Origin: Podarcis muralis
Taxonomy: Eukaryota
Length of the DNA: 64,000 nt
Assembly: GCF_964188315.1 (NCBI RefSeq)
Contig: NC_135656.1
Location: 44,454,001-44,518,000, forward strand
Direction of reading: 5' to 3'
Shown: piece after piece, positions 1 to 64,000 of the stretch
How positions within the stretch are numbered: position 1 is the stretch's first letter
Layout of the letters: each line of letters begins with the position of its first letter
The notes under the pieces: generated by a model
Seen by the model: the letters and a program-made list of their open reading frames with translations, nothing else
What the model was told of the DNA's origin: nothing
Database searches by the model: none
Translations under genes and position numbers: made by a program

Positions 1-298
1 AATCCTGAGAGTGGAATTCTACTTGTGGCAGCCTCTACCCAGCCTCCATATATTAAAACAAGAATTGTGGGTTAGCTTGGTCCAGAGTATGCCTAACCCC
101 AAAACAAGGCCTCAAAGAGCAAGAATTCCCTTTGCCAAAGCCTGAGCTTTGATTTCATGCCTTTTCTAAGGTGAGGCAAATATCTTGGTGGCATTTGCAT
201 TAAACACAATGTTTCTCCATATCCGAGGACTGCTATAATCCTGATAAAAGCTACTGCAAGGCAGACATGTGCCTTGGGCCTCTGGACCAAGAAATTAC

Positions 299-3200
299 CT
301 TGCAGCGAGACTTCTAGGAAATAGTGAGAATATTTCTCCATGAAAGCTCTGACTTTGGTCACGGACGTGATAGGCCAGCCATTGTGCAGATCGCTCTCGC
401 TAACGGAGGCAAAGAGGTAGTAATCGATGTAATGCGCCGGGGTTGGCAGACAGAGATTCCAGTTAAAAGTTTCCAGGAGCAGAAGCTCCATCTTCAGCAG
501 GTCTTTCTTGGTTAGCGCCAGGTTAAGGCTACACATGTAAGCAAAGCTGTTGAGCTGGTCCAGTTTGGGCACCTTGTCCTCCTTCTCTTCAAACTTGCCT
601 ATTGGAAAGAAAGAACAAGCCACTTGAGTTCAAGGCATTCTCTCCATCTAGATTCTCCTGAACTCAGCTAGAAGCCAATGCTGAAAAACCCAGAATTCAG
701 AGATTCATCAGCCAGCCATTGCCACTGCATGAGATAAACTCTAGTCCAGGCATAGGCAAACTCGGCCCTCCAGATATTTTGGGACTACAACTCCCATAAT
801 CCCTGACCACTGGTCCTGTTAGCTACGGATGATGGGAACTGTAGTCCAAAAACATCTGGAGGGCCGAGTTTGCCTATGCCTGCTCTAGTCAAACACAAAT
901 AGTACAGAGTATAAAATTATGGGAGCTTTGGAAAAGCATGCAGTCCACTTTCACTGATGAGTCAACATGGAAGAAAACTAGAGCTGCTCACAATGTGTGA
1001 AAGCAATGTATTATTTTACATAAAGATGAAATATAGTACATAACCAAGACCAGCACATATGGAAAAATGTTGGCCCACACTTCAAAGAAAAAGGAGGAAA
1101 ATACACATTATGTTCAATCTGGTTATCTGATTATACACTTTTATTTTATGTCAACTATTACTAATAGGAAAGTGCGATTTAAACAACTATCCCAACCCTT
1201 CCAACAGGCACTGCTCAATATTTAAATTTATAGGCCCTGGAAGAACCCAGTCCAGTCTCTACTTTAACAAATTCCAAGAATCCTTTTTCCTCCAGTTTGA
1301 CTAGTTTCTTTTATTTGCCATCAATATTTTTTCCAGCCTAGCAGGATTTAAGATAACATGCAGTAGAAAAGTTTTCTCCCCTGCCCCGCCTTTTTGCCAG
1401 AGTGGAATACAAAGGCCAGACAATGGACTGAGGAAGGGTAGCAGCTGTAAGACACTGAACAGCTTCTGCTGCTTTTGTAGTTTTACAACCACTTCCTTAT
1501 CTCCTTTCTAGATTGCTCCCTTGAAAACACTGCGGCCACCCTCATCAAGGACTGGCCTTTAAAAATATAAAATAAAACTACTGAGACACAATGCTCATCC
1601 CTATACGGACTAGGACCCTCGTACCTACGGGACCGCCTCTCCTGGTATGCCCCACGGACGACCTTAAGATCTGCAAATAATAACACTCTAAGGATCCCAG
1701 GCCCCAGGGAGATTAGATTGGCCTCGACCAGAGCCAGGGCCTTTTTAGCTGTGGCCCCGGCCTGGTGGAACACTCTCTCACAAGAGACCAGGACCCTGCG
1801 GGATTTGACATCTTTCCGCAGGGCCTGCAAGACGGAGCTGTTCCGCCAGGCCTTTGGTCAGGGTTCAGTGTGATTCTTTTCTTTCTGTATAAGAACAAGC
1901 ATTAAAGAGGCCTCCTAGCCTGCTCACAGGTCCTTTATAAGACTAGTGGTAACATTTGGCCCTGGAGAATATTAACCACTCTCAATTTTACCTGTGGAAT
2001 GCCATCTGTCCAGATTTTAATTTGTTCTGAACTAATTTTAAGATGTATTTTAATTAATTGATTGCCTGTTTTTATGTTCTTTGTATACTGTGTTACTTTT
2101 ATGTTAGCTGCCCTGAGCCTGGCTCTGGCCGGGGAACAATTATTATTATCATTAAACAGACAAAATATTATGTCAGTATAGCAGCTTTGGACAGGAATAT
2201 ATTGTTGTTGTTGTTTAGTCGTTTAGTCGTGTCCGACTCTTCGTGACCCCATGGACCAGAGCACGCGAGGCACTCCTGTCTTCCACTGCCTCCCGCAGTT
2301 TGGTCAGACTCATGTTTGTAGCTTCGAGAACACTGTCCAACCATCTTGTCCTCTGTCGTCCCCTTCTCCTTGTGCCCTCAATCTTTCCCAACATCAGGGT
2401 CTTTTCCAGGGAGTCTTCTCTTCTCATGAGGTGGCCAAAGTATTGGAGCCTCAGCTTTACGATCTGTCCTTCCAGTGAGCACTCAGGGCTGATTTCCTTA
2501 AGAATGGATGCGTTTGATCTTCTTGCAGACCATGGGACTCTCAAGAGTCTCCTCCAGCACCATAATTCAAAAGCATCAATTCTTCGGCAATCAGCCTTCT
2601 TTATGGTCCAGCTCTCACTTCCATACATCACTACTGGGAAAACCATGGCTTTAACTATATGAACCTTTGTTGGCAAGGTGATGTCTCTGCTTTTTAAGAT
2701 ACTGTCTAGGTTTGCCATCGCCTTTCTCCCAAGGAGCAGGCGTCTTTTAATTTCGTGACTGCTGTCACCATCTGCAGTGATCATGGAGCCCAAGAAAGTA
2801 AAATCTCTCACTGCCTCCATTTCTTCCCCTTCTATTTGCCAGGAGGTGATGGGCCCAGTGGCCATGATCTTCGTTTTTTTGATGTTGAGCTTCAGACCAT
2901 ATTTTGCGCTCTCCTCTTTCACCCTCATTAAAAGGTTCTTTAATTCCTCTTCACTTTCTGCCATCAAGGTTGTGTCATCTGCATATCTGAGGTTGTTGAT
3001 ATTTCTTCCGGCGATCTTAATTCCGGCTTGGGATTCATCCAGCCCAGCCTTTCGCATGATGAATTCTGCATATAAGTTAAATAAGCAGGGAGACAGTATA
3101 CAGCTTTGCCATACTCCTTTCCCATTTTTGAACCAATCAGTTGTTCCATATCCAGTTCTAACTGTAGCTTCTTGTCCCACATAGAGATTTCTCAGGAGAC

Positions 3201-6200
3201 AGATGAGGTGATCAGGCACTCCCATTTCTTTAAGAACTTGCCACAGTTTGCTGTAATCGACACAGTCAAAGGCTTTTGCATAGTCAATGAAGCAGAAGTA
3301 GATGTCTTTCTGGAACTCTCTAGCTTTCTCCATAATCCAGTGCATGTTTGCAATTTGGTCTCTGGTTCCTCAGAAATCCAGCTTGCACTTCTGGGAGTTC
3401 TCGGTCCACATACTGCTTAAGCCTGCCTTGTAGAATTTTAAGCATAACCTTGCTAGCGTGTGAAATGAGTGCAATTGTGCGGTAGTTGGAGCATTCTTTG
3501 GCACTGCCCTTCTTTGGGATTGGGATGTAGACTGATCTTCTCCAATCCTCTGGCCACTGCTGAGTTTTCCAAATTTGCTGGCATATTGAGTGTATCACCT
3601 TGACAGCATCATCGTTTAAAATTTTAAATAGTTCAGCTGGAATATCATCACTTCCACTGGCCTTGTTATTAGCAGTGCTTTCTAAGGCCCATTTGACTTC
3701 ACTCTCCAGGATGTCTGGCTCAAGGTCATATATACAACATGCTAAAAGGACAAGCTATGCAAGCATGAGGTTGGCAAAAAGTAGATCCTGTCTATCTTTA
3801 AAAAGAGACTTGAGAGGCTCTAAACAAGCCTTCTCTAACTTGCTCTTGGACCCTCTGTCGAAGTTGGACACCAATCCACCATCAGCCTCAACTAGCATGG
3901 CCAGTGGTCAGAGAGGACCATGCACAGGGCACCACATTGTGGAAGGCTACTCTAAGGGTTGGTTCCGAAGTTACTCACCTGCATTTCCTCCCTTGTATAA
4001 AGCTTTGGGTTATTAGGACACGTGTCTCTCTGCAAGGCTGACAACTATGTTTTTCTAAAGTGGCCCAAAACTAAAGGGATTCTAGGAGGATATAGCGCAG
4101 GATGGATCACTAGGTAAGTACATAGAAAGGGCTGCAGTTTGAGAATGAACCTGCACAGTATCTGCTCTCCATGAATATAATATGGCAGGGGTCAAAGGTG
4201 CCCTCTAAATGTAACAGGAACCCCTTTCCATGGGCTCAATCCACAATTATCGAGTAATATTTAAATGTCAATGTGATGGGCCCCACAGGCTCTGAATAAT
4301 ACAGTAATGCAAGGGGTAATCTGAAGGAAAAGCATCACCCACGGCCTCATTTCAAGGGCATAAAAATGAACCTGTTACTCTCTGTAACAGCTGAGAATCC
4401 CTTTTCTCTTAAGCACAGCTTAAGGCTCCTCCCCATACGAGCAAAAAAGAAGTACATCACTGCAGGAAATTCTAGGCAAAGTTGTTGATACTCTGTTCTA
4501 AAAGCAACAGAAACGGCAAAGAGCAATAGTCAACTATATCATACTCCTCTGGGAAGGGACCAATAGTCTTTTCCTGTTCCATGGTTTCAAAAACGCTTTA
4601 GATGGTACCTGCTCAAAATAAACAACCTAAAATTAATGAATTGAAATAAAAATGTTTTCATCAGCTTAGGGCATTTAACCGATAAACAGCTTACTTGTCC
4701 CCCCCACGGACAAGTAATAACCGCAACAGCATGTGTGCATTAACAGGCAAGCTTACTCACTTGCAAGGAGGAGGCAGGCAATTGAGATGACATAGAGCTG
4801 TTTGACAGCAACATCATAGCGGTCCATAAAGAGATCCAGCAAGTACACAGCAAGGTGTCGGGCTGTGGGGCAGAGCTGGCAGCGGCTGCTGAGGATGGCC
4901 AAGAGGTCAGCAAAATAGCGCCGCATCCCGATTTGCGGAGAATGGGCCTTGTACACAGGCAGCTTCAGCTCCTATGGCAACACAAAGGAGGGGGAGGAAA
5001 GAAAGAGAGACACAGAGAGAGAAGGGGTATTAACATGAAGATCCATTTCAGAAGCCAAAATCCACAGATCACCACCCACCACCTGTTCTGGCAAGTGCTT
5101 AGCAACTAACGCAATAAAAAGCAACCCAGCTCTTGTTCTGGATGAATATCCAACCTGTTTTTGAAAGACAATGCAACTTGCGACAACTATTCATACTCCT
5201 GAGAATCAGGCAATGGGCAGGGGGAGAGCCACACTAAACAACAACAACAACAACAATCCACCATCAGCTAGCAATCCCCTCCCACAGGGTTCAAGACCAG
5301 GAACCAACATTATTTATAAAGAAACAAACAGACTGCTGCGCCCATTGAAGACCAACGCATTTATGATGGTATAACCTTTCATGGACTGCCACAATAATTG
5401 TTAGTTTTTAAGGGGAGCTATTATTTTATTTATTGTACAACTGTATAAACTGCTTGACAGCCTGACGTCACCAAAGCAGTGTACAATACAAAGATAACAT
5501 ACAAAAAATACAATATTCAAAGCATAGTTAAAACCAATCATACAGGTGTACAATTAATTTTTCATTAACAACTGTGTCACACCTATTAGACCTGGGAAAA
5601 GCACTCCCCCCCCCCCCTGTGTGTGTGTTTTGGATTAAACATCTCAATCCTGCTCAGGGCCCCAACAGCTGCTACTTACACTAGAAAACTTAAGACATGT
5701 TAATTTAGGCACTCAAGGAGTTGGCTTCAGGTCTTGTTTGGCCTGGAGGCAAATTCAGCAGAAGGTTGGAATCCAAAGGCAAATTCAAAAGAAAAGTTCA
5801 TCTTCCATTGTTGGCTCTCCCAAGTAAAGAATTTAGAAATCACCCATTTACGGGTTCAGAACAAGTCAATAACTTTTCAATGACTTACATAGTCATTTTT
5901 GGGCACTATTTAATCAAACTGCATAAAATGAAATTGCAGCCCAGACAAGAAATTTAAAGTTGAAGCCCACTTACAGGTCCACTGTATTAAAAGTATGAAA
6001 ATGGGACGAAATTAGTTTTTAAAAGGTTAAGCCAGTTCATGAATTACTTCTTAACAAACTGCAAGATAAGACCTCTTACATAAAAGTACGGCACTGTAAA
6101 TATTTATGTGGTGAAGAGGACCCATTTCCTCAGGCAAACATGCTTATCTGTCTGTTTAGACACAAGGCCCATTCACAAGCTAACATAACAATTATTAGAT

Positions 6201-9200
6201 GGAAGCCTCCAGTCTTGTTCCAAGAGGCAACATCTCATTTGACCTCAGCAGATTCCAGATGAAGGTTTTAAAAACATCCCAGGCAGGGATGGAGTTGAGC
6301 TGGCTGTATTTGAAGGATCCAGCTTTCCAGAAAAGTTGCCTAAAACCAAAACACCCCGTCTTCTAGCTAGCAAGGAATTCTACAATGCTCACTGTACAGC
6401 TCAAAACACCACCTTTACACCCCACCCCATGGACACAACTCTTCATTTACAATAAATATTTACCATATAAGAGTATAATTACAGTAGATTCAACAAGAGG
6501 CATGCTGCACCTGATGGCTTTGTAAGCAGCTTAGGTACGTAGGCAGACAATGCACCACAACATAGAGGCCATGTGCATACATTCTCTTTCCAAAATGACC
6601 TGTGCATCCGAGATCACACATCAACTGAACGCACACAAAATGGCCGCCACCTGTACTGACACGCCATTTGGTACAGGACTGGGCATCATTCTGCCATCAC
6701 TCCTCCACACACATTTGGAATTTCTAAATGAGAACCAATGTCATGTGAAGCCAGTAGGGCAGGGTTGGGGAAGTCCTCCAGATTATGTTGGACAACCAAC
6801 TCCCAGCAGCCCCAGCCAGCATGACTAGCAGTCAGGGATGATGGGAGCTGATGATGGGATGTGTAGTCCAACATCAGGAGCGCCACAGGTTTCTCATCTC
6901 AGCAGAATGGACACCATCACATCATCTGCTGGGCACTCAATAAATACTGTAGGCACTATCCAACACCGACTGTGCCAGGGAACACAACAGATTCCCTTCC
7001 TCTGCTGCCCACATCTGCTCTGAAGGGCTGCCAAATCTTCAAGAAGAGATCTGGTGCTGAATGAAGGGGAGGAGGAAAAGCCCAGCAGCGCAAGAGTAAG
7101 TTTGTTGCACAACAAGCTGACACGGAAGGACGTCATCCTTTGCCAAATACAGTGAAATATGCCTAAGAATCAATTTCAGAGCAATATTTCTAGTCAGAAG
7201 TGTGTCTTGGAACGTTTGCTTGGAACATTAAACAACAGCAACAATACTGTCTTTCCCACTTCCAAAATTTCTAAGGACTCGATCCCTCTCTAAAGTTATA
7301 TTCAGAAGCACAGTACATTTGGGGAGCCAGCAACCCATTTATGTTCCTTTCTATTTGAGGATGTGAACTTAATTTTGCAAACGCAAGCAAGGAGCCATAT
7401 GTCAAATGGCGTAGGGCCTACTGTTGAGAAGGGACAGGTGTGCCAAATGATAACAAAATCAAATTATAATGAAATCCTGACATTTGCTCATTATTTCCCA
7501 GGATTTAAAAGGACCCAGGCCAACCGTCTATTGTGGCATTTCATTCAGCTATATATATAAGTTACACACAAAGACAAAGCTATACATAATTTTCTTTCCA
7601 AAGAAAACACACAACAATTCAAGTTACTTTTCCTGTGTAAATTTCACCTTGAACAAGTATATTCACTTTGACATATTCCAATTGTAACCAAAGAACACAA
7701 TGAACAATGGAAAAATACAAGCCAAAGGAAGGTGTAGGAGGGGTGAAAAATATATGCCCTGCAGCCTATTGCTATTGCCTGTTTTGTGTGGGCTGGTGGA
7801 GGGTTCTGAGAATTACTAGTTTTCCTTTTGTGAAAAGATCTTCCATTGTGTCCATGACAATTTCTTAGATTACCCTCATGCTTCAAGGCTTACCCATGCC
7901 AGAATGTGTATGTTATCCTCAACAATGCTTTGTGAAAGATCACTAAAAAATTTACGTATGTCCACACTTTAACATAATTATCACCACCTGTATTTCCGAC
8001 ATCTCCATTTCCCTCTAACTTCATGGCTAACCCCTTTCTTTCTTTCTTTCTTTCTTTCCATGTGCATATACACCTGTCAACTCAGGATGATGCGTCATAC
8101 ATCTAGTGAAGCAGGCTGTAGTTGACAAAAGCTAACACCATAATAAATTTTGTTAAGTCTTTCAAGTGCCACAAGGCTTTTGGTTAATTTGAGACGCAAC
8201 ACTCGACATGCAGACACCCCCTCCATACTTGCAAATAGCAGGAACATGAACCTTCGACACATTTCCCCCAAGTCATGCTTGACACCTGTTCAAGGCCCTC
8301 CCTCCAAAAACACTGCCTTTGCCAAGACATGGGAACAAACCCCCAGACAGAGGAAACATCTCTCACGGAGGAGGGACAGGACAAAAAGCTAGGTATAGTG
8401 GAGGACAGGAACCTGAGCAGGCTTGCAAGGAACAGCACCGCAGTAACCACTTCAGACCAGCACAGGTGCACAGCACCCGCAATATTAAAGCAAGGATTTT
8501 CACCAGAACTAGTAAGGAATTTAACACAGTTGAGAGACATTTCCTTGTAAATGTATACATTTCATGCTCTAGGAGCTCAGAAAGGTGCATCACTGAATAC
8601 GCTCAGGGAAGGGGCTCATTCAGGACAAACCTATACTGTCAGCTTTATCTCAACTCCCTGACCCATTTGCAAGGCAATATCCCTTTCATACATATCCTTC
8701 TTAGCATGAATGTGTCTTAATCAAGTCTCCAGTGAAAAGTTGCTTTCATATGGCCCTCTTCCTTGTCTGCATTACCACACTCTTTTCCATAAAAGCTGCT
8801 GATCCTAACCACACATTTTCTTGCAAACAAATCCCATTGACTCCAACATCTAAATAATTGCCTTTAGGACTGGCACATTCAGTCTCCTGCTTTAAACTAT
8901 CTATTCACTCCCTCTTCAATCTACAGTGACTTCTTACCAGCTTTTGCAAGAGAGTTGAAGACAATGAGCCAACTTTTTTAGCATGCAATACAGGCTCTCA
9001 TCCACCTTGATAATTAATTTGGTTGAATGTATCAATTTAAGATTTTTTTTGTTTTGTTTTCCAACAGCACACTACATGGCAGCAGGATATGAATCAACAC
9101 CATCATGGAGTCCAGAGTAATTACATATTGCTTTCTTCTAGACTCTAGAATGGGGGTGGGGAACCTATTCAGTATATTTCTTCCATACAAAGCAACCTAT

Positions 9201-9437
9201 ACACATTTCCTTACACTGTGTAAGGTGCAATGTACGGTACTTCTAACTTGCTCCCATTCAAAGTGCATTGAGGACTGCAGTCTTTCACTGTAAGAATCAA
9301 CCACCATGGAAAAAAGTTTTAGACACAGCAAAGGCAGAGCAGGTAAGAGTGCAGAGACAGGGAGGCTAACTGACCTTCAACCTCAAAGTCTGATGAATCT
9401 CTGCTGCAAGGTCTCCTTTCCACCATGGCTCTTCCAT
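299..9437 (-). CDS. CCNJL: Cyclin-J-like protein, 5' part (coding exons 9375-9437, 4761-4971, 299-598; continues beyond the left edge)
   Basis: Spliced translation [21 protein letters not shown]|[13 protein letters not shown]...[10 protein letters not shown]...CLLLA|[17 protein letters not shown]...YFLEVSLQ is a cyclin-J N-terminal cyclin box. All junctions are GT-AG with consistent phases (63, 211, 300 nt). CCNJL rather than CCNJ is assigned from adjacency to C1QTNF2. Confidence 0.9.
747..882. mobile_element. hAT-type palindromic MITE
   Basis: Long TIRs CAGGCATAGGCAAACTCGGCCCTCCAGAT... flanked by a perfect 8-bp TSD ctctagtc (739-746, 883-890). Confidence 0.85.
1598..2155 (+). mobile_element. 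L2-clade LINE, 5'-truncated 3' end
   Basis: Translates to [24 protein letters not shown]...[13 protein letters not shown]...[14 protein letters not shown], a typical L2 ORF2 C-terminus, followed by an AT-rich 3' UTR and (ATT)n tail. Confidence 0.75.
2201..3728 (-). mobile_element. RTE/Bov-B LINE, 5'-truncated, reverse transcriptase region
   Basis: ORFs 3320-3598 and 2215-3345 encode RT motifs ([44 protein letters not shown]) and the Bov-B C-terminus. One small frameshifting deletion near 3372. 3' end ...GAGTCGGACACGACTAAACGACTAAAC(AAC)n. Confidence 0.93.
8095..8190 (+). mobile_element. Decayed Penelope-like terminal fragment
   Basis: catctagtgaagcaggctgtagttgacaaaagctaac...gttaagtctttcaagtgccacaag resembles the 21890 element's hammerhead-plus-tail layout but is degenerate. 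Confidence 0.45.
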
Positions 9438-9749
9438 CTTTAGACTTCCCATCCAAAACCTGGTCTGGGGGGAAAGGCAATACCTAGGTAGGGAGAAATA
9501 AACAGTGAACCAGATTAACCAACATTTTCTACCTAGTCAAGTTGTTTATGCGTTGTAGCCCAACAGCCCCATCCTACGGAAATCAACAGGCTTCAGGGCA
9601 CATGTCCCTGCATGGGATCTGGCTGTTACTTAGTTCTTTTGGCTGAGACCTTTTAGTTGTAACATCCTTCACCTTCCTCGCCTCCCCTCGCCCAAAGAGA
9701 GAGGGCAAGGGGAAAGGGCAATTACATCCACGTTTTCTACCGGGGTCCA

Positions 9750-11000
9750 ATTCTGTCCACCGAACTTCTATCAAACACCCGGGTTTTCTCCCCACTTTAT
9801 TAAAGCGTCCCCACAATTGCAGATTTCCATGCGGCCACAGTCGCCCAAGAAATCTCGGCGGCCACAGGTCTGCCTTACCTGCAAGACGGGCCCCTCCCCC
9901 TCCCCGCGCCCTTTCCTTTTGCAGAAAAGCCACCAAGGACGCTTCCATGTGCACCAGCCCATCCGAAGGGAGGAGTACCTGAGAGATCTACTACCTCCTC
10001 GCCGCGATCACTTCTTTGCAGAGATCTCACCAAGGCTGTTACCTTGACTACCTCCAAAGATTTGGGAACAAGCCTCTCTCTCTCTTCCCTCTCGGCCACC
10101 CCCACTCCCGGTCTGCTAGAGCACTCATAACTGCACAACTTCTTTGTTTAAAGGCAGGCTACCTTTAATTAAAAAGAGCCATAACTGCAAGTTGCACGAC
10201 ACTCCCCCCCCCCCGCAGTCCGCAACTCCCCACAAACTGCGAAGACGGCGCCCGCCCACGCAGCGCTTACCTTTTTGCCTCTCTTCGCCCTCCAAACCGG
10301 GATCCCCAGCCTTTGTCCTACCCGGCATCCAGCTATTTCTTGCTGGAAAAATACTGCAGCCCAGGCAGAAGGGGGAGCATTTAAACTTATCTCTCTGCGC
10401 GCCCCCCCTCTCCTCCCCCTCCAGTTCCCCAGTGTTGAACTTAGAGTCTGGCGGGAAGGGCGGAGGTGAGATGCATATCCGCCCCCCCTCTCGCTCCCCG
10501 CGGTGTAGCTGGTGGAGGGCGAGAAGGTGATCTCCCCGCCCTTTAGCCGCTTCTCTCCTCCTCCCTCCCTCCCTCCCCCCCGCAGATCCTGCTCTGGATG
10601 GAAGATCCCAAGAGCAGGAGGAGGAGGAGGAGGGGGAGATTACACGCCGGCGCCGCACTGCGCACGCGCGCGCGCGCACTTCGGAGCCCTATCGCTTCTT
10701 TGAGTATAGCAGCCTTCCCACGCTCCTTTTCGCGCGGGGGAGTCCCGCTCGCTCATTCATTCATTCGTCTGTCCGCCCGTGGACTTCCTCTGAAACCAAC
10801 GCCAAGGCTACCGCCGCCCGAGCCCCTCTCCCCTGTCCCGGCCCTCTCGGCACTGCTGCTGCTCCGCTTCTCCTGCGGGGCAATTTCAAGAGGCAGCTTC
10901 ATTCATTCAAAGCGAACTAATCCAGGCAAGGGGTCCGATCACATTGGAGGCACTAACGGGTGTAGGACCGACTCGGTTGTAGTCCGAGAGAAGAGGCTCT
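9750..11000 (-). promoter_or_regulatory. CpG island / promoter and 5' UTR exons of CCNJL
   Basis: GC- and CpG-rich stretch upstream of the ATG exon (exon 9375-9483, acceptor with pyrimidine tract). Minus-strand donors at exon ends 9879, 10043 and 10271. An alternating TGCGCACGCGCGCGCGCGCAC tract (10659-10679) is NRF1-like and Z-DNA prone. Confidence 0.7.
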
Positions 11001-11559
11001 TGCCCTAATAGGTGCTCGTCTCCCACCGCTGTAAGTGGGATCGTGCACCAACCCTCCAAAACTGGCCTAGTTCAAAGCTCAGCTGGGCTTGCGGGATTCC
11101 TCCCTTCCCCAATACGTAATAATGATAAGCTGCATTTAAAGGAGAATGTAATGCTGGCCCCAACACATTTACTTGCCGTATTAAGAAAGCAAATTCTAGT
11201 CCTCCTTACCTGGGAACAAGCCTCATTTTAATTCAACAGGACTTATTTCCGAGTAGACACGGTTTTAGTTTGCACTGTCGATCCATGCAACAGGTCCTTT
11301 TAAACTGTTTTTACATAGTGTTTTAATTCACGTAACCCATCCTAGGACCTTAGGGCGAAGGGCAGGTAATAACAATAGCAATTTATCTGTTATCAGATGT
11401 TGGGAAAGCTGGACTTGGATGTGAAAGCACTGAGCCCAATGTAATCACTTATCATTTTAAAAGCTGCTCTGCCAGGTTTTAGGTAGGAGGCTTCCAAGCC
11501 GTATCCAGAGAAAATGCCAGATTTAAATTTGGTCCTTCTGCATGTAAAGCAGCTATTCT

Positions 11560-12759
11560 ACCATAGAGAGATGGCCCCTCCTTCTAAGACAAAAATAGGA
11601 AAAGGCAAAGTTGCACCAAGACTTCAGTCACCGGTCAAAAGTGTCATGCGTGTAGTAGAAACTCAGTGGAGTGCACAGGGAGATGCTGTGAGTGTTGTAA
11701 AAAAGAGCTACTCACAAATATTAAATGCTGTAGAAGTGCATTCAACTGGTGAAGAAGAAAGTACCAGGTCAGATGATGGCATGCTGCCTGATGCTTTTCA
11801 ATTGTTTTCCTTCCTGTGCTTTTTTGGCCTTTGGGAATCCTTCCTTCTAGAACCTAACAACACACAGGTCTACCTCCAAACCAAAGGACTGAATATACAG
11901 TACAACAATGTGGCGTGAAGCTCAAGGCTTTAAAAGCATTTTAAACTGAAAATAGAGACAAATTAGTTAACAATTCAGTAGCTTACGCAAAAGAAATTGG
12001 TGATCTGGGGATAGTCATGGATTGTCAGTGTAGAAAGAAGAAATTGTTGGCAGGTGAAGAATCATGAGATTATGCTAAATTGTCATATGAAACTGAGTTG
12101 AAGAGAGAACTGTTTCTTTCACTGAACAGAGTGATCTAAGAAATCATCAAGAGATCTCAACAGCTTCATGAACTTGCTGAAAAATATGCCTTCCTTACTT
12201 CATCGAATCTTTTGAATGATATGAATGTCAACTAAATAATGATCATGACTATGACATTAATAGGGAAGAGTTCCTCGCTGAGAGAAAAAGACTTAAGAGT
12301 TTTGTTTCTCTTGTTGCCTCACGAGACAAAACAGAGATGTGGAAGGACAGCGACGGACCCTTTGAAGTTTTGCAGTTTATTCTAAAATACAGTCTTGGGA
12401 ATTTAGTTCCAAATAGAGTAATACTGCTGCAAATTTTCCTCACTGTTGCTGTAAGTGTTGCTAGTTGTGAGAGGAGTTTTTCTAAATTAAAATTGATTAA
12501 GAATTACCTAAGATCTATAATGAGTATGTTGCATTTAAGAAATCTTGCCATACTAAACATTTTAGAAATGTTGGAATTAAGGTTTTACTTAAAAAATAAA
12601 CAGTGTTTTATTTCCCTATATGTCGTGCCGTTTTGACTTTTTGTAGTATTTGTCTGTGGTTGAAACAAGAGAAAAAAGGGGTATTGCAAGTAAAGCAAAG
12701 AAGAGGGGCAGCAAACTCAGTGGCTGCCTTGAGCAGCAAAATCCCTAGCTACGCCACTG
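11560..12759 (+). mobile_element. Decayed hAT DNA transposon (transposase pseudogene plus right TIR)
   Basis: Broken frames give ETQWSAQGDAV...FQLFSFLCFFGLWE...YLQTKGL and the hAT dimerisation motif LQIFLTVAVSVASCERSFSKLKLIKNYLRS. It ends in ctagctacgccactg (12745-12759), the reverse complement of a CAGTGGCGTAGCTAG terminus. No left TIR found. Confidence 0.8.
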
Positions 12760-14789
12760 GCACAAGGGACAACAAAAGGTTCTCCGTCCCATTCATAATT
12801 TGCATGCTCAGATGATGGAATTCATCAGCAATTGATACAATGATGTGAGCAGTTGCTTCATTGACTGGTACCTCAATTCGTTACTGTTTGACCTCACTGC
12901 CACTAAAGATTTTAACAAGGTTGTTTTGGGTATCTGAAAACCAAGCACAGAAAGAGTGTTTCTGCTGTGAATCCTATCCCGAGTTTATAAAGCACTCTGA
13001 GTTTTGCAAACTGATTTGCCCTCACATACGTTTTGTGCAGCAAATCACTATTTTTGCTTCTTTACATATGGAATAAATGAGGTGGGGGGAGATCGTTTGC
13101 CCAAAGCAACACCTTCTCTGATTTATTTATATTTAATGGCAGAAATATGGCTACTTGAGAAATAATTGCATTTTTTATTTAAAAAACTGTCATGATGAAT
13201 GTGCGTGCACACACACACTGGCCCTGATAAGCTTTTGCTAACGTTTCTTTTTTTAGTGGCAGGGCTTGTTTTGCTTTCAATGTGAGCAGCAAAGGTTGCA
13301 GAAAGGAAAGCTTTCCCCCAGAATGAGGATGCCGTTATACAAATTCTGCTAAATTCTTGTTTCTAGGCCAGCTGTAGCAAGGGCAAAGCAGACAGTTCCT
13401 GATATAGTAAATAGGACCAGTATTAAGTTACTTGTGAAGATAGTACCTGCTGGGCGGAAGCAACCTGGACTTAGGTGTACAAGGGGGGAAAGAATGTTTG
13501 CTGATCCTGGTGATGGATAAGAGTCTGCAGGGAAGAATCATAATGCTGTACTTCTCTGCCTGAAGGGACAGCCGTCATGTGGTAAACTCCCACCTGCTTT
13601 CCAGCTGCCGAGGAACTGAGGACCCTGAACAGGTGGGATATTGCATAGCTGAAGCAAGGATGGGGAAAGACTGAGAGGAATGAAACAGAATGTGTGATAT
13701 CTCTCTTGGTGAGGAATGGTACTAGAAGGATTTGGGCACTGATAGCTGTCCTGGCTCACAGAAGTGGGTGGGATTAGGGAGTTAAGAAGGGTGAGATGCA
13801 ATAGCTCGGGGGATTACAAACTTCTAGTTTACTTCCTTGCTTATGGCAGATTAGACATGTAAAACCTAGAGCAATTTGGAATAAAACTGCACACCAATCA
13901 ACACTCAGGGAATTTCTCATGTTTCTTAAGAGCCTACCTAGGTGTCATGCTTGAGAAGAAAATATAACAAATTAGAGAACAGGCCACAATGGTAATCCTA
14001 GAATTCTAGAATCAGAATCTGGAGAGTAGCGTTTACTTATTCAAGACCTTGTTGCCAAGTAAACAAAAGTGTCAGCTGAGTGGAACGCAGAATCTGGTGA
14101 TGCTTCTAGTGTTCACAGCAGCATCAAACTTTACATTTATACTGAAACTGGAGTAATGCATTGCTTGTCACTTATAAAATGCAGAGCTAGAAGTTTATGT
14201 CTGCCTTTCCACAATTCCAATGCCATATACACACAGATGAAAACAAATTATTTCTGAAATCACATGTCATTAGTTTCCAGAGTGTAAGGCACATCTTTGG
14301 GTAGAGTCATGCTGAACCAAGAGTTGAGATGAATGGTAGAAAGGCTGAAAAGTGAAGCATCCTTGTAACGTGTTTACAAACCCAGCAAGATAATGAGATA
14401 CAAACCTCCATGGCCACTCACCCTTGGTTTATTATCGTATTCAGCTATAGACACGTTCCAGAGTCTTGCAAACTTCAGCTCCCATATCTGGTGGCATGGA
14501 AGTGGAGATTTAAAAGTACTTTGATTTCTTTGACCTGCGGAAGGCACATAATGGCTATGTTATGTCACTGTGAGACATGTGGGCAGGAACTGGCAGTAAG
14601 TATCCTGGCTGCAGGAAATCTGATTTTGGGGCTCACAACATGGGAAAGGCAACAGTTTACAAAATTAAAACATTTAAAAACTCACTTTTTATTCTTATTA
14701 AAGCTTTCGGTTCTTATTTTTTCTTACCGCCTACCAGCAGATGCTTAATTTAAGAAATAATCAGCATATTGCTAGGCGTGTTCAACTTT

Positions 14790-15140
14790 AAAGGTAAAGG
14801 GACCCCTGACCATTAGGTCCAGTCAAGGCTGACTCTGGGATTGCGGCGCTCATCTCGCTTTATTGGCTGAAGGAGCCGGCGTACGGCTTCCAGGTCATGT
14901 GGCCAGCATGACTAAGTAGCTTCTGGCAAACTAGAGCAGCACACGGAAACGCCGTTTACCTTCCCGCTGGAGCGGTACCTATTTATCTACTTGCACTTTG
15001 ATGTGCTTTCAAACTGCTAGGTTGGCAGGAGCTGGGACTGAGCAATGGCAGCTTACCCCGTCAGGGGGATTCAAACTGCCGACCTTCTGATCGGCAAGCC
15101 CTAGGCTCTGTGGTTTAACCCACAGCGCCACCCGCGTCCC
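14790..15140 (-). mobile_element. Sauria SINE, full length
   Basis: tRNA-like head GGGACGCGGGTGGCGCTGTGGG, B-box-like GTTTGAATCC, Bov-B-like 3' part and (ACCTTT)n tail. Near-TSD gtgttcaac(t/c)tt on both sides. Confidence 0.9.
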
Positions 15141-15210
15141 TTGTGTTCAACCTTACTACTATATAATAAGATTAATTTTATAAATCGCAATACCCTAAAA
15201 CAGTTTAAGT

Positions 15211-15349
15211 CAGGGGTGGGGGACCTGTGTCCTTCCAGATGTTGCCAGACTACAACACCCATCATTCTTAACCATTGGCTATGCTGCCTGGGACTCATGG
15301 GAGTTGGAGCATAGTGACCTCTGAAAGGCCACAGGTTTTCCCATCCCTG
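15211..15349. mobile_element. hAT-type palindromic MITE (older copy)
   Basis: CAGGGGTGGGGACCTG...CAGGTTTTCCCATCCCTG termini and imperfect 8-bp flanks gtttaagt/atttaaat. Related decayed copies lie near 6767-6900, 18130-18240, 45605-45741 and 51724-51856. Confidence 0.65.
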
Positions 15350-17174
15350 ATTTAAATGGACAGAAGAGCAGTATTTTGGGGGGGGGGGACGGACCTAAAA
15401 GAGTTTCTTTCTTACTGGGTTTCCTCCACCTTTGTGAAATTAATCCAATGGCTGCAGATTGCCTTCCCCATTTCTAGAGCCTCACTAAGGTACCCCCTCC
15501 CAGAGGCAAATTCACCTGCAAGGTTGACTCCTGGCATAACAAGCTCCAGTGGTGTCCCTAGAAGTAGCTAGTTTACAGAGGTGATCTTTCTTAGCGTAGT
15601 CATTGGTTGTAACTATATTGTAAGAGAGCCATCTCACATGAATTTATTGGAGAAGATCAAAGTCTTAAAATAATTACCAGGTATATGAGATCTGTAAAAA
15701 AAGGATGAACTTCCTTCTGAGTGGATCTCTGAGAACTCTCTTTAACAGCTGCCCAACTGTCAAAACATCAGAATCTCGGAATACCCAGTGGAAGTCTTTA
15801 CCATTGCTTAAAGGTATGGCATCAGCAGCAGAGTCTTCACTCCAAGTATGGATGTGCTATGACTACTCAGCTTCTTCCCGAGTGTTAAGGCTGCCCAACA
15901 TGCTTGAAGGATGTAGGAGGAAGAGAATAAAATTTAACACGTGCTCCTCGCTTGCTAAGCTTAGTCAGGGCATATGAATATGCATCATGAGCACAGAATT
16001 CCTTATTTTGGGATGTAAAGCTGCAATCCTAACCGCATGTCCTCAGAAATGAATCCTAGTGAATTCAGTGGTGCATAATCTAAATTGGAAGCAGTGCATT
16101 GAAGAAGATTCACTGTTCTGTTTGGAAGAAGCATTTGTTAAAGCAGTCTAGGCCATATTATCACCCATAAATATCTACAATGTCACCACTGCTCAAGCTG
16201 ATTCTCACTTGATTGCATGTGATACTTCTTCCACTGTAAAGATAACCACGACCCCTCTAGCTGTGTGGAAGAGGATGTCCCTGTCCCTCCCCAGTTCAGT
16301 GGAACAGACCACCAATGAAGTAGTACAAAAACAATATTGGGTGTCACTTTTTGCAGTCTGTTGTAGGATCAGTGCATACAATGGATTTTTTAAAGAAGTA
16401 TTCTAATGTGGAAGTCTAGCACAAGAACCTCTTCTTGCACAGTTCTCTAACAAGTCTTGTAGAAGAGCTCAGTATTAAACCAAAAAAACAAATGGAAATA
16501 GATACTGCTTCCCGTCAAGAAAATAAGTCCCCATTTTACCCATGGAGAAACATGGTATCTAAGGCTGGTAAATGTTTTCTCTTGCGCACTTGCAGGTACG
16601 GGTACAGAAATGAATATGCCCAGTACAGAAAAGGTTGGGGGGAATTTGACTGAGGTGAGAGGGAAACACAGCTCTGCTACATTCTGATAAACTGATCAAT
16701 GGTGTGGAAGAGCAGTGAATATTGACAACTGGAAAAACACATGGCAACATTTCTTGTTCACCTCCTGGAAGTGCACACCAAAAAAATTGGATTTTTATTA
16801 TTCATTTGTTATGTAAGGTCCGTATCGGGAAGCACCGACAAAACGTTCCTAAGGGTTGAAAATGCAAATGGAAAGCCACCCACCCTCAGCTGATTGGAAA
16901 AAAAACATACCTGGATTTCTGTACATTTAAAACTGCATGGCATCGTTTGCTTGTATGTGCAGTGAGCATGTTAAAAGGCACTTTTATTTACTTGTGAAAA
17001 CACCAGTGCTTGGTTGCAAAATTGTATTGTTCAGGCAGCACCTTGTGCAATGAAGATGGTAGTCACTAGGTGGCAGTATACATACAACATTAAAGCCTCA
17101 AGTGGCTGATACATGTCGGTTTCTATATCTTCTTTCCCTTACCAATTATTTATTATTCATTAACAGCATTGCCT

Positions 17175-17350
17175 CCCCTCCAAGGATTTCAAAGCAGCAC
17201 ACATGCTTCTGCCCTTCCTCCATTTTATCCTCACAACAACCCTGTGAGGTAGGTTTGGCTGAGGGATAGTGATGGGCTCAAAGTTACCAAGTGAGCTAAG
17301 GGGGGATTTGAACCCGAGTTTCCTTGGCCTTAATCCAACACTCCACCATA
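17175..17350 (-). mobile_element. MIR/CORE-like squamate SINE (Squam3-like)
   Basis: CORE-like cctccattttatcctcacaacaaccctgtgaggtagg...ggatttgaaccc. A forward relative lies at about 26020-26130. Confidence 0.6.
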
Positions 17351-18417
17351 CCTAACTAACTTCAGCTGAGATTTGCAGTAGCTGTGAGGGCAAAATTATG
17401 GGACACAAAAAGATTCAGGGGAAATAATATTCTGATCATTCTGTGTTGTGATCTCTTGAAGACACTTCAGTGTTGAGCTCCTGATTTTGAATATCATAAT
17501 CTTTTTTCCGCTGTTAAAATAATGTGGTCATCTACATCTTTCTTTATAAATTATTCCTTTTCCGTTTGCCTTTGGGGGTTTCTTAGTGTCTCATTAGGCG
17601 GAGAACTGTGATCATTCTCAAATGTCACAGTTGTGGGCAACCTTTTGGGAGTTCTCCAGAACACTTCATCAGGATAGATTCTGAGCAAAACAAAAGGTGT
17701 TTTAGAAAAACCCAGTGATGTTATCATCTGAGTTTGCATTGATTTAAGATGGAGAACAAGAGACTTGATTAGATTAGCCAAAGGAGGGGCTGTGCCTGAC
17801 AGGTTTCAGGATACATGCAGATTATTGGGACAGATAAGCAAAATTGGGTCTTTCGTTTTTGAAAAAGTTTGGGAAACACTGATCTAAATGATTTGGGGAG
17901 GGGGCATTACAATTTTAAAGTTTTTATAATTTGTCATTTTGTAAATGGATATGTTTCAACATATACCGGTACTTGGATTGCCTTACTGGGTTTGGGGGGA
18001 ATTATATTGCAATGGCGACTGGCCACAAATGATGAAAAATCTGACTGCTCAGAATTTATAAGCTAGGCTGATTCTTTAAGGGGACCCACAGACTGACACA
18101 AAGAAACACCAAGGCTTAGATTGAGGTAGGCAACATGGTGCCTACCAGACTCTGTTGGACTCCAACTCCCATCAGCCCCTTTCAGCTTAGCCAATGTTCA
18201 GAGATGTTTGGAATTGTAGTTCATCAAACATGTGCTCACCATGTGCTTATCATCTATAAACGTGATAGCAGTGCCTCTGGGACACAGTCCAGGCTAAGAC
18301 TGTTTCTGCAAAGATGGGACTATTTCAAAGATGAATGTACATTATTGCAGCTCTCATTTTCCATGTCCGACTCCCTGTTAGAGTTGGCTGGTGTTGCTGT
18401 TGTCGACAGTCTTCCCT

Positions 18418-19660
18418 TTATATTTCATTGAGATATTCCTGGTCAGGATAGATCAGAAAGCCAGTGAAAAGGCTGTCTGTCCAGTAAGGGTCATAAAAGA
18501 GTCCGTTCTGTTCCGAGTAGAATATCTGCAGCCAGACCTCATCATCCTGCTTCAAGGACAGGATAGTCGATCCAGAAGCTATGTCATGGTTCCCTGTGTT
18601 GGCATCAAATGTTTTTATTCTGTACTGCCCGTTGTGCACCAGCCCAATGGCCAAGTGTTTATTGGCCAAAGTGATGTCGTAAGTGAAGTAGTAGATGCCG
18701 GGGATGCTGCAGACAAATTTCCCGCTGGAACTGTTGTAGTTTGCACCTTCGTTCATGAGGATCTTGTCAAATTTGATGGGCAGCCTCTCTCTCGGGTAGC
18801 TTTTGGTCACTGCAACAGAGAAGGCAGATTTGGCTTTGTTTGCCCCACAGCTGCAGGGGCCTGGCATCCCAGGGTCCCCGAGGGCTCCTTTGGGGCCTTT
18901 CTTCCCCACACCTCCGCTTTTCCCGGGGTTCCCCTTCAGGCCCTTTGGACCACGAGGACCAGCTTTGCCGATGGCTCCCACCTTTCCCTTTGGCCCTGGC
19001 TTGCCAGCATTTCCTGTCTTGCCTTGTGGACCTAGGAGAGAAATGGACTTCCGTAAGTAACTGGACGCTTAGCTGCCACTGGAGTTTTAGGGTGTTTCCA
19101 AGACATTGCTACGTGCAGGGGCAATAGCTGCGGTCCAGGATGTGCAATAGGAATTCCTTTCAATAGCAGATTCTGTCTGTATTGGGGGGGGGCAGGGCAG
19201 CATTTAGCTATTTTCACTGCTTTAAAGTGTCAGTATCTGAGCCTGGAATATTAGTATACATGATAACACACACACACAAAATAGGTTCTGGACTTTTAAA
19301 AACATGGTTTGAATCCAACCCTGCACAAAACAAGTTCTGCTCATGCTCACCAAGTTCAATTTCTCCCTCCTCTCCCTGTGCCACCCCCAATCTGCTGTGT
19401 GTGTGTGTGTGGGGGTGTCCTTCAACCCTCTGTAGCAGATTTTGAGGGTAGGTGAGGGGCTACAGGGGAGAGGAGGGGGAATCTGTCGCACATGTGGAAG
19501 TCTGCTGTGTGAGCTGAGCAGAAATGTTGGAAACATGCCACTATTTTTAACAGAAAAAGATGGAGCGCTGACTCCTGTTTGAAGGCAGAAACACAATTCC
19601 CGTAATTCTTTGCCCCATAATTCCCTTTCGCAGTTTTAATACTGTGGCTAATCACTTGGC

Positions 19661-19704
<44 letters not shown>

Positions 19705-20389
19705 CTGTTGTTCCATTTTTCAGAGACAATGACACATCTTATAGCGTCATCCTTGCTCAGACTATGCGAGATATTAGCACCTGTGTCATTTTGGTGCCTG
19801 GTTTCTCCAAGAGTCTTGTGAGAAGCTCAAGCCTCACGACTAAAGAAAAGAGACCCACCATAGTTTTCAAACAATAAGATCTCCAAAATTCCAAACATGC
19901 AGACGTAATGTCTGCTGCACTGGTAAAAAGTCCAGTTTTGTTTGTTGCACCATTTGGTTTAGAAGGGATGTGGCTGTTAGGAGTGTCATGGAAAGTACCT
20001 GCACTTCAAAATTTAACAATACACCATTAATAAGGGGAGGTAGACACCCAACTGGGACTGTGTTGGGATTGACCCATTTGGATGCTCCTGCTTTGTGTCA
20101 CCATTGCGACAGACTGAGCTTTAAAGGGGAGCGGTAGTCTCTTACCTTCCTCCCCTGTCTCCCCTTTCTCCCCGTCCTTTCCATCTTGTCCGTCTTTTCC
20201 TGGGAAACCCATCCTTCCCATCGTCCCGGGGGAACCTGGAGCTCCAGGCACACCAGGAGGGCCTTGTGGTCCTGGCACGCTGCAGATGACCTGCTTGGAA
20301 CCTTTCTGGCTTTCTGCTTTCGCAAAGCTGCTGACGAGCTGACTGGCCACGCAGGGCACAATCCAGACAATCAGAACCAGGGAGATCAT
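18418..20389 (-). CDS. C1QTNF2: Complement C1q/TNF-related protein 2 (CTRP2); coding exons 20146-20389 and 18418-19031
   Basis: Signal peptide [16 protein letters not shown], Gly-X-Y collagen repeats and a C1q globular domain ([11 protein letters not shown]...[16 protein letters not shown]...[10 protein letters not shown]). 244+614 = 858 nt = 285 aa plus stop, with a phase-1 GT-AG intron. Confidence 0.96.
19661..19703. repeat. (AAT)n microsatellite
   Basis: About 14 perfect units in the C1QTNF2 intron. Confidence 0.95.
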
Positions 20390-21157
20390 GGTGACGCCTG
20401 TAAGAAATTAAAGGCAGACAGTTATGGGCTTGTATTGCAGCAGGCACACGTAAGCGCCACAAGGTTCAGAGCAGACAGGGTTCAAATCCATATGCATCCC
20501 AGGGTCCATGTCCAAAGAGCTCTTGATGGGAAAGGGCTGACTTGAGCATACAGGCAGATGATGGCGGAGCTGCTTGGGTGGCACAGTTCTGCTAGGCACA
20601 GCACATGAACCTGATCTTTCTCAAGAGCATTCCAGAATCTTCTGCAATGCCACAGAGGCTGATGTCGTGCTGGGAGCCAGCCACACTGGAATAAAGACCC
20701 AAGGCTGGGTTAGCAATATCCAATCAACACGTGGCCTGCCCTAACACGCCAAAGCCTTTGTGAAGCCTTGTGTGCAAATTCTCTCTGGTTTAATGAGAAA
20801 CTTGTCATTTAGCTTTTTATTCATCCTCTCCCCAGACTGCCAAAATCCCCGCCTAGTTCTTTCTGGTGTCACGTTGCCCTTCCGATGCTGTTTGGATTTT
20901 GAGAGTTTGCAGCATGAGGAAGATGAAGTTAAACAGAAGTGCTTTTGAATTTGTGTGGGTTAGTGGGTCGTCCTTTTGAATTTGTAGCACGGCCATGGGC
21001 AAAATAAATAGCTTTAAACAGGTCACACCTGAAGTAGAGGAAGCTGGTGCGAGCCAGGAAGCTGACGTTCAGGTCTTTTTATCTGTTTCCTTCCTTCCCT
21101 GCCAAATTCCTGGGCAGCTCTTAACTACTGCCATGATGCTAACTGCCAATCAAGTCC

Positions 21158-21337
21158 CATAGCTGTCAACTTTCAGATTTGAAAATAAGGGATCAGTAGC
21201 CTCGAAAATAAGGGATCAGCAGCCTCACCTGTCCTGGGGACAGTCTACGGGATATCTAACAATCCAGGATAGCAGTGGGAAGCATGGCGCTGGAATAAGG
21301 GAATTTCCCACAAAAAAAGGGAAGGTTGACAGCTATG
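21158..21337. mobile_element. hAT-type MITE, second family
   Basis: 13-bp TIR catagctgtcaac/gttgacagctatg with a perfect 8-bp TSD tcaagtcc (21150-21157, 21338-21345). A shorter relative lies at about 44615-44706. Confidence 0.85.
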
Positions 21338-21889
21338 TCAAGTCCTCCTTAGACATATGAACTACATAGGTTGCTTTAGGCAAGTATCATTTTCCATTTG
21401 CTGTAAGGGGATTACTGGAGATAATTAATATGGAGTCCTTTGAGGACTCTTGACTGTGATGTAAATGCTAAGCATTATTGCATTACTACAATTACCATTA
21501 AGACTGCTATCACCATCTTCTCAGCTTCAGGAAACGGACATAAACTACAAAATAGGAGAAATAAGTGACTTGCCTTCCCAGGATGTTCTGAAGATAAAAC
21601 AATGACTATGCAGCATCTTAGATGCATTTGAAAGGTAAAGGCAATTCATTAATAAAACTCTGATCTTAAACATGGTTAAGTCATGGAACAGGGTACTATG
21701 TGATTTTGGCTTTATTTCTGTTAAATAAACCATGTGTCATCGATTATCTGAGATTGCATTTACCTAATTTTAAGACCTGCTAAGAGATGGATGATTGTTA
21801 TTATGTCCTGATATGTAAAGCCACAGAATTCAAACAGGGTGTACTTTTTTTTTACCCTGACTGTATGTAAGAATAAACTTACATACAGT

Positions 21890-21927
21890 GTATCTGAAGA
21901 AGTGTGCATGCACACGAAAGCTCATAC
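21890..21927 (+). ncRNA. Minimal type I hammerhead ribozyme motif
   Basis: Stem I GUAU/AUAC, core CUGAAGA(A), stem II GUGUGC-AU-GCACAC, then GAAA and a self-complementary AGCU stem III, with predicted cleavage after C21923. Confidence 0.65.
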
Positions 21928-22017
21928 CAAGAACTAACTTAGTTGGTCTTTAAGGTGCTACTGGAAGGATTTTTTTTTGTTTTGACTATGGCAGACCAAC
22001 ACGGCTACCCATCTGTA
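21890..22017 (+). mobile_element. Penelope-like element terminal (pLTR) fragment
   Basis: gtatctgaagaagtgtgcatgcacacgaaagctcatacc...agttggtctttaaggtgctactgg..., flanked by the direct repeat actgtatgtaagaat (21860-21874, 22018-22032). Family assignment is from recall of reptile Penelope termini. Confidence 0.7.
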
Positions 22018-22046
22018 ACTGTATGTAAGAATGTTTGTGTGATATA

Positions 22047-22266
22047 CAGTGGTACCTCGGGTTACATACGCTTCAGGTTACAGACTCTGCTAACCCAGAA
22101 ATAGTACTTCGGGTTAAGAACTTTGCTTTAGGATGAGAACAGAAATTGCGCAGTGGCTGCGCAGCAGGAGGCCCCATTAGCTAAAGTGGTGCTTCAGGTT
22201 AAGAACAGTTTCAGGTTAAGAACGGACCTCCAGAACGAATTAAGTACTTAACCCGAGGTACCACTG
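22047..22266 (+). mobile_element. Tc1/mariner (pogo/Tigger-like) MITE, copy 1
   Basis: TIR CAGTGGTACCTCGGGTTA, TA on both sides. Confidence 0.88.
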
Positions 22267-22670
22267 TATATGAATGGGTGTCATTTCCTGCTCTGAGCTG
22301 TAGAGATGGGAGGAGTATAAATTCCAGTAACAGAACATAAAAAATAAGACTGTCATCACTTCCCAAGCCTATCCTTAGATCTGGGCTGGTAGGGAAGAAA
22401 TTGTGTGTGCGTGGCTTATCGGGGGCGGGGGGCGGGAATGAAACACACACTGAATCCTTTGCCATGGATCTTCTCATTTCAAATCACTTGCTGGAGAAAT
22501 GTGTTACAAATTAATGTTATTTAGGGATTAAGAGCATGCAAAAGCAGGCTGGGGGTGGGGCTAATTTCTGAAAAGCCCCCCCCCCCATTTCCCTCTTTTT
22601 CCAGCTGCTTTGCACATACTGAGCAGTTACTGGTGTATTGCTCCATTAATACTACAGAATTATTGTACTA

Positions 22671-22912
22671 CAGTGGTACCTCAGGTTACATACTCTTCAG
22701 GTTACATACGCTTCAGGTTACAGACTCCGCTAATCCAGAAATATTACCTCAGGTTAAGAACTTTGCTTCAGGTTGAGAACAGAAATAATGCTCCGGCGGT
22801 GTGGCGGCAGCAGGAGGCCCCATTAGCTAAGGTGGTGCTTCAGGTTAAGAACAGTTTCAGGTTAAGAATGGACCTCCGGAACGAATTAAGTACTTAACCT
22901 GAGGTACCACTG
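22671..22912 (+). mobile_element. Tigger-like MITE, copy 2
   Basis: Same TIRs and body, TA TSD. Confidence 0.88.
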
Positions 22913-23457
22913 TACTGTAATACTTGATGTCTGAAATACACAAGCTGGTGCCTATTGAATACCATCTCCTCTTGTACCTTTTCAAAACCAGATGTATAAA
23001 CTTCATCAAATTCTCATGCCCCTTTTGTTAGCCAGAGGGATGGAGGGGTCACAACCGGGGCCTCAGACATAAAACCTGCCAGAGCTCGATCCGTAAAAAA
23101 AGGAGAGTAATGAGAAGTGAATGGGTCTGGACATCTGCAAAGTATTTCCCCGTCACGGGGAATGACAGCATTAAGCAATGACAGCCAATCCACACACACA
23201 TCTGAGTTTTACAGTCAGAATTTCCAGGTCAAGGACTGTAGCCTCCAGGCAGACTTAATTTTTAAAGCACTGAGAAGCCAGAATAAATATATGTTGCTTC
23301 CACTCCACCAGTGGTAATATCAGCATTTATAACTTTGCTTCTTAGGCGGATAAATCCAGCAGTTGAGAAACAGCAGAGCAGAAGGGAGCCGTGGAGCCAT
23401 CACTGAATCTAAAGGCCAGCCACTTTTGCTGGATAGAATGGAAAGCAGGGAAGGTGG

Positions 23458-24347
23458 TGTTATAAGAATTTTAATGTCTCAAATATAGAATAAATATTCA
23501 TAAATGCACACATATCTAAATATATGAGCCATGTGTCTGAAATAGTATGGGAGAGCAATCCTGAAGCCATTTTGACTCTCCCAACGACCTCAAATATTCC
23601 CCTGCAGGAAGGGAGGCAAATGGGGAAAGCCTTCCCATTGTCTTTTTTGCTTGCAAATCCTGCCTTAAGGGCATATTTGTGTATGAATAGGGTGAGCCTG
23701 TGACCTGGATTCAGGAACAAAAGTATTAACCATCGCAAAAGAATTGCCAGACTGCCCAGGTAATGTAATCAGTGACCTTTATCAGGTATCCTGGCAGGCA
23801 GGATTTGTGCTGTAGATTGCCTCCTTCTTTGATATATGTGGTAAAAGGTAAAGGTAAAGGTAAAGGACTCCAGACGGTAAAGTCCAATCAAAGGTGACTA
23901 TGGGGTAGCGGCTCTCATCTTGCTTTCAGGCTGAGGGAGCCGGCGTTTGTCCACAGACAGCTTTCCGGGTCATGTGGCCAGCATGACTAAACCGCTTCTG
24001 GCACAACGGAACACCGTGACGGAAACCAGAATGCATGGAAATGTGATATATGTATGATGTTTTAGGGTGTGGTGGTCTCAGGCTACAGGGTGGGCAATTT
24101 CAAAAGTCTAGATAAGGGCTTGTGGACCATTGTTCAGGGTTCTCCTCCCTCCTGCATGTGGGGAGTGGGGACTGTGTTGCAACAGTTCCTTGAATAAAGA
24201 TCAGGCTTACTAGCTGCTTTGCTTCTCAATATACGTACTCTGGTTGGCCTCTGTTATTTTCTCCTACCGATAGGGAACCTACTTAAGGACTCTATACGGG
24301 CTCTGGAATACCCCATAAGGGAAAGGGAGCAGTTTTTTCTTACAACA
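23458..24347 (+). mobile_element. Solo LTR (4-bp TSD class) interrupted by a SINE
   Basis: Termini TGTTATAAGAA...TTCTTACAACA (11-bp inverted repeat, 1 mismatch), 4-bp TSD gtgg (23454-23457, 24348-24351), AATAAA at 24193-24198. Confidence 0.75.
23842..24043 (-). mobile_element. 5'-truncated Sauria SINE nested in the solo LTR
   Basis: (AAAGGT)n tail and SINE 3' body, with 10-bp TSD tgatatatgt (23830-23839, 24044-24053). Confidence 0.82.
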
Positions 24348-27300
24348 GTGGGAAGAATGCACTTCCTTCTTCCTTCCTATTTTATTTTATTTTTTGCTGC
24401 AGAGGGGTTCTGTCCAAGAAAAGGACTGGCTTTTGATCCAGTCGCCTCTGGAGCTCATCAGCCTTTGAGATACAAGTCTGTAAGATGTTTAATTCTCATG
24501 CACAGTGTGATTTCCAGCTTACATATAAGACACTCTTTCTTTCCAAAGCAAGAAGAGTCTAATCCAGTGGTGTTTGAAATTAGCCAGGCATCAGGCACAT
24601 TTTGTACCTGGCTTTTGACTGCTTGCAACCAAGTGAAGATGCCTGGGTGCTAGGATGGCACCTGTTAACTCCACCATCTGGAGGTGAATGCCTGGGGATT
24701 GTTGGATCTGGGCTGTTTTCGCACACTAATACCCCACCCTGTAGAATTCTATCAGTTATGTTTTATCTGTACAATTGAAATGAATTTCTGGAACCCAAAT
24801 GGTTTTTCTGTGCAGCCTAAGCAGGAGCAGTCACCATTAAGAAAAAGGGGTCAGAACAGGCCAGTATATTTGCGGACTGTCCCTGGATCAAGTGACTTTT
24901 CTTCTTTAAATTCTCAAGGCTCTTAACTGAGCTCAAGGTTGTCATCTGAATTAGCCAGAGGTTTAACTGAGAATCATTTTAAAAAATAATTGCCCCAAAA
25001 TAGCAACTAGACATTCCCTTTTGGCAATTGTAACCTTGGTTTAAGGTGCCATTTGACACCTAGTTTATATAGCTGAGCTCTAACACTGTAATCCAACAAC
25101 TTTCAAACCTCCCCATGCCCCTCTATTGACCACTTGAAAACTGCAGTTTTTTGAGGGACTGTGTAATAAACTTTTTTATTACTAAAACTAGCGCCATACC
25201 ATGAAGATCCCAGGCCAGGCCCCTGAGAAGGAGCCCCTTAACTGGGTGGCATTTTTTTTTTGGGGGGGGGGGAGGTGTTCAACTTGAGTAGACTCTAGCA
25301 GTCAGTGGAGACAATATGGAGGAAGATTAACCAGTGTCCTGGCTCAGCAGAAGGCAGCTGAATCTTTGAACAGGCTAACAGCACATCCATATGATGCCTC
25401 AAGCAAAGAACTAGAAATACAGGAAGTCACTGAGGGGGTGGGAATAAATCATATTGGATGGGGAGGGGGGAAGTTGTAATTTTTTTCCATTGTGTGGGTT
25501 CCCATCATCTGTGTGGAGACCATAACTCCTACTCTGTAGAGTGTTTACAATCAGCAGAGCTAAAATGGATCCTTGATTGCTGAAGGAATTAAATACTGTA
25601 CAGAGACTCACCCACATCTGAGACATCCCTTCCAATAACCGCCCACCCCCAAAAAACTATGCTGCTCTTTGGATAACTTCCCAAGGTTTAATTTTCAGCC
25701 TAGGATCTCCAGGACTGAATTTGAGTAACAGCAGGGGTGATTCAGCCCTGGAACCTGTGTAGGGATATTCATCTACATTTGCCATCCTTCTTGTTAAAAA
25801 GGGCTATTTTATAGTTCCCTTTTCAGACACTGTTGCTCTATAAATATTTATATCCTGTCTTTTACAACGTAAAGTTGCTCAAGGCAGCTGACAATAAAAA
25901 GAAAACAAAGCTCCGTCCAACTACATTTGCGACATGAACCATAAAAACTACCCTCCAAAGAAATAAAAACGAGAACAAAAGTAGCACAGATATAATTATT
26001 TGTTGACTCATTGGTGTTGTGCTTAGAGTGCCGGACAAGGCACAGGGAATCCTACTCAGGCATGAGCCTCTGCACCAGTCACCATCTCTCAGCCTAGCCT
26101 ACTTCACAGGGTTGTTGGGAGGTAAAATGTTTCTTGAGAAATGCTGCTATACGTATGTAGGTCGGTTTTCCTTCAAACCACCTTCCATCTGATTTGAAAA
26201 CACAAAGCCACTTTCAGGGGGGGTTGCAGGCATGGGGAAACCAAGCAGGTAATGGGAGTTGAGTGGAGACATCCATCTCCATCCCCATTTGCAATGTGCA
26301 AATGAAACTTGAAACGCAGCAGTGGGAAACCACCTCAATGTGTTTTCAGCCACTAATGTGTACATAGCCTGAGTTCAACAAAAGTGGCAGCAAGTAGGTA
26401 TGGCACTGCGGACCAAGTCTACATTTTTGTTAGGTTCCAGCTAGCTTGCCAATGGAGAGTTGTCTGAGGGAGGGGTAATCTGCAGGATCTAAGAACAGGA
26501 ATTGACTTGTGAAACGTAACAAGTCCCATTAGTTGTTGTTGTTGTTATTGTCTTTTGATTTTCTCAAGTCCTGTTTGTTGAAAGGAAGGTGTTGGTGAAA
26601 TCTCACTCTGCAATACTGTAATGGGGAAAAAGAAGCTGGATTCCGTTGTAGACTGCAGGATTTGATGTCCATCTTTATTCTATCCTTCGACAACTGAATA
26701 TGAATTCATTTCTTGACATTAAATAGTTTAAACTCATTTTAATCTTGTGTCTTTCTAATGTTGTAACTCACAACGGAACCTAATGGTGAGGCTACAGCTT
26801 CTAAACTGTTGGAATTTGTGGGGGGTAAAATTGTGGGGGGTCTCTAGGAGAAACATGGCTAGGAGGTTAGTATAAAAACAGCATTCCTCTGATCAAAACC
26901 CAGTGACATGACACAAAAAAGCCATATCTTAGCGGCTGAGGGGGCTTTGGCCCCCCAATAAACTATTTTAGGGGGTCGTGCCCCCCCCCAGTTGATGGGC
27001 ATTGTCATTTAAATGGCGTGTGTGCACCGCATTATGTGATCAGTTATGCGGGATGGGTCTCACCTGGGCCCCTACAATATTTTGTTCAGGTTAGCACCCC
27101 TGACACAACACGTTAAGGGTAGCGTGGAGTCTTCAAGTCTAAAAGGGTAGTAATTGTCTGGTGTGAAGTTCAGCAAGCGGGAAGAGAACTATACCAGGAA
27201 TGAACTTGGCCCCTCTCTCTCTGCCCCCCCCCCCCCCCCCCCGTTTCAGAAGTTGGAGTTTAGCTGTTTTTGAACCAGCATGACGATTCCCTGGGACTCT

Positions 27301-28599
27301 TCCTATTGCAAAGTTTCTGTGCGAAAGAGGAAAATTTTACAAGGGTTGCACAGACAGACAACTCTCATAAATTAAACGCAGCGTTTCCCCCAGTGCATTC
27401 TTCCTTTTAACTTGCAATTGGCTCGATTAAGAAGTTCCATCCAGTCTGCAAGGAATTAACTGTTCGAAGACTGCCATCCTACGCACTGTTAAACCTGTGA
27501 CAGTGCCCTCATGAAACCCGAGGGGATTGACTTTTGAGTAAACATGTATGGGGGCTGCAGGGCTGCAGTCCTGTGCACACTTTCCTGAGAACAAGTGTGC
27601 GAGTGGGATTCACAGTGCAAGCCTAACCATACCTAATGAGAAGTAAGTCGTACTGAATTCATTGTGGTTTACTCCCAGGAAACTGGGATTAGGATTGCAA
27701 CCTTGGATCAAGATGTTACGTCTTCTTTAGAAAACATTTTAATAAATAAAAATAGTACTCACAAGCACAAATGTCTTCCAGAAAAAGATCCTGACATCCA
27801 GTAGGAAAGCTGAAGAATCTCAAACAGATGTTTCACCGCAGAGCATAGTTGTCCAGCTTCGTGGGATTCCTAGCTATTCTTGCAAAACCTCTACTTTAAA
27901 CGAAGGGCTCGCGATTTTGCATTCTCAAATGCCTTGCTCGACGTTAGTAAAAATGGGTTTCTTTCATTTGCATTCCCACTTTCTTGCAGCGGCTTCAGCT
28001 TTTTGGCTCAGCTTTGCCAGAGGCATATTTTGATTATTGTGTAATGTTTGAGCTTCTGCCTCGTGTCACGTGAGACAGGGGAGAAAACGTTGCACACATG
28101 TGGCTAAATGCTTGGAAGGCTCCGGATACTTGAGAAGAAGAAAGGAAAAAGGAAAAAGCCCCGCTCTGCGGAAGCTCAGAAACTCTAAAGGGGGCCAGGA
28201 GTTGTGTGTTATCACCCACAGACACAAGAGTGGCTTGTGTAAGGTCACCTAAAAGCAACACGAGACTCTCCAGAACATGCTTGGCTGGCAGGCAGAATCT
28301 GGCGGCCGACAGCTATTTTATCTGGCTTCAGGCAGCAGTCCAATCAAATCTCAGCCAGGCTTTGGCCAAGAGTCTGCTTACAGTTCCACTCATATGGCAT
28401 GTACTTGGGTGCGTCCACACAGGGAGTTATAAAATGGAATTCCCACTCTTTCTCCCTGTGAAGAGTGAAAATTGATACACCTTCTGAAGTGGGGGAGGTG
28501 ATGTAGCTGGCAGGGGGAGAACAATGAGTGGGCGCTGCTAAAAATCCTCCATGTGGACACAATAATATAATAATATACAATCACATCGTTATCCACTTT

Positions 28600-29030
28600 A
28601 TGTCTCTTTGGCTCTTTAGAGCCCGGCAACTTCCTTCTCTCCCACCTCATGCCTTTCAAAGTTAACCTTTATAATATATCATTGCATTTCCTGCATTTTC
28701 CAATTGTGAAAAGCTTTAAGTAAATATAAAAAGGGAGGAAATTTTTCATTACAAGTCTTCAGACAACCCTGCTAGTGATGTTAATGGCTTACAGTAATCT
28801 TTCAAATATTGTATATATTTACTCCAGTCCTTTTGGAATACTTGATCATGCTGGTTTTGGATTTTTCCTGTCAGCTTTGCCAGTTCCGCCAAGTCCATCA
28901 TTTTCATCTGCCACTCTTCTTTCGTTGGTAGTTCTTGTAGTTTCCATTTTTGGGCTAAAAGGATTCTTGCCGCTGTTGCTTTTAATAAGTTGTGCTGTGC
29001 TCACTGCATCTTTAAATTTGACCTATCAGT
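28600..29030 (-). mobile_element. L1 LINE 3' fragment
   Basis: Minus strand reads ATAARILLAQKWKLQELPTKEEWQMKMMDLAELAKLT...FQKDWSKYIQYL, a typical L1 ORF2 C-terminus. Confidence 0.7.
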
Positions 29031-31189
29031 CTGGAAATAGTATGCAAAGTAACAGCATAAGACACATTCTTTGGTAAAGGAAGTTTATGTCCCTTGGGGA
29101 CATAACTTTCTTCTGTAGGTAATAGATTGAACTCCATGTACACATGCTATCTTGCCTGCTTTTTATGTTGCTTATGTTTTAAGTTCTAATGGTGAATGCA
29201 AATGACATCATCTCCTCTTGGTTTTGCACATGCATGCATGCGCCTTTGTAGTTTGTGCAACCTGGTTGCAGTTTGTGCAACCTGGTTGCAGTTGCATCCT
29301 CTCCCACCTTAGACTGGTGATGCCTTTTATCCAGGTACCAGCAACTGCTTTGTGCAGGTGATGCAAAGGGAATTGAATTGCTCCTTTCTGATCCTGGGCA
29401 TAAGGTTTCCACCTCTTTTGTGTGATTCAACTGCCCCCTTCTCAAAGTCCCCTTTGCTCCAATGTCCATAAAATCCAGGCTATATTTGTTAGTTCCTGGA
29501 AAACTGTACATATTGTGCTGGCCCATCCCTCTTGTGAAGTCTGGGAGTGTTTGTGCAACATCCCTAGAGAGAATATACTATAAACCATGTCTATTAGAAA
29601 AACAAAATGCTAAGCTTAGACTACATTTGCTTTCATCAGGATAGATTTTAGCTGGTCTATTGAGATTGCCTATTAGTACAGCCAAAAGCCTTTTAAAGAA
29701 ATTTCCCCCTAGGCATCAAATAAACGAAAAGCAGCAATACCAGGATCTAAAAGAAGCATCAACCAAGCCTATCAAAATAATTCAGGTTGTGCAGAGTCCA
29801 ACATTTGAAGAGGCTTGGCTCATGTTTTCTACCTAATGCTAGTTCACTTTTGCAGATAACATCATGCACCAAGATGTTGTGCAGTACATATATAAAATCA
29901 TAGAATCACGAGAGAAGGAAATTATATTGTGACCTATTTAGTATGTATTAAAACAACACTTCAGGCAACGTGAGTCTTCCACAGGCACTTGTTTCATAGC
30001 AAAAAAAAATAGAATCTGCTTTTTAAAGCTTGTAGTCTCATTTTGACATTGCAAAATTTTAGCAAGCTTCACTGGAGCACAACCGGCAAGGAAATTTTAA
30101 CTAAATAAATTTACATTTATGAACAGAACTGCAAGAGGCAGAATTGTATGTAAAGAGGGAGAGGGTTTTCCCATAAGACAACATGGGTTCTCGCCCTGTG
30201 GCTACTGTGTCTTCTTTAAGGTTGCACAAAGCAGCTGAACCTTAAATTAATTCTCCTGTTGGACAGGGACATTAAAGGGGGCTTACAGTAATAAGGGCAA
30301 CAGAAGATGAAATAATAGTATTAAGAGTTTTGGCAGTGGCAGTGGAAGTGACAGCAGACTTCAATAGCATGGCAAACCATGAGGAATGATTGCACAGGGG
30401 ACTGAGTTTGGGGATAGAGCTGGTTGGAGGTCCAGTTCTAGAGAATGAGCACAGAAAAGATGGAAAAGGGCTGCTGCTTGAGCTGCAAGGGAAAGGCAGA
30501 AACATCGGGAGGAACTGGAGATGGGGTTTTGGTGGTTGGGGGACTGGCCCTCCAGTGAGCAGACTGGCAGTATGAAGGCAATAACAGTGTTGCACATTAA
30601 CTGCATCAAAATGCAAATTCTACTGGACACAGAAATGCACAAACTAAGCAAGTATGATTAAGGCCAGCCTGCTTTTCACTGTGAACGGTTGTCATTTTGG
30701 GATACAAAAGAACTCTAGATCAAAGTTTGATTCCCCTTCAAACCTGGCAAGAATTAGTACTGTTAGCTTTCATGTAAATGACAATTTTCCTTCAATTTTT
30801 TTCTCCCCGAGTTATAAGGGGTGATTCGCATTTAATTTCAATAAAAGAAATTACTGACATTTAGGACGTATGTCCAGTATTCTCAGGCCTTGGGAGGAAC
30901 TAAGTCTTAGAAATGCCAATTCAAAATGGAAAAAGCAAAGCACTTCAAAATCATAAGGTTGGAAAATGAATTGTTTCTTTTTTCCAAGACCCAACAACTA
31001 CATCACTAGGCCATATTTGCCAATGAACTGTATCTAGTATCTGCCAACAATGCCCCTCTGCTATCATAATAGGAAAAACATCTCTATGGTTTAGGCAGAA
31101 GAATGAATAAGTGTCTCTCATTAAAATGCTAGGTTAGTAGGGGACACTTAAATCTTCCAGGACACTTGGCTAATGACCAGAACAATCAC

Positions 31190-31400
31190 TATTATTGGAC
31201 AACAAATAACTTCAGGAGACTTGAGCATGAAGTTATGGAATGGTTCCTCTTAGGTTATGGAAGCAGGAGGTTTTTAAGCAGAAGTTGGATGGCCATCTGA
31301 CATGGATGCTTCAGTTGAGATTCTGCATTGTAGGGGTTTGGGTCCCTTCCAAAACTACAGTTCTATGTTAAATTCTAGTTTATCAGCAAATATGATTCTA
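31190..31400 (+). mobile_element. CR1 LINE 3' fragment
   Basis: ggaggtttttaagcagaagttggatggccatctg...ggtcccttccaa...ttctatg...attcta CR1-like 3' end and tail. Confidence 0.6.
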
Positions 31401-32469
31401 TTCATTTAGGGATTCTATTCACTGGGGATTTCTGTCCTACTATTACTTTAATGTGTGACATTGTGAGGGGAAGTTGCTACTCTCTTAATCTGAGTGCTAT
31501 GAAGAACAGACACAGACTGCACCCTCCTTCAATACAGTCTACCTCCACCCCCCCCCCATGCCTACAGGTGCACATTTATCTTCCAACTGAGGGCAATACT
31601 TCATGCATCTGAAGAAGCAGACTCTGGTTCATGAAGTTATGCCTCTATCCTAATGGTTTGGGATAGGGTACGCAAAAGCCTAGCTGTGTCCCAAGGATGC
31701 CAGAAAAGGAAGACGATCTCTGGTTCATTATCTATTACACTTAGAATCCAGTTCACCTGTGCTAAAAAATGAGCATTTAACATTATATGCCACAGCTATT
31801 GCTGACAACTGTGAGCACAATCCAGTGCTTCCAGCATGCAAGCAAGGAGAGTGGGAGGAAAGAAAAGGATCCGGTACTTTAGATGACGGATGCAAAGCAA
31901 TTGGGCAAGATGTTCTGATAGCTAACTCTCAGAGCAACACTTTTAAGACACACGAGATATTTGGAAATCTCATCCAATTCTGCTGAGATGCTGTCTGAGC
32001 TTTTAATCAGAAGAATGGTTTCACAAGAGTAGAATTCTGTTAACTTCTGATAAGAATACCCCCCTTCAACTGTACTGAGTTAATTTATACATAAAAGTAG
32101 GTTACAACTGTGTATTTGCCAAGTGGAAAGTACCAAACTCTTGTTCCCTTCAAACAGCAGAAATAGTGACTCCTGCTATTTTTTGTTTGGGCATGTGACA
32201 CATTCTGAGTGAGAAGAACATTGCCTTTTTGAATTAATAAACCCACTGGGCATCATAACTCCAATCAGCAGGTTATGGCTGACAAAACATTTGCATTTTC
32301 AAAGGAAACTCAAGATGTAAACTGTACACTCTCTTTTTTCAGTTGAAACATTGCCATATTTATATACACATACACAATACAATACAGAAAACTGGCAGGT
32401 GTTCTACTTGGTGATCAAATATAAAAACAACACCCAAGTCCTGTGGGCTTGCAAGTTCTTTCATAAAAG

Positions 32470-35400
32470 TTACTGCCCCAGAAAAGAGGCCATAGGATCA
32501 TCTGGCCGCTGGCGCTTCATTCGATAAGCTTCCATTTCCTCCTCTGTTGGTTCTCGGCTTTCATACATGCTGTTATATGGCCTCTTTCTCTCATCTAATT
32601 GCATTATTTCTTTCACGTGAAGGAGACGGGCTTCTTCAGCATTCAGTGCCTAAAGGAAAACAAAACACAATCCATAACTATGTGACAATATTAGTTTACA
32701 GAAGCCAGCAAGATCCAATACAAGGAGTGAGGTTTCATTAAATGATAGGCAGGGATGGAGAGAAATTGTCTGCAGCATTGATTGATCATGTGGCATAAAG
32801 TAGGTTTAGCCCATGGGATTCCAACTGTTGGCTACTGGTCCAAACACTGTCACAAGTATTCACCCAAAAGAGTATGACTAAAAAGTCACCAAGTTGTATT
32901 CAACACTTTACATCTGCTAACAAAAGGAATCCATCGGTTTGAAAATTACCAATACAGGTAAGCAAGAATAATGAAGCTGGCAGATTATTCTTATTTCAAG
33001 CATACCTTCTTTAATTTTTCCTGTTTCTTTCTATCTTCTTCACTATCAGAACCTGTACTCTTCTTGTGCTTTTTCTTCTTTTTCTTCTTCTCCTCTTTTT
33101 GTTTTTCCTGATGCATCTGCAGAGGGTGGAAAAGAGCAATAGTATTCGGAGGCAGTCCCACAACTTGCAGTAAACGAACCTAGGGACTTTTTGAGACTTT
33201 GAAGGATGAAATGTTACATGGGCTCTGCTTTCTTATTTTGAATAACCACTAGACTGATCTTGCAGTTAAAGAGAACTATTCCTCTATATCAGTAGTGGGG
33301 AACTTCCGGCCCACAAGCCAAATTAGGCCTGGCGGGGGTTTCATTGGGCCCATGGGACAGTTTCCCTTAAACCACATCCATCTGCTGCACACCAGGCGTA
33401 TGTAACACCAGGTGTGGAGCAAGTAAAGACACAGCTGCAAAGGAACGATTAAAGGGCGCTGCCAATTGTTTCTCGCTAAGCAGGACTTGCATTCGGCACC
33501 TTTAAAATTTGATGCCAAATACAAGCTCCGCTGAGATTAGTGTCATTAAAGAACTCCTGCTCTGAGCTCCCAAGCGCAACTGATTCCTGCCAAAAGCAGA
33601 GGTTTTAATCAGCGTCACTTAGCTGATTGGCACTGACCACAACCCCAGCTGGTATTGGCTGCAGCGACCTTTCTTTGCAGCCTGACTTGAGTTCAAGTTC
33701 GTCTGCAAAGAAAAACAACTTCACCCAGTGATGGCAGGTGACCTGCAGTGGGCATGGAGATCTGGCCTGCTGGCTGCATGCAGTTCCCCATTCCTGCTCT
33801 ACAAACTAAAATTATCTCTCTTCCCCTTGACACACCAGTAGGATTTTCTTTTCTTTCTTTCTTTTTGTAAAGGGAAGCAGGCAGGAGAAAAAGGCAACCT
33901 ACCTCCACTAGAGTTCTTTGTTTGGTCACGTACTCTTCCTCAGGCACTTCAATGGGCAATTCCTCATCAGCGTTCTGTAGAGAGAATAAACAGGAGAGAA
34001 AATAAAATTCAACAGGAGAAACAAGTATTAGCCTGGTTTTTTAAAACTTAGAAGCGGAAAATTTATTTCTCAGGCCAGTTCTTACAGCAATTTCTCTTCC
34101 AGCTTCTCCGGTGCAATACGAATACTTTACAAATGAGTAGCAGCATTTGTATCCCCATTTGCCTTCTTTCCAATAGGAACCCCAAATGCACTGCAGGGGA
34201 AATAAAAAGAAAAGCAAAATCAGTTACTTTTACCACCATCGCTTGTGCTGATGTAAAGTTACAGAATTATATAAATGTTGTTCAGGATACAACTAAGCTT
34301 TTGAGAAATATTACTTTCCCTGAAATCATGGAATCTACTTACAGAGGATTTATTAAACATCTATTAAAGTCAAATCTTCAACTTAGGAAAGATTTGTTGC
34401 ACTCAGATCCTGCTTGTTGGCTTCCCAGAGGCATCTGGTTGGCCACTGTGAGAAAAGGCTGCTGGACTAAGGGTTAGAGCAACTGCCCTACGAGGAAAGG
34501 TTGCAACATCTGGGGCAACCCAGAGTTCAGCCCTTTTGATGTTTTAGTTTACTTGACTGAGTTACTGAATATATGCATAATTCTGCTGCCAAAATGGAAC
34601 ATAAAGCGCTTCATTTTTGCTGAACTGCGCCCTGAACAGATGTACAGTAGCTGCAGATTTTGAAAACTGATTTTTTAAAGTTTCCAAGTCAAATATTTGC
34701 AAAGTGAAACGATGGGGCTGGATCTAGATGTCACCCTACGTTCAAGGAAGGTTCCTTCTGCCCACAATAAGCGGAAGGAGGGAAGGCAGCTTTTATTGCT
34801 TGTCCCTGCAAAGGAATCATTGTAATAAGTAACTTTTAAAACTAACTGCTTTACAGTGGAATAGTGACTATGTAAGCACAGGAGAACTCAACTCATACCT
34901 ATGAACTGCATGCAGGCCAGAATCTGGCTGCTTGCAGCTGAAGGGGAGCACAGCTCAGAATTAATTCTGAGCAGTAGAACCCTTATTCAAAAATATAAAG
35001 TGTAGCCTTATTTTTAGTAAGGTTTCCTGTTCTTGGTTACTTACTGTGTGGTTGTTGATAGTTACATCTTCCTCATATTTAGAACGAGCAACAGCCTTCT
35101 CTTGGCCTTTAATAACTGTTCCATGTCTAGAATATTCCACATAATCTTCCGTCTGAGCAAGCAGTAACTCAGGCGGTGGGGCATCCAGATGTTCTTGTCC
35201 CCCGTACTGTTAAGAAATAAAGTTTGGAAAAATCTTTAGCAAAGGATTATCTACAGTTTAACTATACAGTTTTTTACTAATCAAGAATCCCTATCTGGAT
35301 ATTACAGGAAACACTATACTTATATACAGGCAACCCGATTTGCACGGGGTTGTGTTTCTGGTCAGTAGAGCACACAGAAGCCTGTCTTGCCCCTGTCCTG

Positions 35401-36047
35401 CCATTAAAATGACCCGCGTGTCGGCGGTTGTGCATCAATTGTACGTGCGCAAAATGGTCATCGCCTGTCCACTGTGCTCTTTTAAAAGAGTTCATGTGCA
35501 TGTGTATTGAAAGCATTTTCAAATTTCTCTTCAGTAGAATAGAACACACCAACACAAGCAAAACTGCATAAAATTCTAGCAGTATTTTTTTTAAAGCAAA
35601 TGCACAGCAAGGTTAGACTATAAATCTATTTCCACCTCAAAAATCAATTGGTTTGTGAACCTATTTACTCCTTGTGAGTTGTATTCTTTTAAGGGGCTTA
35701 AATGAAGGGGTTTTTTTTATTTATAAAACCTTACAAATTTATAAAACCTTACAAATTGGCCCACGGTTCTGTTCAAAATATGTAATTCAGTAAATCTTGC
35801 TTGCTGCATTTCTGATTGTCTACAGCTACTAGTCTGGTGCTTACATATGAGGCTGATTTACCTTCTCCAGGATGCTTTCTTTCTGCTGCTCCTTGAAGTC
35901 TTCTTTTTTCACTTTGAAGGACTTATACAAGAGTTCAAGTTTTGTAGGATCTGCCTGAAGATGAACTTCAGAGCCTTTTTCATAGGCTTCCCAGGCAAAC
36001 ACTTTTAAGGAATTAAGGAGAGAGAATGTTTGCAATAACTATTTGCT

Positions 36048-36083
<36 letters not shown>

Positions 36084-39000
36084 ACACACACACACACTTC
36101 AGGGTATAAACTGGTTTTGCTCTCAATATGAACCAAATAATTTTGGTTCATATTTGGGGAAGTGGGGGTAAAGGAAGACAAGGCAAAGGGTAAGGTTCTT
36201 TCTGTTTTTACCCTTCCCTTCTACTCCCATGAATTATTCTCAGCTTCACAGAGCCAGTTCTAGGAACAGCTGCCATGAACTCTCTAGGCTTGGCTCTACT
36301 GAGCCAGCTTCAAGAACAGCCCACAACATCACTGTCCATCTGCTTAAGTTGGCCTGGAACCCACTTGCTTTGAGCAGAGGGTTCATGGTTTCCAAGGGGC
36401 AGAGGAAAGAGAGCTGCCTTGGAGAATTATCTAAGGATACAAAGGGGACATCAGGCTTGGAGGACACCTGCATCACTGCAGCCCCCCCCCCCATTTTATA
36501 CCCCATGCTGAAGGGAAGTGAGTGAGCAAACAAACAAACAAACAAACAAACAAACAAACAAACAAACAAACAAACAGCTACTTCCTTTCAGCCTAACTCC
36601 TGGCCTCAGAAGCCTAAGAGAACTCACAACTGCATGATGCTCTCTGCAGCCAGTGTTCCTTTGGCAGTATGGAGGCACAAATGCACCCCTTAGCACAGTT
36701 TGTTTTCCTTTTTTTGAGGGCAAGGGGAGGTATGCAAGGGGGAACGTTGAAAAACCCCAACATTTCTCTAAAAATTTTTTTTGGGGGGACGGTTTCCTCT
36801 GAATAAGGACCCTTTCCCTCTATTTGCCCAAAATTGAAACTCCCCTGAAGATTAAACCGAGAATAGTTCCTTCCACTGCCAAAAGCAGGTTTCATTAAGT
36901 AGTAGTAGATGGTACAACGGAAGAAAACATGACTGGCAGATTCAGTACTTACGCTGAGTTTGCGCCATAGAAATGGTAGCCCCCGTGTAACGAACGAAGT
37001 TGTCACCTGCGTAGCTGACCCTGGAAGGAAAGACCTTGTAAGTAACCAGGATGCACAGGAAGTATGAGTGGTTTTACATTACAATATGAGTTCGTTCTTC
37101 TTTGTTAGGACACTTTCATTGAAAGGAGCCATTCCCATGTTTGCAAAGATGTGCTTCAATGAGCAACACAAGTCCCTGCACCACCCCCAAAAGCAACACA
37201 AGTGATGAGTTCTGCCATAGATCTGTAAAATCCAGCCTGCTTCTTGCGTCTCTGAGGAGACTCAACTGCATGCATCAGCTTTTCAGGCAATATGCTTGTA
37301 ATCAGAGCAATTATCCATTATCAAAATGCAGTATGAGAAACAACTTTCAGATTAAAACCACACACACGAAAGGAATGTACTGCGACCCTCCTGCAACAGA
37401 GCTTTCTTACACAGCATCTGGGGCCCACATTTGTTGGTGACTTACAAGCCAGCCTCTATTTATGCTCACCACCAACCCTCTCCCATCCCCATGAAAGTCC
37501 TCCCAAGTGTGCTGTGGGTCTTAGAGGCAGGGGTTTCTCTCACCAGTCCTGAGCTGTAGATAACAAACCACACAAGAGATTTCAGCTCTTTTACTTTCCC
37601 CAAACTGCAACTCAAATGAGAAAACCATGTCTATCACTGAACCTTCTGGCTATATACAGAAGGCTTGAAAGGAAAGCATGGTCTCATCTCAAGCTTGGCT
37701 ACGGTAACAAGCAGCATGAGAGACTCAGGTAATTTTTTATTTACTCCTTACTCCAGCACAAAGTAAAGCTTGGATGAAAGAGAGGTAAGCTTTTGGGTAT
37801 CAGTCCCCACAGAAGCTCAAGAGCACTTGCCCCTAGTGGGATAGCACATGGATATGTGAATGTCTGTGCAGCATTTAGCTATTCTGCTAAATAAAGGGGG
37901 ACTAATCATTCAACAGAATAATTAATTTCAACCAAATGATTTGGGGCAATGGAGATGTCAAATCCAATTTCTTTCCATGGGTGAAATCCAACAGTGCTTC
38001 TTCACCAGTGGAATGGAATTGTTGGTAGAACAGATTCACCCCTCCCCCCACTTGCACGCCCTAAAACCTGGTTTGGAAAATCTCTGGCAGATAGAGAAAA
38101 GGGAGGTCCATTCACGAGGTTTTGGATGCCACCCAGGAAACCCCCAGTATCAGATTAGTACTAATGAAAGCTTTTCTCACAACTTCCACTGTCATGTATG
38201 GGTTTCACCGGTACCCAAATATTAATGTTTGAAAGGATGCACAAGACAGTTAAATTATCCAAGCGAGTTAGTTTCAAACTTACTCATCTGGATTCTTTCC
38301 GGCATTGGCATATGGATTCTCTCTCATTGCTCTGGTTTTAGGATCATAGTATGCAGAATTGGGATCAAGATTCCGCAAGTACTGAAAAGGCACGAGAATA
38401 CAGACTTGAAGCTTCAGTGCAGGTAACAGAGCCAACCATCCCTTGAAGATCTCTTAATGCCAACTCATCTATGCAGCTAATCAAATCCTCATTTTATTTT
38501 AAGTTAAATGGATTTCTTAATGTCACTAAGCAATTAATTTTCAGTTAAGGATGAGAAATCTAAAAGAGACTATTGGTTGCATATATTAATTAATAAAGCT
38601 TGATTGAAGGCAAGAAGAATGTTGTGTAATTTTCTTAATCCAACAGTAAAACACAGACAGCAGCTACACAACGACAAGGCTTAATGTGAATCTGCTTACT
38701 TTAGCGATATCCTCCCGAATACGCAGGTTTCGGACAGTAATACGCCTTTTGGAGTCAAAATTCTGTCCAGGCATATCAATGTCATCTGCATATTTGTCTT
38801 CATCTTCATCTTCACTGTTATGATCTCTTTCCTGAAAACACAGCAAGATGTATTATTCAAAAGAGCAGTAGGTGTAGAACTCATTTGCACAATTAATCTA
38901 AAATGCAAAGATCTTTAAGCTATTTTAAAAATTCACACAATTTTATTAGCGCTCTGTAAATAAATAAAAAAACAATTTTATAAGAGTCATATATGTTTTA

Positions 39001-42000
39001 ATTTATTAGGATCTAAGTGAGGTTAGATTTGCCAAAGTCTATTTCATCCTTGCAGGACAGGTCACTTAGATCCAGAAATAGATGCAAAACATCCCTCTAG
39101 TTGGTCCATGCTACTCAAGCAGCACAGAGAGCTGAAAGGGCAGCTGATTAATGTTGTTGTCTCTATGCAAAAATGCTTAAAAACAACAACAACCTCCCTT
39201 ATTTTCATAAAGTGATGCTGATTATCAGAGGTACCTGGTTGGGGTGGGAAAAGAGGTGGACCCCTCCCCCAATTTTTCACTTTCCCTTTTAACAGTAATA
39301 ATTTCTGGTCCATCATATATGATGGCAGGTGATTAATAGGTGGGTGGTTCCAAGCACCTATCAAAATGGCCCACAGAGGTAGGTTCAGTTCTAGATTTGG
39401 TCCTTTAGCGTGATCCAGTTGCCCACCTCATAGTACACCAAGCCATTTTCTGTGAAAAAACAATTCTCTCTCCTGTATCTTGTGAGTTTTTTTAAATATT
39501 CTTTACCGTTTGTGAATTTGGTTCCTCTTCTCCCCATCTATGTCGCGGGGAGTTCTGCGGCAAGGAAAAGTAGCATTAGCACAGTATATAAGCTCCATTT
39601 TGTATTTTAGTTTTACAAAATTACAAAATATTTTTTTTAAAGTGTAAGACTGAAATTAACTTTATTGAGGAAGTTGAAAGAAAATACCCTGAAATGGCTC
39701 TGGTTTCCTCCCAGCTCAAAAGAAGCTTTAATATTAAAAGTATGGTTTATACTGCCACCTAGTGAAGAAATTCAGTATCTTCTGCAAAATGAAGGGCACG
39801 CCCAAATGAGTAAGCACTCCTGTTGGTTTGTTCATAGCAAAAGCTTTAGGCTTAAGGTAGATTTAAGCCTGATCTAGCGCGATGGGCTGAGCTCCCGTTG
39901 CTCGGTTCCTGCTCCTGCCAACCTAGCAGTTCAAAAGCACATCAGTGCAAGTAGATAAATAGGTACCACTCCAGCAGGAAGGTAAACGGCGTTTCCGTGC
40001 GCTGCTCTGGTTCGCCAGAAGCGGCTTAATCATGCTGGTCATATGACCTGGAAGCCGTACGCTGGCTCCCTCGGCCAATAAAGTGAGATGAGCGCCGCAG
40101 CCCCAGAGTCGGCCACGACTGGACCTAATAGTCAGGGGTCCCTTAACCCTTAGTGCTTATTTGTGCCCTCAGCAGCATCCTATACCTTTAATAGCAGAGG
40201 TGACATGTGAGAAAGGGGGACACACATCCCTTGTGGTAAAACACCAGGGTACTAATGTTTTCAGTTCACTTACCACTTGCTCCGTCAGCTTTCCTGAAGC
40301 CAGCTCCTCCTGGAGCTTCTGCACTTTCAGTGAGCGTTTAGCCTGTTAAAATGAAAGCAGGATTACTTCTCACATTGGACTGAAAGTTTCCACAACCACT
40401 TCATTCATCATGCAAACATCGATCTTATTTAATTAAAATTAAATCCGTCTAGTTTGGTACTAAAATTCAGTATGAACAATCCCTTTACTAACCCTTAGCA
40501 AGCAGAAGTTCTTCTCACCAGAGGGCATCTTTCACTATACAAGTGGGAATTATCCTCTGCTTTGTAAGTGGTGTTCTGCATGCTCAACAGAACTTCCTCT
40601 TCCCCTCCTCCCCTTGTGTACCCCCAAAATTTGTTCTAGAGACCCCCCCCAACAATTTGGAGAGATTTTGAAGATCCACGGTGGTCTGCAGGAAGAAGAG
40701 GAAGTGGACGTTTTCTTGCACAAGTATGCTGCATGAGCAAAACAGCAGCACTGGACAAAATGCATTGTTTGAAAGTCACTCTTGGCTCAATGGTCTGGCT
40801 GAGTAAAAGGCAGCTTTTCATGCACCTTACCTTAAACATTTCTACTGGTATTTAAGTTAGTGTGCAAGTTAATTCTACTCTAGATTAAAAAGTGACCTAT
40901 TTTAACATTGATATATAACACAACTTCCCAAGAGACTGTCAGAATCTTTTTAAAGGAAAAAAACACACCACCCTACTTACTAAATCAACCTTGGCGTATT
41001 CTTCTACAATCTTCATATGCTCCTCTGGATTATAGCCATTCCAACGGTCTCTTTTTCCATCATAGTCAAACATCAGCTGTGGTTGCATGTGCTCATCTGG
41101 TGCAATGTTGGTTCCTGTGAATTTGGCTCCAACCTTTCTAGGTCTCTGCAGGGAAGGAATTAGATCACAACCTTAGCATTGCTCCTGTTCTTCAGAAAGG
41201 AACTGGCCACAATATTATTATTTTTTTGTATCAGAGAGGTTGGGGAAATTAATTTTTCAGGATGTTAACAAGATTCACAGTTAAAGGTAAAGGTACCCCT
41301 GACCAAAGGTCCAGTCGTGACCGACTCTGGGGTTGCGCGCTCATCTCGCTCAGGAGGCCGGGAGCCGGCGCTTGTCCGAAGACAGCGTCTGGGTCACGTG
41401 GCCAGCTTGACTAAGCCGCAGCTGGCGAGCCAGCACCAGCGCAGCACACGGAAATGCCGTTTACCTTCCCGCTAGAAAGCAGTCCCTATTTATCTACTTG
41501 CACTTTGGGGTGCTTTTGAACTGCTAGGTAGGCAGGAGCTGGGACCGAATGACAGGAATCACCCTGTCGCGCGGGGATTCAAACCGCCGACCTTTCGATC
41601 AGCAAGTCCTAGGCACTGTGGTTTAACCCACAGCACCACCCGCGGTCCCCCAAGATTCACAGTTAATTTTATCCAATTTCATGTAAAAATGATAATAATG
41701 CTTACCTCTAAGCAATCTTTCTTCTTGTGTGTAAGGGCACCACAGTTCTCACATGCTCCTTTGCGGTACTTGGTTGCATGAGAATTCTGAGCAAAAAACA
41801 AAAACAAATGAAAACTTCCTATCAACAGCACACCTACTTCCCTCCGCTCAGCCTCGATCAGAATATAGTTGGCCCCATTTGACCACAAAAGAAACAGATC
41901 TACAATACAATTAATTTTATCTGTAATGATAATTGCAGAGAACTTGATCCTTAGCTTGAAGTGTACCCCTGCAAGTCAACTAGTGTAAAACTATCCCACA

Positions 42001-43871
42001 ACGTCTGATACTCAGAAAGATGACAAACTATCACTGAACTCAATCTTTTGAATGCCAGTAATAATAAATAAAGGACCGCAAACTGATTAGGTTTTATTCA
42101 CATTCTAGAGTGCCAGCATTCCCATCATGGCGACCTACCTCTTTGACTCCTCGCTTATACCATTCCCCTAGAAATGTAAATTCTTGCTGCTTCTCTGGCT
42201 GAGGTCTCTGATGCTTTAGTGTAGGCCTTTTTGAAGGATCTATATACCATGGGACTGAGGAAATGTACTGAGGAATATGAGGGTTGATGTCTCTGTAATA
42301 AATAGAAAACACACACATTGAAGTGGGAGTAAGCCCCATTGAACATACTGGGAATTACTTCTGAATAAATATGGTTGTGTTATGGTTGCATTGTTGAACA
42401 ACTAAATGTTACAGATATCCACAAAATAATGTTGTGAATGCTTTGTGACCGGGTAAGATGGACCTTAAGTCTGTAAGGGTTCCCATGCTGAGATAAAGAT
42501 CAAGGAGACTTCTAAGTGGAAACAGTTAGGATCATTTCATTATTTATTTTTATTATGCTCTGACATTTATATGCTGCCTTTTCCCTACCATGGAACCTGA
42601 CACGCAGCTGAACTCAGTTGAGACATGCCTCCAAGTACATAGACTCAGACCCACAGAAGGGATGACAACAGAATCCCCAATTCAGTGCTTTTTAAAATAC
42701 TTCAAAAAATAGATTGTTAATTTCAAGTACAGTGGTACCTCTGGTTACATAATTCATTCCGGAGGTCCGTTCTTAACCTGAAACCGTTCTTAACCTGAGG
42801 TACCACTTTAGCTAATGGGGCCTCCTGCTTCTGCCACCGCATGATTTCTGTTCTCATCCTGGGGCAAAGTTCTTAACCCGAGGCACTACTTCCGGGTTAG
42901 CGGAGTCTGTAACCCAAAGTGTTTGTAACCCGAAGTACCACTGTATCAAAACATACCCGTACAAGGAAAACAGAGCTTAGCAGCTGTGCAGAAAAGAGAG
43001 AAAATAGCAGCAGATGGTAGCATGTTTTAGATTTTCCAATAAAGGCAACCAAAATGTCTCTCCATAAGGGTCCATGAGTCAATGGAGGGTCAAAACCATG
43101 TTCGATTGTCTTAACAATACAGTCATACCTCGGGTTAAATATGCTTCAGGTTGAGCGTTTTCAGGTTATGCTCCGTGTTACCTCTGGGTTTCGCCACTTG
43201 TGCATACGCAGATGCTCAAAATGACATCACATGCATACATTCTACTCAAGATGTGAACGGGGCTCTGGAATGGATCCCGTTCGCATACAGAGGTACCACT
43301 GTACTGTAAAAGGATACAGTGTTATATAGGAAGTGTGAGTCTTTTCCCCTCCCAGATCGATATTCTGAGCACTGAGCTTTGGCCCTTCCTTTTTGCTTAA
43401 TTTTTTTTTTTTAAACCTCACATTTCAAGATTTCAATCCCTTCCAATTGCCTGCCCCACTCTGGAAAGGTTAGGACAAGACTAGACAGGCTGAAGGCAGG
43501 AATAAACCATACATTTCGGTTCATTCATTTCATTACCCATTGGCTACAGAAATTCCAAAACTATCAAGCAAGATGAATGAAATTCCTTCAAGGTACATAC
43601 CTCCTAACTTCAAAAAAATAAAACAACAGAAAGTCATAAAAGAAGTGCAAGTTTGAAGGAAATACAAGGGAACTGCTAGCAGATATGAAGGGATACACAA
43701 GACTTACTTTCCCTCTTCATCTACTTCTGCTGGTGCATTGCCCAGTTTTCTCTGTTCTTCCAACTCCTTTTTCTTCCTCCAGTCCTCCCTGGTCATCTTC
43801 TTAGGCTCTTCTAAGCCATTTGACCCTCCAGGAGGGTTAGCAGCTATTGTTTCCATACTGCCAGATTCCAT
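32470..43871 (-). CDS. SLU7: Pre-mRNA splicing factor SLU7; coding exons 43708-43871, 42139-42292, 41706-41786, 40981-41145, 40274-40342, 39507-39554, 38700-38831, 38284-38381, 36953-37020, 35862-36001, 35045-35206, 34086-34190, 33903-33974, 33006-33116, 32470-32649
   Basis: Spliced ORF of 1749 nt (582 aa) with [40 protein letters not shown], zinc knuckle [48 protein letters not shown] and C-terminal [12 protein letters not shown]. All 14 coding introns are GT-AG and phase-consistent. Confidence 0.97.
33290..33796. mobile_element. Non-autonomous hAT (Charlie-like) element in a SLU7 intron
   Basis: Termini CAGTAGTGGGGAAC / GTTCCCCATTCCTG and imperfect 8-bp TSD ctctatat/ctctacaa. Confidence 0.6.
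36047..36097. repeat. (CA)n microsatellite
   Basis: Interrupted CA run just upstream of a SLU7 acceptor. Confidence 0.9.
36527..36574. repeat. (AAAC)n microsatellite
   Basis: About 12 units. Confidence 0.95.
39877..40150 (+). mobile_element. Sauria SINE, 5'-truncated
   Basis: SINE body from gcgcgatgggctgagctcccg to ggacctaatagtcaggggtcccttaacc. Confidence 0.85.
41284..41649 (-). mobile_element. Sauria SINE, full length
   Basis: Head, body and (ACCTTT) tail, with a perfect 15-bp TSD caagattcacagtta (41269-41283, 41650-41664). Confidence 0.92.
42730..42943 (-). mobile_element. Tigger-like MITE, copy 3 (inverted)
   Basis: Reverse complement of the 22047 family, TA-flanked. Confidence 0.85.
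43120..43301. mobile_element. Related Tigger-like MITE with a different body
   Basis: CAGTCATACCTCGGGTT...AGAGGTACCACTG termini, TA-flanked. Confidence 0.65.
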
Positions 43872-45301
43872 GATCTTTTACCTACAAACAAGAATGCAGG
43901 TTTATCAGCCACAGAAATAGATCAAACACTGTTTTAATACATGTCCTTATGAATGATCTCAAACTGTTAACTATAGCCAGCATTTTGCACGTATTAGTTC
44001 TCCCATCGACCCTTCACTGGTGTTCTTATAGTAATTGGAGCCAGGCCACAGCCATCAGAAAAGGTAGCTACCATATGAAATATAACACCATTCTCTCTCT
44101 GAGATGACAACAGAAACAGAATCAGCTGGGATTAGTGGGATAACACACAAGCTCTCCATGAATCCAATAAATAATTCAAAAACCGTAACATGCAGAGATA
44201 GTGTCATATCAAAACCACACCCTGCTTAACACCATCCTAACTCAAGACAGATTATAATACCTCTTCGAACCCCACCAATGTTACCGTTAAATAAGCTGCC
44301 TCCTATAAGTTACCACCTCCTATAAATTAGGTGAACATTAAACCAAAAGCTAGCTAACCTATCTGATACTTTGGGAGTTATAAGCCTCCAAGCTATTTTC
44401 TCCACTCCTTCTGTGGCTGCATAGATCCCTAGAGGCCTAGAAGACTCCTCTAGCAGGATTTAGCCACCGATGTTTATGTCTTTATGAACCATTCTCAACA
44501 AGTTAGCATTATTAGTCATAGCAGTACGTAACTATGTTTATGCGGTTTCCCCTCCCTCTCATTATTAACAGTTTAATGAGAACACCTCAACTATGACCTG
44601 CTTAGCTACCATACACAGCTGTCAACGTTTCCCCTGTTTTAAATGGGAAATTCCTTTATTCCGAATAGGATTCCTCAAAAAAAAAGGAAAAAGTTGACAA
44701 CTATGCATCATAGCAAAATAACACCTATCTGATCTAAGCAACTGGAAGCAAGCAAATAATTTAAAGCACAGTTAATGTACTGATCAATCAGCCTGGCAAC
44801 TGGAATTGTGCGTTTAACGGAGAGGTGCTGTAAGTGGGGGAGGAGGGCGGTAGGCTAGAGCAGGAGCTCACTATACGGTCGGCCCCAGCTTTAACATCCC
44901 CCCCCCCCCCAATCACAAGGACTTCAATAAGCTGAAAAGAAGCACAAAAAGTCCTTTTTACGACTCTCTTGTGTTTCCCGCGACAAATACGTAGCTGAAA
45001 CAGGTAAACCAAATAAACCTCCTGAGAAAGTCCTGACGCGAGGCCTTAGCGGGCCTTTGTTTACTCCTCTGTGTGAAAACACAGAATGTACTGAAACCCA
45101 AAGGGAAGAGGAGGAACAGCAGCCACCTCGGAGGCTCCGGGGATTTTAAACGCCCAGGGAGACACAATATCCCGAATACGTGCTCCGTATAAACAAGCAC
45201 AATTTTCAGGACATTGGAAGCGGCCTCTGCTGTCCTATGGGGGAAGTAAAGTCTCCTCCTCCGGGTAACACTCGCAGGGCAGCCACAAAATCCAGCCTTA
45301 C

Positions 45302-45400
45302 CGAAGCTGTCAGCCCCGACCACCGCCGTTTCTACGCCACAGGCTTCTCGGGACCGAGCAGGCCTCACTTCCGCTTTGCTTCCGCCTCCCACAATGCAGC
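45302..45400 (-). other. SLU7: Probable non-coding first exon of SLU7
   Basis: Minus-strand donor CG|GTAAGG at 45302/45301 in a CpG-rich patch with ETS/GABP-like CGGAAG motifs. It would splice to the acceptor at 43881 just upstream of the ATG. The TSS position is approximate. Confidence 0.6.
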
Positions 45401-46033
45401 GCGCCGCTCCATCCGCCTTCCTCTTAAAGGAGCACCGCCCTGATTCCAAAGGCATCTTGGCGTCCCCCGCCCGGTCCCCACGTGCATTTACACGGGGTTC
45501 AGTCCCACTATGACTCCAGGGCGCTTTGTTTTCGGTGCGCGTCTTAATTAGAGCCCCGAGGGTTCTAATTATAGAATTAGAACCTCTGGAGTAGCTAAAT
45601 TATACAGTGTTTCCCAACCTTGGGGCTCCACCTGTTTTCGGACTACCAATTCCCATCACACCTGACCACTGGTTTTGCTAGCTAGGGATGATGGGAATTG
45701 TAGTCCAAAAACAGCTGGAGAACCAAGCTTAGTAAACACTGAGCTAAAGGCTGCAGTCCTGTAAGGGCAGTAGGAGGAACCCCAACTAGAGCAAAGCAGT
45801 CCTCCTGGGCAGGACTGCTGCAGTGACTGTATGCATGAGCTTCCTTGCACTAGATTGAACTCTTATGCCTTAAGCATTGTGGTTGGCTTTAATCTTTATA
45901 TGGCTACCCACTTATTTGGGAGTAAAGCCCAGTACTATGAGACTCAGGAAAAGTATTAGGTCTAGCATTGCAAACCTTTAAGCTCTCTTTGTTTTTGTTG
46001 CAGCAGATCGACAGGGCTGCCTCCTCCGCCGCC

Positions 46034-46070
<37 letters not shown>

Positions 46071-46100
46071 TAAATAGTAATAATGGTGATAGTAACAACA
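46034..46100. repeat. (AAT)n microsatellite with degenerate tail
   Basis: Lies between the SLU7 and PTTG1 CpG patches. Confidence 0.9.
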
Positions 46101-47611
46101 ACAATTTATTATTTATACTCCGAAAGTGCTGCACTCCGGGACCTCCTGTCTTACTCCGCCAAATGCAGCGAGCAAGGGTGACTTTAGGGCTTTGCAGTCT
46201 GATCCCACGCATACGTAGCTGGGAATGAACTTCCACTGCGCACCGCTCCCATAGGAAATACAGTTACATGCCCCTTCCAACTAGGACACTTCGTCTGCTG
46301 TGCCTTTGCCTCGTCGCGGGTTCTTTAACGAGCCGGGAAAGCGTGAAACCCCGCCTCCTCTCCTCCGCCATTGGTTTACCGAGGTAGCAATCAGCAGCGT
46401 CTCACGCGGGGAGTAACGACCAATGGGGAAGGAGGGTGATGATTTAAAAGTGACCCGTGCGGAAAGCAGAGCTCGTTAGTGGTGTATCGCTTTTAGTGTG
46501 CGTGTTATCAATTGTTTGGCAATGGGTGGATGCGAGGTTTAAAAGCTTATTTGCCCTAAATTTTTGTTTCCTTTTTTTGTCATTGCTTCCTAATGTCTCG
46601 TCTCTATCGGTTCTAATTCAAGTGTGCTGGTTTTATGTTTAGTAACAAGTTGTGTTGCTTTTCTAAAATTCTGTATCCTTTTTGCTTGGACTAAATTAAT
46701 TTTTTTCTTATTGCTGTCAGGTTCTTTGTTTCCTTTGGTCCATTCTATAGGCAGGTAAGTAATGCTAAAAGAGAAGTTGGCTTTTTGGTGTTTCCCCCCC
46801 CTAAGAGTTAGAAACACTAGTTAAATCAATCAGGTCTAGGGCAACCTAAGACTCCAGTCCTGACTGTACTTAAGATGGGCAGTCAGTAGGTTTCCTGGTG
46901 TGCCTTATTGCTGAGTACTCCTGCACATGGTCTGGCAAGTTAGTGAGACTGCATTAAAGTGATGGAGTACAATGTGGGTGGGAATACACTTTGTAGGGTA
47001 CCCCTCCTTTTTTTGCTGTTACTTTTTGGGTTACACTCCTATAATGCTAATGTCTGGCATTCAACACTGGCACTCAAGAGTATGTGGTAGCATGGAAAGT
47101 ATTGCTTTAGTATATGTGTCAAAACCTGTAATTTTAGGCTACAATTCTTTTAAGTATTTATCTGAGAATAAGACCAATTGAACTCGGTGGGACCTACTTC
47201 TGAGTAGGCAGCAATAGTTCACTGTTGTTCTTAACTTCAGCATGTAGTCCTCTGTAAATACACTTTTAAAAAGTGTTTAAAAAAAAAAGACTTTTGTCAC
47301 CACCAACATATATTTTTCTAAACTGCTTTAGTGAGTAGTTTTTGTTTGCATTTTGAGTTCTGTCTAGTGTTTAACAGTTATCTGCACATCCCAGTGCACT
47401 GTACCTAGTCAAGACAAACACTTGAAAGAAGTGCATTAAACCAGTGGCCGCCTTTGCTCCAGAAGGTTCTGGAGGAGTTTTCCCAAGTGATTAAAGTACT
47501 ACTAGTGAGACATACTTGGACTCCTATAATGATGACAGAAGGCTAAGGATGCAAGAAAACACGAAATAATAATGTATATATCTATTCTAGCAATCCTTGG
47601 ATGTCAAAGTG

Positions 47612-49597
47612 ATGGCGACACAAATTTACATAGAAAAAGAGAATGATGAAATTGGCACGGTTGCTTCTTCTAAGGGTCGGATGCAATTGGTATCTGCACC
47701 ATGTAAGTTTGTATTCATGTGAATTTAAACTGGTATAAAATGAACGGAAATACCTTTTTTAAACCAAAGCTCCATTAAAGATGCTGATGAACTTGAATTA
47801 ATAATTCAGAATGCTTAATATCAACTTTTTATAGCTTTCTCCTCCTTTTTTTGGAAGCAGCAATGATAACAGGTCAGCTCAGCTTAGAGGTACCGGATGA
47901 TGAAGTCTTTGTGGAAGGACAGGATGCCGGGAGGAAGGAAAAATGAGAACTAACTGTGGCTTCTCCTTTATTCTGCCGCCTCATGGAGTATTCTTAGCTG
48001 CACTGGCTTGATTTGCTTGCCTTGCCTGTCACATTAACCATGGTTTAATGTGAACAAGCAGCACACTCAGAATCTCCTGGGGCATTCCTGCTGCATTTTA
48101 GATGAAACAAACGAGGGCCTGGTTTGTCATGTCACCTGAACCTGCACTTGTTTATCGCCAAATGAACCAAGAGCTATAAGCTAAGAACAAACCTTGGTTT
48201 ACTGCTCTTGGCTTGTTTGGAGAGAGACAAACAACAATCTTGGGTTCATATAACATGATAAATGTACGTTCTGGCTTGTTTTGCCTGTGGTGCCCTTGAA
48301 TGAAGAAGTTTTGGTACTTTGGGTCTTGAGCATGTTGGCTGACTTGATTTTCTTCCATAGCAAAGAGTTTTGCTGAAAGGTCTTGCCCCAAGACTCCACT
48401 TGTTGGAAGGACAGCTAACATAAATCCAGCAACATCCCAGTCTGTCAGGAAGGTTCTAGGAAATTTGAATAGGCCTTCAACAACAACAAAGAGTAACTTC
48501 CCAAAAGGAAAAAAGCCTTCTACGAAAAAGGTTAGTAGAGCTAATACTCCATAGGACTACATTTGATTCTCAAAACAGAATCATTCCTAGGCTGGAGAAC
48601 TGTCCCAGATATAAGCAAAACAATCAGAGCTGTAGCTTAGGCAAGCTGAATAGAAAAGATCATAGATGTGTGCCAATCTGTCAAAATTTCAGCAAGTGAT
48701 AATGATCAGCTCACCTTAAACTAGCCTCTTGAGTAACTGAAGCTTTCATCTTGTGTAAAACTTTTCTTCCAGAAAAGTAGTACATTGGTGGGTATGAAAT
48801 AGGGGGATGACTGGCACATAGCAGGAAAAAGAGAGTTGTGTGCTTTCTCTCTAGCTTATGAAGGAAGAATGCATTCACAAGGATGATTAAGGCTAAGAAC
48901 ACTGGAAAATCTGCTGGTCACAACAAGAACAACAAAAACCAGGGTGGCACCTGAAAGGGGATTTCTAAGTGAAGATAAGGGAAGGCTCTGGGAAAGGGAA
49001 GAAGTGGGGAGGCAGCCTGTTTTTTAATTCTTCCTTGATTAAGGAGTTGGGAACAAGAAGTCATGGTGTTATAATAAACATGATTTTGGGAATTCCCAAG
49101 CTGTGGTCCATGGTCCACCAGTGGGAAGCAAAGATTCAGCATATTAACGGGAGAAATCTCTAGTCTGGCTGTTGTAAGACTTTGTTGTAACCACTTTTTC
49201 TCACTTTTTATCCTTATTTAAGGCTACTGAAACTGCAAACAGAGTTGAAAGCAGCAACATGGTTCCTGAAGACTATCCAGAAAAGGAGAACCTCTTTTCC
49301 TATGATCCTTTAGGTAATGCCTGCCAAGGATTATTTTGGTTTCCTTGGGATAGAGGGGGTGAACGATTGATTGATTGGTTGATAATCAATGCAGAGATAT
49401 GAAGCAGGAGGTGGTTCTGCTGGAGTGTCACAGGTTGCTGTATGTCTTGTTAACTGAGCTTCTATACCGTAAGCTGCAACGCATGCTGGGGTTATGTTCT
49501 GGGGATCGCACCTAAAGGCAAAATTGTGTAAAGTCAAAATGTATTGGGTTCAGTGGTAGGTGGGATTGCCAAAGACTTTCCCCCCAGATGCCCATCC

Positions 49598-49685
<88 letters not shown>

Positions 49686-50824
49686 TCATCATCAGCCAAG
49701 CATGTTAAACTGAATGGTCACACATTAAATACACGTAAATTGCAGGATTACTGTTCTAGAAGTTGCCAGGCATAACAGATAAATAAGTTGAGGAAATCTG
49801 AATAAAAAATCAGTCTTATGTATTTTATTTATGTTCTTTGTGTGCTACTCAATAGCGGTGTAAACCCTGCTAGCTGAGTGAATTACAGTGGTGCCTCGCA
49901 AGACGAAAATAATCCGTTCCGCGAGTCTCTTCGTCTAGCGGTTTTTTTGTCTAGCGAAGCAACCCTATTAGCGGCTAAGCGGATTAGCGCTATTAGCGGA
50001 TTAGCGGCTATTAAAGGCTTAGCGGCTTAGCGGCTAAAAGGCTATTAGCGGCTTAGCGGCTTAGAAAAAGGGGGGGGAAGCGAAAAAAATTTGCAAGACT
50101 CGCAAGACGTTTTCGTCTTGCGAAGCAAGCCCATAGGGAAAATCGTCTTGCGAAGCAACTCAAAAACGGAAAACCCTTTCGTCTAGCGGGTTTTTCGTCT
50201 TGCGAGGCATTTGTCTTGCGGGGCACCACTGTATGTCACTGCCCCACTCCTCTAACAAGTAATGGAGAGTGATGCTCAGGGGCAGTGCTAACCACTGTTG
50301 TTCTTTCCAAACAGACTTTGAGAGTTTTGAAGTCCCTGAAGAGCACAGGCTGAGCCACATGCCCCTGACTGGAGTTCCTCTGATGGTATTTGAAAATGCC
50401 TCTGACAGATTTGCAAGCACAATCTCTGTACCTGCAAAAGAGCCTTCCATTTCATGGGGCTATGGTAAGTAAAAAAAAAAAAAAAAAAAGTGATTTGCAT
50501 CCAGTAAAGTGAGTGGCTGTAATGCTACATTGTAAGGGGCAATACTTGGCTGGAACAGAGCAAACACAGAAAGAATTGAAAAGCAACTTGGTGGTTGTCC
50601 AGCAACAACTGCCTAACATTTGGGTGACTAGGGTAAAAGGGGCACTGGAAAAAAATGGAGATTAGAAATGTAACCATGAACATTAGAAATGAAAATATTA
50701 AAATTTGAATGTATCTGACTTGATGTTAACTGGCTTTTTAAATCTTTCAGATACCCGGCAGTCCACTCAAGACTTCCTGGCAACTTTGGATGAAATAGTA
50801 ATTGATCTTCCCCCTCCCTTATAA
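47612..50824 (+). CDS. PTTG1: Securin (pituitary tumor-transforming gene 1); coding exons 47612-47702, 48361-48530, 49223-49313, 50315-50464, 50751-50824
   Basis: MATQIYIEKEN (KEN box), D-box RKVLGNLN, DFESFEVPEEHRLSHMPLTGVPLM and C-terminal FLATLDEIVIDLPPPL*. 576 nt = 191 aa plus stop, GT-AG and phase-consistent, head-to-head with SLU7. Confidence 0.93.
49598..49692. repeat. Compound (ATT)n(ATC)n microsatellite
   Basis: An ATT run switching to an ATC run in a PTTG1 intron. Confidence 0.95.
49886..50231. mobile_element. Tigger-like MITE with an internal TTAGCGG(C) array, in a PTTG1 intron
   Basis: TIR CAGTGGTGCCTCGCAAGAC / GTCTTGCGGGGCACCACTG, TA TSD. Confidence 0.82.
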
Positions 50825-50884
50825 TATGTAAACAGGCTTATCTCTTTTTAAGCTGAATTTTGAGCAAGCTGTATTCATTTTCAT

Positions 50885-50890
50885 AATAAA
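50885..50890 (+). terminator. Likely PTTG1 polyadenylation signal
   Basis: AATAAA about 60 nt after the PTTG1 stop codon. Confidence 0.55.
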
Positions 50891-53146
50891 GGACTTGGAT
50901 TAAAATCGCAAGATGACTTTGAATGAACTGACTTAACAAAACGAAGTAAAACTTGCCAGAAGCCAGAAGATTGGGCAAAGCTCGTCAATGCACTTAAGAT
51001 TAGGACTCCAGACTGCTTTCCTTGACAAAAGGAGAAAATTACAAATAGGGTTGTGAAGGAGGCTCCTAAACATGGTTGGTCTTGCAGTCTCAGTCATCTG
51101 GTGGCTTGTTGCTATGTCTGCTTCATGCCTTTTGCTCACCTGAATGTGGATCTGTTTGGTAGTCCAGTTCAGTGAAATGGACAACTCTGAAGTTCAGACA
51201 TGGTGCTGTACCCAGACTGGAAGGAGGCTGGCAATGAGGTGGGACATGCAATTCTGATCAGCGGTGTGGCCTAGACTTTGTTCTAAAGGAGCGTTGATGT
51301 TGGCTACTGTAGAATGACCAAATCATGCACACGCCACTTCTGTGATTTGACAGGTGCTCAGGTGCTATGGGAAGCAAAAGCAATTTTGGATCTGCCTACC
51401 TTGATTTTACAAAAGCCTTCCAGCACCATACTTATCTCCATTCAGGCAGGGGGGTAGAACAGCATAACCAGCATCTCCTGGGAAATGTCTGTTTAAATAA
51501 TTAACCACTTGTCATCTGGAGATTTCAGCCAGGAAAGTTTTCAAGGATAGCAATATGACCTTCCTTCGACAACCCATTGAAATGATGAAGAGGCTTTCTC
51601 CTTTTTAAAATAAGGAACAGCAGTCGAATAACCTTTGTAGCATATTAAGTGAAAGCTCGTTTCAGGAAAGTACTTGGTGCACTTGAATCAAGTCCGGTTA
51701 ACGTTGGGATGAAAATTTTAGGGCAGCCTTTCTCAACCTTTGTTCCTCAAATGTCAGCCTATAGTTCCCACCATCCCTGACCACTGGTCCTGCTAGCTAG
51801 AGAAGAGAGGAGTTGTAGTCCAACATCATCTTGGGATCCAAAGTTGAGAAAGGCTATATCAAGTTACAATCCTTGGTCTACTTGTAAATAAGCTATTTTA
51901 ATCCATAGATCTTCCTAGTAAGTATGGCTGGTTTCTGCACCAGGCTTATTTCTCTTCTGCTTTGTCGTCCTTCCTCTCTCCCACCCTAGGATGGGGTGCA
52001 GGAAGATTCTCTGCCTAAAGAAAGCTTTTTAAAGCATTGGCTCATTTATTTGCATGGAAGTGCTATCATAGGAGACCTCTTTAAGTCTTGGAACTAGCCG
52101 AGCAGAGCTAATGACAATTATTCCTCCCCCCGCCCCCACTTCACAAAGGGCCTTCTACACTGCTCTCTCTCCTTTGGTCAAACATTTTCTGTAGCATATA
52201 GTCGGTGTGAAGGAATTTCCTCACAAACCCAACTCTTCAATCTAGAGTGCAAAGGAATAGGCTGGGATGACACTTGCACCCAGAGCAATTGTTGGGTCAG
52301 CTTCACTGCAAAATGGGTGGCTAAGCCCTGGGAAAAGGAATCTCTCACAGTCTTGACAGGAAAATGGTGACTGCTTATGTTGGGGAATCTATGGCCCTCT
52401 AGATATTGCTGGACCAAAGCTAGCATTTCTGATTGTAGGCGGAGCTGATGGCAATCGGAGCCCGATGTCTGGAGGGCCCCATGTTTCCTGTCACTGGTTT
52501 AGCATTCCTCAGGTATCTCATTTTGTGAATACGTGGCTGGCCAAGATGTCAAATGAAGCATTCGCAGAAGGCAGAATTGGAGCAAGCACTCTCCCAGCAT
52601 TTGCAGTTCAGGTCACTGTTATTATTTTTTACAGCAAGCTGCAATCTGTTTTACAAATGGTTTCAGTAGCTCCTCTGACAGCTACACAGTACCATCGTGT
52701 GGCTATCTTGATGTACCACATATTTCAAAGGGCTGTGTGTTTTTAATGTTAATGGGATGAAGTTAATCTTAGCTGAGTTGGGTTGTACAGGGGCTATTTT
52801 CCTTGTCTGTACTGAAAACTTGAGGTCACTGGTTTCATTTAGAGAGATAACATCAGAGTAAAACAAGCACCCCAGTTCTGCCTGTTTCTGATGGTGATCC
52901 AAAATATGTATTGTGGAAATGGGATAAGTTAATGTCATCATTGTTCATTTGTATGCTCCCTTTCCATCGTTAAACCATGCTGTCTGTGCAGATGTAGATA
53001 ATTACAAAAATATAACACAATTTAAGTGGTCATAAACAATAAATGAAAACATCCCAGTAAATATACCAAAAAATTAAACTATCCTCAAATAATTCAGAAA
53101 ATGATCATAGCAAAGGCTAACAATAGATACAGAAACAATACCAATA

Positions 53147-53372
53147 CAGCGGTACCTCGGGTTACATACGCTTCAGGTTACAGACTCTGCTAACCCAGAA
53201 ATAGTGCTTCAGGTTAAGAGCTTTGCTTCAGGATGAGAACAGAAATTATGCTCCGGCGGTGCGGCAGCAGCAGGAGGCCCCATTAGCTAAAGTGGTGCTT
53301 CAGGTTAAGAACAGTTTCACGTTAAGTATGGACCTCTGGAATGAATTAAGTACTTAACCCGAGGTACCACTG
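53147..53372 (+). mobile_element. Tigger-like MITE, copy 4
   Basis: Same family, TA-flanked. Confidence 0.88.
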
Positions 53373-56300
53373 TAACAGCAAAAATTAATCACCTCCAAAA
53401 TTCAGTCTTGACCCCAACAGAAACTAAATGCCCACATCAGTAGTCTCTAGGCAGCTGGTCCTGCAGGTAAGATAGTCTCTGTTCCTTGCAACAGTAGCAG
53501 CTTTTGTAGTGGGAGTCAGTCTGGGCCTGGGCCTGCAAAGCAGGGAGCAGGTCTTGTAGGAATTACAGCAAAGATGGTTTCAGATACATTCATCTACCCC
53601 TGCTTGTAACAGTGAATGCAGGTTATCAACCTTGACTAGTAGTACAGACATGACTTAGATTCCCCTGTTCTTTTAAAAGTGTTATCTACCTGAACAGCCC
53701 ATACAGGTGTATACTAAAGCAGCTGTTCATGAATATGTTTGTACTGAGCATTCTTAATTTGTGATTCCTGTGGGAGAATACAAATGATGGAGTCAATGAG
53801 AATGGAAATCCACTTCTAGCTGCAGGAGCTCTGTCTCCTGCCTGCAGCAGGCAAAGGGAGTTACATGAAAGGAGAGGCTATACTTTTAAACATTGTTTTC
53901 TGTAATACGGATTATAGCCATAGGTTGCAGCTAGTGTGGTTAGTTTCTTTGGGACAGGAGTAATAATGGCATGTATGGGGTACAGAACGGGACGGCTAGT
54001 TTCCAGAACTCCAATGAATATAAGGGAATATAAGTGGGTAAGAAATCAGATAAATGAACATGAAATGCCAACAGGTGCTCGGCTGAAGCTGGCACAAATG
54101 ATATAGCTGACAATGGAGGAGAATCTTTATGTAAATACTGGATTAATGGGGGTTCTATTAGGGTATAATCCCCTTTAAAGAAACCTCAATCTGATTGCTT
54201 GACCCATATAATCACACAGTTGGAGGGCATCCCCATTGCACCTGGGTTGAGGGCTCATGCACACATCCAAATCTTCTGCAAAGCTTATCAAATAGTCAAG
54301 GTCACACACTCTTTATCACTTCTGTTATTCAGAAATGGGCACCATAATTGAATGTACTTAATGTGATCTAGGTAATAAACTTTTAAGCTGTGCAGCCAGG
54401 TGGCAATAATGTGTTAGTTAGAGTGAACTCGTTTTTTCCTTAAACCCTCATGCATTTCCCCAAAGCATATTCTGATATCTAGCGAAGATACCTGAAACTT
54501 CTTACCCAAAGTAGTTAAACCACAATTTTCTATAGGTTTCATCTCTAGGTTCTAGAACAGAGCCAAACAGGTAATTATTGCCGTGACAGTTTATAACATG
54601 ATGACAAAGTACATTTTTGAGAGCGTGTTATGAGGCATACTAACAGTGTAGTCCTAAACATGTTTACTAAGAAGCAAGTTCCATCTGTTTATTGGGGGGG
54701 GGGCTTTCTCCTTGGTAAGTGGGCATGCGTAGGATTGTAGCCGGTATCTGTCACCTTAATAGCATAAAATATGGTAATAATGCTCAGTGTTAATGGAGTG
54801 CATTTGACCCACAGGTTTTTAACTGCAGGTACAAAGGCTTTTGTCTCAGTGCTTGGGTTAATGATATGTGGATACATACAGTATAGTACAGAAGTGAAAT
54901 AAAGTATGGCTAGGAGAGAGGAGATTTGCTCTGCAACATTATGCTGCTTTGCTTTGAACTTGAAGGTATCAGGTATTGTAATAGATTATGGGCTTGAGCC
55001 TGGGCTTTCGGTCCTGATATGTTACAAAAAATTCCCAATTGCATTGCCCTATACAAAAAATGCATACCTTTGTAACGAGAACTTATTCTGTACTAACTGT
55101 CATGACGCCATTTCAAGGTCACTGTAATTTGCTAACTGATGACTCCAAATCTGAATTCATTGAATAGTGTCTGAACTTCAAATGATGTTATAAAAGAGCC
55201 ATTTTAATGCTGATTAGTTAAAATTAATTTCAATTAAAACATCTCATATGCTGTGTTCACTAGAAGTGTGGGGTTAGTTTCTTTGGAAATCAAGTTCATA
55301 ATGATAACTTTGTTAAGTGATAAGATGTACAATGACAAAGAAAGTGCTTAAAATTTAACACATCATTAACTTAGCTTTGGGGCCATTAAGTTAACTTACT
55401 ATACAATGTATTATCAAAGAATACTTGAGGATGAATGAACAGCCTTCAGACCCTTGACTTACCTGCTCTGCAATGCTTTCCTTTTAATATATTGATATGT
55501 AAAACCATTCCATTGTATATGATGATTTGCTTATGAAGGCAGTTGTCCCTCCGGGATTCTTATTTCCAGTACAATAACACCTCAGAGCTGTAAATTCTAA
55601 ATAACTGGTGCAAAATAGGATGGTGTGGCAGGTAGGGAAATGTCTTTAGGAAAGTAGATTATAATTTCACACCCTGTTGAGTGAGCTGTGCTGTCACCAG
55701 ACTCCTGTAAAAGCGAGGTGGTATTGTATTGGTTTTCTTCATGTTAGCAAATGAAGCAGAACAATCTTTTGGTAAAGAAACTATTGAAAGGACAGAGGAG
55801 AAGAGGAATGTGCTCAGAGGTGGAAGAGACATCAACAAGCATCTATCCGACTCTAGATGCACATTTACACTGGAGACAGCAAGGCTTCTTAATTCACCCC
55901 TTTTTTTCTGCTCATGCCAACTGACAAGCCACTCATAAAACTCTAGAGAATGCTGTGAGAGGCCTCTTATTCATTTGCAAATCCCAAAAGCTAACCGGAA
56001 GATGTACTATGTGGAGCCAAGTACCACGGAGGTGTGACCATGAAGGGAAGCAGTGCTCATTGAGCAGCAAGAATTATTGCATTTACTCCTCTTTCCATGT
56101 ACAGTACCCATGCACACAGTGATAATTAGTGTGTAAGTGTATCTTCAATAGTTTGTAAAAGAATGTCTTTTAAGTTTGTAAAAGAATGTCTTTTAAGGTC
56201 TTCTCCTCCTTCCAACTTGCTTTCTGTTTTTAAAAACCTAGTACTTCCTTCTCTCTCTCTCTCTCTCTCTTACAATTTTTTATTTGTTTTTAAACAAATA

Positions 56301-56537
56301 CAAATACAAGAACACTTATCCAGCAGTACATCTAATGGTGTTTGTTTTATCCACTGTCTCTAGACATACACTTGCACATTCAACATTCAAACATAATGTA
56401 ACCTCTCCTTATTGAGTGGTTGGTATAAGGAGGTCTTGATTTTGGTCATTAACATAGTGAAAGAAAAGGGTCCACATTTCTTGGAAGGTGTCTTTATTTA
56501 GTATGCCTTTAATTGCCCTCCTGTATCTGGTAAGATG

Positions 56538-56903
56538 GGACGCGGGTGGCGCTGTGGGTAAAACCTCAGCGCCTAGGACTTGCCAATCTTCAGGTCGGCG
56601 GTTCGAATCCCCGCGGCGGGGTGCGCTCCCATCGTTCGGTCCCAGCGCCTGCCAACCTAGCAGTTCGAAAGCACCCCTGGGTGCAAGTAGATAAATAGGG
56701 ACCGCTTACCAGCGGGAAGGTAAACGGCGTTCCGTGTGCTGTACTGGTGCCGGCTCGCCAGATGCAGCTTGTCACACTGGCCACGTGACCCGGAAGTGTC
56801 TGCGGACAGCGCTGGCTCCCGGCCTATAGAGTGAGATGAGCGCACAACCCTAGAGTCTGGCAAGACTGGCCCGTATGGGCAGGGGTATCTTTACCTTTAC
56901 CTT
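56538..56903 (+). mobile_element. Sauria SINE, full length, tandem copy A
   Basis: Head ggacgcgggtggcgctgtggg, B box ggttcgaatcc, tail ttacctttacctt. Resembles the 41284 copy (cccagcgcc, ggccacgtgacc). Confidence 0.92.
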
Positions 56904-56917
56904 TATCTGGTAAGATG

Positions 56918-57275
56918 GGACACAGGTGGCGCTGTGGGTTAAACCACAGAGCCCAGGACTTGCCAATCAGAAGGTCGGTGGTTTGAATCCCCATGATGGG
57001 GTTAGCTCCTGTTGCTTGGTCCCTGCTCCTGCCAACCTAGCAGTTCGAAAGCATGTCAAAGTGCAAGTAGATAAATAGGTACCGCTCTGGCGGGAAGGTA
57101 AACGATGTTTTCCTTGTGCTGCTCTGGTTCGCCAGAAGCGGCTTAGTCATGCTGGCCACATGACCCGGAAGCTGTCTGCGGACAAACGCTGGCTCCCTTG
57201 ACCCATAGAGCGAGATGAGCGCGCAACCCCAGAGTCAGTCACAGCTAGACCTAATGGTCAGGGGTCCTTTTACTT
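56918..57275 (+). mobile_element. Sauria SINE, full length, tandem copy B
   Basis: Head ggacacaggtggcgctgtggg. Resembles the 14790 copy (ttaaaccacagagcc, catgctggccacatgacc). Confidence 0.92.
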
Positions 57276-58554
57276 TATCTGGTAAGATGCTCGAACACTG
57301 CTGTATCCCAGATACTATTTCCCCATGTGCTCAGGGGTATTTCAATCTGGTTCTTCCACTGTTGAGCTATTGCTAATTGTGCTGTGGTCAGTAAAAAGCT
57401 TACTAGTTCTCTGTGTTGCAGGGTGGAACCTAGGTTGGTGTCCAAAGACAGTAAGACTAAGACAGGATTTGGAGAAAGGGATTGGCCTGTAATGGCAGAT
57501 ATAATGGAGAATTCTGAATTCCATAATTTTTTTAAACATGGGGGCATTCCCACCAAACATGAATAAATAAACCAAGATTCCCATAGCCCTTCCAACATAA
57601 AGAGGAAAGGGAAGGATAATGGAGATAGTGGAGATCTCTAGAAGTAGCTGTGCACCACTTTGAGGAGGGTGAGGGGTGGCAGATGGAAAAAGATTACATG
57701 GGCAGGTGAGGGAACTGCCTGCACTTTCACAAGGCACGTGTATCTGGAGAATATGGATGGAACCAGCATGGAACTAACATGTACATATGTGTAAACCTTT
57801 CTTTCTTTCTGTTATTTTGTGGAGATAAAAACTTCAATAAAAATTATTTTTTTTTAAAAAAAGGAAATTAGGTGGAGTATTGCAAATAAACTTAGGTGCT
57901 GCTGTGTACCCTTAGTTTCAGATCAACGGGGGGTGGGGTGGGGGTGGGGAGAAAACTATTCCCAAGGACAAGTACAAGGAGTGTGCTTATGGTATTTTTG
58001 GATCCGTTATAGGAAGCCTATTTGTATAAGACACTAAAGAGGCAGAGTGCCAAGGACAAAGGGTGTCCTTGAATGCTGAAATGTATTTTAGAGAATGAAG
58101 TTTTCATAAGTTGCCGCAGATGGAGGTTTTACCTTCTGTCGCATGAATACCAAATGCCTTCTCTTTGCTTAGTCGTTGTGCGGTGAGAGCATATTCTGGG
58201 TCATTGCTCAGCAGCAAAAACTATTATTTTCTCAAAAATGCTTTCATAGTCCTCCTGAAGTTATTTGTCGATCACTTGATTGAAAAGTTCCAAACTTTGT
58301 CCTAGCCTGTTCCCTGAGCTCTTTGTGAAAGCAATGCAAGTGGCAACAGAATTCTGCATTTTCAATTTGTAACGCAAGTGAAATGAGAAATGTCTTGGCC
58401 CCCGTACATTTTAAGGGTGATTAGAAAAGCTGTTTCGAATATCACTAAAGCTGTGTTAGGGTTCAGCTTGTACAGTAGTAGCCCTCAAATCAAGTTTCTT
58501 AAACTATAAAGTCAAACAACACAAGCGCTTGTCTTCGCTAGACGTTTGTCACAC

Positions 58555-58855
58555 TCTCCTAACACTGGAACTCGTGGTCTTCCAATGAAGCTGAATGTTG
58601 GAAGATTCAGGACAGGTAGGAGAAAGCCCTTCTTCATGCAGTGCATGGTTAAACGATGGAATTTGCTCCCACAGGAGGCAGGGATGGCCAACCAACTTTG
58701 GAAGATGGCTTCCAAAGAGGATTAGACAAATTACCTTAATGGAGGAGAGGCCCAGCAATGGCTGTTAGTCATGATGGCTATGTTCTACCTCCATAGTCAA
58801 AGTAACGCTTCTGAATGCCAGGAGAAGTGCTCTGGTGTTCAGGTTGTGCTTGCTT
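58555..58855 (+). mobile_element. CR1 LINE 3' fragment
   Basis: Remnant of TRG.PMKLNVGRFRT...FFMQCMVKRWNLLPQEA, a CR1 ORF2 C-terminus, plus 3' UTR. Confidence 0.72.
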
Positions 58856-58968
58856 GATTAAATCAATCATCTTCCTCCTCCCCAGCCCTGCAGTCCTTTT
58901 CATCCTTGGTGAAGGCGAAGCTTGTTGAAGGGCTCAGAAAATATTATTTATTTATTTCAAAGCATTTA

Positions 58969-59193
58969 CAGTGGTACCTCGGGTTACATACGCTTCAGGT
59001 TACAGACCCTTCAGGTTACAGACTCCGCTAACCCAGAAATAGTACCTCGGGTTAAGAACTTTGCTTCAGGATGAGAACAGAAATCGTGCTCCGGTGGCGT
59101 GGGGGCAGCGAGAGGCCCCATTAGCTAAAGTGGTGCTTCAGGTTAAGAACAGACCTCCAGAACAAATTAAGTTCTTAACCCGAGGTACCACTG
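58969..59193 (+). mobile_element. Tigger-like MITE, copy 5
   Basis: Same family, TA-flanked. Confidence 0.88.
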
Positions 59194-59639
59194 TATTTAG
59201 TTTTATGCCAACCATTTTAAGGAAAGAAGAAGAAAAGAAACTTGAAAAATTTGATACATCTAGTTGAAGAGGTAAGAATTCCTAATATTTCACCAGCCAT
59301 AGTTCAAAATTTAAAATTGTAAATCTTCCTAAGAAAGCACTTGCACCTGAGTTTTCTCAAGTCTTATTGCACCAGTACCCGCTTTTCAGTAAAAGATTCA
59401 TAGATCTGTCTTACCCATACAGGCCATGTCCCAAACATTAATTTGTGAGTCTTCCATGGTTGGAGGACAACTTTTATTCCCGTTATAAAGGATGGTTATA
59501 TGGACTGCAGTTATTAAGTACTATCACTTTATCTCCTGTTGGCACTGCATCTGTTACAACCAAATAAAAGGATCAATGAATATGTTAGCAAAGTAGGATC
59601 TGTGATGTTTTTAATTTTTTTAATAAGATTTCTTATTTT

Positions 59640-60130
59640 AGGACAGTTCTAAAATATATGTAAGAGATTGGCATTAGACATCTCACATCTCCAACAAAAG
59701 TATTTGCCATTTTGTGTATAGTACGATTAAAAAGTTTTGGCATTAGATACCATTTAAAAATCAAGGTTTACACTAGACATATTCTGTGGTACATTCAGCC
59801 ATGTCCATCTATGTATATTTATTGATACTTTCTGACCTTGTTCTTTCCCCCATTTGGACTGATAGAAATTGGGCAAACTCTCTTGATTCACAATAATGTT
59901 ATGAATTTTGCTTAACACATGTGTTGGGTATTCCTTCAACATTGACAGTTCAAATTTGGTAAGTCCTCTTAAAGAACTGTATTTGAGAATTAAGGGATAA
60001 ACAATAGTAAGGAGTTGCAAATATTGAAAAAAAGATGAGGATGGTTGTTGTTGCATCTTGTTAATGATTTCATTATATGATACCATCTTTGAAGCATTTC
60101 CTAAGTTATATGTAACCATATGTTTTCCAT
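59640..60130 (-). mobile_element. L1/Tx1-like ORF2 internal fragment
   Basis: ORF 59754-60119 has FFQYLQL and SKW.KEQG, followed by a KWYLMP (RWYxTP-like) motif. Confidence 0.6.
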
Positions 60131-60921
60131 AATACTGTATAGTTTTTTGATTGCCGTAGAAGGCAGTGACATTTTAATCCTTTAGAGGGCAGACATGTAA
60201 CAGAAAACAGTTTATCACCGGGATCTACTTCAAGTAAAGACAAGTAATGATGGATAGGCAGAAAGCTGGATAGCAGCCTTTTTAGAATAGATCATATAGG
60301 CCAGTGCTTCAAAATCATAAACTGTATATCCTGGATACAAACCCACATTGCAGGCACCTGTTTTTAAAATAAGGCTCTCACAGAGCTTAGTAGTTGTGAA
60401 GCAAGCAAACAACCAACCCAGAGTGAATTAAGAGGACATGCATTTTGGAGCGGAATTATACGTAGTTGGAGATTTTGGCACTGAGATCTTTGTATAGCTG
60501 AGTGACTTTAAAAATGCTGAAAATTTTGGGGTCTTTACAACATCTGTGCTACTGGCTGTCAAACTTTGGGTGTGGTGATCTGTCATGGAACAACCCCAGT
60601 GTTGAAGAAGATAACACTGGTTACCCAGACCTCATTGCTGGTTGCAAAGCCTCCCCTCCCCTTCACAGTTCCAGCTTCAAGGCCCCCAAAATGTAGGTCT
60701 GCCCCTGGTCAGGATGAATAACTATTGTCTAATTAATGGGTATGACGTGTGCAGCACAATCCTGAACTTGTATACTCAGAGAAAAGTCCCATTGAAATAA
60801 TGGGGTTCACTCCCAGGTAAGTGGGATTATGATTGCAGCCTTCGTCTGTGTATGTTTACTCAAAAGTAAGTCCCAACCTCAGGAGTGGTTTGGACAGCGC
60901 AAAGTTCCTGCAATCCCAATA

Positions 60922-61163
60922 CAGCGGTACCTCGGGTTACAGACGCTTCATGTTACAGACACTTCAGGTTACAGACTCTGCTAACCCAGAAATAGTACCT
61001 CAGGTTAAGAACTTTGCTTCAGGATGAGAACAGAAATTGTGTGGCGGCGGTGTGGCAGCAGTGGGAGGCCCCATTAGCTAAAGTGGTACCTCAGGTTAAG
61101 AACAGTTTCAGGTTAAGAACGGACCTCCAGAACGAATTAAGTTTTTAACCCGAGGTCCCACTG
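60922..61163 (+). mobile_element. Tigger-like MITE, copy 6
   Basis: Same family, TA-flanked. Confidence 0.88.
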
Positions 61164-62380
61164 TACAAGATGAGAAGTAGCAGAGCTATTGGCTCTGGCA
61201 GATGTGCCTCATCCCTGCAGGGGCTTAAAGAGAGGCCCAGCACTGTTGGGGGGCAGGGACAGAGAGCTTCTTAGTAGGATAGGCTCCTAAACATGCCTAC
61301 TCAGAGGTAAATGCCATTACTGTGAAGTAAATGCTTTGACAAATATATATTCTAAGAAGCTGCCACTCTCTGGCTTTATGTCTTTTAGGTTAAGATGGGC
61401 TGCCTTCTGGGGATACAGTTGTGATAGCCACTAGACGTGCTCATTTGCTTGGATTGTCACCAGTCTTGTTTTAAATTCTAGATAGTGGACAATCTAAGGA
61501 TCTTTCTAGCTGAGGTCCCAAAGCACCAAGTATTGTAGACTGAGCCAGAGGCAGCAAGATTTCCTGACACCTTAATGTGATTTAATATAAATGGGGGTGA
61601 AATCACAACAGTGCCAAGAGTCACTGATTTATAGTTTTGAATCCTCTGGCGCTGCTTCTCAAAAGAAATGTGCAAAAATATTATAGTGATTCCCTTTAAT
61701 AGCAAACTCAGGTAGTCGAGTGTCTACATCCATGTGGAAGCATGCCAGGCGTTCTTGGACACCAACCTAAGATTTAGACATGCTTAGGATTCCCTAGGTG
61801 CACAGAACAATGCACTTATACAAATAAAAATATGTCCCCACTCCCCTGACTGTCTGAATTTCTGAAGCTTTTCAGGACCTATGGAATACACAAGGGAAAA
61901 AAACCCCTAGAGTAACTCATTTCATTATCTTTAGAGGGAGATTCTGGATTCACAAGTACTGTAATTTTTAGTCTTCCCTGGTGTGGAACTGAGAGCTGAA
62001 GAATTCCAGAAGGATGTTCTTGGACTTTTCTATAGGTTTTTCCAATTTGAAAATGCCCATAGAAAACAATGGAGAAATCCAATATTTTATTACCATCAAT
62101 CCATCATTTTCTAACTCTGGTATTATTTCATGTGATTTCCCCCCTCCAAAGTCAATACAGTTCATTATCCCCATATTGCAGCCAGGGAAGACTGAGGCTG
62201 GTGGGAGAGGGTGGCTTGCAATTAGCTTTGCAATGTAATCCACTGATGGTCAGAGGCTGGACTATGAGAAATGGAAGTGGGGTTTGGGCACACTGTGTCA
62301 GTCTAGCAAATGTGAGCACAGTTGAACCATGGGATGTCAAAATAGTTGGGAGGAAATTGGCCTGATGGAACCCCCTAACT

Positions 62381-62524
62381 CAGGCTTCCTCAAACTCGGC
62401 CCTCTAGATGTTTTGAGACTACAATTCCCATCATCCCTGACCACTGGTGCTGCTAGCTAGGGATCATCGGAGTTGTGGGCCAAAAAAAAATAAAAATCCG
62501 GAGGGCCGAGTTTGAGGAAGCCTG
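62381..62524. mobile_element. hAT-type palindromic MITE (family of 747-882)
   Basis: TIR caggcttcctcaaactcggccct with a perfect 8-bp TSD ccctaact (62373-62380, 62525-62532). Confidence 0.85.
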
Positions 62525-64000
62525 CCCTAACTGCTTATAGGATCCTAGAAAATCCAGCCCTCAGACTAGCTTTTTAGCTCAAACTTCACATTATGTTTTG
62601 AGGGGAGGGGGGTGGAGACGGGGGAAAGAGCCAATTGCCCCGGCTGCAAATCTGAAAGAACATTTCTATTCTGGAATGCCTCAAGCCCTAACCAGAGCCA
62701 GTCGTGTGAGAGGCTGAGACCCTCACTTACTTGCACCTAAATGTAAAATGACCTAGGTAGCCAAGCACAGGATTCTGAGGTAATTAAAATTCATAACCTC
62801 CGTCTCTCTTTTTGAACTGCTGATATTCAGGTATAACAGAACAAATACCAAAGCTGTAAAAGCAAGAAGCAGTCATGGGATTTCCTCCTTCCCTCCCCAT
62901 ACAGAAACACACACACACAAACACACACACACATTTTGTTGTTGTTGTAGCAGCCCCTGTTGCCGGGGCTTCACTTTAACAGACAGGAATGGAGGAATAC
63001 TGCGGTAGATTGCAAAAGCAAAAGCAAGTCACCGGCAGCAATCTATCCAGAGACATAGGGGGGCTTTTCAGCTCAGTAATAAGATGCAGGACCACTTGCC
63101 TCTAGGGTGCTGGTGCCAGCTCAGCCCTCATGAGATGGATTAGCAGGAATTCATTATCATTTGGTGGCTGGAGAGCTTGCAGCAGAAGCTGTAGCGATTA
63201 GATACTGACCCCAAGGAAACAAAACAAAACATACAAAGGCAACCATTTTAATTCTGGCAGTGATGTTACTGCCGCACTGGACAGATACGGAGAAAGATGG
63301 ACTTGCCGAGGGGTTCTTTCCTGAAGGGAAATGGAAGAGAAGCGATAGTTTCTTTCTCTGTCTCTATCTCTCTCTCCCTTTCTGCTGTCAGCAGATAATT
63401 AGAGCATTTTAGTATTCAGGGCTGTCTGTCCAGTTCCTTAATATTAATTTAAGGTGGAGGGGGAGAGAGAGAATAATAGAGGAGGATGAGAATACTGAGG
63501 CGCACATGGCAAGGAGTCTATTAAGCAAGTTGAAAATGAATCACATCATTCACTGCTTTTCCGCCCTGGGATAGAACTATCTTACAAAATGTAGATATTT
63601 TGTAGCATGTTGTTAACAGTAGGAGTTACTACACACAAGATCCACCCCCTCCCACTCCAAGGACAGAGAAAAGTCAGTTATTTATTTTGATATAGGTTCA
63701 TCATGTATTGGAAAGCCACAACTGACAGTGGATTCTCAGCACATGCATATATGCATGTGGTCCTTATAAATGGCAATGGTGCACTTGGTGGTTTTTAACC
63801 CCTATACCTGTGCACACCTGGGTAGGAAAAGCATCCTGCATGAAGCAGGCCTTAGGTTTCTGAAAAAATGGATTGGAATATGCCTGCTGTTTCAAAAAAC
63901 AAACAAACAAATCTGCTCTCTAGCTGTGGAATAGACTCATTTTCTGGTCTGGAGTTGTGAAAGTCCTGTGGTGTCATCTGTTTCTCTGAGACACTTGAGG

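What the first reader, a model, noticed from the sequence alone, without database searches (positions are those of the whole stretch)
56524..57289. Two different Sauria SINEs in tandem with the same 14-bp target site present three times
Seen: tatctggtaagatg at 56524-56537, 56904-56917 and 57276-57289, giving TSD-SINE A-TSD-SINE B-TSD. A and B differ at many positions and each resembles a different copy elsewhere in the window, so this is not a simple tandem duplication. Removing the block restores the host L1 frame (FEHLTRY-RRAIKG). Inference: either the Bov-B endonuclease recut exactly the same two positions, or two alleles with independent insertions at this site recombined through the TSD. 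Either implies precise target-site reuse, which undermines the assumption that SINE insertions are homoplasy-free markers.
Basis: partly seen in the sequence, partly recalled or inferred. Interest (0 to 1): 0.7.

Follow-up and report, generated by a model that had tools for sequence, protein, structure and literature searches.

The report
Two SINEs sharing one target site
Two jumping-gene copies (Sauria SINEs) from different subfamilies landed one after the other in exactly the same 14-base target inside an older repeat of a lizard genome; this is a real but expected rare by-product of the known target preference of the enzyme that moves them.

Summary
TATCTGGTAAGATG occurs exactly three times (56524, 56904, 57276), bracketing two full-length, same-strand Sauria SINEs, A and B.

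A and B are about 79% identical and are not sister copies.
- Seventeen alignment columns, including three shared indels, group A with the copy at 41279 and B with the copies at 14789, 39878 and 23851.
- An ML tree supports A+41279 at 98/95, and an AU test rejects an A+B clade (p=0.028).
- A keeps more CpGs than B (21/26 against 12/26), so A looks younger.

The site fits the published Bov-B/Sauria SINE "Tn-TA" signature: the TSD starts with TA downstream of a T stretch. After the first insertion, the upstream TSD copy keeps that whole context.

Best reading: two sequential retrotranspositions reused both break positions.

A rough calculation predicts about 10-100 such exact tandems per genome. 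Precise target reuse and its small homoplasy rate are already documented for L1-driven SINEs, so this is a new example of a known kind.

Not achieved: read-level proof of the A-TSD2-B junction, because read laying was swamped by SINE paralogues. A duplication followed by whole-element gene conversion remains a minor rival.

The parts
56508..56514 (+). T-rich stretch (TTTAATT) upstream of the target: TTT at -16..-14 and TT at -11..-10 relative to the first TSD base
   Evidence: Read directly. It corresponds to the 'Tn' part of the published Tn-TA signature, a T stretch about 10 nt upstream of the TSD start.
56524..56537 (+). TSD copy 1 (TATCTGGTAAGATG). It starts with TA and keeps the original upstream flank.
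   Evidence: Exact match; context.
56538..56903 (+). Sauria SINE A, full length, and probably the younger element. A-box-like TGGCGCTGTGG at 56547-56557, B box GGTTCGAATCC at 56600-56610, tail TCTTTACCTTTACCTT. 29 CpGs (o/e 0.86).
   Evidence: Groups with the copy at 41279 at 98/95 support. Shares a 6-bp and two 2-bp indel states with it.
56904..56917 (+). TSD copy 2, between the tail of A and the head of B
   Evidence: Exact match. Its first two bases, TA, continue the (ACCTTT)n tail phase of A.
56918..57275 (+). Sauria SINE B, full length, and probably the older element. The same A-box-like sequence at 56927-56937, a decayed B box GGTTTGAATCC at 56980-56990, a short tail CCTTTTACTT. 14 CpGs (o/e 0.53).
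   Evidence: Lies with the copies at 14789, 39878 and 23851 in 17 columns.
57276..57289 (+). TSD copy 3, followed by the original downstream flank
   Evidence: Exact match. Contig record 22 of run X15 covers 57233-57375 without a difference.
56290..56523 (-). Host repeat, 3' part: the last 42 codons of a non-LTR (L1-like) ORF2 and its 3' UTR, up to the A-rich/(GA)n end
   Evidence: Translation. Depth is 40-110 times single copy in all four runs. No second copy in the window.
57290..57693 (-). Host repeat, upstream part: the C-terminal region of ORF2 with an HVWWECP motif. The frame is continuous with the 3' part once the block is removed.
   Evidence: Pfam and PDB blank. Weak zf-RVT lead.
41279..41647 (-). 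Comparison copy of the A-like lineage. TSD TAACTGTGAATCTTG (15 bp) starts with TA, with TT at -11/-10.
14789..15139 (-). Comparison copy of the B-like lineage. TSD TAA[G/A]GTTGAACAC (13 bp) starts with TA, with a T-rich stretch upstream.
39878..40152 (+). 5'-truncated comparison copy of the B-like lineage
23851..24002 (-). 3' fragment with a (ACCTTT)n tail, B-like; 10-bp TSD ACATATATCA

Best explanation
Two separate Bov-B-mediated retrotranspositions hit the same target on the same chromosome, one after the other.

First event (inferred to be B). The Bov-B endonuclease nicked the bottom strand at the TA of ...TTTAATTGCCCTCCTG|TATCTGG... inside an L1-like ORF2 remnant. This site fits the enzyme's known 'T stretch, about one helical turn, then TA' preference. 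The (ACCUUU)n tail of the SINE RNA primed reverse transcription. The top strand was broken 14 nt downstream, after ...GATG. Repair left B between two copies of the 14-mer.

Second event (inferred to be A). A comes from a different and younger source lineage. The upstream 14-mer copy still carried the complete original recognition context, so the first nick fell at the same bond. The 5' junction formed again after ...GATG. Possible reasons are a preferred nick spacing and a 1-nt G microhomology with the GGG 5' end that both SINE RNAs share. This created the third 14-mer.

Shown: the triple TSD; that A and B are of different lineages; the CpG difference; the fit to the published motif.

Inferred: the order of events; the role of the motif in reuse; why the second break coincided.
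For: 1. Three exact 14-mers bracket two full-length SINEs on the same strand, each with its own tail length.
2. A and B are not sisters. Seventeen columns, including a 6-bp and two 2-bp indel events, split (A, c41279) from (B, c14789, c39878, c23851). Two columns conflict, and one column, at a CpG, unites A and B; 1.35 such coincidences are expected by chance. The ML tree gives A+c41279 98/95, and the AU test rejects A+B at p=0.028.
3. Non-CpG divergence between A and B is 15.3%, yet the CpG-free TSDs show 0 differences in 28 bp. Under equal age that has P of about 0.01.
4. The ages differ. Intact ancestral CpGs are A 21/26 and B 12/26 (Fisher p=0.02), with CpG o/e 0.86 against 0.53. In the laid contigs, loose-end consensus sequences repeat several apparent 'private' states of A (e.g. 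CTCGCCAGATGCAGCT), while B departs from its type consensus.
5. The site and the two other intact window TSDs all start with TA and have T's at about -10/-11 or further upstream. This matches the Tn-TA signature and the (ACCTTT)n tail published for Sauria SINEs (PMC6007223, PMC13295347).
6. I took published copy numbers (about 77,000 per 1.5 Gb) and a motif frequency of 0.75-1.1% measured in the window. These predict 7-170 exact triple-TSD tandems per genome, and 0.2-5 in the 729 windows this scan has read from this genome.
7. There is precedent for reuse of both breaks. Identical TSDs were found for independent insertions at APC and NF1 (PMC4859970). The spacing between the two L1 nicks is nearly constant (PMC2836564).
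Against: - No read or contig shown to me spans A-TSD2-B. Read laying was swamped by 10^5-10^6 depth-equivalents of SINE paralogues. It confirmed only the outer junctions: X1 record 4 (56469-56559, exact) and X15 record 22 (57233-57375, exact).
- The subfamily argument rests on four other copies in one 64-kb window, and the AU p-value is modest.
- The TTT lies at -16..-14, further upstream than the published ~-10; only TT sits at -11/-10.
- The terminal branch of A is not shorter than that of B in the tree (0.11 against 0.08). The 'A is younger' inference therefore rests on CpG retention and on the reading that many 'private' states of A are subfamily states.
- Whole-element gene conversion after a TSD-mediated duplication would give the same end state.
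Confidence: 0.72

Rival explanations
1. TSD-mediated tandem duplication of one SINE plus one TSD, by unequal sister-chromatid exchange or replication slippage between the two 14-bp repeats. One of the two copies was then replaced whole by ectopic gene conversion from a SINE of another subfamily.
For: Unequal exchange between the flanking TSDs gives exactly TSD-SINE-TSD-SINE-TSD. A conversion templated by another SINE would naturally end at the element's borders and leave the TSDs untouched. Complete SINE gene conversion has been reported for Alu (my own knowledge, not checked here). Nothing or 33 excludes it formally.
Against: - It needs two rare events instead of one.
- The tract would have to cover at least about 340 of 366 bp. 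A/B differences run from column 21 or 39 to column 378 of the alignment, including three indels and the tail length.
- The donor and recipient lineages differ by more than 15% at non-CpG sites. Established knowledge is that homeologous recombination is strongly suppressed at that level.
- A and B share no derived states beyond the one CpG coincidence expected by chance.
Confidence: 0.1
2. Two alleles each received an independent insertion at the same site, A on one haplotype and B on the other. An unequal crossover within the 14-bp TSD then joined them.
For: It gives the same final structure and also explains the different subfamilies.
Against: - It still needs precise target reuse, plus a crossover confined to 14 bp of homology, so it is strictly less parsimonious.
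- The CpG data suggest B is about three to four times older than A. B was therefore probably fixed long before A arrived, which leaves no empty allele for A to enter.
Confidence: 0.07
3. Assembly artefact: two haplotypes, or two paralogous host-repeat copies, carrying different SINEs at the same position were concatenated.
For: The middle junction was not seen in any contig listed by read laying. The host repeat is multi-copy, at 40-110 times single-copy depth in its 3' part.
Against: - Assemblers do not join reads on a 14-bp overlap.
- Both outer junctions are reproduced exactly in independent samples (X1 record 4, X15 record 22).
- The best runs hold 0.71-0.79 of the sampled 31-mers of the stretch. 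That is more than the roughly 60% that lies outside the two SINEs.
- Even if true, it would still imply two insertions at the same site.
Confidence: 0.05
4. Simple tandem duplication of one SINE plus TSD, followed by divergence in place.
For: The 380/372-bp unit structure with three identical 14-mers looks like a tandem repeat.
Against: - The AU test rejects A+B as a clade (p=0.028), and A+c41279 has 98/95 support.
- Three indel states are shared with other loci.
- There is 15.3% non-CpG divergence in the SINEs but 0/28 in the TSDs, P about 0.01.
- CpG decay is unequal (p=0.02).
Confidence: 0.02

Closest known systems
Precise parallel (independent, same-site) SINE insertions, as quantified in primates and toothed whales (Doronina et al.; PMC10531181)
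   Same: Two independent SINE insertions use the same target with a TSD shift of 0-1 nt. The elements can be told apart by subfamily. Target preference of the partner LINE is the suspected cause.
   Different: Those cases lie in different lineages, one insertion per genome, and are driven by L1. Here both insertions sit in tandem on one chromosome, so the target is present three times, and the driver is an RTE-clade LINE (Bov-B).
Same-site de novo L1-mediated insertions in human disease genes: NF1 hotspots, APC, BTK, F9 (table in PMC4859970)
   Same: The first nick is reused repeatedly. In two of the five same-orientation pairs listed (APC: Alu and L1; NF1: two Alus) the TSDs are identical, so both breaks were reused.
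   Different: Those insertions arose in different individuals and never in tandem. The target is the L1 endonuclease site TTTT/AA rather than Tn-TA.
Tn-TA insertion signature of RTE-clade LINEs and their SINEs (Nishiyama and Ohshima 2018, PMC6007223; Nakatsuka and Ohshima 2026, PMC13295347)
   Same: The TSD begins with the T of a TA downstream of a T stretch. The SINE tail is (ACCTTT)n, with 1-2 nt of overlap between tail and target. TSDs are about 10-15 bp.
   Different: The parts of those papers I read describe the preference, not double occupancy of a site. The TTT here lies at -16..-14, with only TT at -11/-10.
Direct-repeat-mediated tandem duplication by unequal exchange between the TSDs of a retroposon
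   Same: It produces the same TSD-element-TSD-element-TSD layout.
   Different: It predicts sister copies of equal age. Here the copies belong to different lineages and differ in CpG decay.
Complete SINE gene conversion: an older element replaced at an occupied locus by a younger subfamily (reported for Alu; my own knowledge)
   Same: It can put a different subfamily between unchanged TSDs.
   Different: It does not create a third TSD, so it would need a prior duplication. The donor and recipient here are more than 15% diverged.

Membership tests
Sauria SINE (tRNA-related SINE mobilised by Bov-B LINE) | tRNA-related 5' region with pol III A and B boxes | tested here: met
   A has TGGCGCTGTGG at 56547-56557 (10/11 to TRGCNNAGTGG) and GGTTCGAATCC at 56600-56610. 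B has the same A-box-like sequence and a CpG-decayed B box, GGTTTGAATCC. ARAGORN and Rfam call no tRNA, as expected for a degenerate tRNA-like head.
Sauria SINE (tRNA-related SINE mobilised by Bov-B LINE) | 3' end with (ACCTTT)n microsatellite-like repeats | tested here: met
   Tails: A is TCTTTACCTTTACCTT. c41279 and c14789 are CCTTTACCTTTA. c23851 has four units. B has one decayed unit. The published tail is (ACCTTT)n.
Sauria SINE (tRNA-related SINE mobilised by Bov-B LINE) | 3' region shared with a Bov-B LINE of the same genome | not tested
   I did not identify a Bov-B LINE in the window. This feature is taken from the literature.
Sauria SINE (tRNA-related SINE mobilised by Bov-B LINE) | TSD of about 7-15 bp that starts with T (of TA) downstream of a T stretch | tested here: met
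   The TSDs of 14, 13 and 15 bp all start with TA, with T's at -10/-11 or -14..-16.
Precise parallel / same-site independent insertion | The two elements are of independent origin: distinguishable subfamilies, not sisters | tested here: met
   17 against 2 against 1 informative columns, including three indels. Tree support 98/95 and AU p=0.028. This rests on only six copies from one window.
Precise parallel / same-site independent insertion | Same target with a TSD shift of 1 nt or less | tested here: met
   Three identical 14-mers with shift 0.
Precise parallel / same-site independent insertion | Intermediate states exist (empty site, one element only) in relatives or populations | tested here: inconclusive
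   A 163-nt contig of run X10 (a different organism label, about 4% diverged) aligns to 56429-56537 and stops exactly at the end of TSD1, with 54 nt unplaced. This could be an allele without A, or a paralogous host-repeat copy. The joints table was truncated.
Simple tandem duplication | The copies are each other's closest relatives and of equal age | tested here: not met
   as above.
Host = L1 ORF2 remnant | Recognisable L1 ORF2 domains | tested here: inconclusive
   Frame continuity is confirmed. Pfam and PDB give no hit. There is a weak zf-RVT lead and an HVWWECP motif. No RT domain lies within reach; the element is 5'-truncated near 57700.

The most novel reading that the evidence does not exclude
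A Sauria SINE insertion regenerates its own preferred target twice. The upstream TSD keeps the original Tn-TA context. The downstream TSD, which starts with TA, acquires T stretches from the (ACCTTT)n tail at -6..-8 and -12..-14. If so, occupied sites would be hit again more often than equivalent empty sites. Head-to-tail Sauria SINE tandems with shared TSDs would then be systematically enriched. The homoplasy rate of Bov-B-driven SINE markers in squamates would also be measurably higher than that of L1-driven SINEs.
Probability: 0.2. Interest if true: 0.5.

Novelty: new member of a known kind. Interest (0 to 1): 0.3.

Why it matters
SINE presence/absence characters are used as nearly homoplasy-free markers, in squamates as elsewhere. 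This locus shows both break positions of a Bov-B-driven insertion being reused, with both products kept side by side so that the two events can be told apart.

It supports the idea that the split Tn-TA preference concentrates insertions on about 1% of positions. It also gives a simple genome-wide statistic, the number of exact triple-TSD tandems, from which the same-site reuse rate for this LINE/SINE pair could be measured without any outgroup.

It does not overturn anything. Low rates of precise parallel insertion are already documented for L1-driven SINEs, and one case is about what the known preference predicts.

Tried and rejected
1. Read laying on 55900-57900 with four runs at 92% likeness. 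The SINE part recruited 10^5-10^6 depth-equivalents of paralogues. Only 15 of 514 joints were printed, and a tiny share of the pieces. The middle junction and any empty, A-only or B-only alleles were not visible. Both the run search and read laying are capped at one call, so I could not repeat with only the unique junction stretches.
2. The look-up of encoding contigs with the 107-aa host ORF, to fetch other assemblies of the locus.
3. Pfam, PDB-sequence and protein-atlas searches to confirm the host as L1. The first two were blank or spurious (WD40 designer repeats), and the atlas gave only a weak zf-RVT lead.
4. ARAGORN and Rfam on the block. No tRNA or RNA family was found, which is uninformative for a degenerate SINE head.
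5. A BLAST of the reconstructed empty site against the window. There is no paralogous host-repeat copy here, so no in-window empty-site control.
6. Scan notes on 'SINE tandem TSD' returned nothing. 'Sauria SINE' returned other SINE oddities in this genome but no second triple-TSD tandem.
7. Considered and rejected:
   - A single composite A-14mer-B retrocopy. The inner 14-mer would not equal the outer TSDs.
   - RT template switching. This leaves no TSD between the two parts.
   - Recombination between paralogous host repeats. This does not make a tandem.
8. I did not scan metagenome or prokaryote-genome collections for the junction, because they are very unlikely to hold lizard DNA.
Full report
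OBSERVATION

The 14-mer TATCTGGTAAGATG occurs exactly three times in the window, at 56524, 56904 and 57276, all on the + strand. No further match appears at one mismatch, and 0.04 matches are expected by chance. The copies bracket two elements:
- A, 56538-56903, 366 bp.
- B, 56918-57275, 358 bp.

Both start GGAC... directly after the G that ends the 14-mer. Both carry an A-box-like TGGCGCTGTGG and a B box (GGTTCGAATCC in A, GGTTTGAATCC in B). Both end in (ACCTTT)n-type repeats. These are the published hallmarks of Sauria SINEs. ARAGORN and Rfam see no tRNA or RNA family, which is normal for such heads.

On the minus strand the host reading frame ends ...AVFEHLTR at a TAA formed by TSD3 plus the last base of B. 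Without the block it reads on as HLTRYRRAIKG... for 42 more codons.

I could not confirm the label 'L1' for the host with a database:
- Pfam and PDB-sequence searches are blank.
- The protein atlas gives only a weak zf-RVT lead.
- An HVWWECP motif lies just upstream.
- The 3' part is 40-110 times single-copy depth in read contigs.

The host is thus a repeated, 5'-truncated non-LTR ORF2 tail. From my own knowledge of L1 C-termini it looks L1-like.

ARE A AND B SISTERS?

No.
- They are 78.8% identical. Each is closer to another copy in the window: A to 41279-41644 (83.7%), B to 14789-15139 (84.0%).
- In a six-copy alignment, 17 columns split (A, c41279) from (B, c14789, c39878, c23851). These include a 6-bp insertion and two 2-bp indels. 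Two columns conflict. One column, a CpG site, unites A and B. About 1.35 such identical CpG decays are expected by chance.
- An ML tree gives A+c41279 98/95 support. An AU test rejects a tree with A+B together (delta lnL 9.8, p=0.028). The indels are additional to that test.
- Non-CpG divergence between A and B is 15.3%, while the CpG-free TSDs show no change in 28 bp, P about 0.01 if they were of the same age.

RELATIVE AGE

A has 29 CpGs (o/e 0.86) and B has 14 (o/e 0.53). At 26 sites that were ancestrally CpG, A keeps 21 and B keeps 12 (Fisher p=0.02). This implies an age ratio of about 0.3.

The terminal branch of A in the tree is not shorter than that of B (0.11 against 0.08). However, the loose-end consensus sequences from genome-wide SINE contigs repeat several of the apparent 'private' states of A (for example ...CTCGCCAGATGCAGCT...), whereas B departs from the consensus of its type at several CpG sites. 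I therefore read A as a fairly young member of a subfamily not otherwise present in the window, and B as an older insertion. This is moderately, not strongly, supported.

WHY THE SAME SITE?

Two papers describe the insertion signature of RTE-clade LINEs and their SINEs, including Sauria SINEs of the green anole, wall lizard, bearded dragon and Komodo dragon. They report the following (PMC6007223; PMC13295347):
- The TSD starts with the T of a TA.
- About one helical turn upstream lies a stretch of about three T's.
- The SINE tail is (ACCTTT)n.
- One or two bases of tail/target overlap are common.

The present target reads TTTAATTGCCCTCCTG|TATCTGGTAAGATG. It has TA at the start, TT at -11/-10 and TTT at -16..-14. 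The two other intact TSDs in the window (13 and 15 bp) also start with TA and have T's near -10. In each case the TA continues the phase of the tail repeat.

After the first insertion, the upstream TSD copy keeps the entire upstream recognition context. A second nick at the same bond is therefore what the preference predicts. The downstream copy gains T stretches from the SINE tail (CTTTACCTT|TA), so it too resembles a target.

The coincidence of the second break needs a preferred spacing or a local determinant. Three observations bear on this:
- The published logo places the SINE start about 12 nt downstream.
- In humans the two L1 nicks are a nearly constant 15-16 bp apart (PMC2836564).
- Among the five same-orientation same-site human insertion pairs tabulated in PMC4859970, two have identical TSDs (APC, NF1).

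Both SINE RNAs begin GGG and the TSD ends in G, so a 1-nt microhomology may also have favoured the same 5' junction. That last point is my inference.

HOW SURPRISING IS IT?

I used these inputs:
- 77,228 Sauria SINE hits in a 1.51-Gb genome.
- A frequency of 0.75-1.1% for 'TTT within about -16..-7, then TA' in the window.
- An assumed 50-70% of insertions on such sites.
- A chance of 0.15-0.4 of the same TSD length.

These give 7-52 exact triple-TSD tandems per genome, or up to about 170 if copy number follows this window's density. That corresponds to 0.2-5 in the 729 windows the scan has read from this genome. The parameters are rough, but finding one case is about what the known preference predicts.

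RIVALS

(a) TSD-mediated duplication followed by whole-element gene conversion from another subfamily. This gives the same picture. It needs two rare events, a tract covering about 340 of 366 bp including three indels and the tail, and recombination between partners more than 15% apart. A and B share no excess of derived states. I give it about 0.1.

(b) Independent insertions on two alleles joined by a crossover inside the 14-mer. This still needs target reuse plus an extra rare event, and it fits poorly with unequal ages. About 0.07.

(c) Assembly artefact. This is unlikely on principle, because a 14-bp overlap does not join reads. Both outer junctions are reproduced exactly in independent samples (X1 record 4, 56469-56559; X15 record 22, 57233-57375). 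The best runs hold more 31-mers than the non-SINE part can supply. But the middle junction was not shown. About 0.05.

(d) Simple duplication and divergence. Contradicted, as set out above.

READS

One lead remains. In run X10 (another organism label, flanks about 4% diverged), a 163-nt single-copy-depth contig aligns to 56429-56537 and stops exactly at the last base of TSD1, with 54 nt unplaced. If A followed TSD1 there, the alignment should have run on. The contig therefore represents either an allele or species without A at this site, or a paralogous copy of the host repeat. I could not tell which.

COMPARISON WITH WHAT IS KNOWN, AND VERDICT

Precise parallel SINE insertions are documented and quantified: 0.01-0.04% in primates and 0.18-0.29% in toothed whales (PMC10531181). 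Recurrent same-site insertions are known in human genes.

What is particular here is that both events are preserved in cis, with the target present three times, and that the driver is Bov-B with its split Tn-TA signature. I found no description of that in the papers I read, but my literature search was limited.

I file it as a new member of a known kind. It is a real feature and a neat natural record of reuse of both break positions. It does not challenge the use of SINE markers beyond the small homoplasy rate already accepted.

Noticed in passing
window 56429-56537 (run X10, record 11): A contig from a different organism label (flanks about 4% diverged) stops aligning exactly at the last base of TSD1, with 54 nt unplaced. 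It may be an allele or species lacking SINE A, or a paralogous host-repeat copy.
   Followed up: partly
window 55900-57800 (run X9): Run X9 carries the same organism label as the best holders. Yet it is 3-4.5% different in the single-copy flanks and has no contig over 56168-56234. This suggests a deeply diverged lineage within the species label, or a local deletion.
   Followed up: no
window 15140-15155 (minus-strand copy c14789): Three extra bases (AAG) lie between the 5' TSD and the SINE head GGACGCGGG. The two TSD copies differ at one base (TAAGG... against TAAAG...). The extra bases are possibly untemplated nucleotides added at the 5' junction.
   Followed up: no
window 23851-24060 (minus strand): A 5'-truncated element has four (ACCTTT) tail units and a 10-bp TSD, ACATATATCA. 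The TSD begins with A preceded by T in the 5' flank. That is the pattern published for Bov-B LINEs rather than for Sauria SINEs.
   Followed up: no
window 56239-56300: A (CT)n microsatellite and an A/T-rich stretch sit at the 3' end of the host non-LTR element (read on the minus strand: A-rich, then (GA)n). Read laying skipped it as a repeat.
   Followed up: no
window 56302-56523 versus 57307-57700: The contig depth of the host repeat drops about 20-fold across the SINE insertion site, from 40-110 times single copy in the 3' part to 2-16 times upstream. Most genomic copies of this repeat are therefore truncated close to this point.
   Followed up: no
window 59757-60173 (minus strand): A 139-codon open frame whose sequence pattern is reminiscent of another non-LTR ORF2 C-terminal fragment. 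Pfam gave no hit.
   Followed up: partly
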